A stretch of 64,000 nt of DNA from Minisyncoccia bacterium (lineage in GTDB: Bacteria > Patescibacteriota > Minisyncoccia > Phycocordibacterales > UBA9973). The position numbers were made by a program, and so were the translations under genes. Below, one piece after another: positions 1-64,000 of the stretch. How positions within the stretch are numbered: the first letter of the stretch is position 1; every line of letters starts with the position of its first letter. The stretch is from positions 26,259 through 90,258 of the forward strand of contig JBAQFO010000009.1 of assembly GCA_049287305.1 (NCBI GenBank), written 5' to 3'. The notes under the pieces were generated by a model. It did not search any database. It worked only from the letters and a program-made list of their open reading frames with translations, and was not told where the DNA came from.

Positions 1-695
1 AAAGTTTTTCCAAGTATTACCCGTGCGAAATACTAAAAGATGTTTCGGTAGTCTTGGTCCATAGAGATACAGAACTTGTGCAACAATTCGGACCAAAGAT
101 TAAAAAGAAAACTCTGGAAGTCCTAAACAAGAAAGACATAGAAGTAATGCTCGGTAGCGCAGTTAAGGAAGTGGGTCCGGACTATATAATTATAAATGAA
201 AATGAAAAAATACTTTCAGACATGGTAATTTGGACTGCCGGAATCAAGCCGGCAGAAATCATTTTTGACGAACCGATTGCAAAATCCGGAAATGGACGCA
301 TATTGGTGAATGAGTTTTTGCAGCTACCCAGCCACAAAGAAGTTTTCGCACTAGGAGACATCGCGGCGTTTAAAGATAAAAAAACAAATGAATTTCTGCC
401 GGCGCTCGCTCAGGTCGCGGAAAAAGAATCCAAGGTTGTGGCTAAAAATATAAAATTTCTGATAAACAAAAAACCCATAGAAGAATTTTCCTACAGAAGC
501 TCGGGTATTTTGATGTCTTTGGGGCAGTGGATGGCTGTCGGTGAAATATTTAATTTCACCTTTTCGGGACATTTCGCTTGGTGGCTCTGGAGAACTGTTT
601 ATTTGATAAAATTTCTGTCTTGGAGAAAGAAAATAAGAGTCGCGATTGACTGGACAATGAACTTATTTTCTCCGCGCGACATTGCCGAATTATAA
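1..695 (+). CDS. Type II NADH dehydrogenase (NDH-2)-like FAD/NAD(P)-binding oxidoreductase, C-terminal part (N-terminus lies upstream of the window)
   Basis: The frame is open back to nt 3. An FALGDIAA motif and a hydrophobic C-terminal membrane-association segment are typical of the NDH-2 C-terminal half. Confidence 0.55.
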   Translation, partial: SFSKYYPCEILKDVSVVLVHRDTELVQQFGPKIKKKTLEVLNKKDIEVMLGSAVKEVGPDYIIINENEKILSDMVIWTAGIKPAEIIFDEPIAKSGNGRILVNEFLQLPSHKEVFALGDIAAFKDKKTNEFLPALAQVAEKESKVVAKNIKFLINKKPIEEFSYRSSGILMSLGQWMAVGEIFNFTFSGHFAWWLWRTVYLIKFLSWRKKIRVAIDWTMNLFSPRDIAEL

Positions 696-720
696 AGGTA
701 GCGCTGGAGACACGGCATAT

Positions 721-2412
721 TTAATTAACTTTATGGATGTGTTTTTGGTGCAGAACCGGTATGTATAGTTTCTCTATATATTCCTGTAGCATCCGCGAAG
801 TAGAAAATTTTTCAAGAATTAAATTTCTTACTTTCCACATTTTCCCCGCCCACAGAGAATCGACAGGATTTTTCAAATGTTCATAATAAAGAGGGATAAT
901 TTTCTTTTCAACCAAAGAAAAAATCTCTCCCCCTAACTCTTTTTCATTTATAACCCATCCGATATCTGGCGCGCTCACTTCGTAAACCCATCCGTCGCGG
1001 GTGGAAAGCGACAAAACACCATTCAGCCCCGCTTTCATTCCACTCGTCCCGCAGGCTTCAAATCCGACAACGGGAGTATTAAGCCAAATATCCACGCCAG
1101 AGGTCAGAACCCCGGCCAAGTCAGTGCTGTAGTTGGGTATAAAGGCAGCGTTATCTTCTAATTTTTCTTTTATAATTTTTTTTATTTTTGCGTCAAACAA
1201 GCTGTCCTCTTCCCTGGTAGGCCCAGAAAAAATTATCTTTATCGGTACCGGTGAATTTTTTGAGATTTCAAGAAGTTTCTCTATATTATCCAAGAACAAC
1301 AGCGGTTGCTTGTATTCCACTAGCCTCCTGGCCCATCCAAATATAATATCTTTTTCCCCCCAAACTTCTCCAGTTTTTTCTTTAATAAAAGTCAGAAGTT
1401 TTTTTTTATTTTCAAGATGACTATCCCAGATATTTTTAGCCGATGTGTTTGTAATTTTATCCCACCTTGGTATAAACACTCCATTGGTAACATATTCCAT
1501 AGGCTGGTCCGGCCAAACTTTTACAGCTTCTTGTTGATGCACTAGACTTACGGCATTTGACCTGTTTGAAAGCCTGAAAGAGAGAGTTGTCATTGAAAAC
1601 AAGCCAGGGTTTTCACTTATACCAAGATTTGCAATGTCTTTGCCTTCTAACCCTGCCTCCTGCGCGTATTTTTCCATAAAAATAGCGACCTTGTCGGATG
1701 AAAATTGTTCCTGTCCGGCGAGTACCAGTGTATGGTTGGAAAAAAGAATATGTTTTTTTGCGTATTCAAGAGCAGCTTCAAAATTTACCTGCTGATGCTC
1801 CATTTCATGTCGCACCAATTCCAAAGAAAGAAAAGCCGAATGTCCTTCATTTAAGTGATAAACCGAAGCATGATGTCCCATCTTCGCAAGCAGCCTGAAT
1901 CCACCTATACCTAGAAGAATCTCTTGTTTAAGTCTTATATCACGGTTCTCGTCATATAGATTCTCTGTAATTCCTCTATCCCTAGGGTCATTATCCGGAA
2001 TGTCTGTGTCCAGTAAATAAACCCTTGCGTCGTTTTCTTCCCATTGCCACGCTTTTGCTCTTACGGTCCTTCCTTCTATCGGGACTGATATTATTATTTC
2101 CTGACTATTCTTGTCCGTAATAATTTTTAACTTGTGTTTTTCTTCGTGTTTGTCTAGCGTGAGAATGCTCTGAGCTTTCTTATAGAAAAGTCCGACAGCT
2201 ACAAGCGGAAATTTTTGCATGGCCGCCTCCCTTATAAAATCTCCCGCCAAAACTCCCAAGCCTCCTGCGTAAGTAGGCAATGTGCTATCAAGCGCATACT
2301 CTGAGCAAAAATACGCTATCGGATTTTTTAAAAATGCCTCGTATTCCTTACTTTTTTTAAATTCAGGAAACCAATTCTCGCTATCTGTATTTTTCATAAA
2401 GTTATGACCCAC
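721..2412 (-). CDS. glgP: alpha-glucan (glycogen/maltodextrin) phosphorylase, GT35 family
   Basis: GGLGVLAGD motif near the N-terminus and a pyridoxal-phosphate lysine region EACGTSGMKAGLNGVLSLSTRDGW. At 563 aa it matches the short archaeal/Thermotoga-type alpha-glucan phosphorylase. Confidence 0.85.
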   Translation of the reverse strand: MGHNFMKNTDSENWFPEFKKSKEYEAFLKNPIAYFCSEYALDSTLPTYAGGLGVLAGDFIREAAMQKFPLVAVGLFYKKAQSILTLDKHEEKHKLKIITDKNSQEIIISVPIEGRTVRAKAWQWEENDARVYLLDTDIPDNDPRDRGITENLYDENRDIRLKQEILLGIGGFRLLAKMGHHASVYHLNEGHSAFLSLELVRHEMEHQQVNFEAALEYAKKHILFSNHTLVLAGQEQFSSDKVAIFMEKYAQEAGLEGKDIANLGISENPGLFSMTTLSFRLSNRSNAVSLVHQQEAVKVWPDQPMEYVTNGVFIPRWDKITNTSAKNIWDSHLENKKKLLTFIKEKTGEVWGEKDIIFGWARRLVEYKQPLLFLDNIEKLLEISKNSPVPIKIIFSGPTREEDSLFDAKIKKIIKEKLEDNAAFIPNYSTDLAGVLTSGVDIWLNTPVVGFEACGTSGMKAGLNGVLSLSTRDGWVYEVSAPDIGWVINEKELGGEIFSLVEKKIIPLYYEHLKNPVDSLWAGKMWKVRNLILEKFSTSRMLQEYIEKLYIPVLHQKHIHKVN

Positions 2413-3919
2413 GCTGTTCAGGCTGTCCCCCGCGAATTTTATAATATTTTGCTTTATATCTTTCTACTACTTCCTCTACCTCCTTGTGCGGTATTTCCAC
2501 ACGCAGCAGGTCAATAGCGTTCATGGTATCATAAATATCCAATTTATTTTCCAGTTTATACATTGCGTCACGCCAAAGAATGGCTTTCTCGTATTCATGC
2601 CTGTCTACTGCTTCCTTCTCTAGCTTTTTCATCATATCCATGAAAGCAAAATACACACCCTGCTCCCCTCCTCCTTTACCGACTGTTCTGTCTTTAAAGG
2701 GAATGCGCAATATATTTTTCTGTTCCTGCATCATTGACCTTATTTTCCCGGTACGCTGCCAATTAAAGGCTGTAGTGATAATTTTTTCATAATAATCCCT
2801 GCCCTGTTCCAAAGTTTTTTCCCTTACATCCAAAATGTGTCTTAAGGCATCCAGTAGACTGTATGCCCCATATTCTATCATTTCCAGGCTCCACCACGGC
2901 TTAGCAGATGCCCACCAAAAGTGGTCAGAGGCAAGCCCCATATCCATTTTCATTCGCACCATGGGGAAGCGAACCTGGGTTTTATCCATTCCGTAAACTT
3001 CATTTAAAACAAGTTCTGTGAATTGCCATTGCCATTTATGTATTATGTTTTCGGGGTCATTCCACGACAAAAACTGAATCCCGTGCTCAATGTCCTCTTT
3101 ACTGGATGCCCAAGTTGCCTTTGAAGGTTCTATCTCTTTTTTTTCCTTATAATATTTATCAACATCGGATATTTTTATCAATTCAAATTCTTTAGTATCA
3201 AAAATTTCGAAAAGCATCTTCTCCAGCCCTGGACGGTGGTGCCCAAAGGTTTCTGCGTCCATGGCAGTTACGATATAGTTGTCGGTTTTCATCTCATCTG
3301 TCATAGCTTCAAGCAGGGTGTCGCGAGACCTGACAACAGCGCTCATTATCAAATTACTCAATCGTCGGTTGCGAAAAAAGACTTTTAATCCTGTATTTTT
3401 TATTTTGTAAATTTGGCTGTAATCAACCTGCCCCACTTCTCCGCCGCACGAAATTTCATCTAAAATTATCCATTTGAAACCAAGTTTTTCTATTATCTTT
3501 CCCACTCTCTCGTCGTATGCCATTTCAGGCGAGAAAAAACCGTTCGGAGTATAATTTCCCAAAAAATGTTTCAGTGTTTCAGTGTTTAGCACTATCTGCC
3601 TTTCTATTTCCTCTTCGGAAATAAGGGGTAAAAGAGCGTGATATTTAGCTGAACCCGTTATTTCAATGCGACCCTCAGTTACCAGTTTTTTCAAATCGTC
3701 AATTATGTCTGTGTGTCCATATTTGTGCAATAACTCAAAAAGCGCGCCGTTGATATTTACCGACAAGCGCACTTTATCATTTTTTTTTATTCCATCAATA
3801 ATAGGCCGGTAACTTTGTGTGACAATAGCCTGAAGTATGTCCGGTTGCTGATTTGCTGGTTGATAGAAATGTAGGAAATTTGCCCATTTCATATTATAGT
3901 TTAAATTGGTTAATGGCAC
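2402..3919 (-). CDS. Glycoside hydrolase family 57 protein (alpha-amylase / branching-enzyme-like)
   Basis: N-terminal HFYQP ... LSVNINGALFELL signature of GH57; about 500 aa. Confidence 0.7.
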   Translation of the reverse strand: MPLTNLNYNMKWANFLHFYQPANQQPDILQAIVTQSYRPIIDGIKKNDKVRLSVNINGALFELLHKYGHTDIIDDLKKLVTEGRIEITGSAKYHALLPLISEEEIERQIVLNTETLKHFLGNYTPNGFFSPEMAYDERVGKIIEKLGFKWIILDEISCGGEVGQVDYSQIYKIKNTGLKVFFRNRRLSNLIMSAVVRSRDTLLEAMTDEMKTDNYIVTAMDAETFGHHRPGLEKMLFEIFDTKEFELIKISDVDKYYKEKKEIEPSKATWASSKEDIEHGIQFLSWNDPENIIHKWQWQFTELVLNEVYGMDKTQVRFPMVRMKMDMGLASDHFWWASAKPWWSLEMIEYGAYSLLDALRHILDVREKTLEQGRDYYEKIITTAFNWQRTGKIRSMMQEQKNILRIPFKDRTVGKGGGEQGVYFAFMDMMKKLEKEAVDRHEYEKAILWRDAMYKLENKLDIYDTMNAIDLLRVEIPHKEVEEVVERYKAKYYKIRGGQPEQRGS

Positions 3920-5396
3920 GTAAGAAAAGTTTTTCGTATTCCTTAGCTGATTTTTCCCAAGAAAAATTCTCCCTCATGGCCCTTTTTTGTATTTCTTGCC
4001 AAATTTTCGGATACTTATATGTCTCATACGCGCGCATAAACGTGCCCAAAAAGGCGTATTTGTCGTAGTTTTCAAACACAAAACCGGTCCCTTCATTTCC
4101 TTCCGACGTGTTGTCCTTGACACTGTCGGCCAAGCCACCTATTTTTCTCACTATTGGAACCACGCCATAGCGCATGGATTCCATCTGAGTTAGCCCGCAC
4201 GGTTCGAACCGTGAGGGAATAAGTATAGCGTCTGCTCCAGCATAAATAGTGTGCGGTAACAAACTGTCAAAGGAAAGATGTGTAGCTACATTCTTGTGTT
4301 TTTTATCAAGCTCACTGAAAAAACTGACAAAATGCGACTCACCTGTTCCAAGCACCACCAGTTGAAAATCAAAATTTAGAAGCAGCGGTTCAATAGTTTC
4401 AACTATAAGGTTAATACCTTTTTGTTCAGAAAGACGGCAAATAATGCACACAACAAAAGCTTCTTTTTTTTCAGGCAAATTAAATTTTTGCTGAAGTATT
4501 TTTTTATTTTTTATTTTTTCACTCAAATTTTCTTCATTGTATTTGAATTCGACGTAAGGATTTGTTTCCGGATTATAGTTGTCATAATTTATACCGTTTA
4601 AAATTCCAAAAAGCCGGGAGCGTCGCTCTTTCAAGAGCGGGTCAAGCAATTCTCCGTATTCCGGAGTAGTGATTTCCCTAGCATAACTTGGAGAAACAGT
4701 ATTTATTACATCAGCGTATCGTATCCCTCTCCGCATAAAATTCATTTTTAGTAAATGAGGGTCTGTGATAGAAGGAATAGGCGACTGGCCGTCATCGTAA
4801 TCAAGCTCGCTGGTATGTTTATGATCCAACATACCTTGATAGTAAATATTGTGGATAATAAATGTGGACGCAATTTTTGAAATGATGGGGTCTTTAGCAT
4901 ATTCGCATTTCATGTAGTTGGGTATCAGTCCTCCCTGCCAATCATTGGCAACTATAATATCGGGTTTCCATTCAGTAGATGTATGCCTTACGAATTCGAT
5001 AGTGCCTCTGGACAACAGGGCCCAGCGAGCGGGGTCGTCATCATATCCATAAACGCTCCCTCTTTTTTCATAATACTCTTCATTTTCTAAAAAATAATTA
5101 ATAAGCCCGGCTTTGTTTTTATATTTTTTTACATTGCAAATAATGTCTTCACTCCCCGGATTTGGAATCATAAGACCCTCTAAAACTAAGGTCATAGGGA
5201 ATTCGTCTTCATTGATTGAAGCATATTTGGGAGCCATCGTCCTTACGTCGTGTCCCAGCTCTCTGAGCGCTTTAGGCAAAGCATGCAAAACTTCACCCAG
5301 TCCTCCCACCTGCACAAAGGGCGCGATTTCAGAACCTGCAAATAGGATTTTAAGCGGACGTGATTTATTTAGTGAATTATTTAAAAATATTTTCAT
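3894..5396 (-). CDS. glgA: Glycogen/starch synthase (GT5)
   Basis: N-terminal KILFAGSEIAPFVQVGGLGEV motif (KxGGL-type ADP-glucose binding); 500 aa. Confidence 0.85.
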   Translation of the reverse strand: MKIFLNNSLNKSRPLKILFAGSEIAPFVQVGGLGEVLHALPKALRELGHDVRTMAPKYASINEDEFPMTLVLEGLMIPNPGSEDIICNVKKYKNKAGLINYFLENEEYYEKRGSVYGYDDDPARWALLSRGTIEFVRHTSTEWKPDIIVANDWQGGLIPNYMKCEYAKDPIISKIASTFIIHNIYYQGMLDHKHTSELDYDDGQSPIPSITDPHLLKMNFMRRGIRYADVINTVSPSYAREITTPEYGELLDPLLKERRSRLFGILNGINYDNYNPETNPYVEFKYNEENLSEKIKNKKILQQKFNLPEKKEAFVVCIICRLSEQKGINLIVETIEPLLLNFDFQLVVLGTGESHFVSFFSELDKKHKNVATHLSFDSLLPHTIYAGADAILIPSRFEPCGLTQMESMRYGVVPIVRKIGGLADSVKDNTSEGNEGTGFVFENYDKYAFLGTFMRAYETYKYPKIWQEIQKRAMRENFSWEKSAKEYEKLFLRAINQFKL

Positions 5397-5400
5397 AAAA

Positions 5401-5976
5401 TCACGCGTGTTCTATAACAATATCCGGAATGTTTTTATAATTCGGATTTTTAACGAAAAATGGACTGCCATTTCTCTTAACTATAAAGTAAGCAAAACCA
5501 CGTAATTTTTTTACTGGTCCATAATCTGCGTGTTTGGGCCATGCCGCCTCCTTGGCTTTCTCAAGATTAACCGGACTGTTGTCTACGCTTATTAGCCAGG
5601 ATTCTCCGGTGTTAACCATGAGGTGCCCGGCATTTTTTGGTATTTCTATGACGCTTCCAGCTTTTACAAAAACAGCCTTAACATACTCCACTTCATTGTC
5701 TACCAAGCCATTGTTTCCATCGGCCTTTCGCTCTTGCAGGAGAAGTATCCCTTCCCCCGACAATATTTCATAAGTTTCTATAAAATCATCCACGTGGTAG
5801 TGTCCGTAAGTTTTTATATATTCCTCACCCACTAGTCCACTTTGCCAAATAGTGATATTCTTCCGTTCGCTTCCTCCCCTTATCATAAAATAATGAACTG
5901 CCGGTCCGGCAGACGCCGGATCCATCAAAACCTCTGACATTTCTTTATGGGTTCTCTCAGCAAAAATATTATCCAT
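5401..5976 (-). CDS. Cupin-type glucose-6-phosphate isomerase (archaeal cPGI-like)
   Basis: 191 aa cupin with a TYGHYH metal-binding motif and downstream E/H residues. It sits between glgA and phosphohexomutase. Confidence 0.5.
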   Translation of the reverse strand: MDNIFAERTHKEMSEVLMDPASAGPAVHYFMIRGGSERKNITIWQSGLVGEEYIKTYGHYHVDDFIETYEILSGEGILLLQERKADGNNGLVDNEVEYVKAVFVKAGSVIEIPKNAGHLMVNTGESWLISVDNSPVNLEKAKEAAWPKHADYGPVKKLRGFAYFIVKRNGSPFFVKNPNYKNIPDIVIEHA

Positions 5977-6046
5977 ATTGTTTGATCTTTCTACTCTTTA
6001 ATAATAGCATTTATTGGGCCTTTGAGACAATTTACCTAATCCGGAG

Positions 6047-6454
6047 CTAATCCTTTGATTTTTTAATTCTTTCTCTTAAATTACTGCTGCTAAAGTTATG
6101 ATTCCTGCTGTTATAGACAACTTTCATATCCGGCAATCTATCTCTGGAATAATTTGGCTTATTTTCCCAGTCCGCACCCATGAAACGGATATCGGGGTTT
6201 ATTTTCTTTAAAAGATGGTATAAGTCAACTTCATCGCTATAGACCACTATCTCATCCACGTATTTACAGCCCTCCAGGCGTATTTTTCTTTCTTCCAGAG
6301 TTTCTATCGGCTTGTTTTTTTCCGGCCTGTCTACGCTGGGGTCATTTTGTAGACCCACTATTAAATAGTCGCACTGCTCCCTGCATTCTTTCAGCATGAG
6401 AACGTGGCCCGCATGCAATAAATCCATCGCCCCACATGTGAATCCTCTAATCAT
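6047..6454 (-). CDS. Cytidylyltransferase-like nucleotidyltransferase (TagD/RfaE-domain-II-like)
   Basis: N-terminal GxxDxxHxGH (HIGH) motif: FTCGAMDLLHAGHVLML; 135 aa. Confidence 0.6.
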   Translation of the reverse strand: MIRGFTCGAMDLLHAGHVLMLKECREQCDYLIVGLQNDPSVDRPEKNKPIETLEERKIRLEGCKYVDEIVVYSDEVDLYHLLKKINPDIRFMGADWENKPNYSRDRLPDMKVVYNSRNHNFSSSNLRERIKKSKD

Positions 6455-7827
6455 TAGTTTTGTGTTTTTATTAATTCTAAAAGTTCTTTGGTTTTTTGTT
6501 CTACCACGTCTTGTGATATGGCTTCCAAATTAAGACGTAGGAGAGGTTCGGTGTTGGACCCGCGTATGTTTGCTCTCCAATCCGAATATTCTATGGAAAT
6601 TCCATCAATATTGTCAATTTTTGCATCAAAATATTTTTCCTTTATTTTTTCCAAAATCGGCAACGTCAGTTCTCGAGATGGTAAGTTAAAATTGATTTCC
6701 CCTGAAACGGGATATTTGAGAAAATATTCATTGAAAAGCTCCGACACTTTCAACCCTCTCTCTGACACTATCTGGAGGACAAGCAGAAAAGGAACAAGCC
6801 CATTGTCAGTAGAGTAAAAGTCTTTGAAGTAATAATGCCCGCTAGTCTCCGATGCAAAGACAGCCCCTTGCATCAGCATTTCCGGATTAAAATATGCTCT
6901 TCCGGCTTTTATGCTCACAGTCTTGCCTCCAGCAGCTTTAACTTTATCCTCTATCGCCCACTTAAGCCTAAGGTCGTGAACTATCACAGCACCTGGATTT
7001 TTTTTGCAAAAATATTCCGACAAAAATGCACTCAGGTAGTAAGGAGGTATAAATCTGCCAGTTTCGTCAAATATAAAAAAGCGGTCAGCGTCGGCATCCC
7101 AGGCAGCGCCAATATCAACTTTTTCTCTTTTTATCATTGCTTCTGTCTCCTCACGGTTCTCTTTTAAAAGAGGGTCCGGGGCGCCTTTCGGGAAATCGCC
7201 GTTTGGTGTTTCGTTGAGAGCTATTATTTCTACCGGTAATTTCGCTTTCAAAATATTTTGAACCGCTATACCGTTCATTCCGTTAGCCAGCACCTTAAGA
7301 GGCCTGATTTTCCCCAAATCCACGAACGATACACATTTGTCCAAGTAATCATTAAAAATATCTTTTATGAAGATACTTCCCTTAACGAGAGAATTATATT
7401 CGTATCCTGTCCTTACTATATCCCTAATATCATAAATTCCGTTATCCCCCGACACGGGAACAGCGTTTTGCCGGACTAATTTTAATCCATTAAATTCTTT
7501 TGGGTTATGAGAAGCGGAAACAATGATTCCCCCATCGTAACCGTAGTTTGCAACCGCAAAATAAAGCATATCGGAAGTAATAACACCGATATCAATTACA
7601 TCTATCCCGTGATCTATTAATCCATTTTTTACGGCTTCAAACAAGACTGGACCGGATGTGCGCACGTCTCTTCCCAAAACAACTGTTTGTGGGTTTGTAA
7701 ATTTTGCGAACGCTTGCGCAATTTTATAAGTTATCGTGGGATTAATCTGTTCGGGGTAAATGCCCCGTATATCGTAAGCATGAAAAATTATAGGATCAAA
7801 AGTGTTGAAGTCAATTTTTTTTCGCAT
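6454..7827 (-). CDS. Phosphoglucomutase/phosphomannomutase (alpha-D-phosphohexomutase)
   Basis: SASHNP phosphoserine loop, GAWDADADR metal-binding loop and a sugar-binding ETSGH motif. Confidence 0.85.
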   Translation of the reverse strand: MRKKIDFNTFDPIIFHAYDIRGIYPEQINPTITYKIAQAFAKFTNPQTVVLGRDVRTSGPVLFEAVKNGLIDHGIDVIDIGVITSDMLYFAVANYGYDGGIIVSASHNPKEFNGLKLVRQNAVPVSGDNGIYDIRDIVRTGYEYNSLVKGSIFIKDIFNDYLDKCVSFVDLGKIRPLKVLANGMNGIAVQNILKAKLPVEIIALNETPNGDFPKGAPDPLLKENREETEAMIKREKVDIGAAWDADADRFFIFDETGRFIPPYYLSAFLSEYFCKKNPGAVIVHDLRLKWAIEDKVKAAGGKTVSIKAGRAYFNPEMLMQGAVFASETSGHYYFKDFYSTDNGLVPFLLVLQIVSERGLKVSELFNEYFLKYPVSGEINFNLPSRELTLPILEKIKEKYFDAKIDNIDGISIEYSDWRANIRGSNTEPLLRLNLEAISQDVVEQKTKELLELIKTQN

Positions 7828-8079
7828 TTTACTTATTTCAATAAAAATCTTACCTTAAAATAAATCTGAATGTGGGAACTAGGCGAATGTCCAGAAAGAA
7901 TTCTCCAAAATTCATCGCGATTATTGTGGGATTGGAGGCTCCAGGCGCTATTGGGCTTGAGATAGTGGACTTTTGCCATTGTCTGCTCGTGTTCTTGGTA
8001 AATTTGTCAAATCGTCCCCACGGTTTTTCTACTGTAAATGTTTTCATAATTTTCTTTCATTGTATCAAAAAAATCGCGT

Positions 8080-8847
8080 TTATTCAATCCACTCTTTTAT
8101 TATACGTTCTGTATCTTTGGGATTTTTAACCGCCATGGTTTCAAAGCCGGCTTCAAAAACCGAATAGTCGTTGCCGCCCGGGAATAAGCCGTCACCCAGG
8201 AAAAGCACGTCGGATTTTTGCAACCCTGCCTTATTAAGAAACCGCACCAGTCCTACGGCCTTATTGAATCCTTTCGGTAAAATATCAATGCTGGAAGTTC
8301 CATTTATTAGAATGGTAACTTCGGGCAGTTGCGATTCAAGCAAAGCTTTGATTTTTTCTCTTTTCCTTCGGTCAGGATCAAATTTTATTTTTATCTCTAT
8401 CGGAGCTTGCTGCCCGTTCGGAGTAAAAGTTATCTGCGTATCTCTGTCTTCAATAATTTTACCGACGGGGTTCGGCGGAATTTCATATTCCGGAGAACAA
8501 ATGACCTCCTCTAATAATTTGATCGCCCTTGCTTTAGATTCAGATGGAAGCGGTTCTTTGTCTGTCAGAATCCACCCTTTGTTCGCTTCATCGTAGTCAT
8601 ATCTCTGACTGCCACTTGTGGGCAGTAGAGTGAAATTGCGTATGAAGGGCATCATGAATTCATCGTTCAGAAAAGGCGGAAGAAACTGGGTCTTCATTTG
8701 TTCAAAGGTTCCTCCTGCGATAGCTATTACCATTTTTTGCTGAACAAGTTTTTTAATCAAACCCGCCATTGCTTCCGTTATCGGGGTCTTGCTTGCCGTA
8801 AGAGTTCCATCAACATCAAACGCGATGATTTTTTTATCCGGTAGCAT
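8080..8847 (-). CDS. HAD-superfamily hydrolase (Cof / PMM-like)
   Basis: N-terminal FDVDGTLT HAD motif I; a C-terminal GDGLFPGGND motif IV-like sequence. Confidence 0.6.
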   Translation of the reverse strand: MLPDKKIIAFDVDGTLTASKTPITEAMAGLIKKLVQQKMVIAIAGGTFEQMKTQFLPPFLNDEFMMPFIRNFTLLPTSGSQRYDYDEANKGWILTDKEPLPSESKARAIKLLEEVICSPEYEIPPNPVGKIIEDRDTQITFTPNGQQAPIEIKIKFDPDRRKREKIKALLESQLPEVTILINGTSSIDILPKGFNKAVGLVRFLNKAGLQKSDVLFLGDGLFPGGNDYSVFEAGFETMAVKNPKDTERIIKEWIE

Positions 8848-9434
8848 TATTTTTTCTTTTTCTTATGTTTCTTAACAGCCTCCTTCACGAGCAAGGACGA
8901 ACTCTTAACCTTGCCGCCACGTCCGACATTGTAAACCATCTTGATATTGAGTTTTTTATGTATCATCCTTTCTTTGTATAAAGAAGAATCTGGATTGTTC
9001 GCATCTTTTTCGTCGCGATCTCCTCCGTTAGCAAAAATATGCGGTTTTATTTTAATCAAACCCTGACACACGCTCATGTCTTTGGTGTTATGTTTATGGT
9101 CGCTAATTATCACCCTATCCACGGCTTCAAAGGCTTCAATTATTTCCTTCCTTTCACGTTCCGGCATAAAAACATACCCCTTTTTAACCCTAATCCAGTG
9201 GTCGTTGTTAATATATACAACGAGTTCATCTCCCAGTCTTTTTGCTTCGCTAAAGAGGCGAACGTGGCCTATGTGCACAGGGTCAAATCCCCCACTCACC
9301 ATTACTACTTTCTTGGCCTTGCCCATAGGCTTACCCTCGAGCATAGCCCTACGGGCGAGCGGGATGAGGGTTTTTTTGTCTGGAGACTTTTTTCCCATAG
9401 TTACCATAATTATATACTCTTTTACAATAAACAA
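8847..9434 (-). CDS. Cytidylyltransferase-family nucleotidyltransferase (HIGH motif)
   Basis: VVMVSGGFDPVHIGHVRLF motif and a Lys-rich C-terminal tail. The true start may be an internal Met. Confidence 0.55.
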   Translation of the reverse strand: MFIVKEYIIMVTMGKKSPDKKTLIPLARRAMLEGKPMGKAKKVVMVSGGFDPVHIGHVRLFSEAKRLGDELVVYINNDHWIRVKKGYVFMPERERKEIIEAFEAVDRVIISDHKHNTKDMSVCQGLIKIKPHIFANGGDRDEKDANNPDSSLYKERMIHKKLNIKMVYNVGRGGKVKSSSLLVKEAVKKHKKKKK

Positions 9435-9468
9435 AAATGGAGTCTCTCCTCCACTTTTGAACTTTCAC

Positions 9469-10143
9469 TTATTTAAGTAGAAATCTGAGTGTAGAAACCA
9501 CCCGAATTTTCTTGTATTCGGGAGAACCGGGGTCTTTTTCAGTAATGTCAAAAACTCCCTGATTACCTCTGGATATGCCTCCTATGGAAGAGCCGGAGTC
9601 TTTTGCAAACTGCTCCGCTGACTGGCGGGCATTTTTGATAGCTTCACCGAGCATTTCAGGTTTAACGCTGTTTATGTCAGAGAATTCAAATACGACAGAG
9701 TTCTGGTTCATAGCCACGCCTTGCTTTACCAGAAGCAACGTTTCCTTGGAAGCCGCTTTTACGGCATCAACCTTCTTAGTATAAACAGAAAGCTGGGTGT
9801 TGGAGTTGTATCGGAACAATGCGTCTTTGTATGTATCTTGGTATATATTTACCGGAGCCACGTTTATTTCTGATTCTTCAAATCCTTTTTGCACCAGGAA
9901 AGCCTTGATAGCTGTTATGTTTTTCTCAATATCGGCATATAAAGTGTCCACGTTGTTGGATTTTACTTCAAAGTTCAGAGACCATATTGCCGTATCTGCT
10001 TTTACTATTCTTTCCGAAAGGCCTTTTACCTCCACAAACGAACCCTGGTCCGAGAATCCTCTGGCAGCGACAAAAAATAGAACGGCAAAAACCAGCAAGA
10101 CTCCTCCGATAATCCATGCCCAGTTATTTTTTACGTTTTCCAT
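9469..10143 (-). CDS. SIMPL-domain (DUF541-like) secreted/membrane-anchored protein
   Basis: N-terminal TM helix after the Met at 10143. The ORF-track start at 10191 is a TTG, and the upstream portion is better explained by the small basic ORF. Overall SIMPL-like architecture. Confidence 0.5.
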   Translation of the reverse strand: MENVKNNWAWIIGGVLLVFAVLFFVAARGFSDQGSFVEVKGLSERIVKADTAIWSLNFEVKSNNVDTLYADIEKNITAIKAFLVQKGFEESEINVAPVNIYQDTYKDALFRYNSNTQLSVYTKKVDAVKAASKETLLLVKQGVAMNQNSVVFEFSDINSVKPEMLGEAIKNARQSAEQFAKDSGSSIGGISRGNQGVFDITEKDPGSPEYKKIRVVSTLRFLLK

Positions 10144-10150
10144 ATGATTA

Positions 10151-10282
10151 TTATTTAGCGTTCCTGCTTCTTCGGGTAGCCTTTTTAGCAAGCATCGTCC
10201 TCTTTACCGCCAAGCGCTTTTTGGTCTTGTGGGAACGTCTTGATTTCTTCTTTGGACTAAGTGTTGTGCCTCTTTTTGCCAT
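10151..10282 (-). CDS. Small, very basic 43-aa protein, possibly ribosomal protein bL32-like
   Basis: Translation is MAKRGTTLSPKKKSRRSHKTKKRLAVKRTMLAKKATRRSRNAK. The KKKSRRSH segment resembles the bL32 signature (K..S..RRSH). It is not in the ORF track because it is under 60 aa. Confidence 0.35.
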   Translation of the reverse strand: MAKRGTTLSPKKKSRRSHKTKKRLAVKRTMLAKKATRRSRNAK

Positions 10283-10346
10283 GTGATTGTCTTATGTTGT
10301 TATTTGATAATGTAAGGTTCAGTATAGCAGATAACGCTCTAAAATT

Positions 10347-11105
10347 CTAATACCACGCAAGCTCTACTACTCCTATCTCGGAATTAGCACTGTTCACAAT
10401 TTCTTTGAATTTCGCGATATCACTAAACCCACCCTCTGTCCGGAAGTGGTATGGATAAACTTTTGCCGGCTTGAATGCAAGCACCGCGTCCGCCGCCTCT
10501 TCTACTCCCATGGTATATGGTAGATTCATGGCAACGAAAGCCATATCAATATTCTGCAATCTTTTCATCTCTGGAATACCGCCGGTGTCTCCGGAAATGT
10601 AAACCCGTGTTCCGTCTTTTTCCACGACATAGCCATTACCCCGGCCCTTCGGATGGCGGCTATCGGATGTCTCCGGGAAATTATACATTGGAACAGCTTC
10701 TACGGAGAAACCTTTCTCTTCCGCCTTTTGGCCATTTTTCATAACGTATAGAGTGCCAGGCACGCTATCAGGCAGCATGTCAGCCACGGCTACCGGAGCG
10801 ATAATTATTGTTTTTTCTTTTGAAAGAGCCTTAAGCGCTTCTACGTCCAAATGGTCTCCGTGGATGTCAGTGAGTAAAATTATGTCCGGTTCAGGTTTAC
10901 TCGCAAATTTTTCCGCCCCGACAGGGTCCGTGTATACGGCCATTCCTCCCCAATTCAAAATCATGCTCGCATGCGATATCGGCACAACTTCTGGAGCAGT
11001 TGTTGCGATATTTGTATTATTATCAGGGACGTTCGTTTTGTTACTCATAAGCACGATAAAAATTATAACCGCCATTAATAGTATTAAAATTAAAATTTTC
11101 TTCAT
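10347..11105 (-). CDS. Metallo-beta-lactamase-fold hydrolase with an N-terminal signal/TM segment
   Basis: HGDHLD motif (HxHxDH) and further His/Asp ligands; hydrophobic N-terminus. Confidence 0.6.
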   Translation of the reverse strand: MKKILILILLMAVIIFIVLMSNKTNVPDNNTNIATTAPEVVPISHASMILNWGGMAVYTDPVGAEKFASKPEPDIILLTDIHGDHLDVEALKALSKEKTIIIAPVAVADMLPDSVPGTLYVMKNGQKAEEKGFSVEAVPMYNFPETSDSRHPKGRGNGYVVEKDGTRVYISGDTGGIPEMKRLQNIDMAFVAMNLPYTMGVEEAADAVLAFKPAKVYPYHFRTEGGFSDIAKFKEIVNSANSEIGVVELAWY

Positions 11106-11156
11106 ATGTTTACGATTAAGCTAGTAATTGATTACACAATATATTATACACCAACT

Positions 11157-12062
11157 TTATTCTCCGCCATATGCGTGTTTTAATTTATCAATATCCAGCT
11201 TATGCATTGTAAGCATTGCTTTCATTACCCTTTCAGTTTTCACGGGGTCCTTGTCTCTCATAAGCTCATTCAGCACCGAGGGCATAACCTGCCAGGATAC
11301 CCCGAACTTGTCTTCTACCCACCCACATTGCCCGCACACTCCCGATATTCCTATCCTATCCCAAAAATAAGTTACTTCTTCTTCGTTTTTGCAGTCAATT
11401 ATAAGTGACACCGCCGGGGTGAAATTAAACTTATGCGGGAGTCCACTATCCATAGCAATAAATTCTTGATGGGCTAAAGAGAACGTCCCATGCACCACCT
11501 TGTCTTTTGCGTCTACTCCACTTCCATCATAGAACGCAATTTCTTTTATACTTGCTTCTTCCCCTCTGTTTTTTAAAAGTCCAGTGTAGAAATCCATCGC
11601 AGTTTTTGCTTTTCCATATTTACTCCCGGAAAACATTAAGAGCGGAGTAATTTTCTGAGGGCGTTTTGCTAGAATCATCTGCCATGACACTCCGAACTTG
11701 TCATTCACCCAGGCATATTTTTCGGCAAAAGGATATTTGGCAAACTCCATAAGAACATTGCCCCCATCGGATAATTTTTCGTAAAGCGTGTCTATTTCTT
11801 CCTCTGTTTCGCATCCGATAAAAAAAGAAATAGAAGGTGTAAATTTGAAATACGGCCCGCCGTTTAAGGCTAAAAATTTCTGCCCTGCAATTTCAAAATC
11901 CACCGTCATGACGGAGCCCTGCTTTCTGCCCGAAGCTTCTGCTCCAGACTTTCCATAATAAGTGATATGACTTATCTTGCTTCGCTCAAAGAGTGACGCA
12001 TAAAATTCCGCCGCTTCCAAAGCTTTGTCGTCAAACCATAAACATGGTGTTATTTTTTGCAT
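11157..12062 (-). CDS. VOC-superfamily protein with two tandem PhnB-like domains (3-demethylubiquinone-9 3-methyltransferase-like)
   Basis: Internal duplication: ITPCLWFDD..KFGVSWQ and ITPLLMFSG..KFGVSWQ. Confidence 0.55.
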   Translation of the reverse strand: MQKITPCLWFDDKALEAAEFYASLFERSKISHITYYGKSGAEASGRKQGSVMTVDFEIAGQKFLALNGGPYFKFTPSISFFIGCETEEEIDTLYEKLSDGGNVLMEFAKYPFAEKYAWVNDKFGVSWQMILAKRPQKITPLLMFSGSKYGKAKTAMDFYTGLLKNRGEEASIKEIAFYDGSGVDAKDKVVHGTFSLAHQEFIAMDSGLPHKFNFTPAVSLIIDCKNEEEVTYFWDRIGISGVCGQCGWVEDKFGVSWQVMPSVLNELMRDKDPVKTERVMKAMLTMHKLDIDKLKHAYGGE

Positions 12063-12063
12063 T

Positions 12064-13131
12064 TTAGTTCTGAGTAACGGAGTAATCCAAACTCTGAGTG
12101 ATTGTCATTGTCTCGTAACTATAATGATAGTTGGTGGCAAATACGGCGCCGATAACGGCCAGGACCGCGAGGCCGTTAGTGAGAATGTCTCGGTGGTGAT
12201 TTTTATTTTTTATCACGATATAAAGCGTCAGCGCCATTGCAATAATTGAGAAAATCACGGACATAATTATGTTGGTTGTATTTCTTGGAGAAGCCAGAAG
12301 TTTCTGCCATAACGCTGGTGTTGCCATGGGTTCTGTTTTTAAATCGGTTTTTATAGCCTCAGTGATGTTGTTAGAAGGCTCTGGTTTTGCCTCAGGGTCA
12401 GCTGGCACAAACTCAGCCCCGAGAACAGAGAGATCATTATTTTTTGCCTGCCCTGCTCTCTCCGCTACGGCAACCTGATTTTTTGATTGTTCAGCTTTTG
12501 GACTTATAGCCTGCGAAGAAGACACGGTGAAAGCCGGGTTCGCGTATACTTGCGCCACAAAAATAGTTTTTCTGCCTTTGTAAATACCCTTCGCTATGCC
12601 TGTGCCCATTTCCGTATAATTCCCCTTCACTATGTTTGCTTTGTGAGTAGGACTGTTGAGCCAAGCTTGTGTCACGTCTTTAGAATCGTGAAAGTTCACT
12701 GCCAAATTTTCTCCCGCATATTGATATTTATATCCGGCAAGCTCAAGCCAATACCATGGAGTTATGCCTTCGGGGCTAGTGTGAGCAAAGTATCCCTTGG
12801 TAGCCATATCTTCCGCTTTCATTTCCGCCGCCTTGTTTAAAATAGGGCTCACTATGAGCTGTCCCAGATTCTGAGAAGCGCGTTCTTCATTCGTAAGTTC
12901 CCCCAAAACAGCCGGCAAAACAGCAGCCATATTCCCAACGAGATTTAGATTTCCGACAACGGGAATAAGAAAAGAAAAAATTTCAAAAAATAAGATGAGA
13001 ACAATAAGATTGCGAGTGCTGTAGTCACGCAGAATATGCGGACGGTGTTCGTTGCCCGCATGCGGAATAAAATGTTTTTTAAGCCAAGAAAACATCTGAA
13101 TATTATAACAACGAATGAGGAGAAAAGTCAA
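12064..13131 (-). CDS. CAP/SCP (PR-1-like, YkwD-like) domain protein with TM segments
   Basis: GYFAHTSPEG ... AGENLAVNF ... AWLNSPTHKANI motifs. Hydrophobic segments at the N- and C-termini. The true start may be internal. Confidence 0.55.
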   Translation of the reverse strand: MTFLLIRCYNIQMFSWLKKHFIPHAGNEHRPHILRDYSTRNLIVLILFFEIFSFLIPVVGNLNLVGNMAAVLPAVLGELTNEERASQNLGQLIVSPILNKAAEMKAEDMATKGYFAHTSPEGITPWYWLELAGYKYQYAGENLAVNFHDSKDVTQAWLNSPTHKANIVKGNYTEMGTGIAKGIYKGRKTIFVAQVYANPAFTVSSSQAISPKAEQSKNQVAVAERAGQAKNNDLSVLGAEFVPADPEAKPEPSNNITEAIKTDLKTEPMATPALWQKLLASPRNTTNIIMSVIFSIIAMALTLYIVIKNKNHHRDILTNGLAVLAVIGAVFATNYHYSYETMTITQSLDYSVTQN

Positions 13132-13186
13132 ATTTATTTGCTTATTCTCCGAATGACGTTGTTATATGGTAACCCATATAACAAAC

Positions 13187-13216
13187 AAAACCCCACCTGT
13201 CCAGGTGGGGTTTTGT
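13187..13216. terminator. Bidirectional rho-independent terminator hairpin
   Basis: aaaaccccacctgtccaggtggggtttt: a GC-rich stem with A/T runs on both sides, between convergent genes. Confidence 0.6.
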
Positions 13217-13243
13217 GATTTAATTTATAAGAGTTAATTTAGA

Positions 13244-16200
13244 TTATTTATTTAGCACTGCTCGAGTCAGAGGTCCTACGATTCCATCCCCTTTCAAGCC
13301 GTTAGCTAATTGGAATTTAACAACAGCCGCTTTGGTTAAAGGTCCGAACTTACCATCAACTACAAGGGGTCCATAGCCCGCGGTGTTTAGGAACTTCTGA
13401 AGTTCCATAACTTCTGCTGGCGCCACTACACCCTGCTTCAACAGAAGAGTGAAGACAAATTGAGGACCAGTTTCCGCACCGAGAACTTCCCCTGGAGCTG
13501 GATTAGACGGAGTTCGTGACCTACTACCTCCCCCACTTGAGCTAGGGCTGTTTATGTTGGCGGTTGTGTTGGCTGTGGTATTAAGCAAGTTGTAATTTCC
13601 CGCGTCTGCTCCTGATATTGCTATACCAACAACAGAAACAGGTATTGATGTTCCCACCGCATCGTTTGCAAACGAAGCCGAAGTATAAGTAGCGGTGAAT
13701 ATATCTCCAGCCACACGATTGTCAAAGAGGTCTACAGTGGCAACGGTAGTGTTGTCATATGTCTTGTCTATTCCCGTGGCTGTAACCGTTAAGTCTCTCG
13801 GAATAACATTTACCGTGCGTGTTACTTCCGTGGCAGCATTGGTTGCCGCGTCTGAAACATTGTATCGGACCGTGTAAGCACCCAATACACTAGTATCAAC
13901 AGGATTTGTAACTACAATTGAGCCCGTGAGGTCTCCATCAACGATATCTAAGGCTGTAGCCCCGGCATCAACATATACGGAGCCATATTGGACATCTACA
14001 GGACTTACACCAAGCATTGTAATGTCCGGAGCAGTCGTATCTTCAACGATTACATCAAAAGTTTCTGAAGTTGCCACGTTCCCGGCTGTGTCAGCCTTGT
14101 CACAAGTAACGAGAGTAGTTCCCAGCGCAAAGGTTGAACCAGAGACTGGAGAACATGTTGCAGAAGCTGTAGCATCTATGTTGTCTGTCGCATCAGGAGA
14201 CGTGTAATTTACAACTGCACCTAAACCTGAAGTAGCTTCTTCTGTTTCGTCAGAATGAGAATCAATAACTGGAGCAGTTCTGTCAAAAGTTACCGAACTA
14301 GCATCAGTCACAGCCGTAACTGTAGTGCCGGCATTTCCTACAATATCAGAGAAATCTATGGTAAATGCCACTGTTCCTTCCGTATCTCCTCCTGTCATTA
14401 TGTAAGTAGCGCTCCAAGCTGTTGGTCCGCCAGAAACAACGGCAACATTGCCACCGATGGTAACCACAGGAGTCTGAATATCTTCTGAAGAACTAAAAGC
14501 TAAAGTCACTGTGTCGCCGACTTTTGCATAAGCCGTATTCGCATTGTTGGAAGAAATGTTAACTGAAGTTAACGTTGGGTCTGTAGTGTCTATGGTGAAT
14601 GCGGAAGCCGCTAGTAAATTGCTCAAGTTCCCTGCCGCATCGGTCACTCTAACGGTGCAATTATATGTGCCATCCAAGAGTGAATCAAATGTTACTGTAT
14701 TGGAGCCTGCTGAAGCCGAAGCAGTTCCGCTAGAACATCCTCCGCCGTAAGTTATATCTCCGGCTTCATCCGAGCTGAAAGTATAATCAGGGGTATCATC
14801 CGTATCTAGCGGCGGCACCGGAGTAACTTCAGCAATTACTGGAGACACACTATCATAAGTAATTCCAAATTGAGTCGCTGCTGTGCTGTTATTTCCAGCA
14901 GTATCAATAGCAGAATTTATATCAATATCAACAGTCATCAAACCTTGTATCACAGGCACAACACCGAAGTTATAAACTGTTGCGCTTGCTGGAACAAAAC
15001 TACTTAAAATTCCATTCACTAAATCTATGTCCGCACCAGAAAATCCTGTTACGTCTTCAGAAAATGTTGCGGTGAAAGGCACTGGAGACGTATTGGTTGG
15101 GTCTGTTTCTGTAGAAGATATTGTGACATCTGGTGGAACTGTATCAATTGTAAAATCTGATACATCGAGAATATTACTTACATTTGTACTTACATCCGTA
15201 ACTGTAATTGTGCAGTTAGTATGCGGTCCATCTGAAAGTGAGTCAAAAGTAATTGTGTTAGGTCCTACAACAGCAGCTGATGCGGGTAATACGCAATCTC
15301 CGCCTACAGTAATAGCACCTGCTTCTCCTGAACTAAAAGTGTAATCAGGAGTTGAGTCGTTGTCGGGTGTTGGAACAGGAGTAACTTCTGAAATAACCGG
15401 AGCTACGCCATCGCTTGGAATAACTGGTCCAGCTACTGGAGCGGGATTCCCCGCTAAGTCTGTAACTGAGCCGGTGTAGTTTATAGCCGGAGTTTCGGAA
15501 GTTGCAAAAGGAACAGTTACCGTAAGCCTTACAACGCCCGGTGCAAATTCAAAAGCATCCGGTGCAGTAAGCGTGTAGCCTGTAACATTAAAGTCAGCGT
15601 TAGTGACCGTTGCGCCATTTAAATCTTCGCTAAAAGTAACATCAATAGTTGTGGTAGAGGTGGTTTCAGCAGAATCAAGAGTAGGTGCTTCCGCGTCTAT
15701 CGCTAAAGTGTTGGCAATCACATCGGTGTAAGCTACGTTTGAGTTTAAATTATTATCTTCAAGCACAACACTTACGGGAACGTTGCCCGCAGTCCTGTTC
15801 GTATCTCCCGCGACAACGGTGTAGGTAACGGAATAAGAATTGTTAGCATTATCAGTGAATCCGGCTACTGCTTCTCCGTTAATTGTTATAGCGTCTTCCA
15901 CGTATCCAATCTGGTCTGCTGTAATATTGAGAGTAATTACATCCCCGATCTTTGCTGTTCCATTATCGGGAGAAAAAGATACTAAAGAAATATCAGGCGG
16001 GGTTATGTCTACAACTGTTGAAGCATAAATAAATGCAGTCCCAGCTGAACTTGCTGAACAAGTAATTTTTATATCATCTTCAGAACAAGCGACATCTGCG
16101 TTGGCGTCTACTAATGGCGCAAGAGCCTCAACAACCGACTGCACAGTGTTACCGCCGGTTGCAAGATAATTGTAAGGAGTTCCGTTGATTGTAACTCTAA

Positions 16201-17167
16201 AAGTTTCTCCTGCGGTTACTGAAGCGGGGGTGAATGTTACCACTTGAGAAATAGCAGTTCTGTTTGTTGCTCCTGATGTCTGAGTAAATCCAACACCAGC
16301 AACTTTAGCTGTAAGAGTAATAACATTTGTAGCAACTCCAGAAGTAAAATCTTGTCCGGCATATCCTAATGAAGTTTGGATGGCTGTATTAAGTCCTGTA
16401 GCAATAAGATCATTAGTAGTATCAGTAACTAGAACTGTGTAATTTACCGCACCGACCGTAGGAAGCGTTGCAGTAAACACATCGCCTTCTTCAGGTGTGC
16501 CGCTGATAGTTATTGTATTAATTTGGGCTGTAGCATCGGTTCCGCCAGCTAAAGAAGTTACGCCTACGGTACCAACAGTTGAAGCATCTCCTCCTGAAGC
16601 TGTAATGTCACTTGTTACATCATTTGTAATAGTTACAGTAACAAAGCCCCCTTGAACAGCTCCGCTGGCTGACATATTTAATGCCTGAACTACGCTCGCG
16701 CGAGTTACGTTAATTGGGTTACTGCCATCGGCATTAGGATGAGAATTATGAACAACTGTAGCCAAAATGTCACTCCCGGTTTTCGTAATTACTATAGTAG
16801 CATTAGTGGAAGCTCCGTTATTTGAAGTTGATTGAACAACTTCAATAGAAAACGTATTGCCTGCTGACCCCGCAACATCTGCAGTAACAGTTATGTTAGT
16901 ATCAACAGTGATTGTAGCTGCTACTGTTCCAGAATTTGCTTGAGGTGTTGCTGTTACCGCAGCTTGATCATTTACTCCCGCGGGAACGTTTGCAACAGGT
17001 GTTGCTGTAACTGCATCTTGATCATTAACCGCGGTAAGATTTGCAACAGTTTCATTAGCAATAAAAGTGCTAGTTATCGCCGCTTCCAAATTTGTAATAA
17101 AAAAACCACCGACTATTAAAGCTAAAACCATTAGTCCAAAACGAAAAACGAAGGTCATTTTTTTCAT
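13244..17167 (-). CDS. Giant secreted surface protein (1307 aa), Thr/Val/Ala-rich Ig-like repeats with a C-terminal peptidoglycan-binding domain
   Basis: An N-terminal signal peptide. Internal duplicated modules (EVTPVPTPDNDSTPDYTFSSGEAGAITVGGDC / EVTPVPPLDTDDTPDYTFSSDEAGDITYGGGC). The C-terminal ~60 aa look like a PG_binding_1 fold (LxxFL...DGxFGxxTxxAVxxFQ). Confidence 0.8.
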   Translation of the reverse strand: MKKMTFVFRFGLMVLALIVGGFFITNLEAAITSTFIANETVANLTAVNDQDAVTATPVANVPAGVNDQAAVTATPQANSGTVAATITVDTNITVTADVAGSAGNTFSIEVVQSTSNNGASTNATIVITKTGSDILATVVHNSHPNADGSNPINVTRASVVQALNMSASGAVQGGFVTVTITNDVTSDITASGGDASTVGTVGVTSLAGGTDATAQINTITISGTPEEGDVFTATLPTVGAVNYTVLVTDTTNDLIATGLNTAIQTSLGYAGQDFTSGVATNVITLTAKVAGVGFTQTSGATNRTAISQVVTFTPASVTAGETFRVTINGTPYNYLATGGNTVQSVVEALAPLVDANADVACSEDDIKITCSASSAGTAFIYASTVVDITPPDISLVSFSPDNGTAKIGDVITLNITADQIGYVEDAITINGEAVAGFTDNANNSYSVTYTVVAGDTNRTAGNVPVSVVLEDNNLNSNVAYTDVIANTLAIDAEAPTLDSAETTSTTTIDVTFSEDLNGATVTNADFNVTGYTLTAPDAFEFAPGVVRLTVTVPFATSETPAINYTGSVTDLAGNPAPVAGPVIPSDGVAPVISEVTPVPTPDNDSTPDYTFSSGEAGAITVGGDCVLPASAAVVGPNTITFDSLSDGPHTNCTITVTDVSTNVSNILDVSDFTIDTVPPDVTISSTETDPTNTSPVPFTATFSEDVTGFSGADIDLVNGILSSFVPASATVYNFGVVPVIQGLMTVDIDINSAIDTAGNNSTAATQFGITYDSVSPVIAEVTPVPPLDTDDTPDYTFSSDEAGDITYGGGCSSGTASASAGSNTVTFDSLLDGTYNCTVRVTDAAGNLSNLLAASAFTIDTTDPTLTSVNISSNNANTAYAKVGDTVTLAFSSSEDIQTPVVTIGGNVAVVSGGPTAWSATYIMTGGDTEGTVAFTIDFSDIVGNAGTTVTAVTDASSVTFDRTAPVIDSHSDETEEATSGLGAVVNYTSPDATDNIDATASATCSPVSGSTFALGTTLVTCDKADTAGNVATSETFDVIVEDTTAPDITMLGVSPVDVQYGSVYVDAGATALDIVDGDLTGSIVVTNPVDTSVLGAYTVRYNVSDAATNAATEVTRTVNVIPRDLTVTATGIDKTYDNTTVATVDLFDNRVAGDIFTATYTSASFANDAVGTSIPVSVVGIAISGADAGNYNLLNTTANTTANINSPSSSGGGSRSRTPSNPAPGEVLGAETGPQFVFTLLLKQGVVAPAEVMELQKFLNTAGYGPLVVDGKFGPLTKAAVVKFQLANGLKGDGIVGPLTRAVLNK

Positions 17168-17394
17168 ATTTATTTTTACTAATTTAATAAAAGTATCGTT
17201 TAAAAAGCATTCCTGCTTATTAAGAAAAACGTAGTTATAATACCTGAGATTAAGTTAACCCCGAGTTAATGTCAATAAAAAAGGTGTATAAAAAGTGGAT
17301 AAAACATAATGCTAAGGCAAAACCATTCGCCTTTTTAGCCAAGTTTTAAAAGGACATTTAGGACATCCTTTTGGAACCCCTTATTTTTCCACTT

Positions 17395-17823
17395 CTATTG
17401 TGGTTTGAAAACCATATTTTCCAGCTTGAAAGTTGCATACCCAAGCAGCCCCAGCTGGACGACAGGAGTTAGCCCTATGTTTAAAAACGGAATTAAAGGC
17501 ATCAAATCTTTGTATACCCACCTGTCTGTGGATAAGGCATAGAACTCTATAATTATTGAAATAATCACTCCTAAAACAACAATAAGCCAATCATATTTCT
17601 TAAGCTTGGAACGGAGAATGAAAGGCAGGGTTATGAAAACAATATAAACAGCATCCGATAGCGTCGCCCGAAGCAAGATAAACTGGCTTATTTCTCCCCC
17701 TTTATAGCTTTCATATAAAACCGAATGCAAATTCTCCCAAATCACGTTCATCACAAAAGCAGCTATAAATATAAAAATAATTCTTCTAAAGGTATTACTT
17801 GCCACCACAACATTATAACTCAA
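17395..17823 (-). CDS. Hypothetical polytopic membrane protein
   Basis: 142 aa with 4 predicted hydrophobic helices. Confidence 0.35.
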   Translation of the reverse strand: MSYNVVVASNTFRRIIFIFIAAFVMNVIWENLHSVLYESYKGGEISQFILLRATLSDAVYIVFITLPFILRSKLKKYDWLIVVLGVIISIIIEFYALSTDRWVYKDLMPLIPFLNIGLTPVVQLGLLGYATFKLENMVFKPQ

Positions 17824-17911
17824 ATTTTCAGTAATATAATCCTTTCTCGCTCGGCATAGTATATAGCAATGCTGTCGAAGGCATTTTTATAAACATTATC
17901 TTAAAAAACAA

Positions 17912-18292
17912 ATGAAAACTTCAAAAATTATTGTCGAGCTAGTATTGTTACTAATTCTCTTGGTAGCTGTTAACGCAAGCGCATCTGAAGTCACAGGTAG
18001 CTTGTCTTCCGGAGTAGCTGCCACCGGAGGAAGTATCGGAGGGTCTGTAGGAGGAAGCACCATCGGTGGCACAGTAGGAAGCAGTAGCGGAAGCAGCAGT
18101 AGTGGTGGAGGTGGTTCGGTTTTGGGAGCATCTACCGGAGGCAGTGGAGGCGAAGTTTTGGGCGCGTCAACTTCCCCGTTCTTTCCCGCAACAGGACTTG
18201 GTTCTAATTACGATTCAGCCATCGCGGGATTAATCCTATTCGTCGCAACTTTGGCTATGTATGGATTTTATCGCGCCACGAAAAACGCCTAG
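17912..18292 (+). CDS. Gly/Ser-rich secreted protein with a C-terminal cell-wall-sorting-like signal (probable sortase substrate)
   Basis: A signal peptide, a GGS-rich low-complexity body, then FPATG followed by a hydrophobic helix and a basic tail (YRATKNA). Immediately upstream of the sortase gene. Confidence 0.55.
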   Translation: MKTSKIIVELVLLLILLVAVNASASEVTGSLSSGVAATGGSIGGSVGGSTIGGTVGSSSGSSSSGGGGSVLGASTGGSGGEVLGASTSPFFPATGLGSNYDSAIAGLILFVATLAMYGFYRATKNA

Positions 18293-18299
18293 CAGAATT

Positions 18300-18863
18300 A
18301 TGCGTTTCGGAGTTTTGTTGTTAGCTTTTCTTTCCCTTCTGCTTGGAATGTATTTCATCGTGGGTAATTTTTATTTTAACGAAAGCTCTTTCCCGGCCAA
18401 CATATTTGTTCCCCCTCCGATATCAAACTTTCCTGTCAGGATTATTATTCCAAACCTGAAAATAGATAGTGTGGTGAAACCGGTGGGTCTGACAAAACAA
18501 AAATCCATGGACGTCCCTAAGGGACCAATGGAAACAGGATGGTATAGTCTTGGCCCGCGACCGGGAGACATTGGGAGCTCCGTGATAGCGGGACACAGAG
18601 GTTTCCGCACAGGGCCCGCTGTTTTTGATAATTTACATAAAATTAAAGTCGGGGACGAAGTTCACGTGGAAGATGACAAAGGTGTAAACTATGTTTTCGT
18701 CGTTCGCGAAATACGAACATATGGCGCAAAGGAAAATATCCCGGAGGTCTGGAACAAAAACGATATTGCTCACCTCAACCTCATAACCTGTTCGGGAAAG
18801 TGGAATCCTGTGACCCGAACATCAGACGAACGGCTGGTTGTGTTTACCGACCTCGTGAATTAA
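18300..18863 (+). CDS. Sortase-family transpeptidase
   Basis: N-terminal TM anchor, catalytic His (VIAGHR), Cys (NLITCSG) and a downstream Arg. The start is taken at the internal ATG at 18300 rather than the overlapping ORF-track start. Confidence 0.75.
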   Translation: MRFGVLLLAFLSLLLGMYFIVGNFYFNESSFPANIFVPPPISNFPVRIIIPNLKIDSVVKPVGLTKQKSMDVPKGPMETGWYSLGPRPGDIGSSVIAGHRGFRTGPAVFDNLHKIKVGDEVHVEDDKGVNYVFVVREIRTYGAKENIPEVWNKNDIAHLNLITCSGKWNPVTRTSDERLVVFTDLVN

Positions 18864-18866
18864 AAA

Positions 18867-19652
18867 TTACCTGAGATAAGTATCTATATTTTTCTTGTGC
18901 TCTTCGTATGTTTTCGTGCAGTGAATTTTCCTGTTTCTGTCGTGAAGGTAAAACAAGCATTCGGTCTTTTGCGGATTATAAGCCGCCGAAATAGCGTCAA
19001 TTCCCGGGTTTGATATCGGACCGGGAGGCAGTCCTTCGTGCATATAAGTATTGTAAGAAGATTTTATTTTTTTATCAGCAGAACTTACTTGCCCCCACCA
19101 TCCATCTTCCTCGGTTCCTTTGACGTATTGGAGAGTGGCATCTATTTGAAGCTTCATCCCGTTAAAAAGGCGATTCCAAATAATGCCAGATATTAGATTC
19201 ATATCGTTCTTGCCTGCCGCTTCTCTCTGAATGAGAGAAGCTATCTTGAGAACCGTATCTTCGTTTGTTATTTTTGAAGATTTGGATTTTTTAATTTTGC
19301 CTACTTGGGTTTTAAATTCCTCGGCCATTGTCGCGCCAACTGTCACCGGTTTTGCATCTTTATATATCAGATATGTTTTCGGGAAATAATGTCCCTCAAT
19401 TTTCACGCTATTCATAAACTCTTTTTTCTCCGTGTCGTCCCAATCAAGTTTGTCCCCCACCACTTCCGCCACTTGTTCCCGACGAAGCCCTTCCTCCACC
19501 CGAACTATTGTTATGTAAGGATTCGCCAAATTTACATAAAAAGAAAGCTGTCTTAAAACCGCCGGGTCAAATTTATAATAGAAAAATACGGACAAAATTA
19601 TAGAAATCAGGAAAAGTGGCAATAGTAGAATGTATTTTTTGAGGTGTTTCAT
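18867..19652 (-). CDS. mltG: Endolytic murein transglycosylase MltG (YceG family)
   Basis: N-terminal TM segment and a SYNTYMHEGLPPGPISNPG motif characteristic of MltG. Confidence 0.8.
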   Translation of the reverse strand: MKHLKKYILLLPLFLISIILSVFFYYKFDPAVLRQLSFYVNLANPYITIVRVEEGLRREQVAEVVGDKLDWDDTEKKEFMNSVKIEGHYFPKTYLIYKDAKPVTVGATMAEEFKTQVGKIKKSKSSKITNEDTVLKIASLIQREAAGKNDMNLISGIIWNRLFNGMKLQIDATLQYVKGTEEDGWWGQVSSADKKIKSSYNTYMHEGLPPGPISNPGIDAISAAYNPQKTECLFYLHDRNRKIHCTKTYEEHKKNIDTYLR

Positions 19653-19806
19653 ATAAACAATAATAAGATTATATCATTTCCAACATGTATTAAGAAGTTA
19701 TTTGTAATAAAAAATATAGATATTAAAGTTGGGAAAAGAAAAGTCACCCGGCACAGAAGTGTCAGGTGACTCTTCTCTGCTACGGGTGACGGATGACTAC
19801 CAAAAC

Positions 19807-20475
19807 TCACATGATGAAGTGGATTCCCCCGACGATTCGGGGTTCCCGCTTTTCCATGTGCAGAAGCGGGAGAGAGAATTTCACGGCTGGCATTACGGTG
19901 ACCTTACCCTTCTTCGTGGGCAGGCCGACCTCGTAACGAAGGGAGAACCCCTGTTCCCCCTTGAAGATGCCGGTGTCATACATCAGCCAGCCCCCGTGGA
20001 AGAACTTTCCGCTCGTCAGCTTGCCATTTGTGGCGAAACCGACACGGAGAAGTGTTCCCGCGTCACCGGTGCTGTTGGTGGGCAGAATGGGACTGAGCAT
20101 GAAAAACAGCTCAGCGTCCTTCCCGACGGCGACGAAGCCGCGCATGTCCACCTGCACCAAGTTGGCGGTGCTCCCGCCGGCGTGCCTGATGTAGAACACC
20201 TTCAGGGCGGTGTTTTTCCCCTTCCATCCAGCGGCGATGTCCGCCTCTCGTCCTTTGTTCTCGCCGGCCGAGCCCCAAACGCCGAGGCTGAGCCCATGAG
20301 CGAAGGCCTGGTCGACGGACAGGTAGAGGATGGGCTCTTCGCTCGCCCGGTCGCCGTTGTCCACGACGAAGCTGGACCAACCACCGAAGGTGATGCTGGT
20401 CTGAGCGGTAGCGGGGGTGAAGGACGCCAGCACGAGAGCGAGGGTGAGGGCAACCAAAACCATTCTGTGTTTCAT
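19807..20475 (-). CDS. Secreted beta-strand-rich protein (possible beta-barrel/porin-like), encoded in a ~60% GC island
   Basis: Signal peptide MKHRMVLVALTLALVLASFTPATAQ, then an alternating hydrophobic pattern. Local GC is far above the surroundings. An RBS and the TTGCGACAC motif lie upstream, and a terminator hairpin lies downstream at ~19745-19790. Confidence 0.5.
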   Translation of the reverse strand: MKHRMVLVALTLALVLASFTPATAQTSITFGGWSSFVVDNGDRASEEPILYLSVDQAFAHGLSLGVWGSAGENKGREADIAAGWKGKNTALKVFYIRHAGGSTANLVQVDMRGFVAVGKDAELFFMLSPILPTNSTGDAGTLLRVGFATNGKLTSGKFFHGGWLMYDTGIFKGEQGFSLRYEVGLPTKKGKVTVMPAVKFSLPLLHMEKREPRIVGGIHFIM

Positions 20476-20515
20476 GATTTCTCCTTACGCTGTTTGTGTT
20501 TGTTGTTGGTGTATT

Positions 20516-20566
20516 TTTTGCGACACGATAACTAAGAACACTTTTCCAAGCTATGGTGTCGCAAAA
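20516..20566. promoter_or_regulatory. Perfect 11-bp inverted repeat TTTTGCGACAC-N29-GTGTCGCAAAA upstream of the GC-rich gene
   Basis: Seen directly in the sequence. The same TTGCGACAC half-site recurs upstream of the second GC-rich secreted gene at 24763-24771. Confidence 0.35.
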
Positions 20567-20699
20567 AATAAATTATTTAAAAGATCGTATATTATTTCTA
20601 ATATACGTATATCACATTTATAGAGAAAAGTCAAGAGGACTCTGAACATTATCTTCCCCTTTGGAGCTACCGACCGAGGGGGACGAAGTGTGAAAAATT

Positions 20700-21062
20700 C
20701 TATTGCTTGAGAGACAGTTGTACTTGAAAGTCTTTAAAAGTGGAGTCTTCTATAATATCAGTTGTGACCATAGGTTGAAGTTGTTCTTTTAATTGTGCCA
20801 ACAAGGCTCTAGTGGCTTCATGTCCGCCTAAGTATGTGACAATGTCTTTTGAAATCATGAAACCAGCACCTCCCGTCCTAGCAAGATTACCGGCGCACAT
20901 GACTGCGTTTGAAGCTGTTAAAAGTTCTTCAGGAATTTGAGCGTCGATCCAATTTTGGATTACTTGTTGTTGCAAAAGAACTTCTTTCCGAAGTCGATTA
21001 AGCTTTCTTACATCTTCTATCCCTACTGAAGGAGGAGTCTCAAAAGTATTTTCCTTGGGCAT
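20700..21062 (-). CDS. Hypothetical protein
   Basis: 120-aa ORF with no recognisable motif. Confidence 0.35.
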   Translation of the reverse strand: MPKENTFETPPSVGIEDVRKLNRLRKEVLLQQQVIQNWIDAQIPEELLTASNAVMCAGNLARTGGAGFMISKDIVTYLGGHEATRALLAQLKEQLQPMVTTDIIEDSTFKDFQVQLSLKQ

Positions 21063-21125
21063 ATACTTAAGTATACTGGATCAATTTTGTTTGTCTATCG
21101 TTTAATAATGCTACCTCCGGAGTCT

Positions 21126-21596
21126 TTAAGTGGTTGCTTCGGAAAGAATGTCGTTTACCATAAGAGAAAATTCAAGCGCATCCTCTACACATGCAGAAGG
21201 AGCCTTAGACTCTATAAACTCTCCGGCCATTACGTAATTACCTACCAAATTGGTTGCGAACATTGTGTATCTGGCAACCGAAGTCATCCCCCAGTTCCAT
21301 CGACCGGAAGGATAAACTCCTTCCATCACAGCCTCGGCGCCAAGCTGGGAATACTTTTTTCGAACCGCGACAAGATTCTTACCTTTTCTGGCGTCGTATG
21401 TGGACGCAAGAATTTCATCGCTTTCTGTATCGTATACCAAAATTCCTGCGATTTCCTTATCTTCTAACTTAAATTTTTCAAAGAGCTTTTGAAGCTCTTG
21501 AACTTTTCTATCAGTGACCTCGAAGCTGACTACTGTTTGCATATTCTTAATATTCGTTAATAAATTGATAATGGCGACTTTCAATAAGTTTTTCAA
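21126..21596 (-). CDS. Hypothetical protein
   Basis: 156-aa ORF; the start may be the internal Met (MQTVV). Confidence 0.35.
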   Translation of the reverse strand: MKNLLKVAIINLLTNIKNMQTVVSFEVTDRKVQELQKLFEKFKLEDKEIAGILVYDTESDEILASTYDARKGKNLVAVRKKYSQLGAEAVMEGVYPSGRWNWGMTSVARYTMFATNLVGNYVMAGEFIESKAPSACVEDALEFSLMVNDILSEATT

Positions 21597-21655
21597 AAAG
21601 TAAAGAAAGTGTCAATCAAACTGTTCGGAAACTACTCTGCGATAGAAAAGTTTAT

Positions 21656-21949
21656 TTATACACCTAATTGAGTAATGAAATTGCTTACAAATCCCTGGGG
21701 GAATGTTTTCAATCGTTCATGAAAAGAAGAGAGTGACGGCACTTCAGAAAAAGAGTTTTCGCAATATTTTAAAGCCTCCCGAAAAGAAAATCCTCCAAGC
21801 CTTTGGATAGAAGCCACAGTAAGGATGAAGCTATCTGAATATGTTTTTGGTCTTCCCCCTTCGAGATTATTTTCTGGCAACGCATGCGAACGAATGAATT
21901 CTTTGGCCAACTTATGCAATTTTTTCGGCTTGATTACTATTTTTCTCAT
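21656..21949 (-). pseudogene. IS4/IS5-family transposase N-terminal fragment (IS remnant)
   Basis: GRPKTYSDSFILTVASIQRLGGFSFREA resembles the conserved N-terminal region of IS5/IS1182-type DDE transposases. Only 97 aa are present and the DDE domain is absent. Confidence 0.4.
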
Positions 21950-21972
21950 GTGCTGTATTTATTGGACAAAGT

Positions 21973-22380
21973 TCAATTAGCTTTGACAGCCTTAGCTTCA
22001 ACCATTGTTTTAAACCCGCCATAGGCGAACCGCTTCATATCGAATGGCATGGGCTGATTTTCATATTTCTTCTTGTTTTCAGGGCTGTCCATTTCTTTCA
22101 TAACTTTTTTATTAACTTCATCGCGGTGCTTGCGAGACTTGTATACAATCCAAGAGAAAACGACGGTTTCATCCTTTTTCAACCTAGAGAGTTTCACGAA
22201 TCCCTGTCCCATTCCCTTCTTTACTTTCAAATCATCTCCCACGCATTCAAAATATTCCAATGCGCCGTATTTTTTCCAAGTATTCGCTCCCCACTCTGCC
22301 ATCTTCTTGTAAGCGGCAATATCCTTCTTTTTAATAGGGATAACAAATCCGTCAACATATTTTTTACTGTTTGTTTTCAT
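21973..22380 (-). CDS. DUF1428-family protein (YbaA-like)
   Basis: N-terminal KYVDGFVIPIKKKDIAAYKKMA ... GALEYFECVGDD matches the DUF1428 pattern. Confidence 0.6.
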   Translation of the reverse strand: MKTNSKKYVDGFVIPIKKKDIAAYKKMAEWGANTWKKYGALEYFECVGDDLKVKKGMGQGFVKLSRLKKDETVVFSWIVYKSRKHRDEVNKKVMKEMDSPENKKKYENQPMPFDMKRFAYGGFKTMVEAKAVKAN

Positions 22381-22480
22381 ATATTTATATAGACGATTTA
22401 TCTTTTAATATATTACTAATATTAACAGATAATTTAACATTTAACATGGATTCCGAATTTGCCTCGCTTGCAGGCTATGA

Positions 22481-23866
22481 TTGGCATGGAGTAAGTTAGA
22501 ATGGCCATTGTGTTACAATAAAAAAATGTGGTTAAACACAAAAACACCTTGCGCATCGTCGTTTACTTTCGGTTTATATAAAGTTGATACTCTTCGTTCA
22601 ATCATCACCTTTACCTACCATGTGGAATTTCAAAGCGGGAGAGTGAAGACTTTTACTGACCGACTCTTCTTCCCAGACGTGGCGCCAGAGATGTGGGAGA
22701 AGGTTCCTAAGACGGTGCTAGAGCCAACGCTTCAAGCTCTTCTAATAATGCTCGGTATTAACTACTGGTGCGTCTTTCCCACAAAGAACATTCGCATTGA
22801 AGGGTTTACTCTCACCCGTGCGCAGGCACACTTTTGGGACTCACTCTACTTGAATGGACTTGGAGAATTTTTCTACGACATGCAAATGGATTTCAATAAT
22901 CTCATCACGTTTCCGTTTGACGATTCTCTCCCCGTGCCTACCCCCGCGCGTTTAGTTCGCGCAATTGACCAGCCTGGACGGGCGCTTCTACTAAATGGTG
23001 CGGGGAAAGATTCTATCCTTTCTGCGGAAATGTTAAAGGCCTCGGAAAGGCCGTTTGATTTTTTCGCTTTTGCCCCAACGCCTGCCCACAAGCGCATCGC
23101 CAAGCTTGTGGGCGCGAAAACAATAAGAGTCAGCCGTCGCCGCGACCCACGCGTTGAAAGAATTATGGTATGGTCTAGGATATCAAATGCTTACCCATCG
23201 GTCTCAACCTTCACCTTCATCGCCACATTACTTGCGGAACTTCTCGGCTACAATTCAATCGTTTTCTCCAACGAAAAGAGTGCTGATTTCGGCAATCTCA
23301 CTTACCTCGGCCTGCCAGTGAACCATCAATGGTGTAAATCTTCCACTGCAGAAAAGATGGTCAATGACTACATCCAGTCCTTTATAACCCCCGACATAGC
23401 AACCTCCTCACTATTGCGAGAATTCAGCGAACTTGAGATTGTGCGGCGCTTTGTGCACTATCCAAAATACCTCCGCCATGTCACGAGCTGTAATATGTAT
23501 TTTTGGCTCCCTCCCCTAATGCAGCATCTGTCGCGGACGTCGTACTGGTGCGAGCGATGCCCGAAATGCGTGTTCCTCTTCGCATCCTTCGCGGCATTTT
23601 TGCCGAAAAAAGAAGTGGTGGACATGTTCGGCTCCGACCTTTATGCTAAAAAGCGCCTTCTACCACTTGTGAGACGCATCCTTGGCATTGAAGGCTTTAA
23701 ACCGCTAGATTGTGTCGGCGAACCCGAAGAAATGATTCTTGCCATGCATTATTCGGCACAACGCGGAGAATATGCCAGCGAGCCGGCGATGGAACTTTTT
23801 CTAGAACATTTTCCGTCAAACCACGGTTTTGATGAAATCGCGCGAAGAGTCTTCACTCAAAAGTAA
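22481..23866 (+). CDS. Hypothetical protein, possibly PP-loop ATP-pyrophosphatase-like, GC-rich (~50%)
   Basis: NGAGKDS resembles the SGGxDS PP-loop. A C-terminal CERCPKC cysteine cluster. Elevated GC relative to the flanks. Confidence 0.4.
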   Translation: MAWSKLEWPLCYNKKMWLNTKTPCASSFTFGLYKVDTLRSIITFTYHVEFQSGRVKTFTDRLFFPDVAPEMWEKVPKTVLEPTLQALLIMLGINYWCVFPTKNIRIEGFTLTRAQAHFWDSLYLNGLGEFFYDMQMDFNNLITFPFDDSLPVPTPARLVRAIDQPGRALLLNGAGKDSILSAEMLKASERPFDFFAFAPTPAHKRIAKLVGAKTIRVSRRRDPRVERIMVWSRISNAYPSVSTFTFIATLLAELLGYNSIVFSNEKSADFGNLTYLGLPVNHQWCKSSTAEKMVNDYIQSFITPDIATSSLLREFSELEIVRRFVHYPKYLRHVTSCNMYFWLPPLMQHLSRTSYWCERCPKCVFLFASFAAFLPKKEVVDMFGSDLYAKKRLLPLVRRILGIEGFKPLDCVGEPEEMILAMHYSAQRGEYASEPAMELFLEHFPSNHGFDEIARRVFTQK

Positions 23867-23895
23867 AACACCCTTTTAGGGTGCTGAACTTTTTG
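23861..23895. repeat. 35-bp terminator-like element, copy 1 (direct repeat of 24970-25004)
   Basis: aagtaaaacacccttttagggtgctgaactttttg, containing the hairpin caccc-ttt-agggtg. An identical copy lies next to the tRNA-Asn 3' end. Confidence 0.7.
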
Positions 23896-24163
23896 AGGGT
23901 AAAGGTAAATTATGCATAAATTCTAGAAAATCTTCAACGTTATATCCCGTGAGCCTTCTAAACTCCTCAGCACCTTCTTTAGCTTTTTTTGCAGCACCTT
24001 CGGGATCATTACCTGGCGTAATACTATAGTGAGAATATTGACCCAACGCTTTGTCTATAGCCTCTCCCATTGCTTTTCGATCTGGCCACCACTGACCGGC
24101 CGCAAAGCCCACCCATTTTCGAAAAGTTCCTTCTTTACTCTCAGTTTTCCTTTCTCCCTCCAT
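23876..24163 (-). CDS. Hypothetical protein
   Basis: 95-aa ORF inside the 1.1 kb segment bounded by the 35-bp direct repeats. Confidence 0.3.
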   Translation of the reverse strand: MEGERKTESKEGTFRKWVGFAAGQWWPDRKAMGEAIDKALGQYSHYSITPGNDPEGAAKKAKEGAEEFRRLTGYNVEDFLEFMHNLPLPSKSSAP

Positions 24164-24372
24164 GTGTAAAGTTTAATATTTTTTGGATAAGTATGCAAAC
24201 CAACCAACCTTGCTCCAAACTTGGAATGAAGTTCGAAAGACAATATTAGAAGAAAAACTTATTTAAAAGAAAAGCCACCCGCAGAGTTGCCACGGGGGCT
24301 TCTCTTTGGGCGGCAGATGTGTCGCGTTTTTGTTTTAGGTCTCGCGGTTAGACCGCAGCTCTCGCTCCCGTC

Positions 24373-24732
24373 CTAGTCGCCCCCGTACCAGTTGTGACCG
24401 CTGCCGTTCGGTTGTAAACCGAACTTGGAATCCACTGCTCTGTCTATGTCTTCTGCAGTGTAAGAGTCCGGAACGTAGAAGACGGGCTGACCTTCTACCG
24501 TCAGAACCTTCACCTTGAAAAGCGAAGGGGTCGGCTTTGCCGTTGTTGTAGCTACCGGACCTTTTGTCAGAGACTGCTGCTTCTCGACGGGGTTGGTTTT
24601 TGCACCCAGCAGGTTTGCGCTCATCAGGTGATTGATAATGCATTTTCCGGAATACAAATGCGAGAAAAGGTCGCCGACGATGATGACGAGTGCAATAACC
24701 ATCACTGCTCGTAAAGGACTTATGCGTTTCAT
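24373..24732 (-). CDS. Small secreted protein, GC-rich (~55-60%)
   Basis: N-terminal hydrophobic signal/anchor, an RBS aggagaa, and the TTGCGACAC motif 31-39 nt upstream of the ATG. Confidence 0.45.
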   Translation of the reverse strand: MKRISPLRAVMVIALVIIVGDLFSHLYSGKCIINHLMSANLLGAKTNPVEKQQSLTKGPVATTTAKPTPSLFKVKVLTVEGQPVFYVPDSYTAEDIDRAVDSKFGLQPNGSGHNWYGGD

Positions 24733-24969
24733 GACGTTCTCCTAGTGTTGCGGGTCTGGTTCGTGTCGCAACGCACGTTGGTTGATTTGTCGGTTGGGCA
24801 AAGAGGTGGTAAGCAATAAAAACTGCTTTCTGACTTGGACGCCTAAATGTTCAAAAAACGCTTAGGTATCCAAGCCAAAATTTTTTCAAAGAGCGGTATT
24901 AATTCGGCTTAAAATTACCATGCTTTTATAGATTTGTAAATAGCGATGGCGGAGCTCTCTCGGCTAAAA

Positions 24970-25004
24970 AAGTAAAACACCCTTTTAGGGTGCTGAACTT
25001 TTTG
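24970..25004. repeat. 35-bp terminator-like element, copy 2 (terminator of tRNA-Asn on the minus strand)
   Basis: Identical to 23861-23895. On the minus strand the hairpin is followed by a T-run, directly downstream of the tRNA 3' end. Confidence 0.7.
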
Positions 25005-25054
25005 TAAAAAACATTGCTCCGGGGGTAGGGATCGAACCTACGACCAATCGCTTA

Positions 25055-25608
25055 CATGTTGTCTCCTATTACTAGAAGCATGGACTATATCATATCCATA
25101 TTCTGAAAATTCAGAACTTAGGACCAAGGCGCTTCGTCCGACCTTGCGTCGGACTACTCCACTAAGTGGATAGTCTCTACACCTTTTCTGACTTTGCGTC
25201 AGAACTTGGCTCGGGATTACCCCGCAAAAGGGTTTCCCCGAATTCACCTCGTTTTTCAATCTACTTTTCAATAGAAAGCTGCGTAATGCCTGCCTCGACT
25301 TCTCGATGGCAATTTGCACAAAGTAGAACACACTTATCAAGTTCAAGTCGTGTTTTTTCCCACGATCTTGTGTAGCCTTTATCTCCAATGCCGAAACTTT
25401 TTTCTGACCTATTGATATGGTGAAGCTCTAAAGCTCCAGCGCATTTCTTATAGCCACAAATTTGGCAGTGTCCACCTTTGTATTCGATAGACATGGATTT
25501 AACTTTTTTTCTTCTTTTGGCTACGGCTTTGATAAGCGCCTCTCTTCTGTCGACATACTTTCTGGTGTCTGGCATATATAACCATTATACCAAAAAAGTC
25601 TTTGTCTC
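25055..25608 (-). mobile_element. Group I intron (IC3-like, Azoarcus/cyanobacterial tRNA-intron type) carrying an HNH ORF
   Basis: The intron core contains AAGGTGTAGAGACTA (R/P7 element, near-identical to the Azoarcus tRNA-Ile intron) and GATATAGTCC (S/P7' element). The last intron nucleotide is G and the last exon-1 nucleotide is U. Confidence 0.65.
25261..25575 (-). CDS. HNH homing endonuclease encoded within the tRNA intron
   Basis: CQICGYKKC ... LELHHINRSEKSF ... CVLLCANCHRE: an HNH motif with Zn-binding cysteines. The ORF starts 30 nt inside the intron. Confidence 0.7.
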   Translation of the reverse strand: MPDTRKYVDRREALIKAVAKRRKKVKSMSIEYKGGHCQICGYKKCAGALELHHINRSEKSFGIGDKGYTRSWEKTRLELDKCVLLCANCHREVEAGITQLSIEK

Positions 25609-25710
25609 ACAGGCGACCGCTCTACCGCTGAGCTACCCCGGAGCGATGTTTTTTACTCTTTAAATTTTATAAAGAACTTTTGATATCTTAGCAGAAAAGA
25701 TAGAAAAAAC

Positions 25711-25738
25711 AAAACGCCCTTATGGGGCGTTTTGTTTG
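25711..25738. terminator. Bidirectional terminator hairpin
   Basis: aaaacgcccttatggggcgtttt. Confidence 0.55.
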
Positions 25739-25752
25739 GGAACTAAGTATTT

Positions 25753-26715
25753 TTACCTGCTCCCACTGCCGCTATTTGACCCACTGTCGTCGTCATTATC
25801 ATCACTATCGTCATCACTACTATCGTCCTTTCCGGAATCATCGTCTGCATCCGAGTCATCGCCAGAATCATCTTCTATATCGCTATCATCATCCGAATCC
25901 TCAACCTTGTCTTCATCGTCCTCTGTTTCTATTTTGAGAACAGCCCCTATCTTTTCTGCTGTTAAAGTTGGAAACTTAACTAAAATAGCGGCAATTATTC
26001 CTTCTTTGGTATTGGCAGAAGTGGCGAAAGTTGTTTTTTCGTCATTTACCTCCACCTCAACAATAGTTTTGTCAGATAGGATTTTTGCTTCGGCTTCTTC
26101 AATTCCCTTTTTTAAACTATCCCAAGAACCACTATCTTCTGTTTTTGTTTTTATTTCAATTTCTCCGTTTTTTACCTCAATGCGCATTCGTCCTTCTTCC
26201 GTTCGGACTTCAATTTTAGATTTATTTTCTCCCTGGTCCTTTATTTCTATTTTTTCGGGACCTTGGTCAAATTTTATCCTAAGCTTATCGTCAGAAACTT
26301 CCACCCTGGCGTCCGCGGGCAACTTATCCAAATACGCGCTAAGTTCTGCGGCCAATGTTGCTAAGCGAGCGTCTTCTACTTCGCCTCCTTCATCAATATC
26401 AGTGAGGAGGTCAAGGGCGTATTCTATGCCCATTTTTACATCTTCATCCTTCGCATCTCCGTCGTCCAAAACTTCATCTGTTTCGTCGGAAACATCATTG
26501 TCTTCTACCTCAAGTTCTTTTACCTCTTTTAGCCTCTCTTCCGCAAAACGGACGCGAAGCTCATTCTTATTTTCTTCGCTGGTAAATGACAATCTTGCGT
26601 TTTCTACCGCCCTATCAAGACCAAACAAAGCATCTCCGGGACGCGCATCATCAGACACAACGGCAGTGCCCCCTACTCCGAGAGCCAATGCCAAAACAAT
26701 AAATAGTCCTATCAT
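25753..26715 (-). CDS. Membrane-anchored acidic (D/E-rich) repeat protein
   Basis: The start is taken at MIGLFIVLALALG (TM anchor). Structured KIEIK/RIEVK repeats are followed by a poly-acidic tail. The antisense (+) ORF is a Ser-rich mirror and is judged spurious. Confidence 0.45.
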   Translation of the reverse strand: MIGLFIVLALALGVGGTAVVSDDARPGDALFGLDRAVENARLSFTSEENKNELRVRFAEERLKEVKELEVEDNDVSDETDEVLDDGDAKDEDVKMGIEYALDLLTDIDEGGEVEDARLATLAAELSAYLDKLPADARVEVSDDKLRIKFDQGPEKIEIKDQGENKSKIEVRTEEGRMRIEVKNGEIEIKTKTEDSGSWDSLKKGIEEAEAKILSDKTIVEVEVNDEKTTFATSANTKEGIIAAILVKFPTLTAEKIGAVLKIETEDDEDKVEDSDDDSDIEDDSGDDSDADDDSGKDDSSDDDSDDNDDDSGSNSGSGSR

Positions 26716-27164
26716 ATATATTTTTATTAAATTAATTTCTAATCCTCTAATTATACCACCATCAACTGACACAACAAGCCCTTAGTGGCACACACCACGC
26801 CTCAACAGAAAAGAAGCCGGGAGGATGAATTAAATCACCGCCGACTTCTTATCCGCGAGATGCGGAAATTCTACTACCATTGCCTCTTCCGCCACTTTGA
26901 AAGGCGCGCAGACGAGGCTTCCATTGATGATGTCGTAGTCGTGGATGATGAATCCTTTCGGTTCCGTCTCCACGACCGACTCAAACTTGGGGAAAATACT
27001 CTCACCGCAATGTATGCACTTCATACGAGTCTCCTCATCCCTGGAACATCTTTTGAATAATTATATCTTATTTGCCTCTAATGCCCTAGCCAAAGAGACG
27101 AGACTTCCCCGGACACAAGGTATATAATTAGTTCATTACAATATTTAATGTTTTCTAATTTATT

Positions 27165-27530
27165 ATGACAAATGAAAAAAAGTTTGAATGGGTTTTAAGA
27201 ATCGGAGTAGCGGGAGAATTTTTAGGGCATGGCGTTTTTGCCGTCCTTGGAAAGGCGGATTGGATAAAGTGGACAGAGCAGCTGACCGGCTTTGACACTG
27301 CCACCGCCACGATTTTCATGACCATTGTGGGAGTAGTGGATATTTTATTAGCGCTCCTTATTCTTTGGAAGCCCGTAAAACCTCTCCTTTTATGGATGGC
27401 TTTCTGGGGATTCTGGACCGCATTGGTTCGTCCACTTGTAGGTTTGCCAATTTGGGATTTCGTTGAAAGAGCAGCGAACTGGGCTGCTCCCCTTGCTCTT
27501 TACTTTTTCTACAAGAGCAAAGGCAGATAG
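27165..27530 (+). CDS. Hypothetical small membrane protein (4 TM)
   Basis: 121 aa; the hydrophobicity pattern is the only support. Confidence 0.4.
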   Translation: MTNEKKFEWVLRIGVAGEFLGHGVFAVLGKADWIKWTEQLTGFDTATATIFMTIVGVVDILLALLILWKPVKPLLLWMAFWGFWTALVRPLVGLPIWDFVERAANWAAPLALYFFYKSKGR

Positions 27531-27582
27531 TTGCTTACCCTATACTGTTTTTTAATTTTTAAAAATTAAAAAAAATTGTGTT

Positions 27583-28617
27583 CTAGATTATTTTGAAGAA
27601 AAGACGAATTACGGGAAACAAAATGTAATCCCAAATTTGCGGCTTGAAACTCAGAGGGTCAAATAAAGTTGATTCATTTTTCCATCCTTCAATTATTCCT
27701 CGGAGCTTATCCACTGCTTTTTTTTCTTTAAAGAGTATCCCCACTTCGGAATTTAATTCAAAAGACAGAAAATCTAAATTATGGGACCCTAAAATTGCTT
27801 CCTCTTGGTCCACAATCATTGCTTTAGCATGGTTCATGCGGGGCAAGAGAAAAAAGTTAACGCCTAGCTTGGAAAGCTTAAACATAAAAAAGTAAGCCAC
27901 CCGGTCAGGAATGAAATGATTGCCTCTTTGAGGCACTAGCACTTCCACTCGGACCCCGCGGAGAACGGCCTGGTGGAGAATAGCGATAAACCAGTGTTTC
28001 GGCATAAAATATGGAGTAATTAAAACGATGCTGCTCTTGGCTTCATTGACTGTTTTTTTGTAAATTTTTTTCAGAGAATACCGCTGGCTTATCGGAAAAT
28101 TTTCTATCAGCCAAGTGCGTGTCTTGTTCAAAAATATTCTTCTATTCTGCGCAAGGATAAGCGGGTCTTTGCCGCCACAGTCAGCATATACTTTGGCGAA
28201 AGATGAAATAATAGCTAGCACGAGTTTTTTCCCTTTTACCTCCACTGCCAGGTCGTCCCACATACGAGCTACTTGGTGAAAATTAACTCCGCCGATAAAA
28301 GCCAGGCTTTCGTCCACTACAAGGATTTTTCTGTGAATCCTGTGCCTGAATCTGCTGAAGAAATGCACCTCAGTCCCGCTCTGCCGGAGGTCGGCAACGG
28401 CTTCCTTGCTAAGGAGAGAACTGCCGAAAGAGTCCAGCACTACCCTAACCCTTAGCCCTTTTTCCGATTTCTTTTTTAACAAGGTAATAAAATCAAAACG
28501 GCGCATGTCGTCATTGAAAATATACATCTCTAAATATACGGATTCTTTCGCGTCTTTTATTGCTCCATACATAGCTTGCCACGTGGAGTAAGAACTGGCA
28601 AAAAATTTATAACGCAT
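27583..28617 (-). CDS. Phospholipase D / cardiolipin synthase-family protein
   Basis: Two HKD motifs: HRKILVVDESLAFIGGVNF and HAKAMIVDQEEAILGSHNLD. Confidence 0.75.
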   Translation of the reverse strand: MRYKFFASSYSTWQAMYGAIKDAKESVYLEMYIFNDDMRRFDFITLLKKKSEKGLRVRVVLDSFGSSLLSKEAVADLRQSGTEVHFFSRFRHRIHRKILVVDESLAFIGGVNFHQVARMWDDLAVEVKGKKLVLAIISSFAKVYADCGGKDPLILAQNRRIFLNKTRTWLIENFPISQRYSLKKIYKKTVNEAKSSIVLITPYFMPKHWFIAILHQAVLRGVRVEVLVPQRGNHFIPDRVAYFFMFKLSKLGVNFFLLPRMNHAKAMIVDQEEAILGSHNLDFLSFELNSEVGILFKEKKAVDKLRGIIEGWKNESTLFDPLSFKPQIWDYILFPVIRLFFKII

Positions 28618-29060
28618 TCGGTTATTGTAGCAGTAAATGAAGGGGAGTAAAGCTGTACAGGAGTCTCTCCCTCGACTAAAATTTTTTCGTCAAAAAATTT
28701 TGTCTGGGCACCAGCTCGCAAAATTTCCAGCTGGAAATTTATTGCTCCGCTGTTCTCGTCCTGACGCAAGCAAAGCAGTTTGCTTGCTTACGGTCCACGC
28801 AGCAAAAAAGGCCATTTTTCGATGACCTTTTTTCTACTCGTGGACTTAGTATATCAAAGTTGGAACCAATTAGAAAGCTGGGTTTTTCAGGCGTGTGAAG
28901 CGATTAAACGAAACTTGATGTTTAAAAATAACCCTGTTTATGCTCAGTAAAAGATTCTGTTGGTATCACAAGATAGGAATTAAACTTTAGGTACTCTTAC
29001 TATTCCTTACAGATATACACAGACTTACTACTTTTCTCAATTCTATGGTAGACTTTCAAT

Positions 29061-30260
29061 ATGAGTAATACATTTTTAAATCCTTTTAGACCAGGTGCGG
29101 GTCAACCTCCTCCATATTTAGCAGGGCGTGAGAAAGAAAAAGAAGCCTTTGAAAAATTGCTTGCACAAGATGTTGTCATTAAAAATATGATTTTAACAGG
29201 ATTAAGAGGAACAGGCAAAACAGCTCTACTAGAAACTTTGAAACCTGTCGCACTTGCTAATAAATGGCTTTGGGCTGGAGCTGACCTTTCAGAATCAGCA
29301 AGCGTGTCAGAGAATGCGATTGCAATTAGATTGTTGACCGACCTTTCGGTTGTAACATCTCAATTATTAAAAGGAACAAAGGAGAAAGCTGGTTTTTCTT
29401 CAGGAGAAGAAAAAGTTTCTATAGATTATGCAAGTTTGGTTCAATATTATACAAGTCAACCTGGACTTGTTTCTGATAAATTAAAAGCAACGTTAGAATA
29501 TATTTGGTCTTACATAAAGGATGCACCAAGTATAAAAGGAATTGTTTTTGCTTATGACGAAGCTCAAAACATGAGTGATAGTGCAAAAGATAAAGAATAT
29601 CCTCTGTCTGTATTATTAGAAGTTTTTCAATCATTACAAAGAAAAAACTATCCTTTCCTTTTAGTGCTTGTTGGTCTTCCAACTTTATTTCCAAAATTAG
29701 TTGATGCAAGAACATATTCAGAAAGAATGTTTAACGTTATTGAATTAAAAAGTTTATCTCCTTCTGATAGTAAAGATGCAATAGTTAAACCGACCCAAAA
29801 ATCTGGCTGCCCTGTTACATTTGATGATAATTCAGTTACTTTGATAACAAAAGAATCAGGAGGATATCCTTATTTTATACAATTTGTTTGTAGGGAAACT
29901 TTCGATAGCTGGATAGCACAAATAGCACAAAATATTGAAAAGCCAAGTGTTCCACTCACAGAAATAGTAGCTAAATTGGATACAGAGTTTTTTGCTGCAA
30001 GATGGAATCGTGCATCAGACCGCGAAAGAGAACTTCTGTCTGTAATAGCATCACTCGAAAATTGTCAGGAAGAATTTACTATAAAAGAAGTAGCCGAACA
30101 ATCAAAAAAGGTTTCAGAAAAACCTATAACGGATAACCAAATTAACCAAATGTTTGTAAATTTAGCAAGTGATGGTTTTATATATCGAACTAGATATGGT
30201 AAATATACATTTGGTATTCCACTTTTAGGTGAATATATCAAACGACAGGAGATACTTTAG
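29061..30260 (+). CDS. AAA+ ATPase of the archaeal-ATPase (PF01637-like) family
   Basis: N-terminal NPFRPGAGQPPPYLAGREKE signature and a Walker A GLRGTGKT. Confidence 0.6.
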   Translation: MSNTFLNPFRPGAGQPPPYLAGREKEKEAFEKLLAQDVVIKNMILTGLRGTGKTALLETLKPVALANKWLWAGADLSESASVSENAIAIRLLTDLSVVTSQLLKGTKEKAGFSSGEEKVSIDYASLVQYYTSQPGLVSDKLKATLEYIWSYIKDAPSIKGIVFAYDEAQNMSDSAKDKEYPLSVLLEVFQSLQRKNYPFLLVLVGLPTLFPKLVDARTYSERMFNVIELKSLSPSDSKDAIVKPTQKSGCPVTFDDNSVTLITKESGGYPYFIQFVCRETFDSWIAQIAQNIEKPSVPLTEIVAKLDTEFFAARWNRASDRERELLSVIASLENCQEEFTIKEVAEQSKKVSEKPITDNQINQMFVNLASDGFIYRTRYGKYTFGIPLLGEYIKRQEIL

Positions 30261-30402
30261 CCTGCTAAACAGGCTGATAACAGTCAAGAAAGGTTCAAGA
30301 TACATAGCGTTTTAAACGCATGGAAAACGTTAGAATTGCCACTGCTGAACAGCGTAATAACAGCGAGAGGTTCTATGCTGATAAACAGCATAAATAACAG
30401 CA
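30261..30402. repeat. Iteron-like degenerate direct repeats (GCTGAtAACAGc, five or more copies)
   Basis: gctaaacaggctgataacag / gctgaacagcgtaataacagcg / gctgataaacagcataaataacagca, seen directly downstream of the ATPase gene. Confidence 0.4.
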
Positions 30403-30624
30403 CACTCATCCTTCTTGACATGTTTGATAAATAGACCAAATAATGTAATAATTTTGCTATAACTTAATAAAAGTAGCCTAAACCTTTAGAAATAGAGGCA
30501 TGGTGAATAGACCCGTGAAGGTTAAAGAACTCCTAGTCAGAGTTCGCCTTCACGGGCTGTATGTGGAAACACATATATCTGATTAGGAGCTTTTTGCGTT
30601 TTAACCCTATTAACAAAAAATTAT

Positions 30625-31647
30625 ATGAAAAAATATCTAGTTGGTTTACTATTTCTAATAATTATTACTCCCTCTATTGCTCTAGCTTCTTGGTGGAATC
30701 CTTTTAGCTGGTTTCGTAAAAATCCTATTGATGCACCAACGGTTACTACGCCAGTTGTTCAACCAACAATAGCTACCCCCACAACTCCTCCAGTAGTTGA
30801 GAAAAAAAATGAGATTCCCAAACCAGTAATTAAATCAACTCCAAAGCCTCAGACCGTAACTTCTTCTAATAATTTACAAAGTGTCCAGGAAGCTGTTAAG
30901 CAAATTGATTTTCACATTAAAGATTATCAAAAGTTTACACCGTTCTTAGAGGAGAAAATCACTTTAGTAAACACATACAAAGACAAATATCTCAAAAAAA
31001 CAACAGACATAGACGAATCAAGCGGTGCTTTGTATTTGGCTACCTCTCTTAAACTCACACTTAATTTTCAGCAATTGATTGATGCCATGAAATTAAAGAT
31101 TGCTGAATTGCAAAAAGCCCGAACAGAAATTCTTACTAAAAATACTGTTGATAAATCAGTTTGGAGTGAAAGCAAGAATCAGGAATATTTGCAATTCTCA
31201 ACAAATACAGCAAATACTTATAAAGTTGTGAGCAAAGAGTGGAGTGACAATATGACCGATATTCTAGAATTTTTAAAGCTAATTTCCCCTCAAGGTTTTT
31301 CGAAATCTTCAGGTTCAGTCGGACAGCGTGACCCATACGTTCAGGAACAATTGGATTATTACGATAAGCTCGAAGAGGTCAGAGCGCAAGTTAAGGCAGA
31401 AATTGAAAGTGGAGGAGGCTATGCCTCGGATAGTAACGTTTATTCTATCGCTTCAAAGAGGTTAAAAGATATGGGTGTCAAACCTCCAATATCTCCATAT
31501 GGTGGCTATATAAACCCTACAGGTGGGTATACTTCGGTTATGTGCCATTCTCTCGGTAGTGGCTTTGATTGCTATGGTTCTGACGGCGCAAGAATACAAA
31601 GTAACCAGATTCCAGGCAGTAGTAGCTTCCAAATTAATTCGTGGTAG
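30625..31647 (+). CDS. Hypothetical secreted protein
   Basis: Signal peptide MKKYLVGLLFLIIITPSIALA; no recognisable domain. Confidence 0.45.
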   Translation: MKKYLVGLLFLIIITPSIALASWWNPFSWFRKNPIDAPTVTTPVVQPTIATPTTPPVVEKKNEIPKPVIKSTPKPQTVTSSNNLQSVQEAVKQIDFHIKDYQKFTPFLEEKITLVNTYKDKYLKKTTDIDESSGALYLATSLKLTLNFQQLIDAMKLKIAELQKARTEILTKNTVDKSVWSESKNQEYLQFSTNTANTYKVVSKEWSDNMTDILEFLKLISPQGFSKSSGSVGQRDPYVQEQLDYYDKLEEVRAQVKAEIESGGGYASDSNVYSIASKRLKDMGVKPPISPYGGYINPTGGYTSVMCHSLGSGFDCYGSDGARIQSNQIPGSSSFQINSW

Positions 31648-31680
31648 AATCTAGATTGATTAATTGATTCTTATCAAAAC

Positions 31681-31932
31681 ATGCAAGGAGGATATAGAGA
31701 AAATGCAGGAAGAAAAAAAGGGTTTAGTGCAGTTGAAGCTGAGAAAGCAAGAGAGTTTATAGTTGAACAAGTGAATGCCTCTTTAGAGCCAATAGTTTCG
31801 AGTCTTATTGATAGAGCAAAAAAGGGTGATATAAGAGCTACTCAAATTTTATTTGATAGAGCTTATGGAAGACCCCTTACTCCAATAGAGAATGTAGGAG
31901 AAACCCCCATGATGATTATGATAGATAGATAA
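31681..31932 (+). CDS. Small hypothetical protein (island cargo)
   Basis: 83-aa ORF; the next ORF follows closely. Confidence 0.3.
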   Translation: MQGGYRENAGRKKGFSAVEAEKAREFIVEQVNASLEPIVSSLIDRAKKGDIRATQILFDRAYGRPLTPIENVGETPMMIMIDR

Positions 31933-31941
31933 AAAAGGTTT

Positions 31942-32262
31942 ATGAATGATGATTCGAAGAAGAAAATTTTGGAAGAGTGGAATTCTAAAAAACTCGAGAA
32001 GCAATTCCCATGGCAACGACTTGTTTTTGATAATTTCAATGAGCTTTATCGGTTTTTAAAAGAACAATCAAGTGAACAAGGTAAGCAAAATAGGAAAAAT
32101 AAATTAGACAGGTTTGAGGAAGCTAATATCCGTTTCCCTAAGTCTTTCATGGGAATGGGGAATGTAAAACATAGAAAGAAAGAAGGAAAAAATTTAATTA
32201 CAACTTCACTTATGTTTTTACAAAGAATCAGGGCATTAAAAAAGATTGACAAAGAAAATTAG
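31942..32262 (+). CDS. Small hypothetical protein (island cargo)
   Basis: 106-aa basic ORF. Confidence 0.3.
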   Translation: MNDDSKKKILEEWNSKKLEKQFPWQRLVFDNFNELYRFLKEQSSEQGKQNRKNKLDRFEEANIRFPKSFMGMGNVKHRKKEGKNLITTSLMFLQRIRALKKIDKEN

Positions 32263-32568
32263 AGTAATATAATGAGAATACAATTAAATACTAATGGTTC
32301 TCGAGTCTTCGACCTAAACAGCTATCTACAGAAAATAACCTAGGGTAAGTAATTAGGTAAGGCGATAAGACAGAGCAGGTATAAGACCAATTTGGCAACC
32401 GTATATCAACGTAGAAAGCATTTTGCTTCCTTTGTTGGTAGAGACGGTCGAACTACTACAAACGAGGCACTAAATGTGTCTCGTTTTCTCTTTTATTTGT
32501 AGGAAATCATGGTGAAATGTCCATTTATTTGAGGGACAGGTCAACACCATGAACCTGCCTTCAGATAA

Positions 32569-32862
32569 GTGGATTTTTGTTTCTTAATCTCTAACTTAAA
32601 TTATATGCGAAGTATAGAAGCAAACTATAAAAAGATTCAAGCTCGCAATCCAAATCTTGGGACACATCCTTGCTTGGTTCAAGCGGTTAGATATAAAAAG
32701 TTTTCAAGGAAATCTTTAGTTAAAGCTTTTAACGATTTGATGCCTGAAAGTGAATATGCACAGGACGAGAAAAAAGAGCTAATTGACTATCTAGAGAATC
32801 AAACGAACCTAGCTGAGGAGGGCGAAATTAGGGCTAAAAATGCCTCAGGAACAGCCAAATAA
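32569..32862 (+). CDS. Small hypothetical protein (island cargo)
   Basis: 97-aa ORF. Confidence 0.25.
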   Translation: MDFCFLISNLNYMRSIEANYKKIQARNPNLGTHPCLVQAVRYKKFSRKSLVKAFNDLMPESEYAQDEKKELIDYLENQTNLAEEGEIRAKNASGTAK

Positions 32863-33009
32863 CAGCATGATAAGCATTGAGCGGTGTAAAGAAATACTAG
32901 GCGAGAAAATGTCAGATTCTGAAGTTGAAAGACTTAGGGAAGCTCTTTACGCTATGGTCGAATCAATAATGGATAATTATTTTGAAGGATTTAATGGTAA
33001 AATAGATAT

Positions 33010-34782
33010 ATGCAAAAAGCAGTCATTTATTGCCGAGTATCCTCTATTAAGCAAAGCACAGAAGGACACGGACTAGATTCGCAGGAGCATCGTTGTAGAG
33101 AGTATGCAAAACAAAAGGGCTATGAAGTTGTAAAAGTCTTCAGAGATAGTTTCACAGGCGGTGGAGACTTTCTAAATAGACCAGCAATGTCTTCTTTGCT
33201 TGGTTATCTCGATAAAGAACCTGCAACGAACTTTGTAGTTGTCTTTGACGATTTAAAAAGACTTGCTCGCGATACTGTTTTTCATCTCAAATTAAGAAGG
33301 GAATTTACTGCTAGAGGAGCAAAAGTAGAATGCTTAAACTTTACTTTTGAAGAAACTCCCGAAGGACAATTTATTGAAACCATTTTGGCTTCACAGGGAG
33401 AGCTAGAAAGAAAACAAAATCAAAGACAAGTAATTCAGAAAATGAAAGCCCGTCTTGAAAATGGATATTGGACTTTAGTTGCTCCTGTCGGGTATAGAAT
33501 GATAAAAAATCCTATTCATGGAAAAATACTAACAAGAGTTGAACCAGAAGCTAGTATTGCAAAGGAAGCCCTTGAAGGATTTGCCAGTGGAAGATTTGAA
33601 AATCAGGTTGAAGTCCAAAGTTTCTTACAATCTAAAAAGTTTCGTGGGATTACAAAATACAATTTAAGTTTGGTTAAAAGATTACTTACAAGGTCAGTAT
33701 ATGCTGGCTTTGTAGAATATGAAAAGTGGAATGTAAGTAGAAGGGTTGGTCATCATGAGCCGATAATTAGTTCTGATACATTTCAACAGATTCAGGATAA
33801 ACTAAATGGAAAAATAAAAATCTACTCAAGAAAAGACAATAACAAGGAATTTCCTTTGAGGGGTTTTATTTTATGTTTAGACTGTTGTAAACCCATGACA
33901 GCAAGTTGGACTACTGGCAGAAGTGCTAAACATCCTTATTATCATTGTAAAACAAGAGGATGTCAGCTTAAGGGTAAAAGTATAAAGAGAAAGGAAATGG
34001 AGGATAGATTTGAGGATATACTACGCTCCATAAAGCCTAAAGCGAAGACCTTGAATCTTACAAAAGAAATTCTACTTGATATTTGGAATAAGAGACTTGC
34101 CGATGTAGATAACCTTAAAAAGAATCATGAAAATAATTTAGATGAAGTTCGTGCAAAGATAAGAATGTTTTTAGACAGATTATCTCAAACTAAAAATCCT
34201 AGCTTGATAAAAACTTACGAAAAGGAAATTGAAAAACTCACAAATGAGGAGCAAGTTTTAGAAAATCAGAGCCAAGTCATGCGAGGTACCAAGCCAGATT
34301 TTGGAACCGCCCTTGATATTACTTTTGATTTTCTAAAAAATCCTTATGCTTATTGGGCAAAAGATGATTTGAAGTCAAAGCATTTAGTTTTGAAATTGGT
34401 TTTTTCCGATAGATTAACTTATGAAAGAGGAGTAGGGTTTCGAACCGCTAATCTAGCTTTACCATTAAGGGTATTTGAGTTAAACGAACTAGGTGATTCT
34501 TCTGATGTGGTGTCATTATATCATTTGCTCGAACTTTTTTTGAGCGAGAATGAATCGTCCCGCCACTGCCTCGCAAAGCCTCGGCAACCCCGAAAGAAAA
34601 ACACTCCTTGCATTTCTGATTTGGCGGGGGTGAAATTTCTTTTGGAAAAGGAAAGGGTGTTTTTCTTTCGGGGTTCTGCCTTCCAAGTATTCAGGCAGGT
34701 GGCGGAACAATGCGGACGAAGTTTTGCAAAAACTATTTTTTGGGGAAAGGATTTTGCAAAACTTCGGCTCATTTGTTTTTGA
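33010..34782 (+). CDS. Large serine recombinase (resolvase catalytic domain + recombinase domain + zinc ribbon)
   Basis: AVIYCRVSSIKQ catalytic-serine motif, a VFDDLKRLARD motif and a CLDCCKPMT...YYHCKTRGC zinc ribbon. The last ~90 codons read into inverted repeat IR1-L, so the true stop is uncertain. Confidence 0.8.
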   Translation: MQKAVIYCRVSSIKQSTEGHGLDSQEHRCREYAKQKGYEVVKVFRDSFTGGGDFLNRPAMSSLLGYLDKEPATNFVVVFDDLKRLARDTVFHLKLRREFTARGAKVECLNFTFEETPEGQFIETILASQGELERKQNQRQVIQKMKARLENGYWTLVAPVGYRMIKNPIHGKILTRVEPEASIAKEALEGFASGRFENQVEVQSFLQSKKFRGITKYNLSLVKRLLTRSVYAGFVEYEKWNVSRRVGHHEPIISSDTFQQIQDKLNGKIKIYSRKDNNKEFPLRGFILCLDCCKPMTASWTTGRSAKHPYYHCKTRGCQLKGKSIKRKEMEDRFEDILRSIKPKAKTLNLTKEILLDIWNKRLADVDNLKKNHENNLDEVRAKIRMFLDRLSQTKNPSLIKTYEKEIEKLTNEEQVLENQSQVMRGTKPDFGTALDITFDFLKNPYAYWAKDDLKSKHLVLKLVFSDRLTYERGVGFRTANLALPLRVFELNELGDSSDVVSLYHLLELFLSENESSRHCLAKPRQPRKKNTPCISDLAGVKFLLEKERVFFFRGSAFQVFRQVAEQCGRSFAKTIFWGKDFAKLRLICF

Positions 34783-34872
34783 ATTCGGAAGTCGCAAATG
34801 GAAAAGGAGGGGTTTGGGGAGGAATTTTCCATTTGCTCCTCTTTTTGTTTTGGCGAAATTCGGGGCGGACAA
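34507..34872. repeat. IR1-L: 366-bp inverted repeat, ~96% identical to 38536-38901
   Basis: A direct comparison of this segment with the reverse complement of 38536-38901 shows about 15 mismatches over 366 bp. It also contains an internal 20-bp palindrome pair (ccccgaaagaaaaacac / gtgtttttctttcgggg). Confidence 0.85.
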
Positions 34873-34899
34873 TGCGAAAAAAGTACAAAAGAAACAATT

Positions 34900-35052
34900 T
34901 TACTTTTTTCGCAAATCTGCCCAAAGTGCCATTGCCACTAAGACCAAGAATATTACCACTTCCAACCAGTTTTGTTTCTGGACAGCTTCAACAACAGCTG
35001 AGCCAAAAAGAATTACTATTACCGCTAAACTTGTGAATTTTAGGTCTTTCAT
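34900..35052 (-). CDS. Small single-TM protein
   Basis: About 50 aa from the Met of MKDLKFTSLAVIVILFG. It is the last gene of the 7-gene minus-strand operon. Confidence 0.3.
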   Translation of the reverse strand: MKDLKFTSLAVIVILFGSAVVEAVQKQNWLEVVIFLVLVAMALWADLRKK

Positions 35053-35057
35053 GTGAT

Positions 35058-35233
35058 TATTGATTGCGTTTCTGCAATGCCAGCATGCCATAAGCTATGA
35101 TTGCTCCGGAAACTGTAGCCGTGAGAGTGATTTGCGGAAGATTAATCGGCATCTGTAGAATCCAGTATCCTAGCAAACCGACTGCGGATATAATCACAAA
35201 CTCAAGAACAAAGTACTGTAAGAATTTTTTCAT
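35058..35233 (-). CDS. Small two-TM protein (58 aa; not in the ORF track)
   Basis: Translation is MKKFLQYFVLEFVIISAVGLLGYWILQMPINLPQITLTATVSGAIIAYGMLALQKRNQ. It is hydrophobic and co-directional with the operon. Confidence 0.3.
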
Positions 35234-35270
35234 AAGATGATTATAACTAATTTATTTTTTGGCGACGACA

Positions 35271-35846
35271 TTAAACTAAATGATACCACTTTCGCTCTGA
35301 TATTTTTCTTAATTTATCTACTGCTGGTGTATTGTACAGGTATTCAGTACTTTTCGAAATATCCGTAAGAATCCCTACTGTAATTTGTTCGTTTGGATTT
35401 GGAACTTGCACAAGCTGTGCAAGTTGTTGTTGAGTTAATCCTTGTGGTAAATTCTGTGCCGTTGCTGTTGAGATAGGCACCGCCTCAAATCTTTGATTTA
35501 ATTTTTGACTAGAACGTTCAGCTATTAAAAAATCGATATACGTTGCTTGCGAGTAAAATCTGCTAATCATGTCAATTTCAGTTTCTTTCAAATCCTTGAT
35601 AAAAAGATGTATGTTGTCGTTCCAACTGTTGGTTGGCAGTAATTTTGATGACAAGGAGTACCCGCGTGTACCATGCTCCGAATTTCTGATCTGTTGCTCC
35701 GCGTAGCGGATTTCTTGAAGTATTAAACTAGCCGCATCTCTCCTTTTGTCCACTCTTGCTTTTATATAAAGGTAAATAGCTAAAAAGCCAACAACAAATG
35801 TTACCACCCCGATATTGTCATTTAAGAATTGAAAAATAATCATCAT
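35271..35846 (-). CDS. Hypothetical protein with an N-terminal TM anchor
   Basis: 191 aa. Its start is 2 nt after the upstream gene, so it is probably translationally coupled. Confidence 0.4.
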   Translation of the reverse strand: MMIIFQFLNDNIGVVTFVVGFLAIYLYIKARVDKRRDAASLILQEIRYAEQQIRNSEHGTRGYSLSSKLLPTNSWNDNIHLFIKDLKETEIDMISRFYSQATYIDFLIAERSSQKLNQRFEAVPISTATAQNLPQGLTQQQLAQLVQVPNPNEQITVGILTDISKSTEYLYNTPAVDKLRKISERKWYHLV

Positions 35847-35848
35847 AA

Positions 35849-36775
35849 TTACTCTGTTCTTAACTCCTTTTGCCTAATCCACTTCGGACCATCAGGAGTT
35901 AGTACTAAAACATCAATTGGGCCACCTACGCCCGGCATGTCACCCGGGTCAGCTTGAATGCCGTCTGAAAAACGTTGAATCGCTGATGTTGTCTGTATCG
36001 CAAGCACAGAAAAATCGATTGCGTCTTGGAGGGGCATTGAGCCCCAGTTGATAGCATATTCAAGACTATTCAATTGTTTTTCAATTTCGGCTTGACCTTT
36101 TGATTTGATAGCTTCGTTTACAAATGGTGTATTAAAAATTCGCGGGTCCCATCCTTTGACAATTCGAGACACAACGTCAGTCTGCCCAATCCAATTGGCG
36201 CCGTACTCCATTCCACGTTGGTTGCTGTCGCGCCTTTTTACATTCTCGCCAGGGACATAAACATTATAAACTTCGTGCGAGCCGTCGATGTTATAGCCAG
36301 CAACAAACAAAACTAGCCCGTCTATACCTCCAGCACCATCCTTTATATTTCCCGCTTTGTCCTTGATTTTGAACTTGACATTGTATTGTTCCTTTTTGAT
36401 CTCCACAATTTCAAACCCTTGCTTTGTAAAATTATCTTTTATTTGATCCGGCAACTTATCTAGTTGTTCTTGCCAATTTAATTTTTTATCAAATAGAAAA
36501 TGTAATTTGTCCGCAACTTCTTTGACTGAAAGTTTATCAACCTCCACTTCTCTCTTAAACTGCTCAATAAACTTGCTGATATTTTTTGGTATTCCATTCT
36601 CTTGCAAAAATGCAAGTCCGGTAGTTGCAACGCCGATTCGATTATTAATTAAAAATAGTTTTGATGCAGAATCAGAGCCAATTCTAGAAACACCTTTTTG
36701 GTTGCGATAAGATTGACGGCTATCTGCCGCTAATATCATGCCCTCTGGAGTTGTTGTATTTATTGCTAAGCTCAT
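35849..36775 (-). CDS. Proteasome beta-subunit-like Ntn hydrolase (T1 family; HslV/Anbu-like), orphan
   Basis: MSLAIN|TTTPEGMILAADSRQS aligns with the Thermoplasma beta propeptide and TTTVGI...ATERR region (Thr1, Asp17). SKLFLINNRIGVATTGLA aligns with KKLFQIDTYTGMTIAGL (Lys33). GGIDGLVLFVAGYNIDG...VYVPG aligns with LLVGGID...SIDAAGG. The C-terminal AIDFSVLAIQTTSA...GGPIDVLVLTPDG aligns with VDLVIRAISAA...SGGMIDVAVITRKDG. Confidence 0.55.
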   Translation of the reverse strand: MSLAINTTTPEGMILAADSRQSYRNQKGVSRIGSDSASKLFLINNRIGVATTGLAFLQENGIPKNISKFIEQFKREVEVDKLSVKEVADKLHFLFDKKLNWQEQLDKLPDQIKDNFTKQGFEIVEIKKEQYNVKFKIKDKAGNIKDGAGGIDGLVLFVAGYNIDGSHEVYNVYVPGENVKRRDSNQRGMEYGANWIGQTDVVSRIVKGWDPRIFNTPFVNEAIKSKGQAEIEKQLNSLEYAINWGSMPLQDAIDFSVLAIQTTSAIQRFSDGIQADPGDMPGVGGPIDVLVLTPDGPKWIRQKELRTE

Positions 36776-36785
36776 AATTTAAAAA

Positions 36786-37385
36786 TTATTTTTCCCACAC
36801 GATATGCCCATTTATACCATGTTTTTCGTAAGTTTCCAAGACATCAGCACAAAATTTTATCAACTCTTCGTTCTTTTCACTTTTGGCTAATTCATAAAGA
36901 CGGATAAACATTTTCTTTCCCGTTTCGGTTTGCTTCAAATTCTTTTTGATAAAATTATGTTGTGCGCATAATGTCTGGCCGTTCTCAATCGTAGCTTCGC
37001 CGCCAAAATCTTTTGGCTTTATATGGTCAATGTGTAATTCAACGCCGTCTTTTTTGCCTCTACCGCAAATGACGCATTTGTATCCGTCTCTTTTAAGAAT
37101 TGCTTCTTTTTGTGAGGCTGTAAAATCCTCCAACTCTCTTTTATACGCTTTAGCCGGGTCATATTTATAAACTCCTTTAGAAATTTTGATCAAAAAGCCG
37201 CTTTGAGCTAGGTGGCGAATGGCTCTATCAGGGTCACGAAAAACATTTCCGGTCCTTTTCGTGTAAGTTGATACTACCCAATCAACAACTTCCGGATGTT
37301 TTATATCTCGGTTTGGATTTTTCTTAAAGAACTCAACGATGAGGTCTTTTTGAACATTATTATTTTTCTTGATGTCTTTTTTCAT
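36786..37385 (-). CDS. HNH nuclease (candidate restriction endonuclease of the R-M unit)
   Basis: CVICGRGKKDGVELHIDHIKPKDFGG...NGQTLCAQHN HNH motif with an N-terminal winged-helix-like region. It lies directly downstream of the methyltransferase. Confidence 0.6.
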   Translation of the reverse strand: MKKDIKKNNNVQKDLIVEFFKKNPNRDIKHPEVVDWVVSTYTKRTGNVFRDPDRAIRHLAQSGFLIKISKGVYKYDPAKAYKRELEDFTASQKEAILKRDGYKCVICGRGKKDGVELHIDHIKPKDFGGEATIENGQTLCAQHNFIKKNLKQTETGKKMFIRLYELAKSEKNEELIKFCADVLETYEKHGINGHIVWEK

Positions 37386-37390
37386 ATTTT

Positions 37391-38218
37391 TTACATTAAA
37401 CTTGATTGATTTACTTTTGCTTCATTGCGTAAGCGGTCTATCGCTATGTCGCAATACTTTTCATCAATATCAATTCCGATTCCTTTTCTGCCATGCAAAT
37501 AAGAGGCAATCAGCGTTGAACCGCTACCCAAAAATGGATCTAAAACAGTATCGCCAACAAAACTAAATAATTTTATACATCGTCTCGGTAATTCAATGGG
37601 AAATGGCGCAGGATGTCCGCCCGCACCTTTTTTACTTTGGCCGTTGAATGTCCAAACTCCATTTGTCCAATCCATGAATTCTTTTTTTGTAATATCATTT
37701 ACCCTACTTGCACCAGTTTTCTTCCAACTGTCTTTATACAAAACTAAAATCAATTCAACCGGAGCGATAACATACGGGGCGGAGGCGGACATAAACGAAC
37801 CCCAAGCGGTACGACGAGATATATTTCCCTCGTTCCAAATAATTGTTGAGTGATATTTCCAGCCAATGTCTTTTGCAATTTTTGTAATATCCGCACCAAC
37901 TGATTTTTGCCCACCTTTATTTTTATCAAGTGGAATGTTAAGCAAAAATCGCCCTTCATTTTTTGATAATTCAAAACATTTTTTGATCCATTTTTGAGTA
38001 AATTCCAAATAATCTTCGTACGTTAAATCGTCAGCGTGAGAATTGTAATGAATATCAACATTGTAAGGTGGCGAGGTAACAATCAAATCAATTGAATTAT
38101 TTGGAATTGCAGAAATTTTCAAAATGTCATCTTTGTATATCAAAATATTCTCCGCTTCAAAATGTGGAGCGTTAGTCTTTTTTTCTTTTGTATTTTTTGC
38201 GGTTATGGTATTTAACAT
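37391..38218 (-). CDS. DNA methyltransferase (beta-class N4-cytosine/N6-adenine)
   Basis: Motif IV SPPY (LIVTSPPYNV) precedes motif I (VLDPFLGSGST), which is the beta-class order. Confidence 0.8.
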   Translation of the reverse strand: MLNTITAKNTKEKKTNAPHFEAENILIYKDDILKISAIPNNSIDLIVTSPPYNVDIHYNSHADDLTYEDYLEFTQKWIKKCFELSKNEGRFLLNIPLDKNKGGQKSVGADITKIAKDIGWKYHSTIIWNEGNISRRTAWGSFMSASAPYVIAPVELILVLYKDSWKKTGASRVNDITKKEFMDWTNGVWTFNGQSKKGAGGHPAPFPIELPRRCIKLFSFVGDTVLDPFLGSGSTLIASYLHGRKGIGIDIDEKYCDIAIDRLRNEAKVNQSSLM

Positions 38219-38222
38219 ATTT

Positions 38223-38423
38223 TTATTTAAACAATTCTGCCGTAGAAACGCCGAGTGCTTTTGCTATCTTATCTAGTGTATCAACAGTAGGGTTTGGACT
38301 TTCACCAGTCTCTATTTTAACGACAGTATTCAAAGCAATATCAGCATCTTTCGAGAGGCGATCTTGGGAAATGCCTTTTTTCTGTCTTAATTTGCGGATG
38401 TTTTCGCTAACGGTATTTGCCAT
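38223..38423 (-). CDS. HTH XRE-family regulator (R-M controller C-protein-like)
   Basis: 66-aa helix-turn-helix protein (IRKLRQKKGISQDRLSKDADIALNTVVKIETGE). It is the first gene of the operon, 4 nt upstream of the methyltransferase. Confidence 0.65.
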   Translation of the reverse strand: MANTVSENIRKLRQKKGISQDRLSKDADIALNTVVKIETGESPNPTVDTLDKIAKALGVSTAELFK

Positions 38424-38535
38424 AATGTTTTGACTTTGATAAACTACTATAATACACTACTTATGATATACTTATCTCAACTGGTGTAATTCAATGATAG
38501 CAAAAACTATGAAAACAATCAATCTTAATCTTAAC

Positions 38536-38901
38536 TTGTCCGCCCCGAATTCCCCCAAAACAAAAAGAGGAGCAAATGGAAAATTCCTCCCCAAACCCCT
38601 CCTTTTCCATTTGCGACATCCGAATTCAAAAAAGATTAGCCGAGTGTTTTGCCAAATCCTTTCCCCAAAAAATAGTTTTGCCAAAACTTCGTCCGCATTG
38701 TTCCGCCACCTGCCTGAATACTTGGAAGGCAGAACCCCGAAAGAAAAACACCCTTTCCTTTTCCAAAAGAAATTTCACCCCCGCCAAATCAAGAAAGCAA
38801 GGAGTGTTTTTCTTTCGGGGTTGCCGAGGCTCTGCGAGGCAGTGGCGGGACGATTCATTCTCGCTCAAAAAAAGTTCGAGCAAATGATATAATGACACCA
38901 C
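38536..38901. repeat. IR1-R: 366-bp inverted repeat partner of 34507-34872
   Basis: See IR1-L. It abuts IR2-L, so the junction reads ...gacacca|ccaaacg. Confidence 0.85.
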
Positions 38902-39029
38902 CAAACGAAACTTGTTCGGAATTAAGAAAGCGGAGCGATTTTGCGGTAGCCAAAATCGCGCTATCATTTTTTTCAAAACCCTTTCCGCCTACGGCGGAAG
39001 CCGTGAATTCCCAAAGCTCCCCCCAATTG
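38898..39029. repeat. IR2-L: ~132-bp inverted repeat partner of 40441-40575
   Basis: The reverse complement of 40441-40575 matches with only a few mismatches. The outer end begins ccacca. Confidence 0.8.
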
Positions 39030-39034
39030 AAATC

Positions 39035-40639
39035 ATGAAAGACCTCAAACCAAAATATTTTCTCTACGCTCGTAAGAGTACAGAAGACGATGACCACCAA
39101 ATAATGTCTATTGAGGCACAGCTTTTTGAATTACATGAATACGCGCGTAGAGAAAATCTTGAAATTCTTGAGGAATTTCAAGAGTCGAAAAGCGCAAAGA
39201 AACCGGGTCGTGAACTATTTAACGAAATGATGGCCCGCATTGAGAAAATGGACGGCGTAGGTATCCTCGCGTGGCATCCTGACCGTCTTGCTCGCAATAG
39301 TGTTGACGGCGGGCGCATCATTTACGCAGTAGACACGACCAAAATAGTTTCTTTGCGTTTTCCGACATTTTGGTTTGAGCCAACTCCGCAAGGGAAATTT
39401 ATGTTGCAGGTGGCGTTCGGACAGAGTAAATATTATTCCGACAATCTTGTTGAGAATATTACTCGTGGTATCCGCCAAAAAGTCCGTCGAGGCGAGTGGT
39501 TGGTGCGCGCTCCCTTTGGCTATGTGAATAATCCGAAAACGAGAAATATTGAACCTCACCCGACTAAATCTCGCATTGTAGTAAAAGCGTTTGAAGAATA
39601 CGCCAAAGGGACGCACACCCTCGGCACTATCGCCGACTTTTTGGCGGATCACGGCGTGAGTACGAAGGGAACGCCACCTGCCAAAGCTTCCGTCGCTCGT
39701 ATGCTCTCCAATCGTGTCTATCTCGGTTTTACTTTTCACAAAGGCGAGTATTACGACGGAAGCTTTGCGCCAATTATTTCTCCGACACTGTTTGAAGCAG
39801 TCCAAAAAATGCTTGCGAAAAAATCTCGTCCTCGCGTGCAAAAAGTGCCAAACCATTTTCCCTTTGCACAATTTGCTCGGTGCGGAGAGTGCGGAAGTAT
39901 GATTACGGCTCAATATGCGACAAATCGTTTTGGCACAAAATATACTTACTATCGCTGTACCAAAAAGAAAGGTGTTTGTCGTCAGCCGTATCTATCTTCT
40001 TCCGCACTCATTTCGCAAGCAAAAAATCTGCTTCAATCAGTGTCGCTTCCTCTTTCAGAAATTGAGAACATGGAAAAACAAATTGACCTATGGGACAAAG
40101 AATCAATTTCAGAAAGAGGAAGTGCTGCCCAAAATCTTAAAACCAAACTTTCCGAAACGAAGGAGAAGCTGGACAAGCTCGTTTCCATTTATCTTGACGG
40201 CGATATTGAACGCGAGATTTACTTACAGCGAAAAGACCTTCTCCTTCGTCAGAAAGCAAAGTTTGAGGAAAGTTTTAAAGATTTTGGACAACAGAGAAAA
40301 AATTGGGTCGAACCCTTGCGGAGTTTCGTTTTGTCTTTGAGAGAAGCCGTTATTTTGGAAAAAAGCGAAAACTATTTCGCATGGAAAGAGTTTTTCCAAA
40401 AAATCGGCTCGAACCCTATTCTCAAAGACAAAACGCTTTCATGCAATTGGGGGGAGCTTTGGGAATTCACGGCTTCCGCCGTAGGCGGAAAGGGTTTTGA
40501 AAAAATTGACAGCGCGATTTTGGCTCCCGCAAAATCGCTCCGTTTTCTTAATTCCGACAATGTTTCGTTTGGTGGACCGTACAGGACTCGAACCTGCCAC
40601 CCCCTCATTGCAAATGAGGTGCTCTACCAGATGAGCTAA
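39035..40639 (+). CDS. Large serine recombinase (second copy, divergent from the first)
   Basis: YARKSTEDD catalytic-serine region, a WHPDRLARN motif, and a zinc ribbon CGECGS...YYRCTKKKGVC followed by coiled-coil-like sequence. The ORF reads through IR2-R and into the tRNA-Ala complement, so the real stop is uncertain. The ATG at 39035 is chosen as the start. Confidence 0.75.
   Translation: MKDLKPKYFLYARKSTEDDDHQIMSIEAQLFELHEYARRENLEILEEFQESKSAKKPGRELFNEMMARIEKMDGVGILAWHPDRLARNSVDGGRIIYAVDTTKIVSLRFPTFWFEPTPQGKFMLQVAFGQSKYYSDNLVENITRGIRQKVRRGEWLVRAPFGYVNNPKTRNIEPHPTKSRIVVKAFEEYAKGTHTLGTIADFLADHGVSTKGTPPAKASVARMLSNRVYLGFTFHKGEYYDGSFAPIISPTLFEAVQKMLAKKSRPRVQKVPNHFPFAQFARCGECGSMITAQYATNRFGTKYTYYRCTKKKGVCRQPYLSSSALISQAKNLLQSVSLPLSEIENMEKQIDLWDKESISERGSAAQNLKTKLSETKEKLDKLVSIYLDGDIEREIYLQRKDLLLRQKAKFEESFKDFGQQRKNWVEPLRSFVLSLREAVILEKSENYFAWKEFFQKIGSNPILKDKTLSCNWGELWEFTASAVGGKGFEKIDSAILAPAKSLRFLNSDNVSFGGPYRTRTCHPLIANEVLYQMS
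40441..40575. repeat. IR2-R: inverted repeat whose outer 6 bp are the CCACCA 3' terminus of tRNA-Ala
   Basis: Seen in sequence: ...gtttcgtttggtgg|accgtacagg, where the reverse complement of tggtgg is the discriminator A plus CCA of the tRNA. Confidence 0.8.
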
Positions 40640-40645
40640 CGGCCC
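40570..40645 (-). tRNA. tRNA-Ala(UGC), CCA encoded
   Basis: GGGCCGT-TA-GCTC-ATCTGGTA-GAGC-A-CCTCA-TTTGCAA-TGAGG-GGGTG-GCAGG-TTCGAGT-CCTGT-ACGGTCC-A-CCA. The G3:U70 Ala identity pair is present. Confidence 0.85.
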
Positions 40646-40653
40646 AATATTTG

Positions 40654-40890
40654 CTATACTAGCACCTTTTTTAAAAACTTTCTACCTGCTGCTGACTTTA
40701 AATACAATTCTCTTTCTCTAGCTGTCTTAAAGTCATTAATCTCTTCTTTGTAGACAAGTTCCAACTCTTTCGTTTTACTTGTCGTTTTCGTATGACCGCT
40801 TTTATGTTCTTGTAACCTTCTTTTTATATCATTCGTAAATCCTTTATAAACTTTATTATTTTTATCTTTTAACACATAAACTGTGTACAT
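40654..40890 (-). CDS. GIY-YIG nuclease-domain protein (YhbQ/UPF0213-like)
   Basis: MYTVYVLKDKNNKVYKGFTNDIKRRLQEH: GIY...YIG plus Arg and Glu, in a 78-aa protein. Confidence 0.65.
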   Translation of the reverse strand: MYTVYVLKDKNNKVYKGFTNDIKRRLQEHKSGHTKTTSKTKELELVYKEEINDFKTARERELYLKSAAGRKFLKKVLV

Positions 40891-40911
40891 AATAAATAAT
40901 TTTTACTAGAT

Positions 40912-40958
40912 GAGCCCCGCCCGACTGAATGGCTTCAGCCGTTCGGGCGGGTAACGGC
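40912..40958. repeat. Structured palindromic ~47-bp element, copy 1 (inverted copy at 57759-57806)
   Basis: gagccccgcccgactgaatggcttcagccgttcgggcgggtaacggc. It shares gagccccgcccgactgaa ... cgttcgggc.ggtaa with the second copy. Confidence 0.5.
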
Positions 40959-41070
40959 CCATAACAAAGATATTCTATATTATTTCCCCAATAATGCAAA
41001 TACTGCCATAAAAAAATTCTTTGACAATGAAGGGGAAAAGGATTAGATTACCTAAAGGAGGTGTTGTCAA

Positions 41071-41397
41071 GTGAAAAACCTGAACAGGCTGCTCGGTGAG
41101 CTCGCCCATCAGGGCGTGATCAGCAACACCGTAGGGTTGTTCTTACGAGAGTTCTTTGAGGACATGCACCTCAAAGACGACATACGGGAGGAAGAGATCA
41201 CCTATCTCCTTAGAGATATGTCGGCGTGGGACTTTGATATATCGTCCTGCTCAACCGACTTCCTCTCTGGGAGATTCTACCAGCAGATTCCCTCTATGCT
41301 CGCCAAGGGGGCATTCAACAAGAACATCTCATCCGCAGATCTGGATAAGATGTCGTATATCTTCTGTCGCGTGCATGGGGCGATTGATACAAACTAA
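41071..41397 (+). CDS. Hypothetical protein, GC-rich (~50%), GTG start
   Basis: 108-aa ORF with a clear terminator (gggaggcccttttcactaaggcctccc) at 41400-41428. Its composition differs from the flanks. Confidence 0.4.
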   Translation: MKNLNRLLGELAHQGVISNTVGLFLREFFEDMHLKDDIREEEITYLLRDMSAWDFDISSCSTDFLSGRFYQQIPSMLAKGAFNKNISSADLDKMSYIFCRVHGAIDTN

Positions 41398-41450
41398 CGG
41401 GAGGCCCTTTTCACTAAGGCCTCCCAGTTTTGTTTTTTATTTAATTTTGT

Positions 41451-41735
41451 TTACTGAGGAGAAGATTCTGAAGATATTTCCGTTAACACTCTCTGGGCTA
41501 ATCCTTTTGCCCATTTCATCTCTTGAACTTCATGGTCAGGGTCTCTGAGGCCTCGAAGGGTATCTTGGTCCCAGCCTTCTTTTACTTTTTTTCGAAAGTC
41601 AGCATTTTGCATTAACGCAATTGCCCTCCTTTTCACTTCAGGCTTAAGGGTTTCCATTCCGTTTAAAACACTTACCGCATCTTCCGTAATCCTAGAATAC
41701 AAATCCTTCATTCCTGCTTCCATGCTTTTATTCAT
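41451..41735 (-). CDS. Hypothetical protein
   Basis: 94-aa ORF. Confidence 0.3.
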   Translation of the reverse strand: MNKSMEAGMKDLYSRITEDAVSVLNGMETLKPEVKRRAIALMQNADFRKKVKEGWDQDTLRGLRDPDHEVQEMKWAKGLAQRVLTEISSESSPQ

Positions 41736-42015
41736 AAAATTTTTTCTAATTAATTCTAATAATTCAGACCCACCTTTACATTATACCATACTTAGTATAA
41801 AAATGCAAGTAGTTAACTGCCCTTCTTTTTTACCCTTAAATTATACACTAAAATAGCACACAAAACAAAACCCCGCCTTGCGGCGGGGTTTTGCGGCACT
41901 TATGTTGTTTACGATAAATGTGAGAACACCTCACACTCACAAGACGAGTATAGCATATATCAAATAAAAAAGCAAGCCCCACAGAAAAATCCTCTCTTTC
42001 GAGAGGATTTTTCAT

Positions 42016-42360
42016 GTTTCGCCCTGTGTTTTATAAGCCGAATTCTGTGACCTTGACCGAAGCCAAGGTGATAGCGATTTGTCTAGGCCTGCGATTACTC
42101 GCAAGCTCAAGCGATTCTCCTCGGCCTAAGCCGAGGCACGATCTTGCACAGAGGTAAGGATTTAGCCGTTTCACCCTGATGTTTCCATCAGATTACCCCT
42201 AACGGGGCCCTAGCCTTTCGGCGTCGGCGTCTCTGCTCGCACCTATGTATTGCTACACACGGGGGTTACCCGCTACCATTCCCACCCTTTGCAGGGCTCG
42301 CTGTGTTCGGACTTTCCTCACTCCGACGTAAATCGGAGCGTAGCTATCAAAATACAGGAC
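42016..42360 (-). ncRNA. rnpB: RNase P RNA (bacterial type A, compact)
   Basis: On the minus strand: GGAAAGTCCG (P4 region), GGGTAACCCCCG (P10/11-like), ACAGAATTCGGCTTATAAAAC (P4 3' strand through the P1 region). The P1 helix pairs CCUGUAUUUU with AAAACACAGG. No ORF spans the region. A terminator hairpin lies at 41988-42010. Confidence 0.8.
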
Positions 42361-42384
42361 TGGAAACAATAATACTACAAATAT

Positions 42385-42843
42385 TTAATATGTAAATACC
42401 GCCACATTCCCCGGCTTTAAGTTATTCTTTTCGGAAAATCCCGCAACAACTTCTAGAACATATTTAGCATCAATTCCCGGGTCAAAAGATTCAGGATAAG
42501 ATCCGGGAGTAGCGTTATCTTTTACGTAAACCACTTTCAAATCTTCCCCTATCCAAATTATATCAATCGGGAAATTCATATCCTTCATCCAGAAAGGATA
42601 GCGTCCAGGATTTTCAAAAACAAAAAGCATACCTTCGTCTTCTCCCAGACCCTCCCGACCACTTAGTCCTTTTTGCAGCTTTTCGTTACTTAAAGCGACG
42701 TCTACAACAACGGCTTTCTCCGCAAGAGTTACCATTTTTATATTGGCTGGCCGATATGTTCTGGTTGTGTAATTAATTACAAAAAATCCTATTACAAAAA
42801 TAATGACTAAAAAAACAATAGCCCAAATGTTCTTTTTTATCAT
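42385..42843 (-). CDS. DUF192 (COG1430) family protein with an N-terminal TM anchor
   Basis: GMLFVFENPGRYPFWMKDMNFPIDIIWI...KVVYV pattern typical of DUF192. Confidence 0.6.
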   Translation of the reverse strand: MIKKNIWAIVFLVIIFVIGFFVINYTTRTYRPANIKMVTLAEKAVVVDVALSNEKLQKGLSGREGLGEDEGMLFVFENPGRYPFWMKDMNFPIDIIWIGEDLKVVYVKDNATPGSYPESFDPGIDAKYVLEVVAGFSEKNNLKPGNVAVFTY

Positions 42844-44261
42844 AGTTTCTTGGGGTCTCCATTCCAGCCAAATATTTTTCCAAGGTCATCAGCGGTTTGT
42901 CTTTTGCGCGATAGCTTCACTTCCCCGTTTTGGCACACCACTAGCGCCGGCTTGGAAATCAGGCAGTGGTTGTTACTCAAGGTGTATTGGTAGCTTCCCG
43001 TATCGTAGACAACCACATACAAATCAGACATGTCTTCTGTCATTTTCGGCAACATGACGTAATTTCCTGAAGCAGTGTATCTGTCGTCCCCATCGCAGGT
43101 AGAACCGGCAAGCCAAACCTTCTGCAACCGCTTGGCGTTAAGGTAGTTGGCCGAAGTAATGTGCCATTTGCGTCTAACTACTGACCAGGTGTCGGTGAGG
43201 TTAGTGATGAAACTTCCATCTATGAAATACCACTTCGTGTCAGCTTTTTTGGCAATATGTTTTTCTTCCAGAACTTTAAAAATGGATATCTGAGACGGGG
43301 CGGTAAAGTAGCTCCCCCATTCGCACACCAGGTTCGGGTGCTTGATGCCGAGTCTTTCGCTCTCCTTTTTAGCGGTTTTTATCATTAAATTCACCAGATT
43401 CTTCACGGAGATAAGTTTCTTTCTTTTCTCATAAGGCACCGCCATTCCTCCGCCAAAATTTATGGTATCTAATCCCGGGTTGGTTTCTCGCAGTTTGGCG
43501 TATAACGGAAACGCGCGCTTGAGAGGCTTGATAAAGCCGTCTATTTTTTCATTCTGGGTGGAGATGTGGTAGTGCAACATGGACAAGTTGCGGATTTTCC
43601 CAATTTTCAAAAGGTCGGCTTCGTCAAAGCCAAAGTGGTTATATTTTTTATCCCAATGCGCATCCACTTTGACATCTAGGTTGACCCGCACGCCCACCTC
43701 TCCCTTAAACTTCTTTAGCTTTTCCATTTCTTCCGCGTTTTCAATAATAGGAATGACTATGAGGCCTTTACTACGAAGCTCTTCTATTAGGCTTATGTAT
43801 TGGTCAGTCTTAGGACCATTGCAGGTAACCCTAAGTTTCCTGTTGAACTTTTCCTGTTCCAACATCCTCTTTACCAAAAAGAGTTCATTGGCGGAAGATA
43901 CTTCAATGTTCGCGCCTTCGGCAATAGCAGTAAGGACAAAGTCTCTGTTCTGGTTGGACTTCATCACATAGTGGTAAAAAAACTTTCCTCTGTAATTTAA
44001 AATTTTAATGTAGGCATTGAAGTATTCCATCAGGTCGCGAACGCGATGTTCCAAAATGTAAGGGAAGAAAACCTCAACTGAAGTTCCGTATTTACGGACA
44101 ATGTCCATGATATTGTATTGGTAGTAGCCTTCCTTCACCACTAATTCTCCATTAGGATTAACATCAAAATGCTGAGTGTTGAACTCATCCATTCCGAGCC
44201 GCCAAAAGTTGCGAAAGTTTTTTGTTGGTTTTTTTCTTTTTTTAGTTTTTTTCTTGACCAT
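42840..44261 (-). CDS. PLP-dependent decarboxylase of the Orn/DAP/Arg family (arginine decarboxylase-like)
   Basis: Fold-III decarboxylase layout: an N-terminal barrel with a YVMKSN-like Lys region, a HYHISTQ motif and a GGGMAVPY Gly-rich loop; 473 aa. Confidence 0.65.
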   Translation of the reverse strand: MVKKKTKKRKKPTKNFRNFWRLGMDEFNTQHFDVNPNGELVVKEGYYQYNIMDIVRKYGTSVEVFFPYILEHRVRDLMEYFNAYIKILNYRGKFFYHYVMKSNQNRDFVLTAIAEGANIEVSSANELFLVKRMLEQEKFNRKLRVTCNGPKTDQYISLIEELRSKGLIVIPIIENAEEMEKLKKFKGEVGVRVNLDVKVDAHWDKKYNHFGFDEADLLKIGKIRNLSMLHYHISTQNEKIDGFIKPLKRAFPLYAKLRETNPGLDTINFGGGMAVPYEKRKKLISVKNLVNLMIKTAKKESERLGIKHPNLVCEWGSYFTAPSQISIFKVLEEKHIAKKADTKWYFIDGSFITNLTDTWSVVRRKWHITSANYLNAKRLQKVWLAGSTCDGDDRYTASGNYVMLPKMTEDMSDLYVVVYDTGSYQYTLSNNHCLISKPALVVCQNGEVKLSRKRQTADDLGKIFGWNGDPKKL

Positions 44262-44307
44262 CTTATTAAAAACTAGTATAGCAATATTGTAGAAAAATGC
44301 AATAAAT

Positions 44308-45618
44308 TTAGGCCAGATACCCCTTCAGGAAGGTTTCTTTAAATTCGTAAAAATTATCATCCAGTATGGATTGCCTGATTTTTTTTACCAAGTTAACTAT
44401 GAAATGCAAATTATGAATAGACGCAAGCGTCCCAGCCAGCATTTCTTTGCCGTGGAATAAGTGGGCGATGTAGCTTCTTGTAAAATTCTTACACGAGTAA
44501 CATTCGCAATCTTCTTCTATGGGTAAATGGTCGTTTCGGAATTTTGTATTCATTATTATTATCTTTCCTTGTTTGGTATAAATGGTCCCATTCCTACCGA
44601 GACGAGTGGGCAGAACGCAGTCAAAAAGGTCCACCCCATTTTCCACTCCCATAAACAAATCTTCCGGCTCCCCAATGCCGAGCAAATGGCGTGGCTTGCC
44701 TTCAGGCAAAACCTCATTCACCCACCGAACCGCCGTAGACATATCTTCCTTGGCAAAAGAACCTCCTATGCCAAAGCCGTCAAAATCAAGCCCCCCAATG
44801 AATGCCGCTGATTTTTTCCGCAAATTTTCATCCCGCCCGCCCTGCACAATGCCAAATAAAGCCGGAGTATTTTTGCTGAGCGGGTTGTGAGCCTGAGCGG
44901 GCAGGGTGTCCGAAGGACGAGCGAAGGCGAATCCCTGAGGCTGGCTCGCTGGGCCAGCCGAAGAAAGCAAAGCAAAAGATACTCCGGCTTCTAAAAGTTT
45001 CTTGTGCTCCACTAGACATCGCTCCGCCCATCGGTGGGTTCGCTCTAATGCTTCTTCTTGATATCTTGAATCTTCGGAAGGGCTGGTGCATTCGTCAAAG
45101 GCAAAGATAATATCCGCGCCCAAGTTGTGCTGAATCTGAATAGATTTCTCAGGAGTAATATAATGAACTGAGCCGTCCAAATGCGATTTAAAAGATACTC
45201 CGTCTTGCCCTATTTTTGCCAGACGTGGAGCATCACTGTCATCAAAACGTTCCGGAATCATGAGTGAAGGGTCTGTGATTCGAACAACCTTGGAGATATC
45301 TTTGCCGTAAGCCGCCCCTAAAGAAAACACTTGGAACCCTCCGGAGTCCGTCATCGTAGGACCTGGCCAATTCATAAATTTTCCTATGCCTCCGGCGTCA
45401 CGGACTATTTCGTCTCCAGGCTGAAGGTAAAGATGGTAAGTATTTCCAAGGACGACTTCCGTTCCAGCGTCACGAACTTGTTCAGGGTTTAAAGATTTAA
45501 TCGTAGCCTTTGTCCCTACCGCCACAAAAGCTGGGGTATGGATATCTCCGTGCGCGGTTTTTATCATACCCACGCGACCTAAACTATTTTTTAATTTTTT
45601 CTCAATCTTGAATTCCAC
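44308..45618 (-). CDS. tgt: Queuine tRNA-ribosyltransferase (tRNA-guanine transglycosylase)
   Basis: VLGNTYHL motif, a catalytic Asp region and a C-terminal Zn site CECYSCKNFTRSYIAHLF. Confidence 0.85.
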   Translation of the reverse strand: MEFKIEKKLKNSLGRVGMIKTAHGDIHTPAFVAVGTKATIKSLNPEQVRDAGTEVVLGNTYHLYLQPGDEIVRDAGGIGKFMNWPGPTMTDSGGFQVFSLGAAYGKDISKVVRITDPSLMIPERFDDSDAPRLAKIGQDGVSFKSHLDGSVHYITPEKSIQIQHNLGADIIFAFDECTSPSEDSRYQEEALERTHRWAERCLVEHKKLLEAGVSFALLSSAGPASQPQGFAFARPSDTLPAQAHNPLSKNTPALFGIVQGGRDENLRKKSAAFIGGLDFDGFGIGGSFAKEDMSTAVRWVNEVLPEGKPRHLLGIGEPEDLFMGVENGVDLFDCVLPTRLGRNGTIYTKQGKIIIMNTKFRNDHLPIEEDCECYSCKNFTRSYIAHLFHGKEMLAGTLASIHNLHFIVNLVKKIRQSILDDNFYEFKETFLKGYLA

Positions 45619-45623
45619 AGTAA

Positions 45624-45905
45624 TTAAAATAATTCAGAATGACTGCCAATGTCAACCAACATTAAAACCAGCTTATCTTTTTCGATTTTGTAGACTAAAA
45701 GCAAATCACCTTTTATATGACACTCGCGAAGACCGGAAGATTCGCCCTGTAACTTATGATCTTTATGTAAAATTGGCAAACTTTTACCTTCAGAGAGTAA
45801 TGCAACTATAAATCGCAAATCTTGGAGAACTGATTGCTTTATTCCTGATTTTTTAATTTTTTTATAGGATTTCTCGAACGATTTAGTTGTTATTAACAAA
45901 TACAT
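45624..45905 (-). CDS. Type II toxin, YafQ/RelE family
   Basis: HIKGDLLLVYKIEKDKLVLMLVDIGSHSELF: conserved YafQ C-terminus; 93 aa. Confidence 0.7.
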   Translation of the reverse strand: MYLLITTKSFEKSYKKIKKSGIKQSVLQDLRFIVALLSEGKSLPILHKDHKLQGESSGLRECHIKGDLLLVYKIEKDKLVLMLVDIGSHSELF

Positions 45906-46169
45906 TTATTTCGAAGAATCTAGATGGTCAAAAAGCTCTTTTGTACTCTTGTACGCCTTACCATGTTTTAACGCATATGCAATTTCTTTTTTCCATCGTG
46001 CCGCCAAGGCTGCCTTGTTTTTCGTAGGTGTAAATGGCAGGCCTTTTTCCTCTATAACCTGGTGTAAAAATATCTTTACCGCGCTCGACATATCAAGCCC
46101 AAGAGAAGACAGGGTCTTATTGGCTTTATTTTTTATATCCTCGTCAATTCTTATGTTTAAAGTAGTCAT
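45906..46169 (-). CDS. Type II antitoxin, DinJ/RelB family
   Basis: MTTLNIRIDEDIKNKANKTLSSLGLDMSSAVKIFL matches the DinJ N-terminal ribbon-helix-helix region. The gene directly precedes the toxin gene. Confidence 0.7.
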   Translation of the reverse strand: MTTLNIRIDEDIKNKANKTLSSLGLDMSSAVKIFLHQVIEEKGLPFTPTKNKAALAARWKKEIAYALKHGKAYKSTKELFDHLDSSK

Positions 46170-46242
46170 ACTACTAGTATATACAATGTAATTACAATGT
46201 CAATACAACTTATCCTCTTCTAAAGCTTGAGGGAATAGTGTT

Positions 46243-49200
46243 TTAAGGTGCTACTTCTGGCGCTGGCATAGGATCTGAAATCGTAGTCGTATCGGTAACC
46301 GACGCGGTATCAGTTGTTGTGGTTGTATCAGCAGGCGCGGGGTCGGAAGCGGTTACAGCTGGATCTGTTGTGGTGGTCGTTGTATCAGTAGTGGCTGCTT
46401 GCCCTGAGCTTGTCGAAGAGTCTGTGGTTGTATCCGACGTAGACACAGGGGCTGCATCGCCTGTAGTGCTACTGCCGAGGGAGTCAGTAGATGAAGGAGT
46501 TGAAGTAGTGACATCTGTTGTCGTAGAGGTAGTCGAAGATCCTGAGCTTGCCGAAGGATTTCCCGCATTTATAAGCAAAGCATCAAGCTGTCCCCGAGTA
46601 ATGCACGTCTCTCCGGCATCATCTCCCACGCAAAGCTCTTTGGTGCGAACTCTGTTCGCAAAGAAATCACCTATGCCATTACCTGCACTCGCGAACCACT
46701 CCGAAACTTTTGCAAATATCTTGGAGAGAATAGACCCTTCGCCCCTATCAACAAGTTCTCCATCCTGCGTCTCATGCACATAGTCTAGGTCTAGGCTGTC
46801 GTTCAGGTCTTTTATTATCAATTCCATATCTATAACCAGAGTCTTGCCTGTCTCCGAATTTGCAGAATCAAATACCCAGTAGTTGTTTATGTTTTCGTGT
46901 GGAGATAACAAAGTCGCATTTCCCGCTGCGTCCATTACTCTTAATTCTCCCGCCGTGCTATACAGAGAAATTCCATTAGTCAAAGTTCCCGCCGGCGCCG
47001 TGCCGTCAAATATATCCAAATGGTTACTCCCTTCAGTTGTAGCTCTAACGGCTGTGCCAGCGATTTTAACATTGCCGCTTCCACCTCCACCTAAAGCAGC
47101 TGGCATCAGAACAATATGCCCACCAGTCCCAGTAGTATATGTAGACAACCTTAAATAGGTATCAGTTGCCCCAGTTCCTACTGTTCTTATGTCGCCATAA
47201 CCACCACTAAAATTTAGTATTCCGGCGCTTGCTCCGGTATTTGCACCTAGATTTATCGCAGAACCACCAATAGTGATTCTAGCGCCCGAAAAGGTAATAT
47301 CACTGTAACGTACTTCCATAAGAGTAGTGGTCCCGGAGGGATCATCAATTTTCAAAGCACTTCCAATTCCTCCCCCTGTAGTCCCTGCCCTAATATATAA
47401 ACCGGAAGTTGTATCCGTATCGCTTGTGGCGATAAGGCTAAGCATGTGCCTGTTTGTAATAGTTGCATTTGTGCCAGCAATAGGAGCGCCCACAATACCT
47501 ACAGTTGAAGCTCTGGTCAAAGTGCTTGCGCCCGCAAAAGCGTAAGTCGGAGCTGTAATTTGGACAGCTCTTTGGGTCGCCAATGCGCCAGTTGCGAATT
47601 GAACAGTGCGCGCAAGATTGAAGTTTATATCTGAAGCTTCAGTTGATGCGGTTAAGGTTGTATGCGCGCCACCGGTAAAACCTAACCCCGTCGGGCTCCC
47701 TGACGTGGAAACTGGCTGGTCTATATCGAAAAGTGCATCAGGAGTAGTGTCTCTGATACCTACATTCCCGCCCTGCAGGACTGTCAATGCAGCGAACGGT
47801 GATGCCGCATTATAAACATCAATATTAAAATCTTTTGCTGTTCCCGTGCGAAATGCCCAATATCCTTGTCCTCCCGCAATTGAGTATGTTCCAGTAAATG
47901 CGTTTCCGCTAAAAACCGTATCACTTAACGGGCCATTAAAATATGCTGAACCGTCCGGCCTGACGACGGCTTGTGCCGTTCCCGAACTGTTTTGCCATTG
48001 TTGAAGGTCAGCCGTCTGTGATAGCTTGCCTTGTATCACCAAACCTTTCTGCGTGGTTGCCGAAGTTGCGAATAAGTTGTCTGCGAGCGCATCGGCTGTG
48101 GTTGCAGTACCAAAAAGAGATTTCGCCACACTTATAGTCCCCGCCACACTTCCCTCTGCTCCTGTGCCCACTTGGAGAATACCAGAGCCACCATACGACA
48201 GGCTGACGCTATTTGTTGCTTGTGAAGTTCCAAAAAGTTGAGTGAATCCAGTCTTCAAATCAGCATATGCGTTACTGGTGTGGTCGAGTACCTGAAGAAT
48301 GCCGTTTGCTGAATAGTAAAGCCGACCACGATAGGTGGCAGTATCACTACCAAAATAAACACCATTACTGCCTGTAGCGAGAGAGGTTCCTGCGTAAAAG
48401 TTTGCGGCCTGAAGTGTCCCCGCCACGCTTCCCGCCGCTCCAGTTCCAACACCAATTACTCCGGCGGAAATGCGGGAAAGGCCGGTGTCGGAAGCACCAG
48501 AAGCATCTGATGAAGAAGCCCACCCGAAAGTTCCAACAGAACCTAAGTTAGCTCTAATGTTATATACATCAAAATATATGTATGGGGCATATGCAGCCAC
48601 ATCACTATACGACAAGCCCAATCCAACATTAGTGCCAGAACCAGATAATGTTATTGCGCTTCCCCCAGTATTAGAACCATCCCTGAAAGACATTCTTGTT
48701 GAGCCAGATTTTTGAAAATCAAGATATTTAGATCCGGTACTTGCAGCGGTTGCAGTATAATTTAATACAGCTCCTGTAAATGCAACTCCAGCACCATTCC
48801 AAGTTTGAGTTAGAGAAAGTGCAGGTGCGCTAGTAGTAACGGTTCCGCTTACTATATCGGCATTTGCAAGTTTAAGCGTCCCCGCATAGCTTCCTGCCGC
48901 GCCGGTGCCGACGCCAATTACTCCGGCAGAGATGCGAGAAAATGCAGTATCCAACGCGGCAGGGGTTGTGCTAGGCCAAAAACCTAGTGGCCTGGTCGCA
49001 CTTACCCCAACTCCGTAACCATCTAAGTTTGTTACAGAAGCGACAATTCCTCCACCCTGGAGTTGCAAGAAATCGGTGCTAGTTGGGCCTATCGTTAGGG
49101 AAGCATCAGTGCGAGCAATCGTATCGGCTGCGGCGTTAATAAAAATAGGGGCAACGCCTGTGCTTTTCTGCCACTCTTGCAAATTAGCGGTCTGCGATGC

Positions 49201-49905
49201 CTTCCCCTGAATTACCAATCCTTTCTGGGTCGTTGCTGTCGTAGCAAAATAATTATCAGCCAATGCATCTGCGGTCGTTAAGGTGCCAGCTTTTACCGAT
49301 GTCGGAGTAATTGCTCCGAGGGTCAGGGTAATCGCCGGAGTGGATGTAGCTGTGGCCACAGAACCGGAAACTCCATTGGCAGTTACCACGGAAACAGAAG
49401 TTACCGTCCCGGTGCCCAATGTTTCTATCTTATCGTAAATGGCGTTCTTGCTTGGCGCATGAGTCGTGTCGGCATTCCAGCCAACGCCGTAGACAGTGTC
49501 GCTGATATTCGCAGCGGTAAGAGGTGCCACAACATCACACAGTGCGTCCGTTGGAGCACATTCCGGATTTAAGGTCTCACCCGGGTCATAATTAGCCCCA
49601 TCCCATACGGCAAAAACTGCCTGTGAAAAAAACAACACAAATGCCAAAGACGAAAACGCAACAACAAATGATTTGCGCCAAGAGAAGTTGGGGGAATATT
49701 TAATGAAATCAAATTTGAATTTATGAAAGTTAAACAACTTAAAAAGTTTTCGTTTAGTTACTCCCTTTTTAAATATTTTTATCGTTCTATAACCTGATTT
49801 TTTATATTTTTTAAAATATCTGACCACGTTTAACAAACGAGACGAAATGTATCGTTGGCTATGTTTAAATATACGCCGCAGATTCTTTTTTAAAGAAAAT
49901 TTCAT
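46243..49905 (-). CDS. Giant Gly/Thr/Ala-rich surface protein (1220 aa) with an S/T/D-rich C-terminal tail
   Basis: A basic N-terminal extension followed by a hydrophobic signal/anchor. Repeated ISRISAGVIGVGTGAAGS modules. Elevated local GC driven by Gly/Ala/Thr codons. Confidence 0.65.
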   Translation of the reverse strand: MKFSLKKNLRRIFKHSQRYISSRLLNVVRYFKKYKKSGYRTIKIFKKGVTKRKLFKLFNFHKFKFDFIKYSPNFSWRKSFVVAFSSLAFVLFFSQAVFAVWDGANYDPGETLNPECAPTDALCDVVAPLTAANISDTVYGVGWNADTTHAPSKNAIYDKIETLGTGTVTSVSVVTANGVSGSVATATSTPAITLTLGAITPTSVKAGTLTTADALADNYFATTATTQKGLVIQGKASQTANLQEWQKSTGVAPIFINAAADTIARTDASLTIGPTSTDFLQLQGGGIVASVTNLDGYGVGVSATRPLGFWPSTTPAALDTAFSRISAGVIGVGTGAAGSYAGTLKLANADIVSGTVTTSAPALSLTQTWNGAGVAFTGAVLNYTATAASTGSKYLDFQKSGSTRMSFRDGSNTGGSAITLSGSGTNVGLGLSYSDVAAYAPYIYFDVYNIRANLGSVGTFGWASSSDASGASDTGLSRISAGVIGVGTGAAGSVAGTLQAANFYAGTSLATGSNGVYFGSDTATYRGRLYYSANGILQVLDHTSNAYADLKTGFTQLFGTSQATNSVSLSYGGSGILQVGTGAEGSVAGTISVAKSLFGTATTADALADNLFATSATTQKGLVIQGKLSQTADLQQWQNSSGTAQAVVRPDGSAYFNGPLSDTVFSGNAFTGTYSIAGGQGYWAFRTGTAKDFNIDVYNAASPFAALTVLQGGNVGIRDTTPDALFDIDQPVSTSGSPTGLGFTGGAHTTLTASTEASDINFNLARTVQFATGALATQRAVQITAPTYAFAGASTLTRASTVGIVGAPIAGTNATITNRHMLSLIATSDTDTTSGLYIRAGTTGGGIGSALKIDDPSGTTTLMEVRYSDITFSGARITIGGSAINLGANTGASAGILNFSGGYGDIRTVGTGATDTYLRLSTYTTGTGGHIVLMPAALGGGGSGNVKIAGTAVRATTEGSNHLDIFDGTAPAGTLTNGISLYSTAGELRVMDAAGNATLLSPHENINNYWVFDSANSETGKTLVIDMELIIKDLNDSLDLDYVHETQDGELVDRGEGSILSKIFAKVSEWFASAGNGIGDFFANRVRTKELCVGDDAGETCITRGQLDALLINAGNPSASSGSSTTSTTTDVTTSTPSSTDSLGSSTTGDAAPVSTSDTTTDSSTSSGQAATTDTTTTTTDPAVTASDPAPADTTTTTDTASVTDTTTISDPMPAPEVAP

Positions 49906-49929
49906 TCTATCTTGTGTTATATATAACTG

Positions 49930-50295
49930 CTACCTTTGAACTTTATCTATCAACATCCCGAGCAGCCTCTTCACGCTCGCCTGAGCCTCGGCTTCTGTTT
50001 TAGAACCCACAAATTTCTGCCATTCGGCCATTATTTGTTCATCTTTCAGCCCTCGAACGGAATTTTCCAAGGAAAGCCGAGTCTCAAAATTCACCTCGCC
50101 ATCCGCTTGTAGCACTTCGGTAATAAACAAAGAAGTAAACCCAAGCACCCGCTCATTCAGCTCTGTTTTAGCGCTACGGGATTGAACTTCTTCTAATTCC
50201 TGGGAAAGGAAGAAATAATTTAACCCAAAGAACACGCAACCGACCAAAAGAACGCCGACGACTATAATATATGGAACCCTGTTATTGCTTTGCAT
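49930..50295 (-). CDS. Hypothetical membrane-anchored protein
   Basis: 121 aa with an N-terminal TM segment. Confidence 0.35.
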   Translation of the reverse strand: MQSNNRVPYIIVVGVLLVGCVFFGLNYFFLSQELEEVQSRSAKTELNERVLGFTSLFITEVLQADGEVNFETRLSLENSVRGLKDEQIMAEWQKFVGSKTEAEAQASVKRLLGMLIDKVQR

Positions 50296-52323
50296 TTATT
50301 TATTTGATAATTTAGATAATTTATCTCGCAGATTAGTTCGATATAAATTATACACTAATAATAATAACACAACAATGAGAAGTCCGGTTTGCCAATCAGC
50401 TCCTTTGAGCCATGAAACGCCTGATTTTAACTCTATGTTTTGATGCACTCCCGCGCCTTCGGCTACGATGAATACCTTCCCCTCGTAGGAGTTATAGCCT
50501 GGCGCTTCCACATGGAAATAGTATGAACCTTCCGGCACGAGGAAAGAATACGTGCCCCGGATGTCGGTGATTTGCGGATTGTCTTGGCTGTATTCTTTTG
50601 CATTCCAAAGTTCATATGCTTTAGAAGAAGGATTTAAGCGATACAGAGAAATAATTGCCGAAGGGATGCGTGTTTCTTTCCCGTCTCGTTTTTCAAAGAC
50701 ATACCCTTCGGGGTCTATAACGGTTACCATACTCATTCTCCTTGAACCGAGAACAGGGTCAATATAATCTATCACTGTTATTATCTCGTATTCGCCGGGA
50801 ACCACGGGTGTTGTAATGTCTGCCGTATAGATGCCGTCACGGTCGGTGTCTTCGTATTTAAAAGAAGAGAGTACTAAGTTTTTTTCAACCGGAATAGCAT
50901 CTGAAGTTTTTTCAACCAAGCCATCCATTGAAAATAGCGCTGAGGCTGTCAGAAGTGAACGCGGAGTCAAGCCCGTAACCACCTTGGGAGCGGTAGATTT
51001 GAAAACTACATATCCTGTCACGTTTCGCGCGTCGCCCATAGGCTTAACCACAAGCTTCATTGTCGTCCCGGGAAGCAAAGAAATTCTCTGCATCACATCT
51101 CCTCTCTCTCCCACGGATAAATCCACATTTAAATCCACAAGCTCCCCCGCCGCGCGAGCAAACACGAACTCGGTCGGCAAATTTTGCTTGGCAGAAAGAG
51201 AAAAATTAGAAATTGGCAGTCCCGGAATTAGAGCAATATTGCCTAGACCCACGGTGTTTGGAAGAATTTTTTCTCCCGAAGAAAGTCCCGGAATATCCAA
51301 GGCCACTCCTGAAATATTTTCTATATCGGATATTTCTTCCAAGCCCACTTTTTTTATCGTTTCATCCAAAATATCCGTCAGCCCCGGCACATTCAAGTTC
51401 ACGCCGGCAAGTTTGCTAATGTCGTTAAACCTTTCCACTCCCACCGCTTGGAGAGTCTTCTCCAATTCCGGAAACTTCCCTGCCAGGATGCGAATTTCAT
51501 AAGGTAGCGGCGCAAACACGAAAGAATTTATGGTTTGCTCTGGTAAAATGTTCCACCCTCCCTTCAAAGACAGAGGAGCTAGTTTTGGCACGCTAACTAT
51601 CGGAACAGGTAGCGGAGTATTTTTCCCGCCGAAAAAGAACGACAGAAGGTCGGCTGCTCTATTTAGAATATTCGGAAGATTGTTGAGAACGACAGGAACA
51701 GGATTTACTATCGGTGAAATAATAGGTGGAAGAAATGCCGGCAACGTCGGCAAGATAGGAGGCAGGGCAGACGAATTCCTTGCGATGCTTCCACTTGAAG
51801 CTCCCGCAACTTCACCGGAAGCGCGAACACTTGCTGGTCTCCAGTCTGTCTTTACTTTGAAATCAGACGAAGCGCAGGACAGTCCATTTACGCAATTAAA
51901 ACTTATCTGGCTCGCACTTGAGTCCACTGTCGCGTAACCTAGAAACTCCCCGCTTGTATTTATAGTCACGCCGGTGAAATCTATCCAGCCGAGGTTTGAG
52001 CTCCAGGCATGGCCGGAGAGTATGCCTCCGCTCGTATTTGAAACACCGGCGGTAGTCGGATTTAAATTTATCCAGCCAAAATTTGAACTCCATGCATAGC
52101 CGGTAATGGCGCTATCGGTAACCGCCACACCGCAATTGTCACAGCCGAAATTTATCCAGCCCAGATTTTCTGCCCATGCATATTTATGGGTGGAATCAAT
52201 AGTGCCATTGGTCTCGGAAGCGAAGACTTTGCCGTTTAAAATAACCATTGAAAACGCAAAAACAGCCAAGGCAATCAGCCAGTGGTAAAAGAATGTCCTT
52301 AAAAATATTTTTGTATTTATCAT
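50296..52323 (-). CDS. Large secreted repeat protein with N-terminal (Y/H)AWSxNxGWI(N/D)F repeats and a C-terminal TM anchor
   Basis: A signal peptide, 3 or more GWINF-type repeats, a carboxypeptidase-regulatory-like beta domain near the C-terminus, and the anchor LLIVVLLLLVYNLY. Confidence 0.55.
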   Translation of the reverse strand: MINTKIFLRTFFYHWLIALAVFAFSMVILNGKVFASETNGTIDSTHKYAWAENLGWINFGCDNCGVAVTDSAITGYAWSSNFGWINLNPTTAGVSNTSGGILSGHAWSSNLGWIDFTGVTINTSGEFLGYATVDSSASQISFNCVNGLSCASSDFKVKTDWRPASVRASGEVAGASSGSIARNSSALPPILPTLPAFLPPIISPIVNPVPVVLNNLPNILNRAADLLSFFFGGKNTPLPVPIVSVPKLAPLSLKGGWNILPEQTINSFVFAPLPYEIRILAGKFPELEKTLQAVGVERFNDISKLAGVNLNVPGLTDILDETIKKVGLEEISDIENISGVALDIPGLSSGEKILPNTVGLGNIALIPGLPISNFSLSAKQNLPTEFVFARAAGELVDLNVDLSVGERGDVMQRISLLPGTTMKLVVKPMGDARNVTGYVVFKSTAPKVVTGLTPRSLLTASALFSMDGLVEKTSDAIPVEKNLVLSSFKYEDTDRDGIYTADITTPVVPGEYEIITVIDYIDPVLGSRRMSMVTVIDPEGYVFEKRDGKETRIPSAIISLYRLNPSSKAYELWNAKEYSQDNPQITDIRGTYSFLVPEGSYYFHVEAPGYNSYEGKVFIVAEGAGVHQNIELKSGVSWLKGADWQTGLLIVVLLLLVYNLYRTNLRDKLSKLSNK

Positions 52324-52381
52324 TTGTTAACTATCGCCAGTCCGAATACTAAAAAGCAATAGTTGCAACATACCTATTATA

Positions 52382-53215
52382 CTAATCTTTTTTAACTTGA
52401 ACAAATTTTAGTTCTTGCATATTCACCGGACTTGCGAAAAGAACTTTTGTAAAAGAGTCCCTGGGGTCAGAAATGGTCGCCTCGGCTACGGCAACCACGT
52501 AAGAATTAATGCCGGGAAGTATCGCTTGGTCCCCAGGATTTATAGTGATATCTCTTGGGAAAATCATTTCAAAATTTCCTCCACCGCGCCCGACTAATTC
52601 GGAAGATATTACCTTGTCGGCTACTCCTTCACTCCCGACTTCACTTGAAGAGTTTCTAAGAATATTCGCAAATGTTCTCTCTCCCGCACTGGAAAATAAA
52701 ATTATCGTAGAAGCCTGTGTTGACGTGGCGCCAACCTTGCCAATAGGGACTTCTCCAAAGGCAAACACCATATCCCCGTTTTTTATTCCGAGGTCTTCTC
52801 CAACGTCTACAAGCAACGTGTCATAAGCGCTTTGATTGGGTTTGGATAGCACAGTCGCAAGCGTCATGCGGGCTTCTTCTTTTTTGCGTCCTAAAATTTC
52901 TTTTAACATCACATTCTCGGAATCCACCGCTTCGTGATTTAAAATTTTTACGTTAGCCTCATCAAGCCTAGCACGCAAGTCTTCGTTTTCATTTAAAAGC
53001 ATCTGTTTGGAATAAAAATATGCCCCGAAATTTCCAAGGCGTGTTCCTACATTATTCCCCCCGACTATAACCGGACGAAAAACTTTTTGTCCCACGTAAG
53101 AAAATCCGTTCCAAATCCCATTGCGGAAATAGAAAAAAACAACCAGAAACAAAACACAAAAAAGTGCTATTAGGAATTTTTTCTTTTTAGCTTTTCTATC
53201 TAGGAGGTAGCTCAT
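52382..53215 (-). CDS. mreC: Rod shape-determining protein MreC
   Basis: An N-terminal TM segment, a coiled-coil segment, a C-terminal beta domain, and a position immediately downstream of mreB. Confidence 0.7.
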   Translation of the reverse strand: MSYLLDRKAKKKKFLIALFCVLFLVVFFYFRNGIWNGFSYVGQKVFRPVIVGGNNVGTRLGNFGAYFYSKQMLLNENEDLRARLDEANVKILNHEAVDSENVMLKEILGRKKEEARMTLATVLSKPNQSAYDTLLVDVGEDLGIKNGDMVFAFGEVPIGKVGATSTQASTIILFSSAGERTFANILRNSSSEVGSEGVADKVISSELVGRGGGNFEMIFPRDITINPGDQAILPGINSYVVAVAEATISDPRDSFTKVLFASPVNMQELKFVQVKKD

Positions 53216-53332
53216 CCCGTTAGAAGCAGATCGCGGTCACTAAACCGTTATTATGCTCAATATTTATTAGTATTAATATTTTTTTCATCAACACATTCAT
53301 ATATCAAACTGCGACCACGGCTTCTAGCGGGA

Positions 53333-54385
53333 TCATCGTGGAGGTAATTCGTCCTGATTCCCTATCAAAACTTCTTTATAAAATGCGACGTCGTCTAAAA
53401 TAACCCCCGTGCCGCGAGCCACAGCCGAGAGCGGGTCCTCTACCACATAAATAGGAATTTTTAAAACATTTTGTAAAAGCTCAGCCAACCCGGGCAAAAG
53501 AGCTCCGCCTCCGGACAACGTAATTCCCCGATGCATTATATCCGACAATATTTCAGGCGGGGTAGTTTCCAACATATCTTTTACTCCTTCAACGAGCCCT
53601 TTTACGGAAAGCGAAAGCGCTTCACGAATATCCGAATCCGTCACCACAACTTCTCTAGGAAGTCCCGTAAGGAGGTCTCGCCCATGCACTTCTGTTTCCA
53701 TATATTCTCCTGGAATCGCGGAACCGATAGCTATCTTTACCATTTCAGCCGTTCTTTCTCCGACAAGAATTTTAAATTCATCTCGCATGTATGAGATGAT
53801 GTCATTATTCAATCTGTCTCCCGCAATTTTTAAATTTTTAGATTTCACGATGCCCCCGAGTGAAATAACCGCTATGTCCGTAGTGCCTCCTCCTATGTCT
53901 ATTATCATAGAGCCCACGGGGTCCTTGATAGGCAAGCGAATGCCGATAGCCGCTGCCATGGGCTCTTCCACGAGAAAGACTTCCCTGGCGCCCGCGGAAC
54001 GCGCGGCATCATATACTGCCCGAGTCTCCACATTAGTCGTTCCCGTAGGAACTCCGACCACGACTCTCGGTCGCGCCAGCTTTTTGGAAATTTTATCGGC
54101 TTTGTTTATGAGATAAGAAAGCATTTCCTCGGTAACTTCAAAGTCCGAAATAACTCCGTCCACAAGCGGTCGGATAGCTTTTATGTGTCCGGGTGTGCGT
54201 CCGAGCATCTCTTTCGCTTTCATTCCAACGGCGAGAATTTGATTTGTTTTTATATTCACCGCTACCACCGAAGGTTCGTTAATGACAATGCCGTGACCTT
54301 TTAAATACACCAAAGTATTGGAAGTGCCTAAGTCTATGCCAATGTCATTTGAAATTAATTTGTAAATTTTGTCTAAAATTCTCAT
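53333..54385 (-). CDS. mreB: Rod shape-determining actin homolog MreB
   Basis: GIDLGTSNT and DIGGGTTD actin-fold phosphate loops; 350 aa. Confidence 0.9.
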   Translation of the reverse strand: MRILDKIYKLISNDIGIDLGTSNTLVYLKGHGIVINEPSVVAVNIKTNQILAVGMKAKEMLGRTPGHIKAIRPLVDGVISDFEVTEEMLSYLINKADKISKKLARPRVVVGVPTGTTNVETRAVYDAARSAGAREVFLVEEPMAAAIGIRLPIKDPVGSMIIDIGGGTTDIAVISLGGIVKSKNLKIAGDRLNNDIISYMRDEFKILVGERTAEMVKIAIGSAIPGEYMETEVHGRDLLTGLPREVVVTDSDIREALSLSVKGLVEGVKDMLETTPPEILSDIMHRGITLSGGGALLPGLAELLQNVLKIPIYVVEDPLSAVARGTGVILDDVAFYKEVLIGNQDELPPR

Positions 54386-54390
54386 TAGCT

Positions 54391-55680
54391 TTATAGAGTT
54401 GAGCTCCCTAGCTTACTAGTTTCTAAAATTTTTAATAAATCCGGGAGAGTTACGATCTGACCTTTTTCCTCGGTACGTTTCTTAAGCTCAATACCGTTTT
54501 CCTTTAAGCTTCGCGCCGACACCACCGCCCGATACGGCATACCAAGTAGGTCTGCATCGCCGAATTTTTCTCCCGCAGACAGCCCCTCTCTGTCGTCAAA
54601 CAAAACTTCAACCCCAGCTTTTTCCAAACTTTCATAAATTTTATTCGCCTCAGCCAAAACAGCTTCGTCGTCTCCGAGCGCAAGCAAGTGGATAGTAAAC
54701 GGGGCTATAGACTCAGGCCATACTATCCCCTTATCGTCAGACAAAGCTTCAACTACGGTGCCCATAAGGCGTCCCAGGCCGATTCCATAGCATCCCATAA
54801 AAATAGGGTGCTTTTCGCCTTTTTCGTCGGTATAAGTAAGGTCAAAAGGTTCGGAAAAGCGGGTTTTTAAGTCAAAAATATTTCCCACCTCAATTGCTTT
54901 CTTTTCTACAAGTTTCTCTTTGGTGAGATTAAGGCTTGCCAGCACCTCATCGTTATAAACTTCGTGATTCACCGCAACGGTAGTAGCTTCGTCAATATAT
55001 ATTGTGTCTTCTCCCGCCGGAGTAACGGTCTGAAATTCGTGGGAATACTTGGAAAAGGTTCCGCCCGAAGCGAAGGTAAGATAAGTAATGTGTCCAATTC
55101 CTGCTCTGTCAAAAATATTCTTATAAACGCCTTTCATTTTTTCGTAAAATTTCTCAAAATCTTCCGGAGACGCGTGAAAAGAATACATATCTTTCATTAG
55201 AAACTCGCGCCCGCGAAGGATACCCGACTTGGCGCGAAGTTCGTTTCGAAATTTGGTTTGAAATTGATAAACAGCCAAAGGAAGGTCTTTGTATGAAGAA
55301 ACGAAATTAGTAAGCATGTTTACTAGCGGCTCTTCGTGAGAAAACCCGAGTCCGAGTTCGGTGTCATTTTTTAATTTTGTCTTGAACCAATTATCCACCA
55401 CGTCATCCTCCCAGCGGTTGGTTTTCTTCCAGAGTTCGGTATTTTGAAGCGCCGTCATGGAAACTTCCTGCCCGCCCACGTTGTTCATTTCTTCGCGAAT
55501 AATATTTTCAATTTTCTTTATTACCCGGAGCCCCAGCGGTAAATACATGAATACACCCGCCATTTCTTTATGCACAAACCCTCCCCTGATTAAGAGTTCG
55601 GCATTTTTAGAGACTTCGTCGGATGGAGCTTCACGCCTTGTTTTAGTAAAAAGTTGAGATTGCCTTATGCCTTTGGTCAT
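54391..55680 (-). CDS. proS: Proline--tRNA ligase (short form, apparently without a large editing insertion)
   Basis: N-terminal LIRGGFVHKEMAGVFMYLPLGLRVIKKIENIIREEM and class II aaRS motifs; 429 aa. Confidence 0.8.
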   Translation of the reverse strand: MTKGIRQSQLFTKTRREAPSDEVSKNAELLIRGGFVHKEMAGVFMYLPLGLRVIKKIENIIREEMNNVGGQEVSMTALQNTELWKKTNRWEDDVVDNWFKTKLKNDTELGLGFSHEEPLVNMLTNFVSSYKDLPLAVYQFQTKFRNELRAKSGILRGREFLMKDMYSFHASPEDFEKFYEKMKGVYKNIFDRAGIGHITYLTFASGGTFSKYSHEFQTVTPAGEDTIYIDEATTVAVNHEVYNDEVLASLNLTKEKLVEKKAIEVGNIFDLKTRFSEPFDLTYTDEKGEKHPIFMGCYGIGLGRLMGTVVEALSDDKGIVWPESIAPFTIHLLALGDDEAVLAEANKIYESLEKAGVEVLFDDREGLSAGEKFGDADLLGMPYRAVVSARSLKENGIELKKRTEEKGQIVTLPDLLKILETSKLGSSTL

Positions 55681-55775
55681 ACTGCCATACTACCCGAAAA
55701 AAACCTTTTGGTCAAAGTAAGCCTGATTTATATGTAAAATTTGCCAAAGACCGGACTTTCTGCTATATTGTTCCT

Positions 55776-56513
55776 ATGCAAAAAGCAAAAAGCGCGAGCG
55801 GAAACAAGGCGGATAATGACACGATTGTGGAGCAAATGTTCCAGGCCGGAGCCCAATATGGCTACAGCAAAACACGACGTCACCCTTCTGTATCCAAGTA
55901 TATTTACACCACAAAAAACAAAGGTGATATTATAAACCTTGAAAAAACAAGCGAGCTTTTGGACGAGGCTCTTCTCTTCATAAAGAACTTGGGAGCCCAG
56001 AACAAAACCGTCCTTTTCGTCGGAACCAAGCCGGAAGCAAAAATAGCTACCAAGACCGTTGCCGAATCTTTAAATATGCCTTACGTTGCGGAAAGATGGA
56101 TCGGAGGAACTCTTTCCAATTTCACCGAAATCAAAAAGAGAATCGCTGAACTTGAAAATTACCAAAAAGACAGCGTCGGAGGCGGATTGGACAAATATAC
56201 CAAGAAGGAAAGAGTAGTTATGGCAAAAAAAATGGAGAAGCTTGCCCGATATTACACAGGGTTACTCGGACTCAAAAAAGCTCCGGACGCTTTGTTTATA
56301 ATAGACGCCAAGAGTGAACACATCGCCGCCACCGAAGGGAGAAAATCTGGAATTCCGGTTTTAGCACTAGTAAACTCAGACTCAAACATCAAAGGAATTG
56401 ACTACCCTATTGTGGCCAATGATTCCGCTATTCCATCAATTAAATTTTTCGCATCCGCGATAGCCGAGGCCTACAAAGAAGGCCAGATAGGAGCGACCGC
56501 TAAAACATCTTAA
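55776..56513 (+). CDS. rpsB: 30S ribosomal protein S2
   Basis: MFQAGAQYGYSKTRRHPSVSKYIY ... ERWIGGTLSNF conserved S2 blocks. Confidence 0.9.
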   Translation: MQKAKSASGNKADNDTIVEQMFQAGAQYGYSKTRRHPSVSKYIYTTKNKGDIINLEKTSELLDEALLFIKNLGAQNKTVLFVGTKPEAKIATKTVAESLNMPYVAERWIGGTLSNFTEIKKRIAELENYQKDSVGGGLDKYTKKERVVMAKKMEKLARYYTGLLGLKKAPDALFIIDAKSEHIAATEGRKSGIPVLALVNSDSNIKGIDYPIVANDSAIPSIKFFASAIAEAYKEGQIGATAKTS

Positions 56514-56564
56514 TAATTATAATTCTTAGCAAGCCTGTCTGCCAGCAGGTAGGTAAAAGAGCCT

Positions 56565-57344
56565 ATGTCAACACAAATAACAACTGAACAAATTAAGGAG
56601 TTAAGAGATAGCACCGGTATTTCCGTAATGCAATGCAAACGAGCACTGGAAGAAGCCGAAGGCGACATGAATAAGGCTCTGGCGATACTTAAGAAAACAA
56701 GCTCCGCCATCGCTCTTAAAAAAGGCGACCGAGAAGTTAAAGACGGAAGAGTCGCGGTTAAAATGGAAGGCAAAAAAGCCGTTTTAGTTGCCCTCTTGTG
56801 CGAAACAGATTTCGTGGCAAGAAATGAGGACTTCACTACCCTTTTGGAGCGCCTAGTAGACAAAGCTTTCCAGAATGGGGTGGAAAAAATGAAAGCCGAG
56901 GCAAAGGATATGATAGACCCCGTAATCCAAAAAACAGGAGAAAACATCCAGCTCGGAGAGGCGTCCGAAATAACGGGAGACGTATTGGAAAATTACGTGC
57001 ACAACAATAAAATAGCAATCATCGTGTCCTTGGACGGAGGAGACTCGGAACTGGCGAAGGATATTGCCATGCATATAGCCGCCATGAAACCCGAATACAT
57101 CTACGGAAACGAAGTAAGCGAAGAGGCGCGAAAAACAATGGAGGAAGTTTTTCAAAAAGAAGTTGCTTCCATAGACAAACCGGAAGATATCAAGAAAAAG
57201 ATGTTGGAAGGTAAAATGGCGACTTACTTCAAAGAAAAAACTTTGGTAGACCAGGCGTTTATCAAGGACGGCGACATCACGGTGGGCAAGCTTCTGGAAA
57301 ACAAAAAAGCGAAAATCAAAGAAGTAAAACGTTATTCTATATAA
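56565..57344 (+). CDS. tsf: Translation elongation factor Ts
   Basis: IKELRDSTGISVMQCKRALEEAEGDMNKA UBA-like N-terminus and LLCETDFVARNEDF motif. It lies directly after rpsB. Confidence 0.85.
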   Translation: MSTQITTEQIKELRDSTGISVMQCKRALEEAEGDMNKALAILKKTSSAIALKKGDREVKDGRVAVKMEGKKAVLVALLCETDFVARNEDFTTLLERLVDKAFQNGVEKMKAEAKDMIDPVIQKTGENIQLGEASEITGDVLENYVHNNKIAIIVSLDGGDSELAKDIAMHIAAMKPEYIYGNEVSEEARKTMEEVFQKEVASIDKPEDIKKKMLEGKMATYFKEKTLVDQAFIKDGDITVGKLLENKKAKIKEVKRYSI

Positions 57345-57347
57345 GAT

Positions 57348-57752
57348 ATGATATATTTTATTTTAAGTTTGTTTTTTGTTTCTCTTCTTGGAATCATATT
57401 TATGATTGGGAGAAAGGTTCTGATGATACAAAATGGGCAAATCCCCGAATACCCGGAAGGCGGAACGGATGGAGAATACTGGGAAGAATTTAAATACGGA
57501 GCGGTAAAAGGATTGAGAAAATTAGGTTACGCAATGCTTGTGGGAATAATAAGATTATACGTAAAGCTGGTAAATTTTCTTAAAACTACTTACGAACAAG
57601 TTGTGGCGAAAATCCACTCAATGTATGTTAGGAAGTCGGAAGAAGGTGTTGTGGAAGCCAGAGAGGTCAGTAAGTTCCTTAAGATGGTTGGAGAATACAA
57701 GAGAAAATTGCGCAGAATAAAAGAGAAAGTAAAGAAAGAAGAAGATTTGTAG
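57348..57752 (+). CDS. Hypothetical membrane protein
   Basis: 134 aa with an N-terminal TM segment and a Lys/Glu-rich C-terminus. Confidence 0.35.
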   Translation: MIYFILSLFFVSLLGIIFMIGRKVLMIQNGQIPEYPEGGTDGEYWEEFKYGAVKGLRKLGYAMLVGIIRLYVKLVNFLKTTYEQVVAKIHSMYVRKSEEGVVEAREVSKFLKMVGEYKRKLRRIKEKVKKEEDL

Positions 57753-57758
57753 AAGATG

Positions 57759-57806
57759 CCGCCTTACCTGCCCGAACGACTAGCTCGTTCAGTCGGGCGG
57801 GGCTCA
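57759..57806. repeat. Structured palindromic element, copy 2 (inverted relative to 40912-40958)
   Basis: gccgccttacctgcccgaacgactagctcgttcagtcgggcggggctc. Its reverse complement shares the gagccccgcccgactgaa...cgttcgggc core. Confidence 0.5.
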
Positions 57807-57876
57807 GTTTCCACCAGAGGCGGATAAAGTCCGAGCAAAGCAATGAGGGAGTTCATTTAGAAAAAGAAATAATATT

Positions 57877-57952
57877 GCCGCCTTAGCTCAGTTGGTAGAG
57901 CAACGCTTTTGTAAAGCGAAGGTCCTCGGTTCGAATCCGAGAGGCGGCTCCA
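57877..57952 (+). tRNA. tRNA-Thr(UGU), CCA encoded
   Basis: GCCGCCT-TA-GCTC-AGTTGGTA-GAGC-A-ACGCT-TTTGTAA-AGCGA-AGGTC-CTCGG-TTCGAAT-CCGAG-AGGCGGC-T-CCA. There is one 27:43 mismatch, and the anticodon assignment depends on loop register. Confidence 0.75.
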
Positions 57953-57991
57953 TATATCAAAAAACATTATTGAGCAGATAGATTATACTCT

Positions 57992-58672
57992 TTATTCTGC
58001 GCTTTCTGGTTCTTGAATTCCTTGGAGCTTGAAAGATTTTTCCACCAACGCCGATAGTTCGTCAAAGCCGTGAAATCCGTTCAAGGCATCTCCGTCTATA
58101 ACCAGCGCCGGCAGAGCGGTATCTTTTATTTTGTAAATCTGAATCATCGCCTTGACCGCCGACAGGTCAGTGCTGTAGTCAAAAGAGTAGACCCGCAGTT
58201 CCGGATACTCCGAACGAAGTTTGGATAACACCAGGCTCTCCTCCCTGCAAAGGGTGCAATTTTCCGCGGTAGTATAGAAGTAAAGAATGAATGCGGATTT
58301 AATTCCGCATCGCTCGGATATTCTCTTCGCCAGAAGATAATCTTTGATTTGAAGCAGTGAGTAATATTTTTTCAAATAAGAAACCTCCGCGTCGGAACCC
58401 AGGTTATTCTCGCTCCACTCAAGCTTGCTTCCAAGCTCCCCGAGTTCGCGCGAAAATACGGAATCTGAAATATTCTTGCAGGAAAGTTCGGAAAGCAAAG
58501 AAAATTGTGTTTCCGAAGAAAGAATATCTATAGCTATTTGGTCTTGGATATTCTGCAACTGGTTTATTTTTTTATCGCCAAAATAATTACTCACGTAGCT
58601 CGCTGTAAAGAACAGCCCCATGGTAATCAGAAACACAATCAAATATTTTTTCCAATCAATATTGTTATTCAT
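57992..58672 (-). CDS. Membrane-anchored CxxC protein (thioredoxin/DsbA-like, tentative)
   Basis: An N-terminal TM segment and a CTLC motif; no stronger homology was recognised. Confidence 0.35.
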   Translation of the reverse strand: MNNNIDWKKYLIVFLITMGLFFTASYVSNYFGDKKINQLQNIQDQIAIDILSSETQFSLLSELSCKNISDSVFSRELGELGSKLEWSENNLGSDAEVSYLKKYYSLLQIKDYLLAKRISERCGIKSAFILYFYTTAENCTLCREESLVLSKLRSEYPELRVYSFDYSTDLSAVKAMIQIYKIKDTALPALVIDGDALNGFHGFDELSALVEKSFKLQGIQEPESAE

Positions 58673-58676
58673 ATGT

Positions 58677-59921
58677 TTACCTCCAAGACGGCTTCCTTGC
58701 TAAAAGGGTATTGTAAAGCCCCTGCAAAAACCACACGGGAGCAATAATCCCAAAGACCGGAAAGAAATACAGGATATGCACGGAAAAAAGATTTTTTTCT
58801 TTTGTCATTTTTCGCCCAAAAATTATCGCGAAAATCACGAGTGCGTAGATAAGCCCGATTATAAACAAGGCTGATTGGGTGTTTATAAAAAACGGGTCAA
58901 GGTTGAAGCTTTTAACATTAAATTCAAAGCCTATTGTCTTAAACTCCAGAATCTTTGAGTATATAAAACTTCCGATATTATAGACAATCTTGCCGAAAAG
59001 GTAGCTGACGGAAAACATGGAAATAACCCCCATGGGTAGGGTAAAGGTGGCAAAGTTGCCGTATTTTTTATTGAATAAAACCTCCCGATAATCAATGGTG
59101 TTGTTGATAAAACCGTAAATCCATCGTAGTCTCTGGCGATAAAGTTTCCGCACCGTAGTGGGAGTATTGGTATACACATAGGCGTCGTTACAATGCTCTA
59201 TTTTATAGTGATTTTTCTGCATGCGGTAAGCTATTTCCATATCTTCGGTGCTGTGTCCGTGCCTATAGGGCCCCAGGTTGTCAAAAACTTTTTTACGGAA
59301 AACAGTCAACGGTCCGGGCGTAACGTTAATTGCCCCAATCATTCCAAGCATTTTTTTGAAATAAACTCCCATGTGGTATTCGGCTTTTTGCGCAAGCTGA
59401 ATGAAATTTTTAGGGTCATATACCGTAACAGACGGAGCCACCGCCATTGCGTGTTCGTCATTTTCAAAATAACTCATAATGCGGACGAGCGCTTCTGGGT
59501 GAGCTACCGAATCCGCGTCCAGACATCCGAAAAAATCCGTTTCTATGTTTTCCAAGCCCAAATTTAAGGCGGTGTGTTTTCCTCCGTTTTTCTTGCTGAA
59601 TATTTTTACATTCTTGTATTTCTCAAACTTTTTTATCTCTTTCAGTGTCCCGTCCGTGGATCCGTCATCTATAAGAAAAATACTAATTTTGTCTTGGGGA
59701 TAATTTAAATTAAGAACGGAATTCACTGTCTTGCCCACTGTTTTTTCTTCGTTCCAGCAAGGCACGGCTATGGTTACTGCCGGGTAATTTTCCAGCTTGA
59801 TGTTCCCGATTCTGGTGATAATTTTCTTTCTGTTTTCAATGAAGGTAACCAGAAAAAACACCTGCACATACGCAGACAAAAACACCAATATGTAAAGTAT
59901 AACGTCGCCAAATAAAGCCAT
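58677..59921 (-). CDS. Family-2 glycosyltransferase, processive type (cellulose/chitin/PgaC-like synthase)
   Basis: DDGSTD, DADS and QRLRW (QxxRW) motifs plus flanking TM helices. The start is placed at the internal Met of MALFGDVILY. Confidence 0.75.
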   Translation of the reverse strand: MALFGDVILYILVFLSAYVQVFFLVTFIENRKKIITRIGNIKLENYPAVTIAVPCWNEEKTVGKTVNSVLNLNYPQDKISIFLIDDGSTDGTLKEIKKFEKYKNVKIFSKKNGGKHTALNLGLENIETDFFGCLDADSVAHPEALVRIMSYFENDEHAMAVAPSVTVYDPKNFIQLAQKAEYHMGVYFKKMLGMIGAINVTPGPLTVFRKKVFDNLGPYRHGHSTEDMEIAYRMQKNHYKIEHCNDAYVYTNTPTTVRKLYRQRLRWIYGFINNTIDYREVLFNKKYGNFATFTLPMGVISMFSVSYLFGKIVYNIGSFIYSKILEFKTIGFEFNVKSFNLDPFFINTQSALFIIGLIYALVIFAIIFGRKMTKEKNLFSVHILYFFPVFGIIAPVWFLQGLYNTLLARKPSWR

Positions 59922-60014
59922 ATAGCTTATATTTAATATATCATTTTTGAGGTTTAATGCAACAGAAAACCCCCGAAATATAGGGGGTTTTCTAAAAAAA
60001 CACATAAACCCTTA

Positions 60015-60308
60015 TTACATGGTCTTCCCTCCTCCTTCTGTGGCGCACGCTGCGCATGCTGCTTTGCACTCCTTACACTTTTTACAGCAACATCCAAAAA
60101 TCTTTATTACCGCGGCAAGTCCAACTAGAATATAAACAATCGCCTCAATCGCTGGCCAAGTGCCGAGAAGCATATTAACAACATTCAAATCTCGGTTCAT
60201 TAACATCCCCACGCCCACCAATCCCCAATTCAAACCCCCGACAATTAATAAAATTTTTGAAACCAACTTAACCGCGCAACCTCCCCCACATTTTGAAGTG
60301 CAACACAT
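60015..60308 (-). CDS. DUF378-like small membrane protein with a Cys-rich C-terminus
   Basis: KILLIVGGLNWGLVGV ... IVYILVGLAA pattern and a CCCKKCKECKAACAAC tail. The start is uncertain. Confidence 0.45.
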   Translation of the reverse strand: MCCTSKCGGGCAVKLVSKILLIVGGLNWGLVGVGMLMNRDLNVVNMLLGTWPAIEAIVYILVGLAAVIKIFGCCCKKCKECKAACAACATEGGGKTM

Positions 60309-60392
60309 ATATATAATTTTTTATTGTGTCCCGCTTTTACGGAAACAGTTAATAATGTTAATTCTTATATTATATCATACCCTCTTTAAAAT

Positions 60393-61127
60393 ATGCTACA
60401 ATGGCTGTATTACAAATTATGCATAGAAACCATGGAAAATAACAACATAAAACCAATAGCGGGGGCGATTATCATAGCTGGAGTTCTCATAGCCGGGGCA
60501 ATTTTACTCAAGGATAGCTCAGGATCCGGGGTTAGCGCCCCCATTTCCAAACAAGTTGGTCTTAGCGTGAAAAAGTTTAACGCTTGTCTTGAAAGTGGAA
60601 AATTTAAAGATAAAGTTCAGGCAGACGTAGATGACGGAGTAGTGGCTGGAGTAAGCGGAACCCCCTCCTCTTTTATTTTGAAAGATGGACAGACGGTATC
60701 TTTTACCACAGAGGACGGCAAAGAATATGATTCTATCCCCGGCGCTCAACCCTATGAAATAGTAATGAAAAACATAAATCGGATATTGGGAAGCGAAGTA
60801 GAATCAAAAGAAACAAAAATCAGACCGGTGTCTGCCGAAGACCATGTCGTCGGAGACCTAAACACTGCAAAGCTAGTCGTAGTAGAATATTCAGACCTTG
60901 AGTGTCCTTTCTGTAAATCATTCCACGCCACAATGCACCAGGTTGTGGAAAAGAGCAACGGAGATGTAGCTTGGGTATACAGACACTACCCTATTCCCCA
61001 GCTTCATCCGAAGGCCTTACGGGCCGCTGAAGCCACAGAATGCGCTTGGGAACAAGGAGGCAATAAAGCTTTCTGGAAATACGCGGACAAAGTATTTGAA
61101 ATCGGACTACAGACAAACACATTTTAG
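60393..61127 (+). CDS. DsbA-like thioredoxin-fold oxidoreductase, membrane-anchored
   Basis: CPFC active site (VVEYSDLECPFCKSFH) and an N-terminal TM segment. The alternative start is MENNN at 60432. Confidence 0.7.
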   Translation: MLQWLYYKLCIETMENNNIKPIAGAIIIAGVLIAGAILLKDSSGSGVSAPISKQVGLSVKKFNACLESGKFKDKVQADVDDGVVAGVSGTPSSFILKDGQTVSFTTEDGKEYDSIPGAQPYEIVMKNINRILGSEVESKETKIRPVSAEDHVVGDLNTAKLVVVEYSDLECPFCKSFHATMHQVVEKSNGDVAWVYRHYPIPQLHPKALRAAEATECAWEQGGNKAFWKYADKVFEIGLQTNTF

Positions 61128-61143
61128 TCGCAGTCATACAAAC

Positions 61144-61168
61144 AAAAACCCGCGATAAGCGGGTTTTT
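61144..61168. terminator. Bidirectional terminator between the DsbA-like gene and rpoD
   Basis: aaaaacccgcgataagcgggttttt. Confidence 0.6.
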
Positions 61169-61180
61169 GTTTGTCTCTGA

Positions 61181-62413
61181 TTAATCAAAGTAGTTTTTAA
61201 GCCTTGAGATTTTTTCGTGCTGACGGAGCTTTTCATGAACCTTGGCTTCAATCTGGCGAATTCGCTCGCGAGTAACACCGAACTCTTCTCCCACCCTCTC
61301 AAGGGTGTGCTGGATGCCGTCCAGGAGCCCGTAGCGCATTTCCAAAATTTTTCTTTCTTTTGGATTTAACTCATCCAACACTTCTCGAATCTGGTCTCCC
61401 AGTATTCTCCTGGAAGATTCCTGGTCGGGGCGCAATATCTTGTCGTCGGGAATAAAATTCTCCAAAGTTGATTTATCGTCATCGTCCCCCACTGGCTGCT
61501 CAAGTGAGACTGTCTCCTGGGAAATATTTTCAATCACATGGATTTTTTCAACCGGAATTCCCATTTCGGTGGCAATTTCTTCGGCAAGAGGCTCCCGGCC
61601 CAAGTCCTGGGAAAGTCTGCGGTGGGTTTGTTTGTATTTGGAAATAGTTTCCACCATGTGGACAGGAATACGGATTGTGCGGGACTGGTCGGCAAGCGCG
61701 CGAGTTATGGACTGGCGAATCCACCAAGTGGCGTAAGTTGAAAATTTATAACCCTTGGTCCAGTCAAATTTCTCCACCGCCTTAAACAGCCCGAGGTTTC
61801 CCTCCTGAATAAGGTCAAGCAGGGTAAGGTTCGCGGAGCGGCCCACATATTTCTTGGCGATAGACACCACTAATCGTAGGTTTGCCCGAGCCAGTAAATT
61901 CTTTGCTTCCAGGTCTCCTTTTTCTATTCTCTTGGCCAAATCTTTTTCGTCTCCGGCGTGAATAAGGGGATATTGCCCAATTTCTTTTAGATACATCTGG
62001 ATAGAGTCGTGCATCGTGCCCTTGTTTAAGTCCTTGTCGTTTAAATCTAGGTCAAGGTTGAGCAAGTTTCCTCCCTCAAGGACATCAATTCCGGCTACCC
62101 CGAACTTTTCGTAAAGTTCATCTAAAAATAAAATATTGTTTTCAATGTCAGGAAACGTTTTCAATATCTCGTCATAAGTAATGAACCCGCGCTTCCGGCC
62201 TTTTTCTATGATGCTATTGGCCAGCACTTCCAGCGCTCCGGCCTTTTTCTCGGCGCTGGATAGTTTCTTGGCTTTAACCTTTTTGTCGGCTTTTTTTGTT
62301 TCCTTTTTTACTTTCTTAACCGCTTTTTTTACCTTTTTAACGGGTTTTTTCTTTTTCACCGCTTTCTTTTTTGAAACTACTTTTTTATTTTTCTTTTTTG
62401 CGTTTTTTTTCAT
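61181..62413 (-). CDS. rpoD: RNA polymerase sigma-70 factor (RpoD-like) with a Lys-rich N-terminal extension
   Basis: Regions 2-4 ([13 protein letters not shown], region 4 HTH). It lies downstream of dnaG, the classic operon order. Confidence 0.9.
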
Positions 62414-62419
62414 AAATTT

Positions 62420-64000
62420 TTATTTTTTTAAGCGACCGTTTTTAATATCTTGTATTCTGCTGTTCAGAGCCTGACATTCTTTTAAAATTTGAGCCGACTT
62501 GGGGCTATCTTTGTCTTTTTCCGCCAGGGAAAGCTCTTTCATTTTCTGCACCAGCTCTTCTTTTAAATATTCTTCTTCCAGATTATTTAGCATTTCCCCC
62601 ATATCTCTTTCTATATTGGAATCACTGCCGTAGAAAACCTCTGCTTCAAAAATCAAATCCCCTTCATTTTCTTTAGCTTTTTGAAGCAATTCTTCCGGCG
62701 AATTTTTGATTATTTCAGCCAGTTTGTTTATAAATTTTTCTGCATCAATACTTGGTTCCGGTAGACTTTTCTGCCAGAGAATCACTCCTAACAGCTTGCG
62801 CAGGATGTAATCTTTCCTATAAATAGTTTTCAGAGCTTCATTGGCTTGTTTTATTTCCTCTTTCTCGCTAAATAGCTCGTGTTCAATTTTTTTCAAATCC
62901 TCTTCCAGAGCCACGAGCGGAATCCCCGATTGTTCGCTTATCTTTTTAATAAAATGGGCTTTTTCTATCCTGCTTTCCAAGGCATCTACAAAAGGAAGAA
63001 TTTTTTCTTTTATTTCTCTCCCCGCCTTCCTGGTATCTTCCCCAGCGCTTCTTATGGTTTTTCCTAAAAGGAATTCTATGATGTGTTTGGAGTTTTTAAT
63101 TGCTTCTTTCCATTTGTCAGCCCCCTCTTTGGAAATCAAATCAGCGGGGTCCACTCCTTCGGGTATTTCCACAACTTTTACATCCATTCCGAGAGATAGT
63201 GCAATCTTCCCGGCCCGAATAGTGGCGCTCGCTCCGGCCTTATCGGCGTCAAAAGCAAGCACCATATTCTGAGAAAGGCGTCGGACTAGTCCCAGATTAG
63301 AAACGACGTTTTCCTTGGAAACAGTGGAATCCGAAAGGGCTGTCCCCGAAGTGGCTACCGTGTTTCTGTAGCCTGCTTGGTGGGACAAGATTAAATCCAT
63401 CTGGCCCTCAACTAAAATAGAAAAATTGTTTTTCCGAATAGCTTCCTTGGCTTTGTCTATGCCGTAAAGCACCGCATTCTTGCTAAAAACAGGGGTCTCT
63501 GGGCTGTTTAGGTATTTGGCGGATTTGCCATCGTCCGTAAAAATTCTTCCCGAAAAAGCGACAACGCGCCCGCTTGAGTCTGCTATCGGAAACATTATCC
63601 TTCCACGAAATCTGTCATACATCCCCTTGCCCTTATCTTCCGGACTCTTAGCAAGTCCGGCTCTTTCTGTTTCTTTGTCGGTAAAATTTTTAGATTTTAA
63701 ATATTCATAAAGCAGTCGCCAATCTAGTTTTGCATATCCAATCCTGAAATCTTTTATGCTTTTCTCGTTAAGCCCGCGAGCTTTTAAATAATCCAGAATT
63801 TCCTTATTGTCTTTTAGATTATTTTCAAAATACCTTGTCGCCTCTTCCATCGCCCGAAACAATTTTTCCTTCTCGCTTTCGGCTTCTTTCATAGCCGGCG
63901 TGTAAACTTCAAGTGGGATACCCGCCCTGCCCGCCAAAAGTTTTAAGGCTCCTTTGAAATCCAGGCCTTCAAACTCTTCCACAAAAGTAAAAATATCTCC
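62420..64000 (-). CDS. dnaG: DNA primase DnaG, N-terminus beyond the window end
   Basis: TOPRIM domain LVEGQMDLILSHQAGYRNTVATSGTAL. The reading frame is open to the window edge. Confidence 0.85.
   Translation of the reverse strand, partial: GDIFTFVEEFEGLDFKGALKLLAGRAGIPLEVYTPAMKEAESEKEKLFRAMEEATRYFENNLKDNKEILDYLKARGLNEKSIKDFRIGYAKLDWRLLYEYLKSKNFTDKETERAGLAKSPEDKGKGMYDRFRGRIMFPIADSSGRVVAFSGRIFTDDGKSAKYLNSPETPVFSKNAVLYGIDKAKEAIRKNNFSILVEGQMDLILSHQAGYRNTVATSGTALSDSTVSKENVVSNLGLVRRLSQNMVLAFDADKAGASATIRAGKIALSLGMDVKVVEIPEGVDPADLISKEGADKWKEAIKNSKHIIEFLLGKTIRSAGEDTRKAGREIKEKILPFVDALESRIEKAHFIKKISEQSGIPLVALEEDLKKIEHELFSEKEEIKQANEALKTIYRKDYILRKLLGVILWQKSLPEPSIDAEKFINKLAEIIKNSPEELLQKAKENEGDLIFEAEVFYGSDSNIERDMGEMLNNLEEEYLKEELVQKMKELSLAEKDKDSPKSAQILKECQALNSRIQDIKNGRLKK

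Follow-up and report, generated by a model that had tools for sequence, protein, structure and literature searches.

The window, a stretch of 64,000 nucleotides, carries a cassette of seven minus-strand ORFs enclosed by a long inverted repeat and accompanied by large serine recombinases. Its features are listed below; related loci and contigs carry L numbers.

33010..34782, plus strand: large serine recombinase 1, its ORF running into the left arm of the 366-bp repeat (Pfam Resolvase 2e-26, Recombinase, Zn_ribbon_recom)
34507..34872: 366-bp inverted repeat, left arm, overlapping the 3' end of the recombinase 1 ORF (repeat search; blastn)
34900..35091, minus strand: cassette-specific hydrophobic ORF of 63 aa, or 50 aa from Met14 (ORF; 50-aa gene called on L096)
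35057..35233, minus strand: cassette-specific 58-aa hydrophobic ORF with two predicted TM segments (ORF; called as a gene on contig L096)
35271..35846, minus strand: 191-aa single-pass membrane protein of the protease-partner family (alignments; AF2 pLDDT 78.8)
35849..36775, minus strand: 308-aa proteasome-like Ntn hydrolase (PMI-type), predicted nucleophile Ser2 with Asp18, Lys39, and Gly53, without a propeptide
36786..37385, minus strand: HNH nuclease, presumed restriction endonuclease (Pfam HNH E=2e-9; PADLOC REase_II E=6e-6)
37391..38218, minus strand: beta-class N4/N6 DNA methyltransferase (Pfam N6_N4_Mtase E=5e-45; PADLOC MTase_II E=1e-95)
38223..38423, minus strand: HTH (Xre/C-protein-like) regulator, operon gene 1 (Pfam HTH_3 E=1e-15; PADLOC Control_protein E=1e-11)
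38463..38522, minus strand: two promoter-like sites, by consensus match only, separating the HTH gene from the right repeat arm
38536..38901: 366-bp inverted repeat, right arm (repeat search; blastn)
38898..39029: second inverted repeat, left arm, 132 nt, 95% (repeat search)
39035..40639, plus strand: large serine recombinase 2, bracketed by the second repeat pair (Pfam Resolvase 4e-22, Recombinase 4e-13, Zn_ribbon_recom); ATG at 39035 is the probable start, the listed ORF beginning at TTG 38912
40444..40575: second inverted repeat, right arm, overlapping the last 6 nt of tRNA-Ala (repeat search)
40570..40645, minus strand: tRNA-Ala(TGC) at the edge of a low-GC island (ARAGORN, Rfam, GC profile)

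The seven ORFs are co-directional and joined by short junctions, with spacings of 4, 5, 10, 2, and 37 nt and a 35-nt overlap between the final two. These coordinates confirm the description in an earlier note on this DNA of seven near-overlapping minus-strand genes between inverted repeats. The 366-bp repeats proved equally real: the repeat search returned them as adjoining segments of 256 and 97 nt (97%), and blastn aligned 366-367 nt at 96%. Judged by its domain matches, this is a type II restriction-modification (R-M) operon, apparently mobile, with a putative controller HTH, an N4/N6 methyltransferase (MTase), and a presumed HNH restriction nuclease. Equivalent operons in L101, L103, L105, L133, and L167 are headed by homologous small HTH genes. 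The number of promoter-like sites upstream of the window's HTH gene does not exceed shuffle expectation. R-M genes are common in Patescibacteria islands.

Long inverted repeats surround such cassettes in six loci (the window, L090/L091, L103, L105, and L133), and in several of these repeat-bounded loci tRNA genes and large serine recombinases lie close by. Recombinases of this type are adjacent in the window, L018, L063, L076, L079, L090, L094, L103, and L131. Boundary repeats and an adjacent recombinase, the combination seen in invertible segments of the Hin/Gin type, occur together in the window, L090, and L103; L105 and L133 show the repeats, but their sequences end short of the flank where a recombinase might lie. 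Contigs carrying the window cassette break at the repeats. L090 and L091, the only pair of independent contigs to cross a junction, share one orientation. No evidence of inversion or excision was found.

The proteasome-like protease and its relatives

Structure prediction and fold search identify an alpha-beta-beta-alpha Ntn fold in the 308-aa protein, which upholds its earlier description as proteasome-beta-like; from sequence alone the evidence is borderline, with a Pfam Proteasome match (E=7e-4) that falls short of the gathering score. The proposed self-activation, by loss of a 6-aa propeptide ahead of Thr1 (MSLAIN|TTT), relied on the wrong register. Ser2 occupies the Thr1 position according to the 16-residue spacing to the invariant Asp, the HMM alignment to alpha subunits, and the hhalign alignment to a Thermoplasma beta subunit. 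Conservation points the same way: of 79 homologs, 75 have Ser and 4 have Thr as their second residue, immediately behind the start codon, and in 28 of the 79 Thr7 is replaced by A, V, S, I, or M. In the register given by hhalign, Asp18 (79/79), Lys39 (78/79), and Gly53 (79/79) are conserved. The catalytic set is intact by alignment, as had been claimed, with Asp18 and Lys39 as the catalytic Asp and Lys. Only Met1 precedes Ser2, which would be exposed after Met1 removal, given the specificity of methionine aminopeptidase. Propeptides occur only in beta and HslV (Fuchs et al., PMC8665760). Their absence here excludes beta-type maturation by autocatalytic propeptide removal and leaves membership of the proteasome-like superfamily unaffected.

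The protein fits the PMI class and is PMI-3-like by the published description of that subfamily only. Shared with PMI-3 (Fuchs et al. 2021, PMC8665760) are the proteasome-like Ntn fold, the Thr1/Ser1, Asp17, Lys33, and Gly47 set, and the lack of a propeptide. PMI-3 proteins have long insertions after helices H1/H2 and between H3/H4, corresponding to ~100-150 and ~207-247 in the 308-aa protein, where the modeled secondary structure has an extra helix and three strands (~101-150) and extra helices (~207-247). Insertions of this kind may prevent ring stacking (Fuchs et al., PMC8665760). The reported distribution ('other bacteria' and Euryarchaeota) and unusually high conservation (28 sequences at nr90, 11 at nr70) are further points of likeness. 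The same paper, however, reports no informative genomic context, whereas part of the family here has a recurrent partner gene and R-M linkage. Anbu, the 20S proteasome beta subunit, and HslV differ in that the 308-aa family has ~100 extra residues in two insertions and a Ser nucleophile, not Thr, in those 75 of 79 sequences. The window contains no second proteasome-like (alpha) gene, in line with the earlier note, which saw no alpha subunit nearby, and the neighbors of the proteasome-like gene include neither a conserved AAA+ unfoldase nor a conserved partner from the Anbu operon. The accession of the PMI-3 representative, OGZ26396.1, resembles in style that of OGN29936.1 (P0094, Rifle CPR dataset).

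With about 1,400 homologs and a fit to an already catalogued class, the protease itself loses the novelty implied for it. Nor is its gene confined to defence: Atribacterota and Methanobacteriaceae keep it in a stable housekeeping neighborhood beside TPR, Lit, MurD, HisF, and OGG genes, and in L005 it lies within the hrcA-grpE-dnaK-dnaJ operon. Pairing with the 191-aa gene is found in only 4 of 81 species-level loci, the other 77 having no partner. The gene alone also follows MTase and MutH-like genes (L010), MTase and HNH genes (L009), AbiLi/AbiLii (L015), and a ParE toxin gene (L001). Among 150 neighbors, the commonest Pfam family is the N6_N4 MTase and the second commonest are LexA-type DNA-binding proteins. 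LexA_DNA_bind proteins without the S24 self-cleavage domain lie directly upstream in L013, L014, and L016, and a full LexA is divergently upstream of the L088 operon. No viral carriage of the family was found.

The membrane partner and the recurrent pair

The 191-aa protein comprises an N-terminal TM helix, a 4-helix bundle, a P/Q-rich linker, and a conserved C-terminal motif. In the structural model, a conserved core is followed by a variable, low-confidence linker (residues 128-141) and a conserved C-terminal segment, an architecture that would fit a cleavable protein. The bundle, linker, and C-terminal motif are probably cytoplasmic and within reach of the protease. Fold searches with the model returned generic helical bundles only, with no pore-former or known toxin among the matches; a gasdermin fold was rejected on the same grounds. 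The family comprises 599 clusters at 50% identity, and no fusion proteins occur among the best 150 of these 599, so fusions lend no support to a physical interaction.

A protease gene lies directly upstream in 56 of 72 loci, namely those holding a 191-aa homolog with upstream DNA, counted before removal of duplicate loci: 44 are SDH/ClpP-like, 11 proteasome-like, and 1 trypsin-like. The junctions are mostly overlaps of at most 31 nt or gaps of up to ~25 nt, with four SDH cases at 137-302 nt. The partner protein most similar to the window's own (81% identity) comes from L100 and is encoded behind an SDH protease, whereas those encoded behind a proteasome-like gene are 64-69% identical to the window's protein, which points to recent protease swapping.

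Linkage to R-M genes extends beyond the window. A co-directional MTase lies within 4 kb upstream in 13 of 28 non-redundant loci vs 3 of 28 downstream, a comparison of two sides of the same loci, not with a genome-wide background, with MTase seeds drawn from upstream genes. The systems preceding the pair include N6_N4 MTase with HNH, EcoRI-like MTase with GmrSD_N/HNH, C5 MTase with R.HinP1I and Vsr, N6_N4 MTase with an unknown protein, and an 841-aa MTase. Junctions between R-M genes and pair are tight in L088, L103, L105, and L133, and the whole unit is enclosed by one repeat pair in the window, L103, L105, and L133. The window's own MTase-HNH pairing is also present in L009 and L105. Extension of an R-M operon by protease and membrane protein genes, first noted at this locus, is more than a one-off: in other genomes the pair comes behind R-M genes of at least five different types, within repeat-bounded cassettes. 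This recurrent unit is absent from PADLOC. PADLOC-DB 2.0 contains no match for the 191-aa protein or the SDH proteases, and the 308-aa protein obtains weak partial matches only (LmuA, PDC-S19, ~7e-4, ~60 residues). From gene order, the pair looks like an undescribed accessory to restriction, following many unrelated R-M systems. R-M genes are lacking around roughly half of the partner loci (for example, the L090 cassette, L092, L094, and L112), and in L092 an SDH-protease/partner pair is embedded in an operon of ribosomal-protein genes.

The two small TM peptides also placed in the module do exist and resemble 2-TM peptides. Their proposed role in it does not stand, as they are not conserved: homologs of both are missing from every other related locus.

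Function of the pair beside restriction genes

Our favored explanation, which we put somewhat short of an even chance, is a proteolytic switch located at the membrane: the pair would be expressed together with the R-M genes and back up restriction. The 3' end of the R-M operon would carry a conserved, exchangeable two-gene accessory pair consisting of a protease, whose fold family is one that usually assembles into rings, and a helical partner anchored in the membrane. Once the initiator Met is removed, Ser2 would act as the N-terminal nucleophile together with Asp18, Lys39, and Gly53. The partner would be anchored by its single N-terminal TM helix, leaving its cytoplasmic portions accessible to the protease. 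In the most likely form, and upon a presumed trigger, the protease would interact with the partner and either cleave it or be released from it, compromising membrane function and possibly producing an abortive-infection-like defence phenotype. Several observations count against such a switch: the housekeeping synteny and heat-shock operon (L005) of the proteasome-like gene, its pairing with the partner in only 4 of 81 loci, the SDH-protease/partner pair in the ribosomal operon, the partner loci without R-M, the commonness of R-M genes in Patescibacteria islands, the solely generic helical-bundle matches of the partner, and the lack of fusion proteins.

Bacterial gasdermins, activated by varied neighboring proteases, offer a model. 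Their operons (bioRxiv 10.1101/2021.06.07.447441) likewise place a membrane-acting protein beside proteases of several unrelated folds, in defence-type surroundings, and gasdermins have a conserved core followed by a C-terminal segment removable by cleavage. The 191-aa protein is instead a TM-anchored helical bundle, so the analogy is one of logic only. A second parallel comes from the PrrC anticodon nuclease of the EcoprrI locus and from the RloA/RloB (AbiL-like) genes inside R-M loci (PMC12707154). These genes are not part of the R-M machinery but lie within R-M operons or are attached to them, and they provide a second line once restriction has been overcome; AbiLi/AbiLii directly precede the proteasome-like gene in L015. 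Those examples belong to type I loci and involve a nuclease, whereas the operons considered here are type II-like and encode a protease and a membrane protein.

Unrelated cargo is a rather unlikely alternative, in which a general proteostasis protease and a 191-aa membrane adaptor (of the proteasome-like or SDH protease) would lie near R-M genes merely through packing into the variable, recombinase-associated islands of compact genomes. The housekeeping synteny in Atribacterota and Methanobacteriaceae, the heat-shock (L005) and ribosomal (L092) operons, the 77 of 81 loci without a partner, and the lack of viral carriage agree with it, as does the finding by Fuchs et al. (PMC8665760) of no informative context for any new proteasome homolog. 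Cargo would not, however, account for the constant order and strand (R-M genes first, then the protease, with the partner at the end), which hold for two protease folds and no fewer than five unrelated R-M types, mostly with short junctions, for the 13-to-3 MTase asymmetry, or for the enclosure of R-M genes and pair within one repeat pair in four loci.

It is also possible, though unlikely, that the protease controls restriction itself. If host sites became unmodified, for example following DNA damage or entry into a new host, it would degrade the nuclease (or the controller), and the membrane partner would sequester or regulate the protease. This would be analogous to the ClpXP-dependent restriction alleviation of EcoKI, in which ClpXP degrades HsdR and proteolysis is likewise coupled to restriction activity (PMC4231737, PMC11109961); a 2024 preprint concerns, by its title, proteolytic inactivation of restriction in Pseudomonas (10.1101/2024.10.21.619520). 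In its favor, the protease gene always comes immediately behind that of the nuclease within one operon, the apparent mobility of the cassettes would make establishment in naive hosts a recurrent problem, and the LexA-type neighbors together with the divergent LexA at L088 hint at DNA-damage control. The known precedents, however, involve type I enzymes and host housekeeping proteases without gene linkage, whereas this protease is encoded in the R-M operon with a membrane partner. Such control would leave the need for a membrane anchor unexplained, and the pair also occurs without any R-M (L090 cassette, L092, L094, L112, and others).

Repressor-protease pairs are known in which ImmA cleaves ImmR and IrrE cleaves DdrO. 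A similar arrangement, with the protease cleaving the cassette HTH or a LexA-type repressor and the membrane protein as sensor, so that the module would govern cassette expression or mobility rather than act on phage, could draw on the HTH regulator heading most such operons, the S24-less LexA_DNA_bind proteins, and the adjoining serine recombinases, but is quite improbable: R-M genes separate regulator and protease, which are adjacent in known pairs, the protease has no sequence or fold relation to the ImmA/IrrE metalloproteases, and no inversion or excision was found.

Returning to the switch at the membrane, its boldest version would make the pair a new modular anti-phage effector (abortive-infection/guard), appended to type II R-M by Patescibacteria, in which proteases of three unrelated folds, a Ser1 proteasome homolog among them, activate one membrane protein and the whole unit moves or inverts as a serine-recombinase cassette with long inverted repeats at its ends. 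We consider this version improbable. If true, the anti-phage effector reading would give a first biological function to an orphan family of proteasome homologs.

The operon and its setting

The operon belongs to a metagenome-assembled genome of the Patescibacteria (Minisyncoccia). Seven co-directional ORFs occupy the minus strand, separated by junctions of 4, 5, 10, 2, and 37 nt, with the final two overlapping by 35 nt. Inverted repeats bracket them, and large serine recombinase genes lie on both sides. A second inverted-repeat pair surrounds recombinase 2, and its outer arm covers the last 6 nt (CCACCA) at the 3' end of a tRNA-Ala gene.

Features of the locus (window coordinates)
33010-34782, plus strand: recombinase 1
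34507-34872 and 38536-38901: inverted repeats bracketing the operon, 96-97% identity
34900-38423, minus strand: operon, with
ORF 1, minus strand: Xre-type HTH protein, matching R-M controller proteins
ORF 2, minus strand: beta-class N4/N6 DNA methyltransferase
ORF 3, minus strand: HNH nuclease
ORF 4, 35849-36775, minus strand: 308-aa protein
ORF 5, 35271-35846, minus strand: 191-aa single-pass membrane protein
ORFs 6 and 7, 35057-35233 (58 aa) and 34900-35091 (63 aa), minus strand: small hydrophobic ORFs
38898-39029 and 40444-40575: second inverted-repeat pair, 132 nt, 95% identity
39035-40639, plus strand: recombinase 2
40570-40645, minus strand: tRNA-Ala

GC content at ~29 to 40.5 kb of the window is lower than in the surroundings. 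The ORFs, repeats, recombinases, and low-GC region together show that the gene arrangement reported in the earlier note is real, and fold analysis bears out the proteasome fold it had assigned to the 308-aa product. The two small transmembrane (TM) ORFs, which it had included in the system, lack homologs at every related locus; they are cassette-specific and can be dismissed as conserved components. The restriction-modification (R-M) part of the operon is ordinary, and its extension is a recurrent modular pair, formed by the 308-aa protease and the 191-aa membrane partner.

Further elements were recorded nearby. A LOOT RNA (Rfam RF03000, 69.5 bits; 30475-30587, plus strand) lies in the low-GC island between an AAA_16 ATPase gene (29061-30260), which strongly matches the functionally unannotated phrog_6841, and an unannotated 340-aa ORF. 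A PLD-family (PLDc_2) gene (27583-28617, minus strand) is located at the island edge, and a group I catalytic intron (RF00028, 54.8 bits; 25062-25321, minus strand) occupies a stretch without long ORFs. The recombinase 1 ORF continues for ~90 codons within the left repeat arm; this tail does not appear protein-like, and the protein itself may end where the repeat begins. At the related locus L090, too, the 3' end of a recombinase gene runs into a repeat arm.

The proteasome-like protease and its neighborhoods

The NCBI hypothetical protein WAV15_01215 matches the 308-aa protein at 100% identity. Sequence searches with Pfam, NCBIfam, and PDB phmmer/hmmsearch returned marginal matches only, so fold prediction was needed. 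The active site differs from that proposed in the earlier note, in which Thr7 served as Thr1 behind a 6-aa propeptide. Ser2 precedes the invariant Asp18 by 16 positions, which corresponds to the Thr1-Asp17 spacing, and HMM alignment to alpha subunits also equates Ser2 with Thr1. An hhalign comparison with a Thermoplasma beta subunit (low hhalign probability) pairs Ser2 with Thr1, Asp18 with Glu17, Lys39 with Lys33, and Gly53 with Gly47. Among 79 homologs from Patescibacteria, Atribacterota, Methanobacteriaceae, and other groups, position 2 is Ser in 75 and Thr in four; Asp18 (79/79), Lys39 (78/79), and Gly53 (79/79) are conserved, and Thr7 is replaced by A/V/S/I/M in 28. The spacing, both alignments, and this variability rule out Thr7. 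Because the nucleophile position directly follows the start codon, the protein has no propeptide. Methionine aminopeptidase removes the initiator Met before Ser or Thr, and such removal would expose the Ser2 nucleophile.

Some 1,444 relatives are present in the protein collection, none of them named. The family itself is not new; in its features it agrees with the "PMI" class of proteasome homologs in the catalogue of Fuchs, Alva, and Lupas (PMC8665760), with PMI-3 as the best match by description. Both share insertions after H1/H2 and between H3/H4, an absent propeptide, very high conservation, and a range covering "other bacteria" and Euryarchaeota. In that catalogue, none of the new families was given an informative genomic context (PMC8665760).

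Neighborhoods of the proteasome-like gene were compared at 81 loci from GTDB species representatives, with recognised duplicates removed. Conservation of the position next to methyltransferase (MTase) and HNH genes, a check proposed in the earlier note, extends to close relatives only, where the exact MTase-HNH-protease order recurs (L009 and metagenome contigs L096-L098 and L105). In Atribacterota and Methanobacteriaceae, the settings are of a housekeeping type. Atribacterota display two stable syntenies, one with a TPR membrane protein upstream and the other with Lit, a small membrane protein, and MurD; in Methanobacteriaceae the gene lies between HisF and an OGG-like glycosylase. At the remaining loci, mostly patescibacterial, the commonest neighbors are N6_N4 methyltransferases (9 of 150 genes) and LexA-type DNA-binding proteins (8 of 150). 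The gene directly follows an MTase and a MutH-like nuclease in L010 and a ParE toxin in L001. The R-M link of the proteasome-like gene is conserved only partly.

Individual loci add further settings. LexA DNA-binding-domain proteins of 124 aa, without the S24 self-cleavage domain, adjoin the gene upstream in L013 (5610-5981), L014 (2181-2552), and L016 (5611-5982), and longer LexA-domain proteins stand immediately upstream in L029, L034, and L063; such proteins might regulate the protease or be cleaved by it. In L015 (4115-5982), a co-directional AbiLi/AbiLii (RloB) pair lies directly upstream. In the patescibacterial L005 (8001-9476), the gene and an unrelated 181-aa TM protein form a pair within a heat-shock operon ordered hrcA-grpE-x-trypsin-like-(pair)-dnaK-dnaJ.

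The membrane partner, its proteases, and restriction

The 191-aa partner begins with an N-terminal TM helix and a strongly basic stretch, which suggests that most of its length is probably cytoplasmic. Alignments define a conserved helical core (LILQEIRYAEQQIR ... LLPTNSW ... DLKETEID), then a P/Q-rich linker that varies, and finally a conserved C-terminal motif, YNTPAVEKLRKISERKWY. The structural model is a helical bundle (pLDDT 78.8) with a low-confidence linker, and a fold search with it returned generic helical bundles only. A word-indexed search retrieved 353 relatives and an exhaustive profile search 599 clusters at 50% identity. Throughout the best 150 of the 599 clusters, every member is stand-alone and no longer than 256 aa, with no fusion (Rosetta-stone) proteins hinting at interaction.

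Even with a profile, a partner homolog was present at only 4 of the 81 proteasome-like loci, which rules it out as a universal partner of that gene; the genes downstream of the protease in L001 and L005 displayed no detectable homology. The reverse comparison covered 72 loci with usable DNA upstream of the 191-aa gene, a few duplicates included. At 44 of them, the gene immediately upstream encodes a ClpP-fold serine protease of the SDH type (PF01972); at 11 it encodes a proteasome-like protein, and at one a trypsin-like protease. Furthermore, the closest homolog of the window's partner (L100, 81% identity) is preceded by an SDH protease, which indicates recent exchange of proteases. The 191-aa protein thus represents a protease-partner family that is indifferent to protease fold.

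The trypsin-like case, L124 (3257-3928), provides a third protease fold for the partner, and its protease resembles the retron RT-protease and Lamassu LmuA protease domains. Elsewhere, an SDH protease and partner pair interrupts a ribosomal-protein operon, where it separates the genes for L5 and S14 (L092, 3971-5591; also L093 and L117).

Linkage to R-M genes was assessed at 28 non-redundant partner loci, each with 2.5 kb or more of DNA upstream. A co-directional DNA methyltransferase lies within 4 kb upstream at 13 loci, and an MTase lies downstream of the pair at only three; a caveat on this comparison is that the MTase seeds came from upstream genes. All five non-redundant loci in this set that combine a proteasome-like gene with the partner have an R-M operon directly upstream. 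The usual order is [HTH]-MTase-nuclease-protease-partner, with tight junctions where inspected, and the R-M types involved are unrelated.

R-M types upstream of the pair
N6_N4 MTase and HNH: window, L105
EcoRI-like MTase and GmrSD_N/HNH: L101, L103, L107
C5 MTase, R.HinP1I, and Vsr: L088
N6_N4 MTase and unknown genes: L100, L133, L136, L167
841-aa MTase: L114

Long near-perfect inverted repeats enclose cassettes in which the 191-aa gene is the last conserved gene, in the window and in L090/L091 (289 nt), L103 (170 nt), L105 (at least 124 nt), and L133 (at least 60 nt). The repeat starts 1-53 nt past the partner stop codon in these relatives and ~400 nt past it in the window, where the two small ORFs intervene. 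L090 matches the window's entire layout of recombinase, repeat, cassette, repeat, second repeat pair, and tRNA gene; its second pair encloses an HTH-MTase-nuclease set and a large serine recombinase. No homology of repeat arms was detected between loci, and no such repeats were seen at loci with the proteasome-like gene but without the partner. A search for signs of cassette inversion gave no evidence either way: the L090 and L091 cassettes share the same orientation, and other contigs break at the repeats. An att-like direct repeat of the tRNA-Ala 3' end was not found. This recurrent architecture of long inverted repeats, large serine recombinases, and tRNA genes may be the route by which the modules spread. 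Nothing pointed to a viral origin of the pair: IMG/VR contained no relatives of either protein, and in PHROGs the partner had no match and the 308-aa protein a single weak, partial one (E=2e-4, 26 residues).

In L090 (1357-3914) and L091 (623-3183), a Replic_Relax (replication-relaxation) gene and four small membrane proteins replace the R-M genes before the SDH protease and partner, a content that hints at a plasmid or mobilisable origin.

Functional readings and significance

Gene order and strand stay constant, R-M genes and pair are enclosed together by one set of repeats, and varied R-M types occur with varied proteases; these three facts argue for functional coupling rather than chance. 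PADLOC assigned no known defence system to the pair, literature searches on PF01972 or proteasome homologs in defence returned nothing relevant, and the pair was not found described. The interpretation in the earlier note, a candidate novel defence module, is partly supported: the cassette of R-M genes, protease, and membrane partner recurs and appears undescribed, and the protease family itself is already catalogued.

Since the partner accepts three protease folds and has a core and a tail that are both conserved, joined by a flexible linker, we tentatively favor a model in which, at the membrane, it would serve the protease as a substrate or latch, a possibility that falls somewhat short of probable. 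The logic resembles that of gasdermin-protease operons (10.1101/2021.06.07.447441) and of restriction-linked second-line genes such as PrrC and RloAB (PMC12707154). Cassette-encoded proteolytic control of restriction, by analogy with ClpXP restriction alleviation (PMC4231737, PMC11109961), is one of three less likely rivals; LexA-type neighbors of the proteasome-like gene favor it, but it leaves the membrane anchor unexplained. A regulatory protease that cleaves repressors also remains in consideration, as does unrelated proteostasis cargo, a reading that gains from the housekeeping settings in which the protease family occurs.

No function is known for the proteasome homologs that fall outside the classical families, and those who discovered them saw no guiding genomic context. 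The present locus and its relatives offer the first usable context for one such orphan family: restriction operons end in the protease and a specific membrane partner, and ClpP-like proteases can take the place of the proteasome homolog. This context yields testable predictions on the pair, for example, partner cleavage. Patescibacteria are reported to be mostly without CRISPR-Cas (PMC12455944), and the locus bears on how defences are layered, or restriction restrained, in these genome-reduced bacteria.
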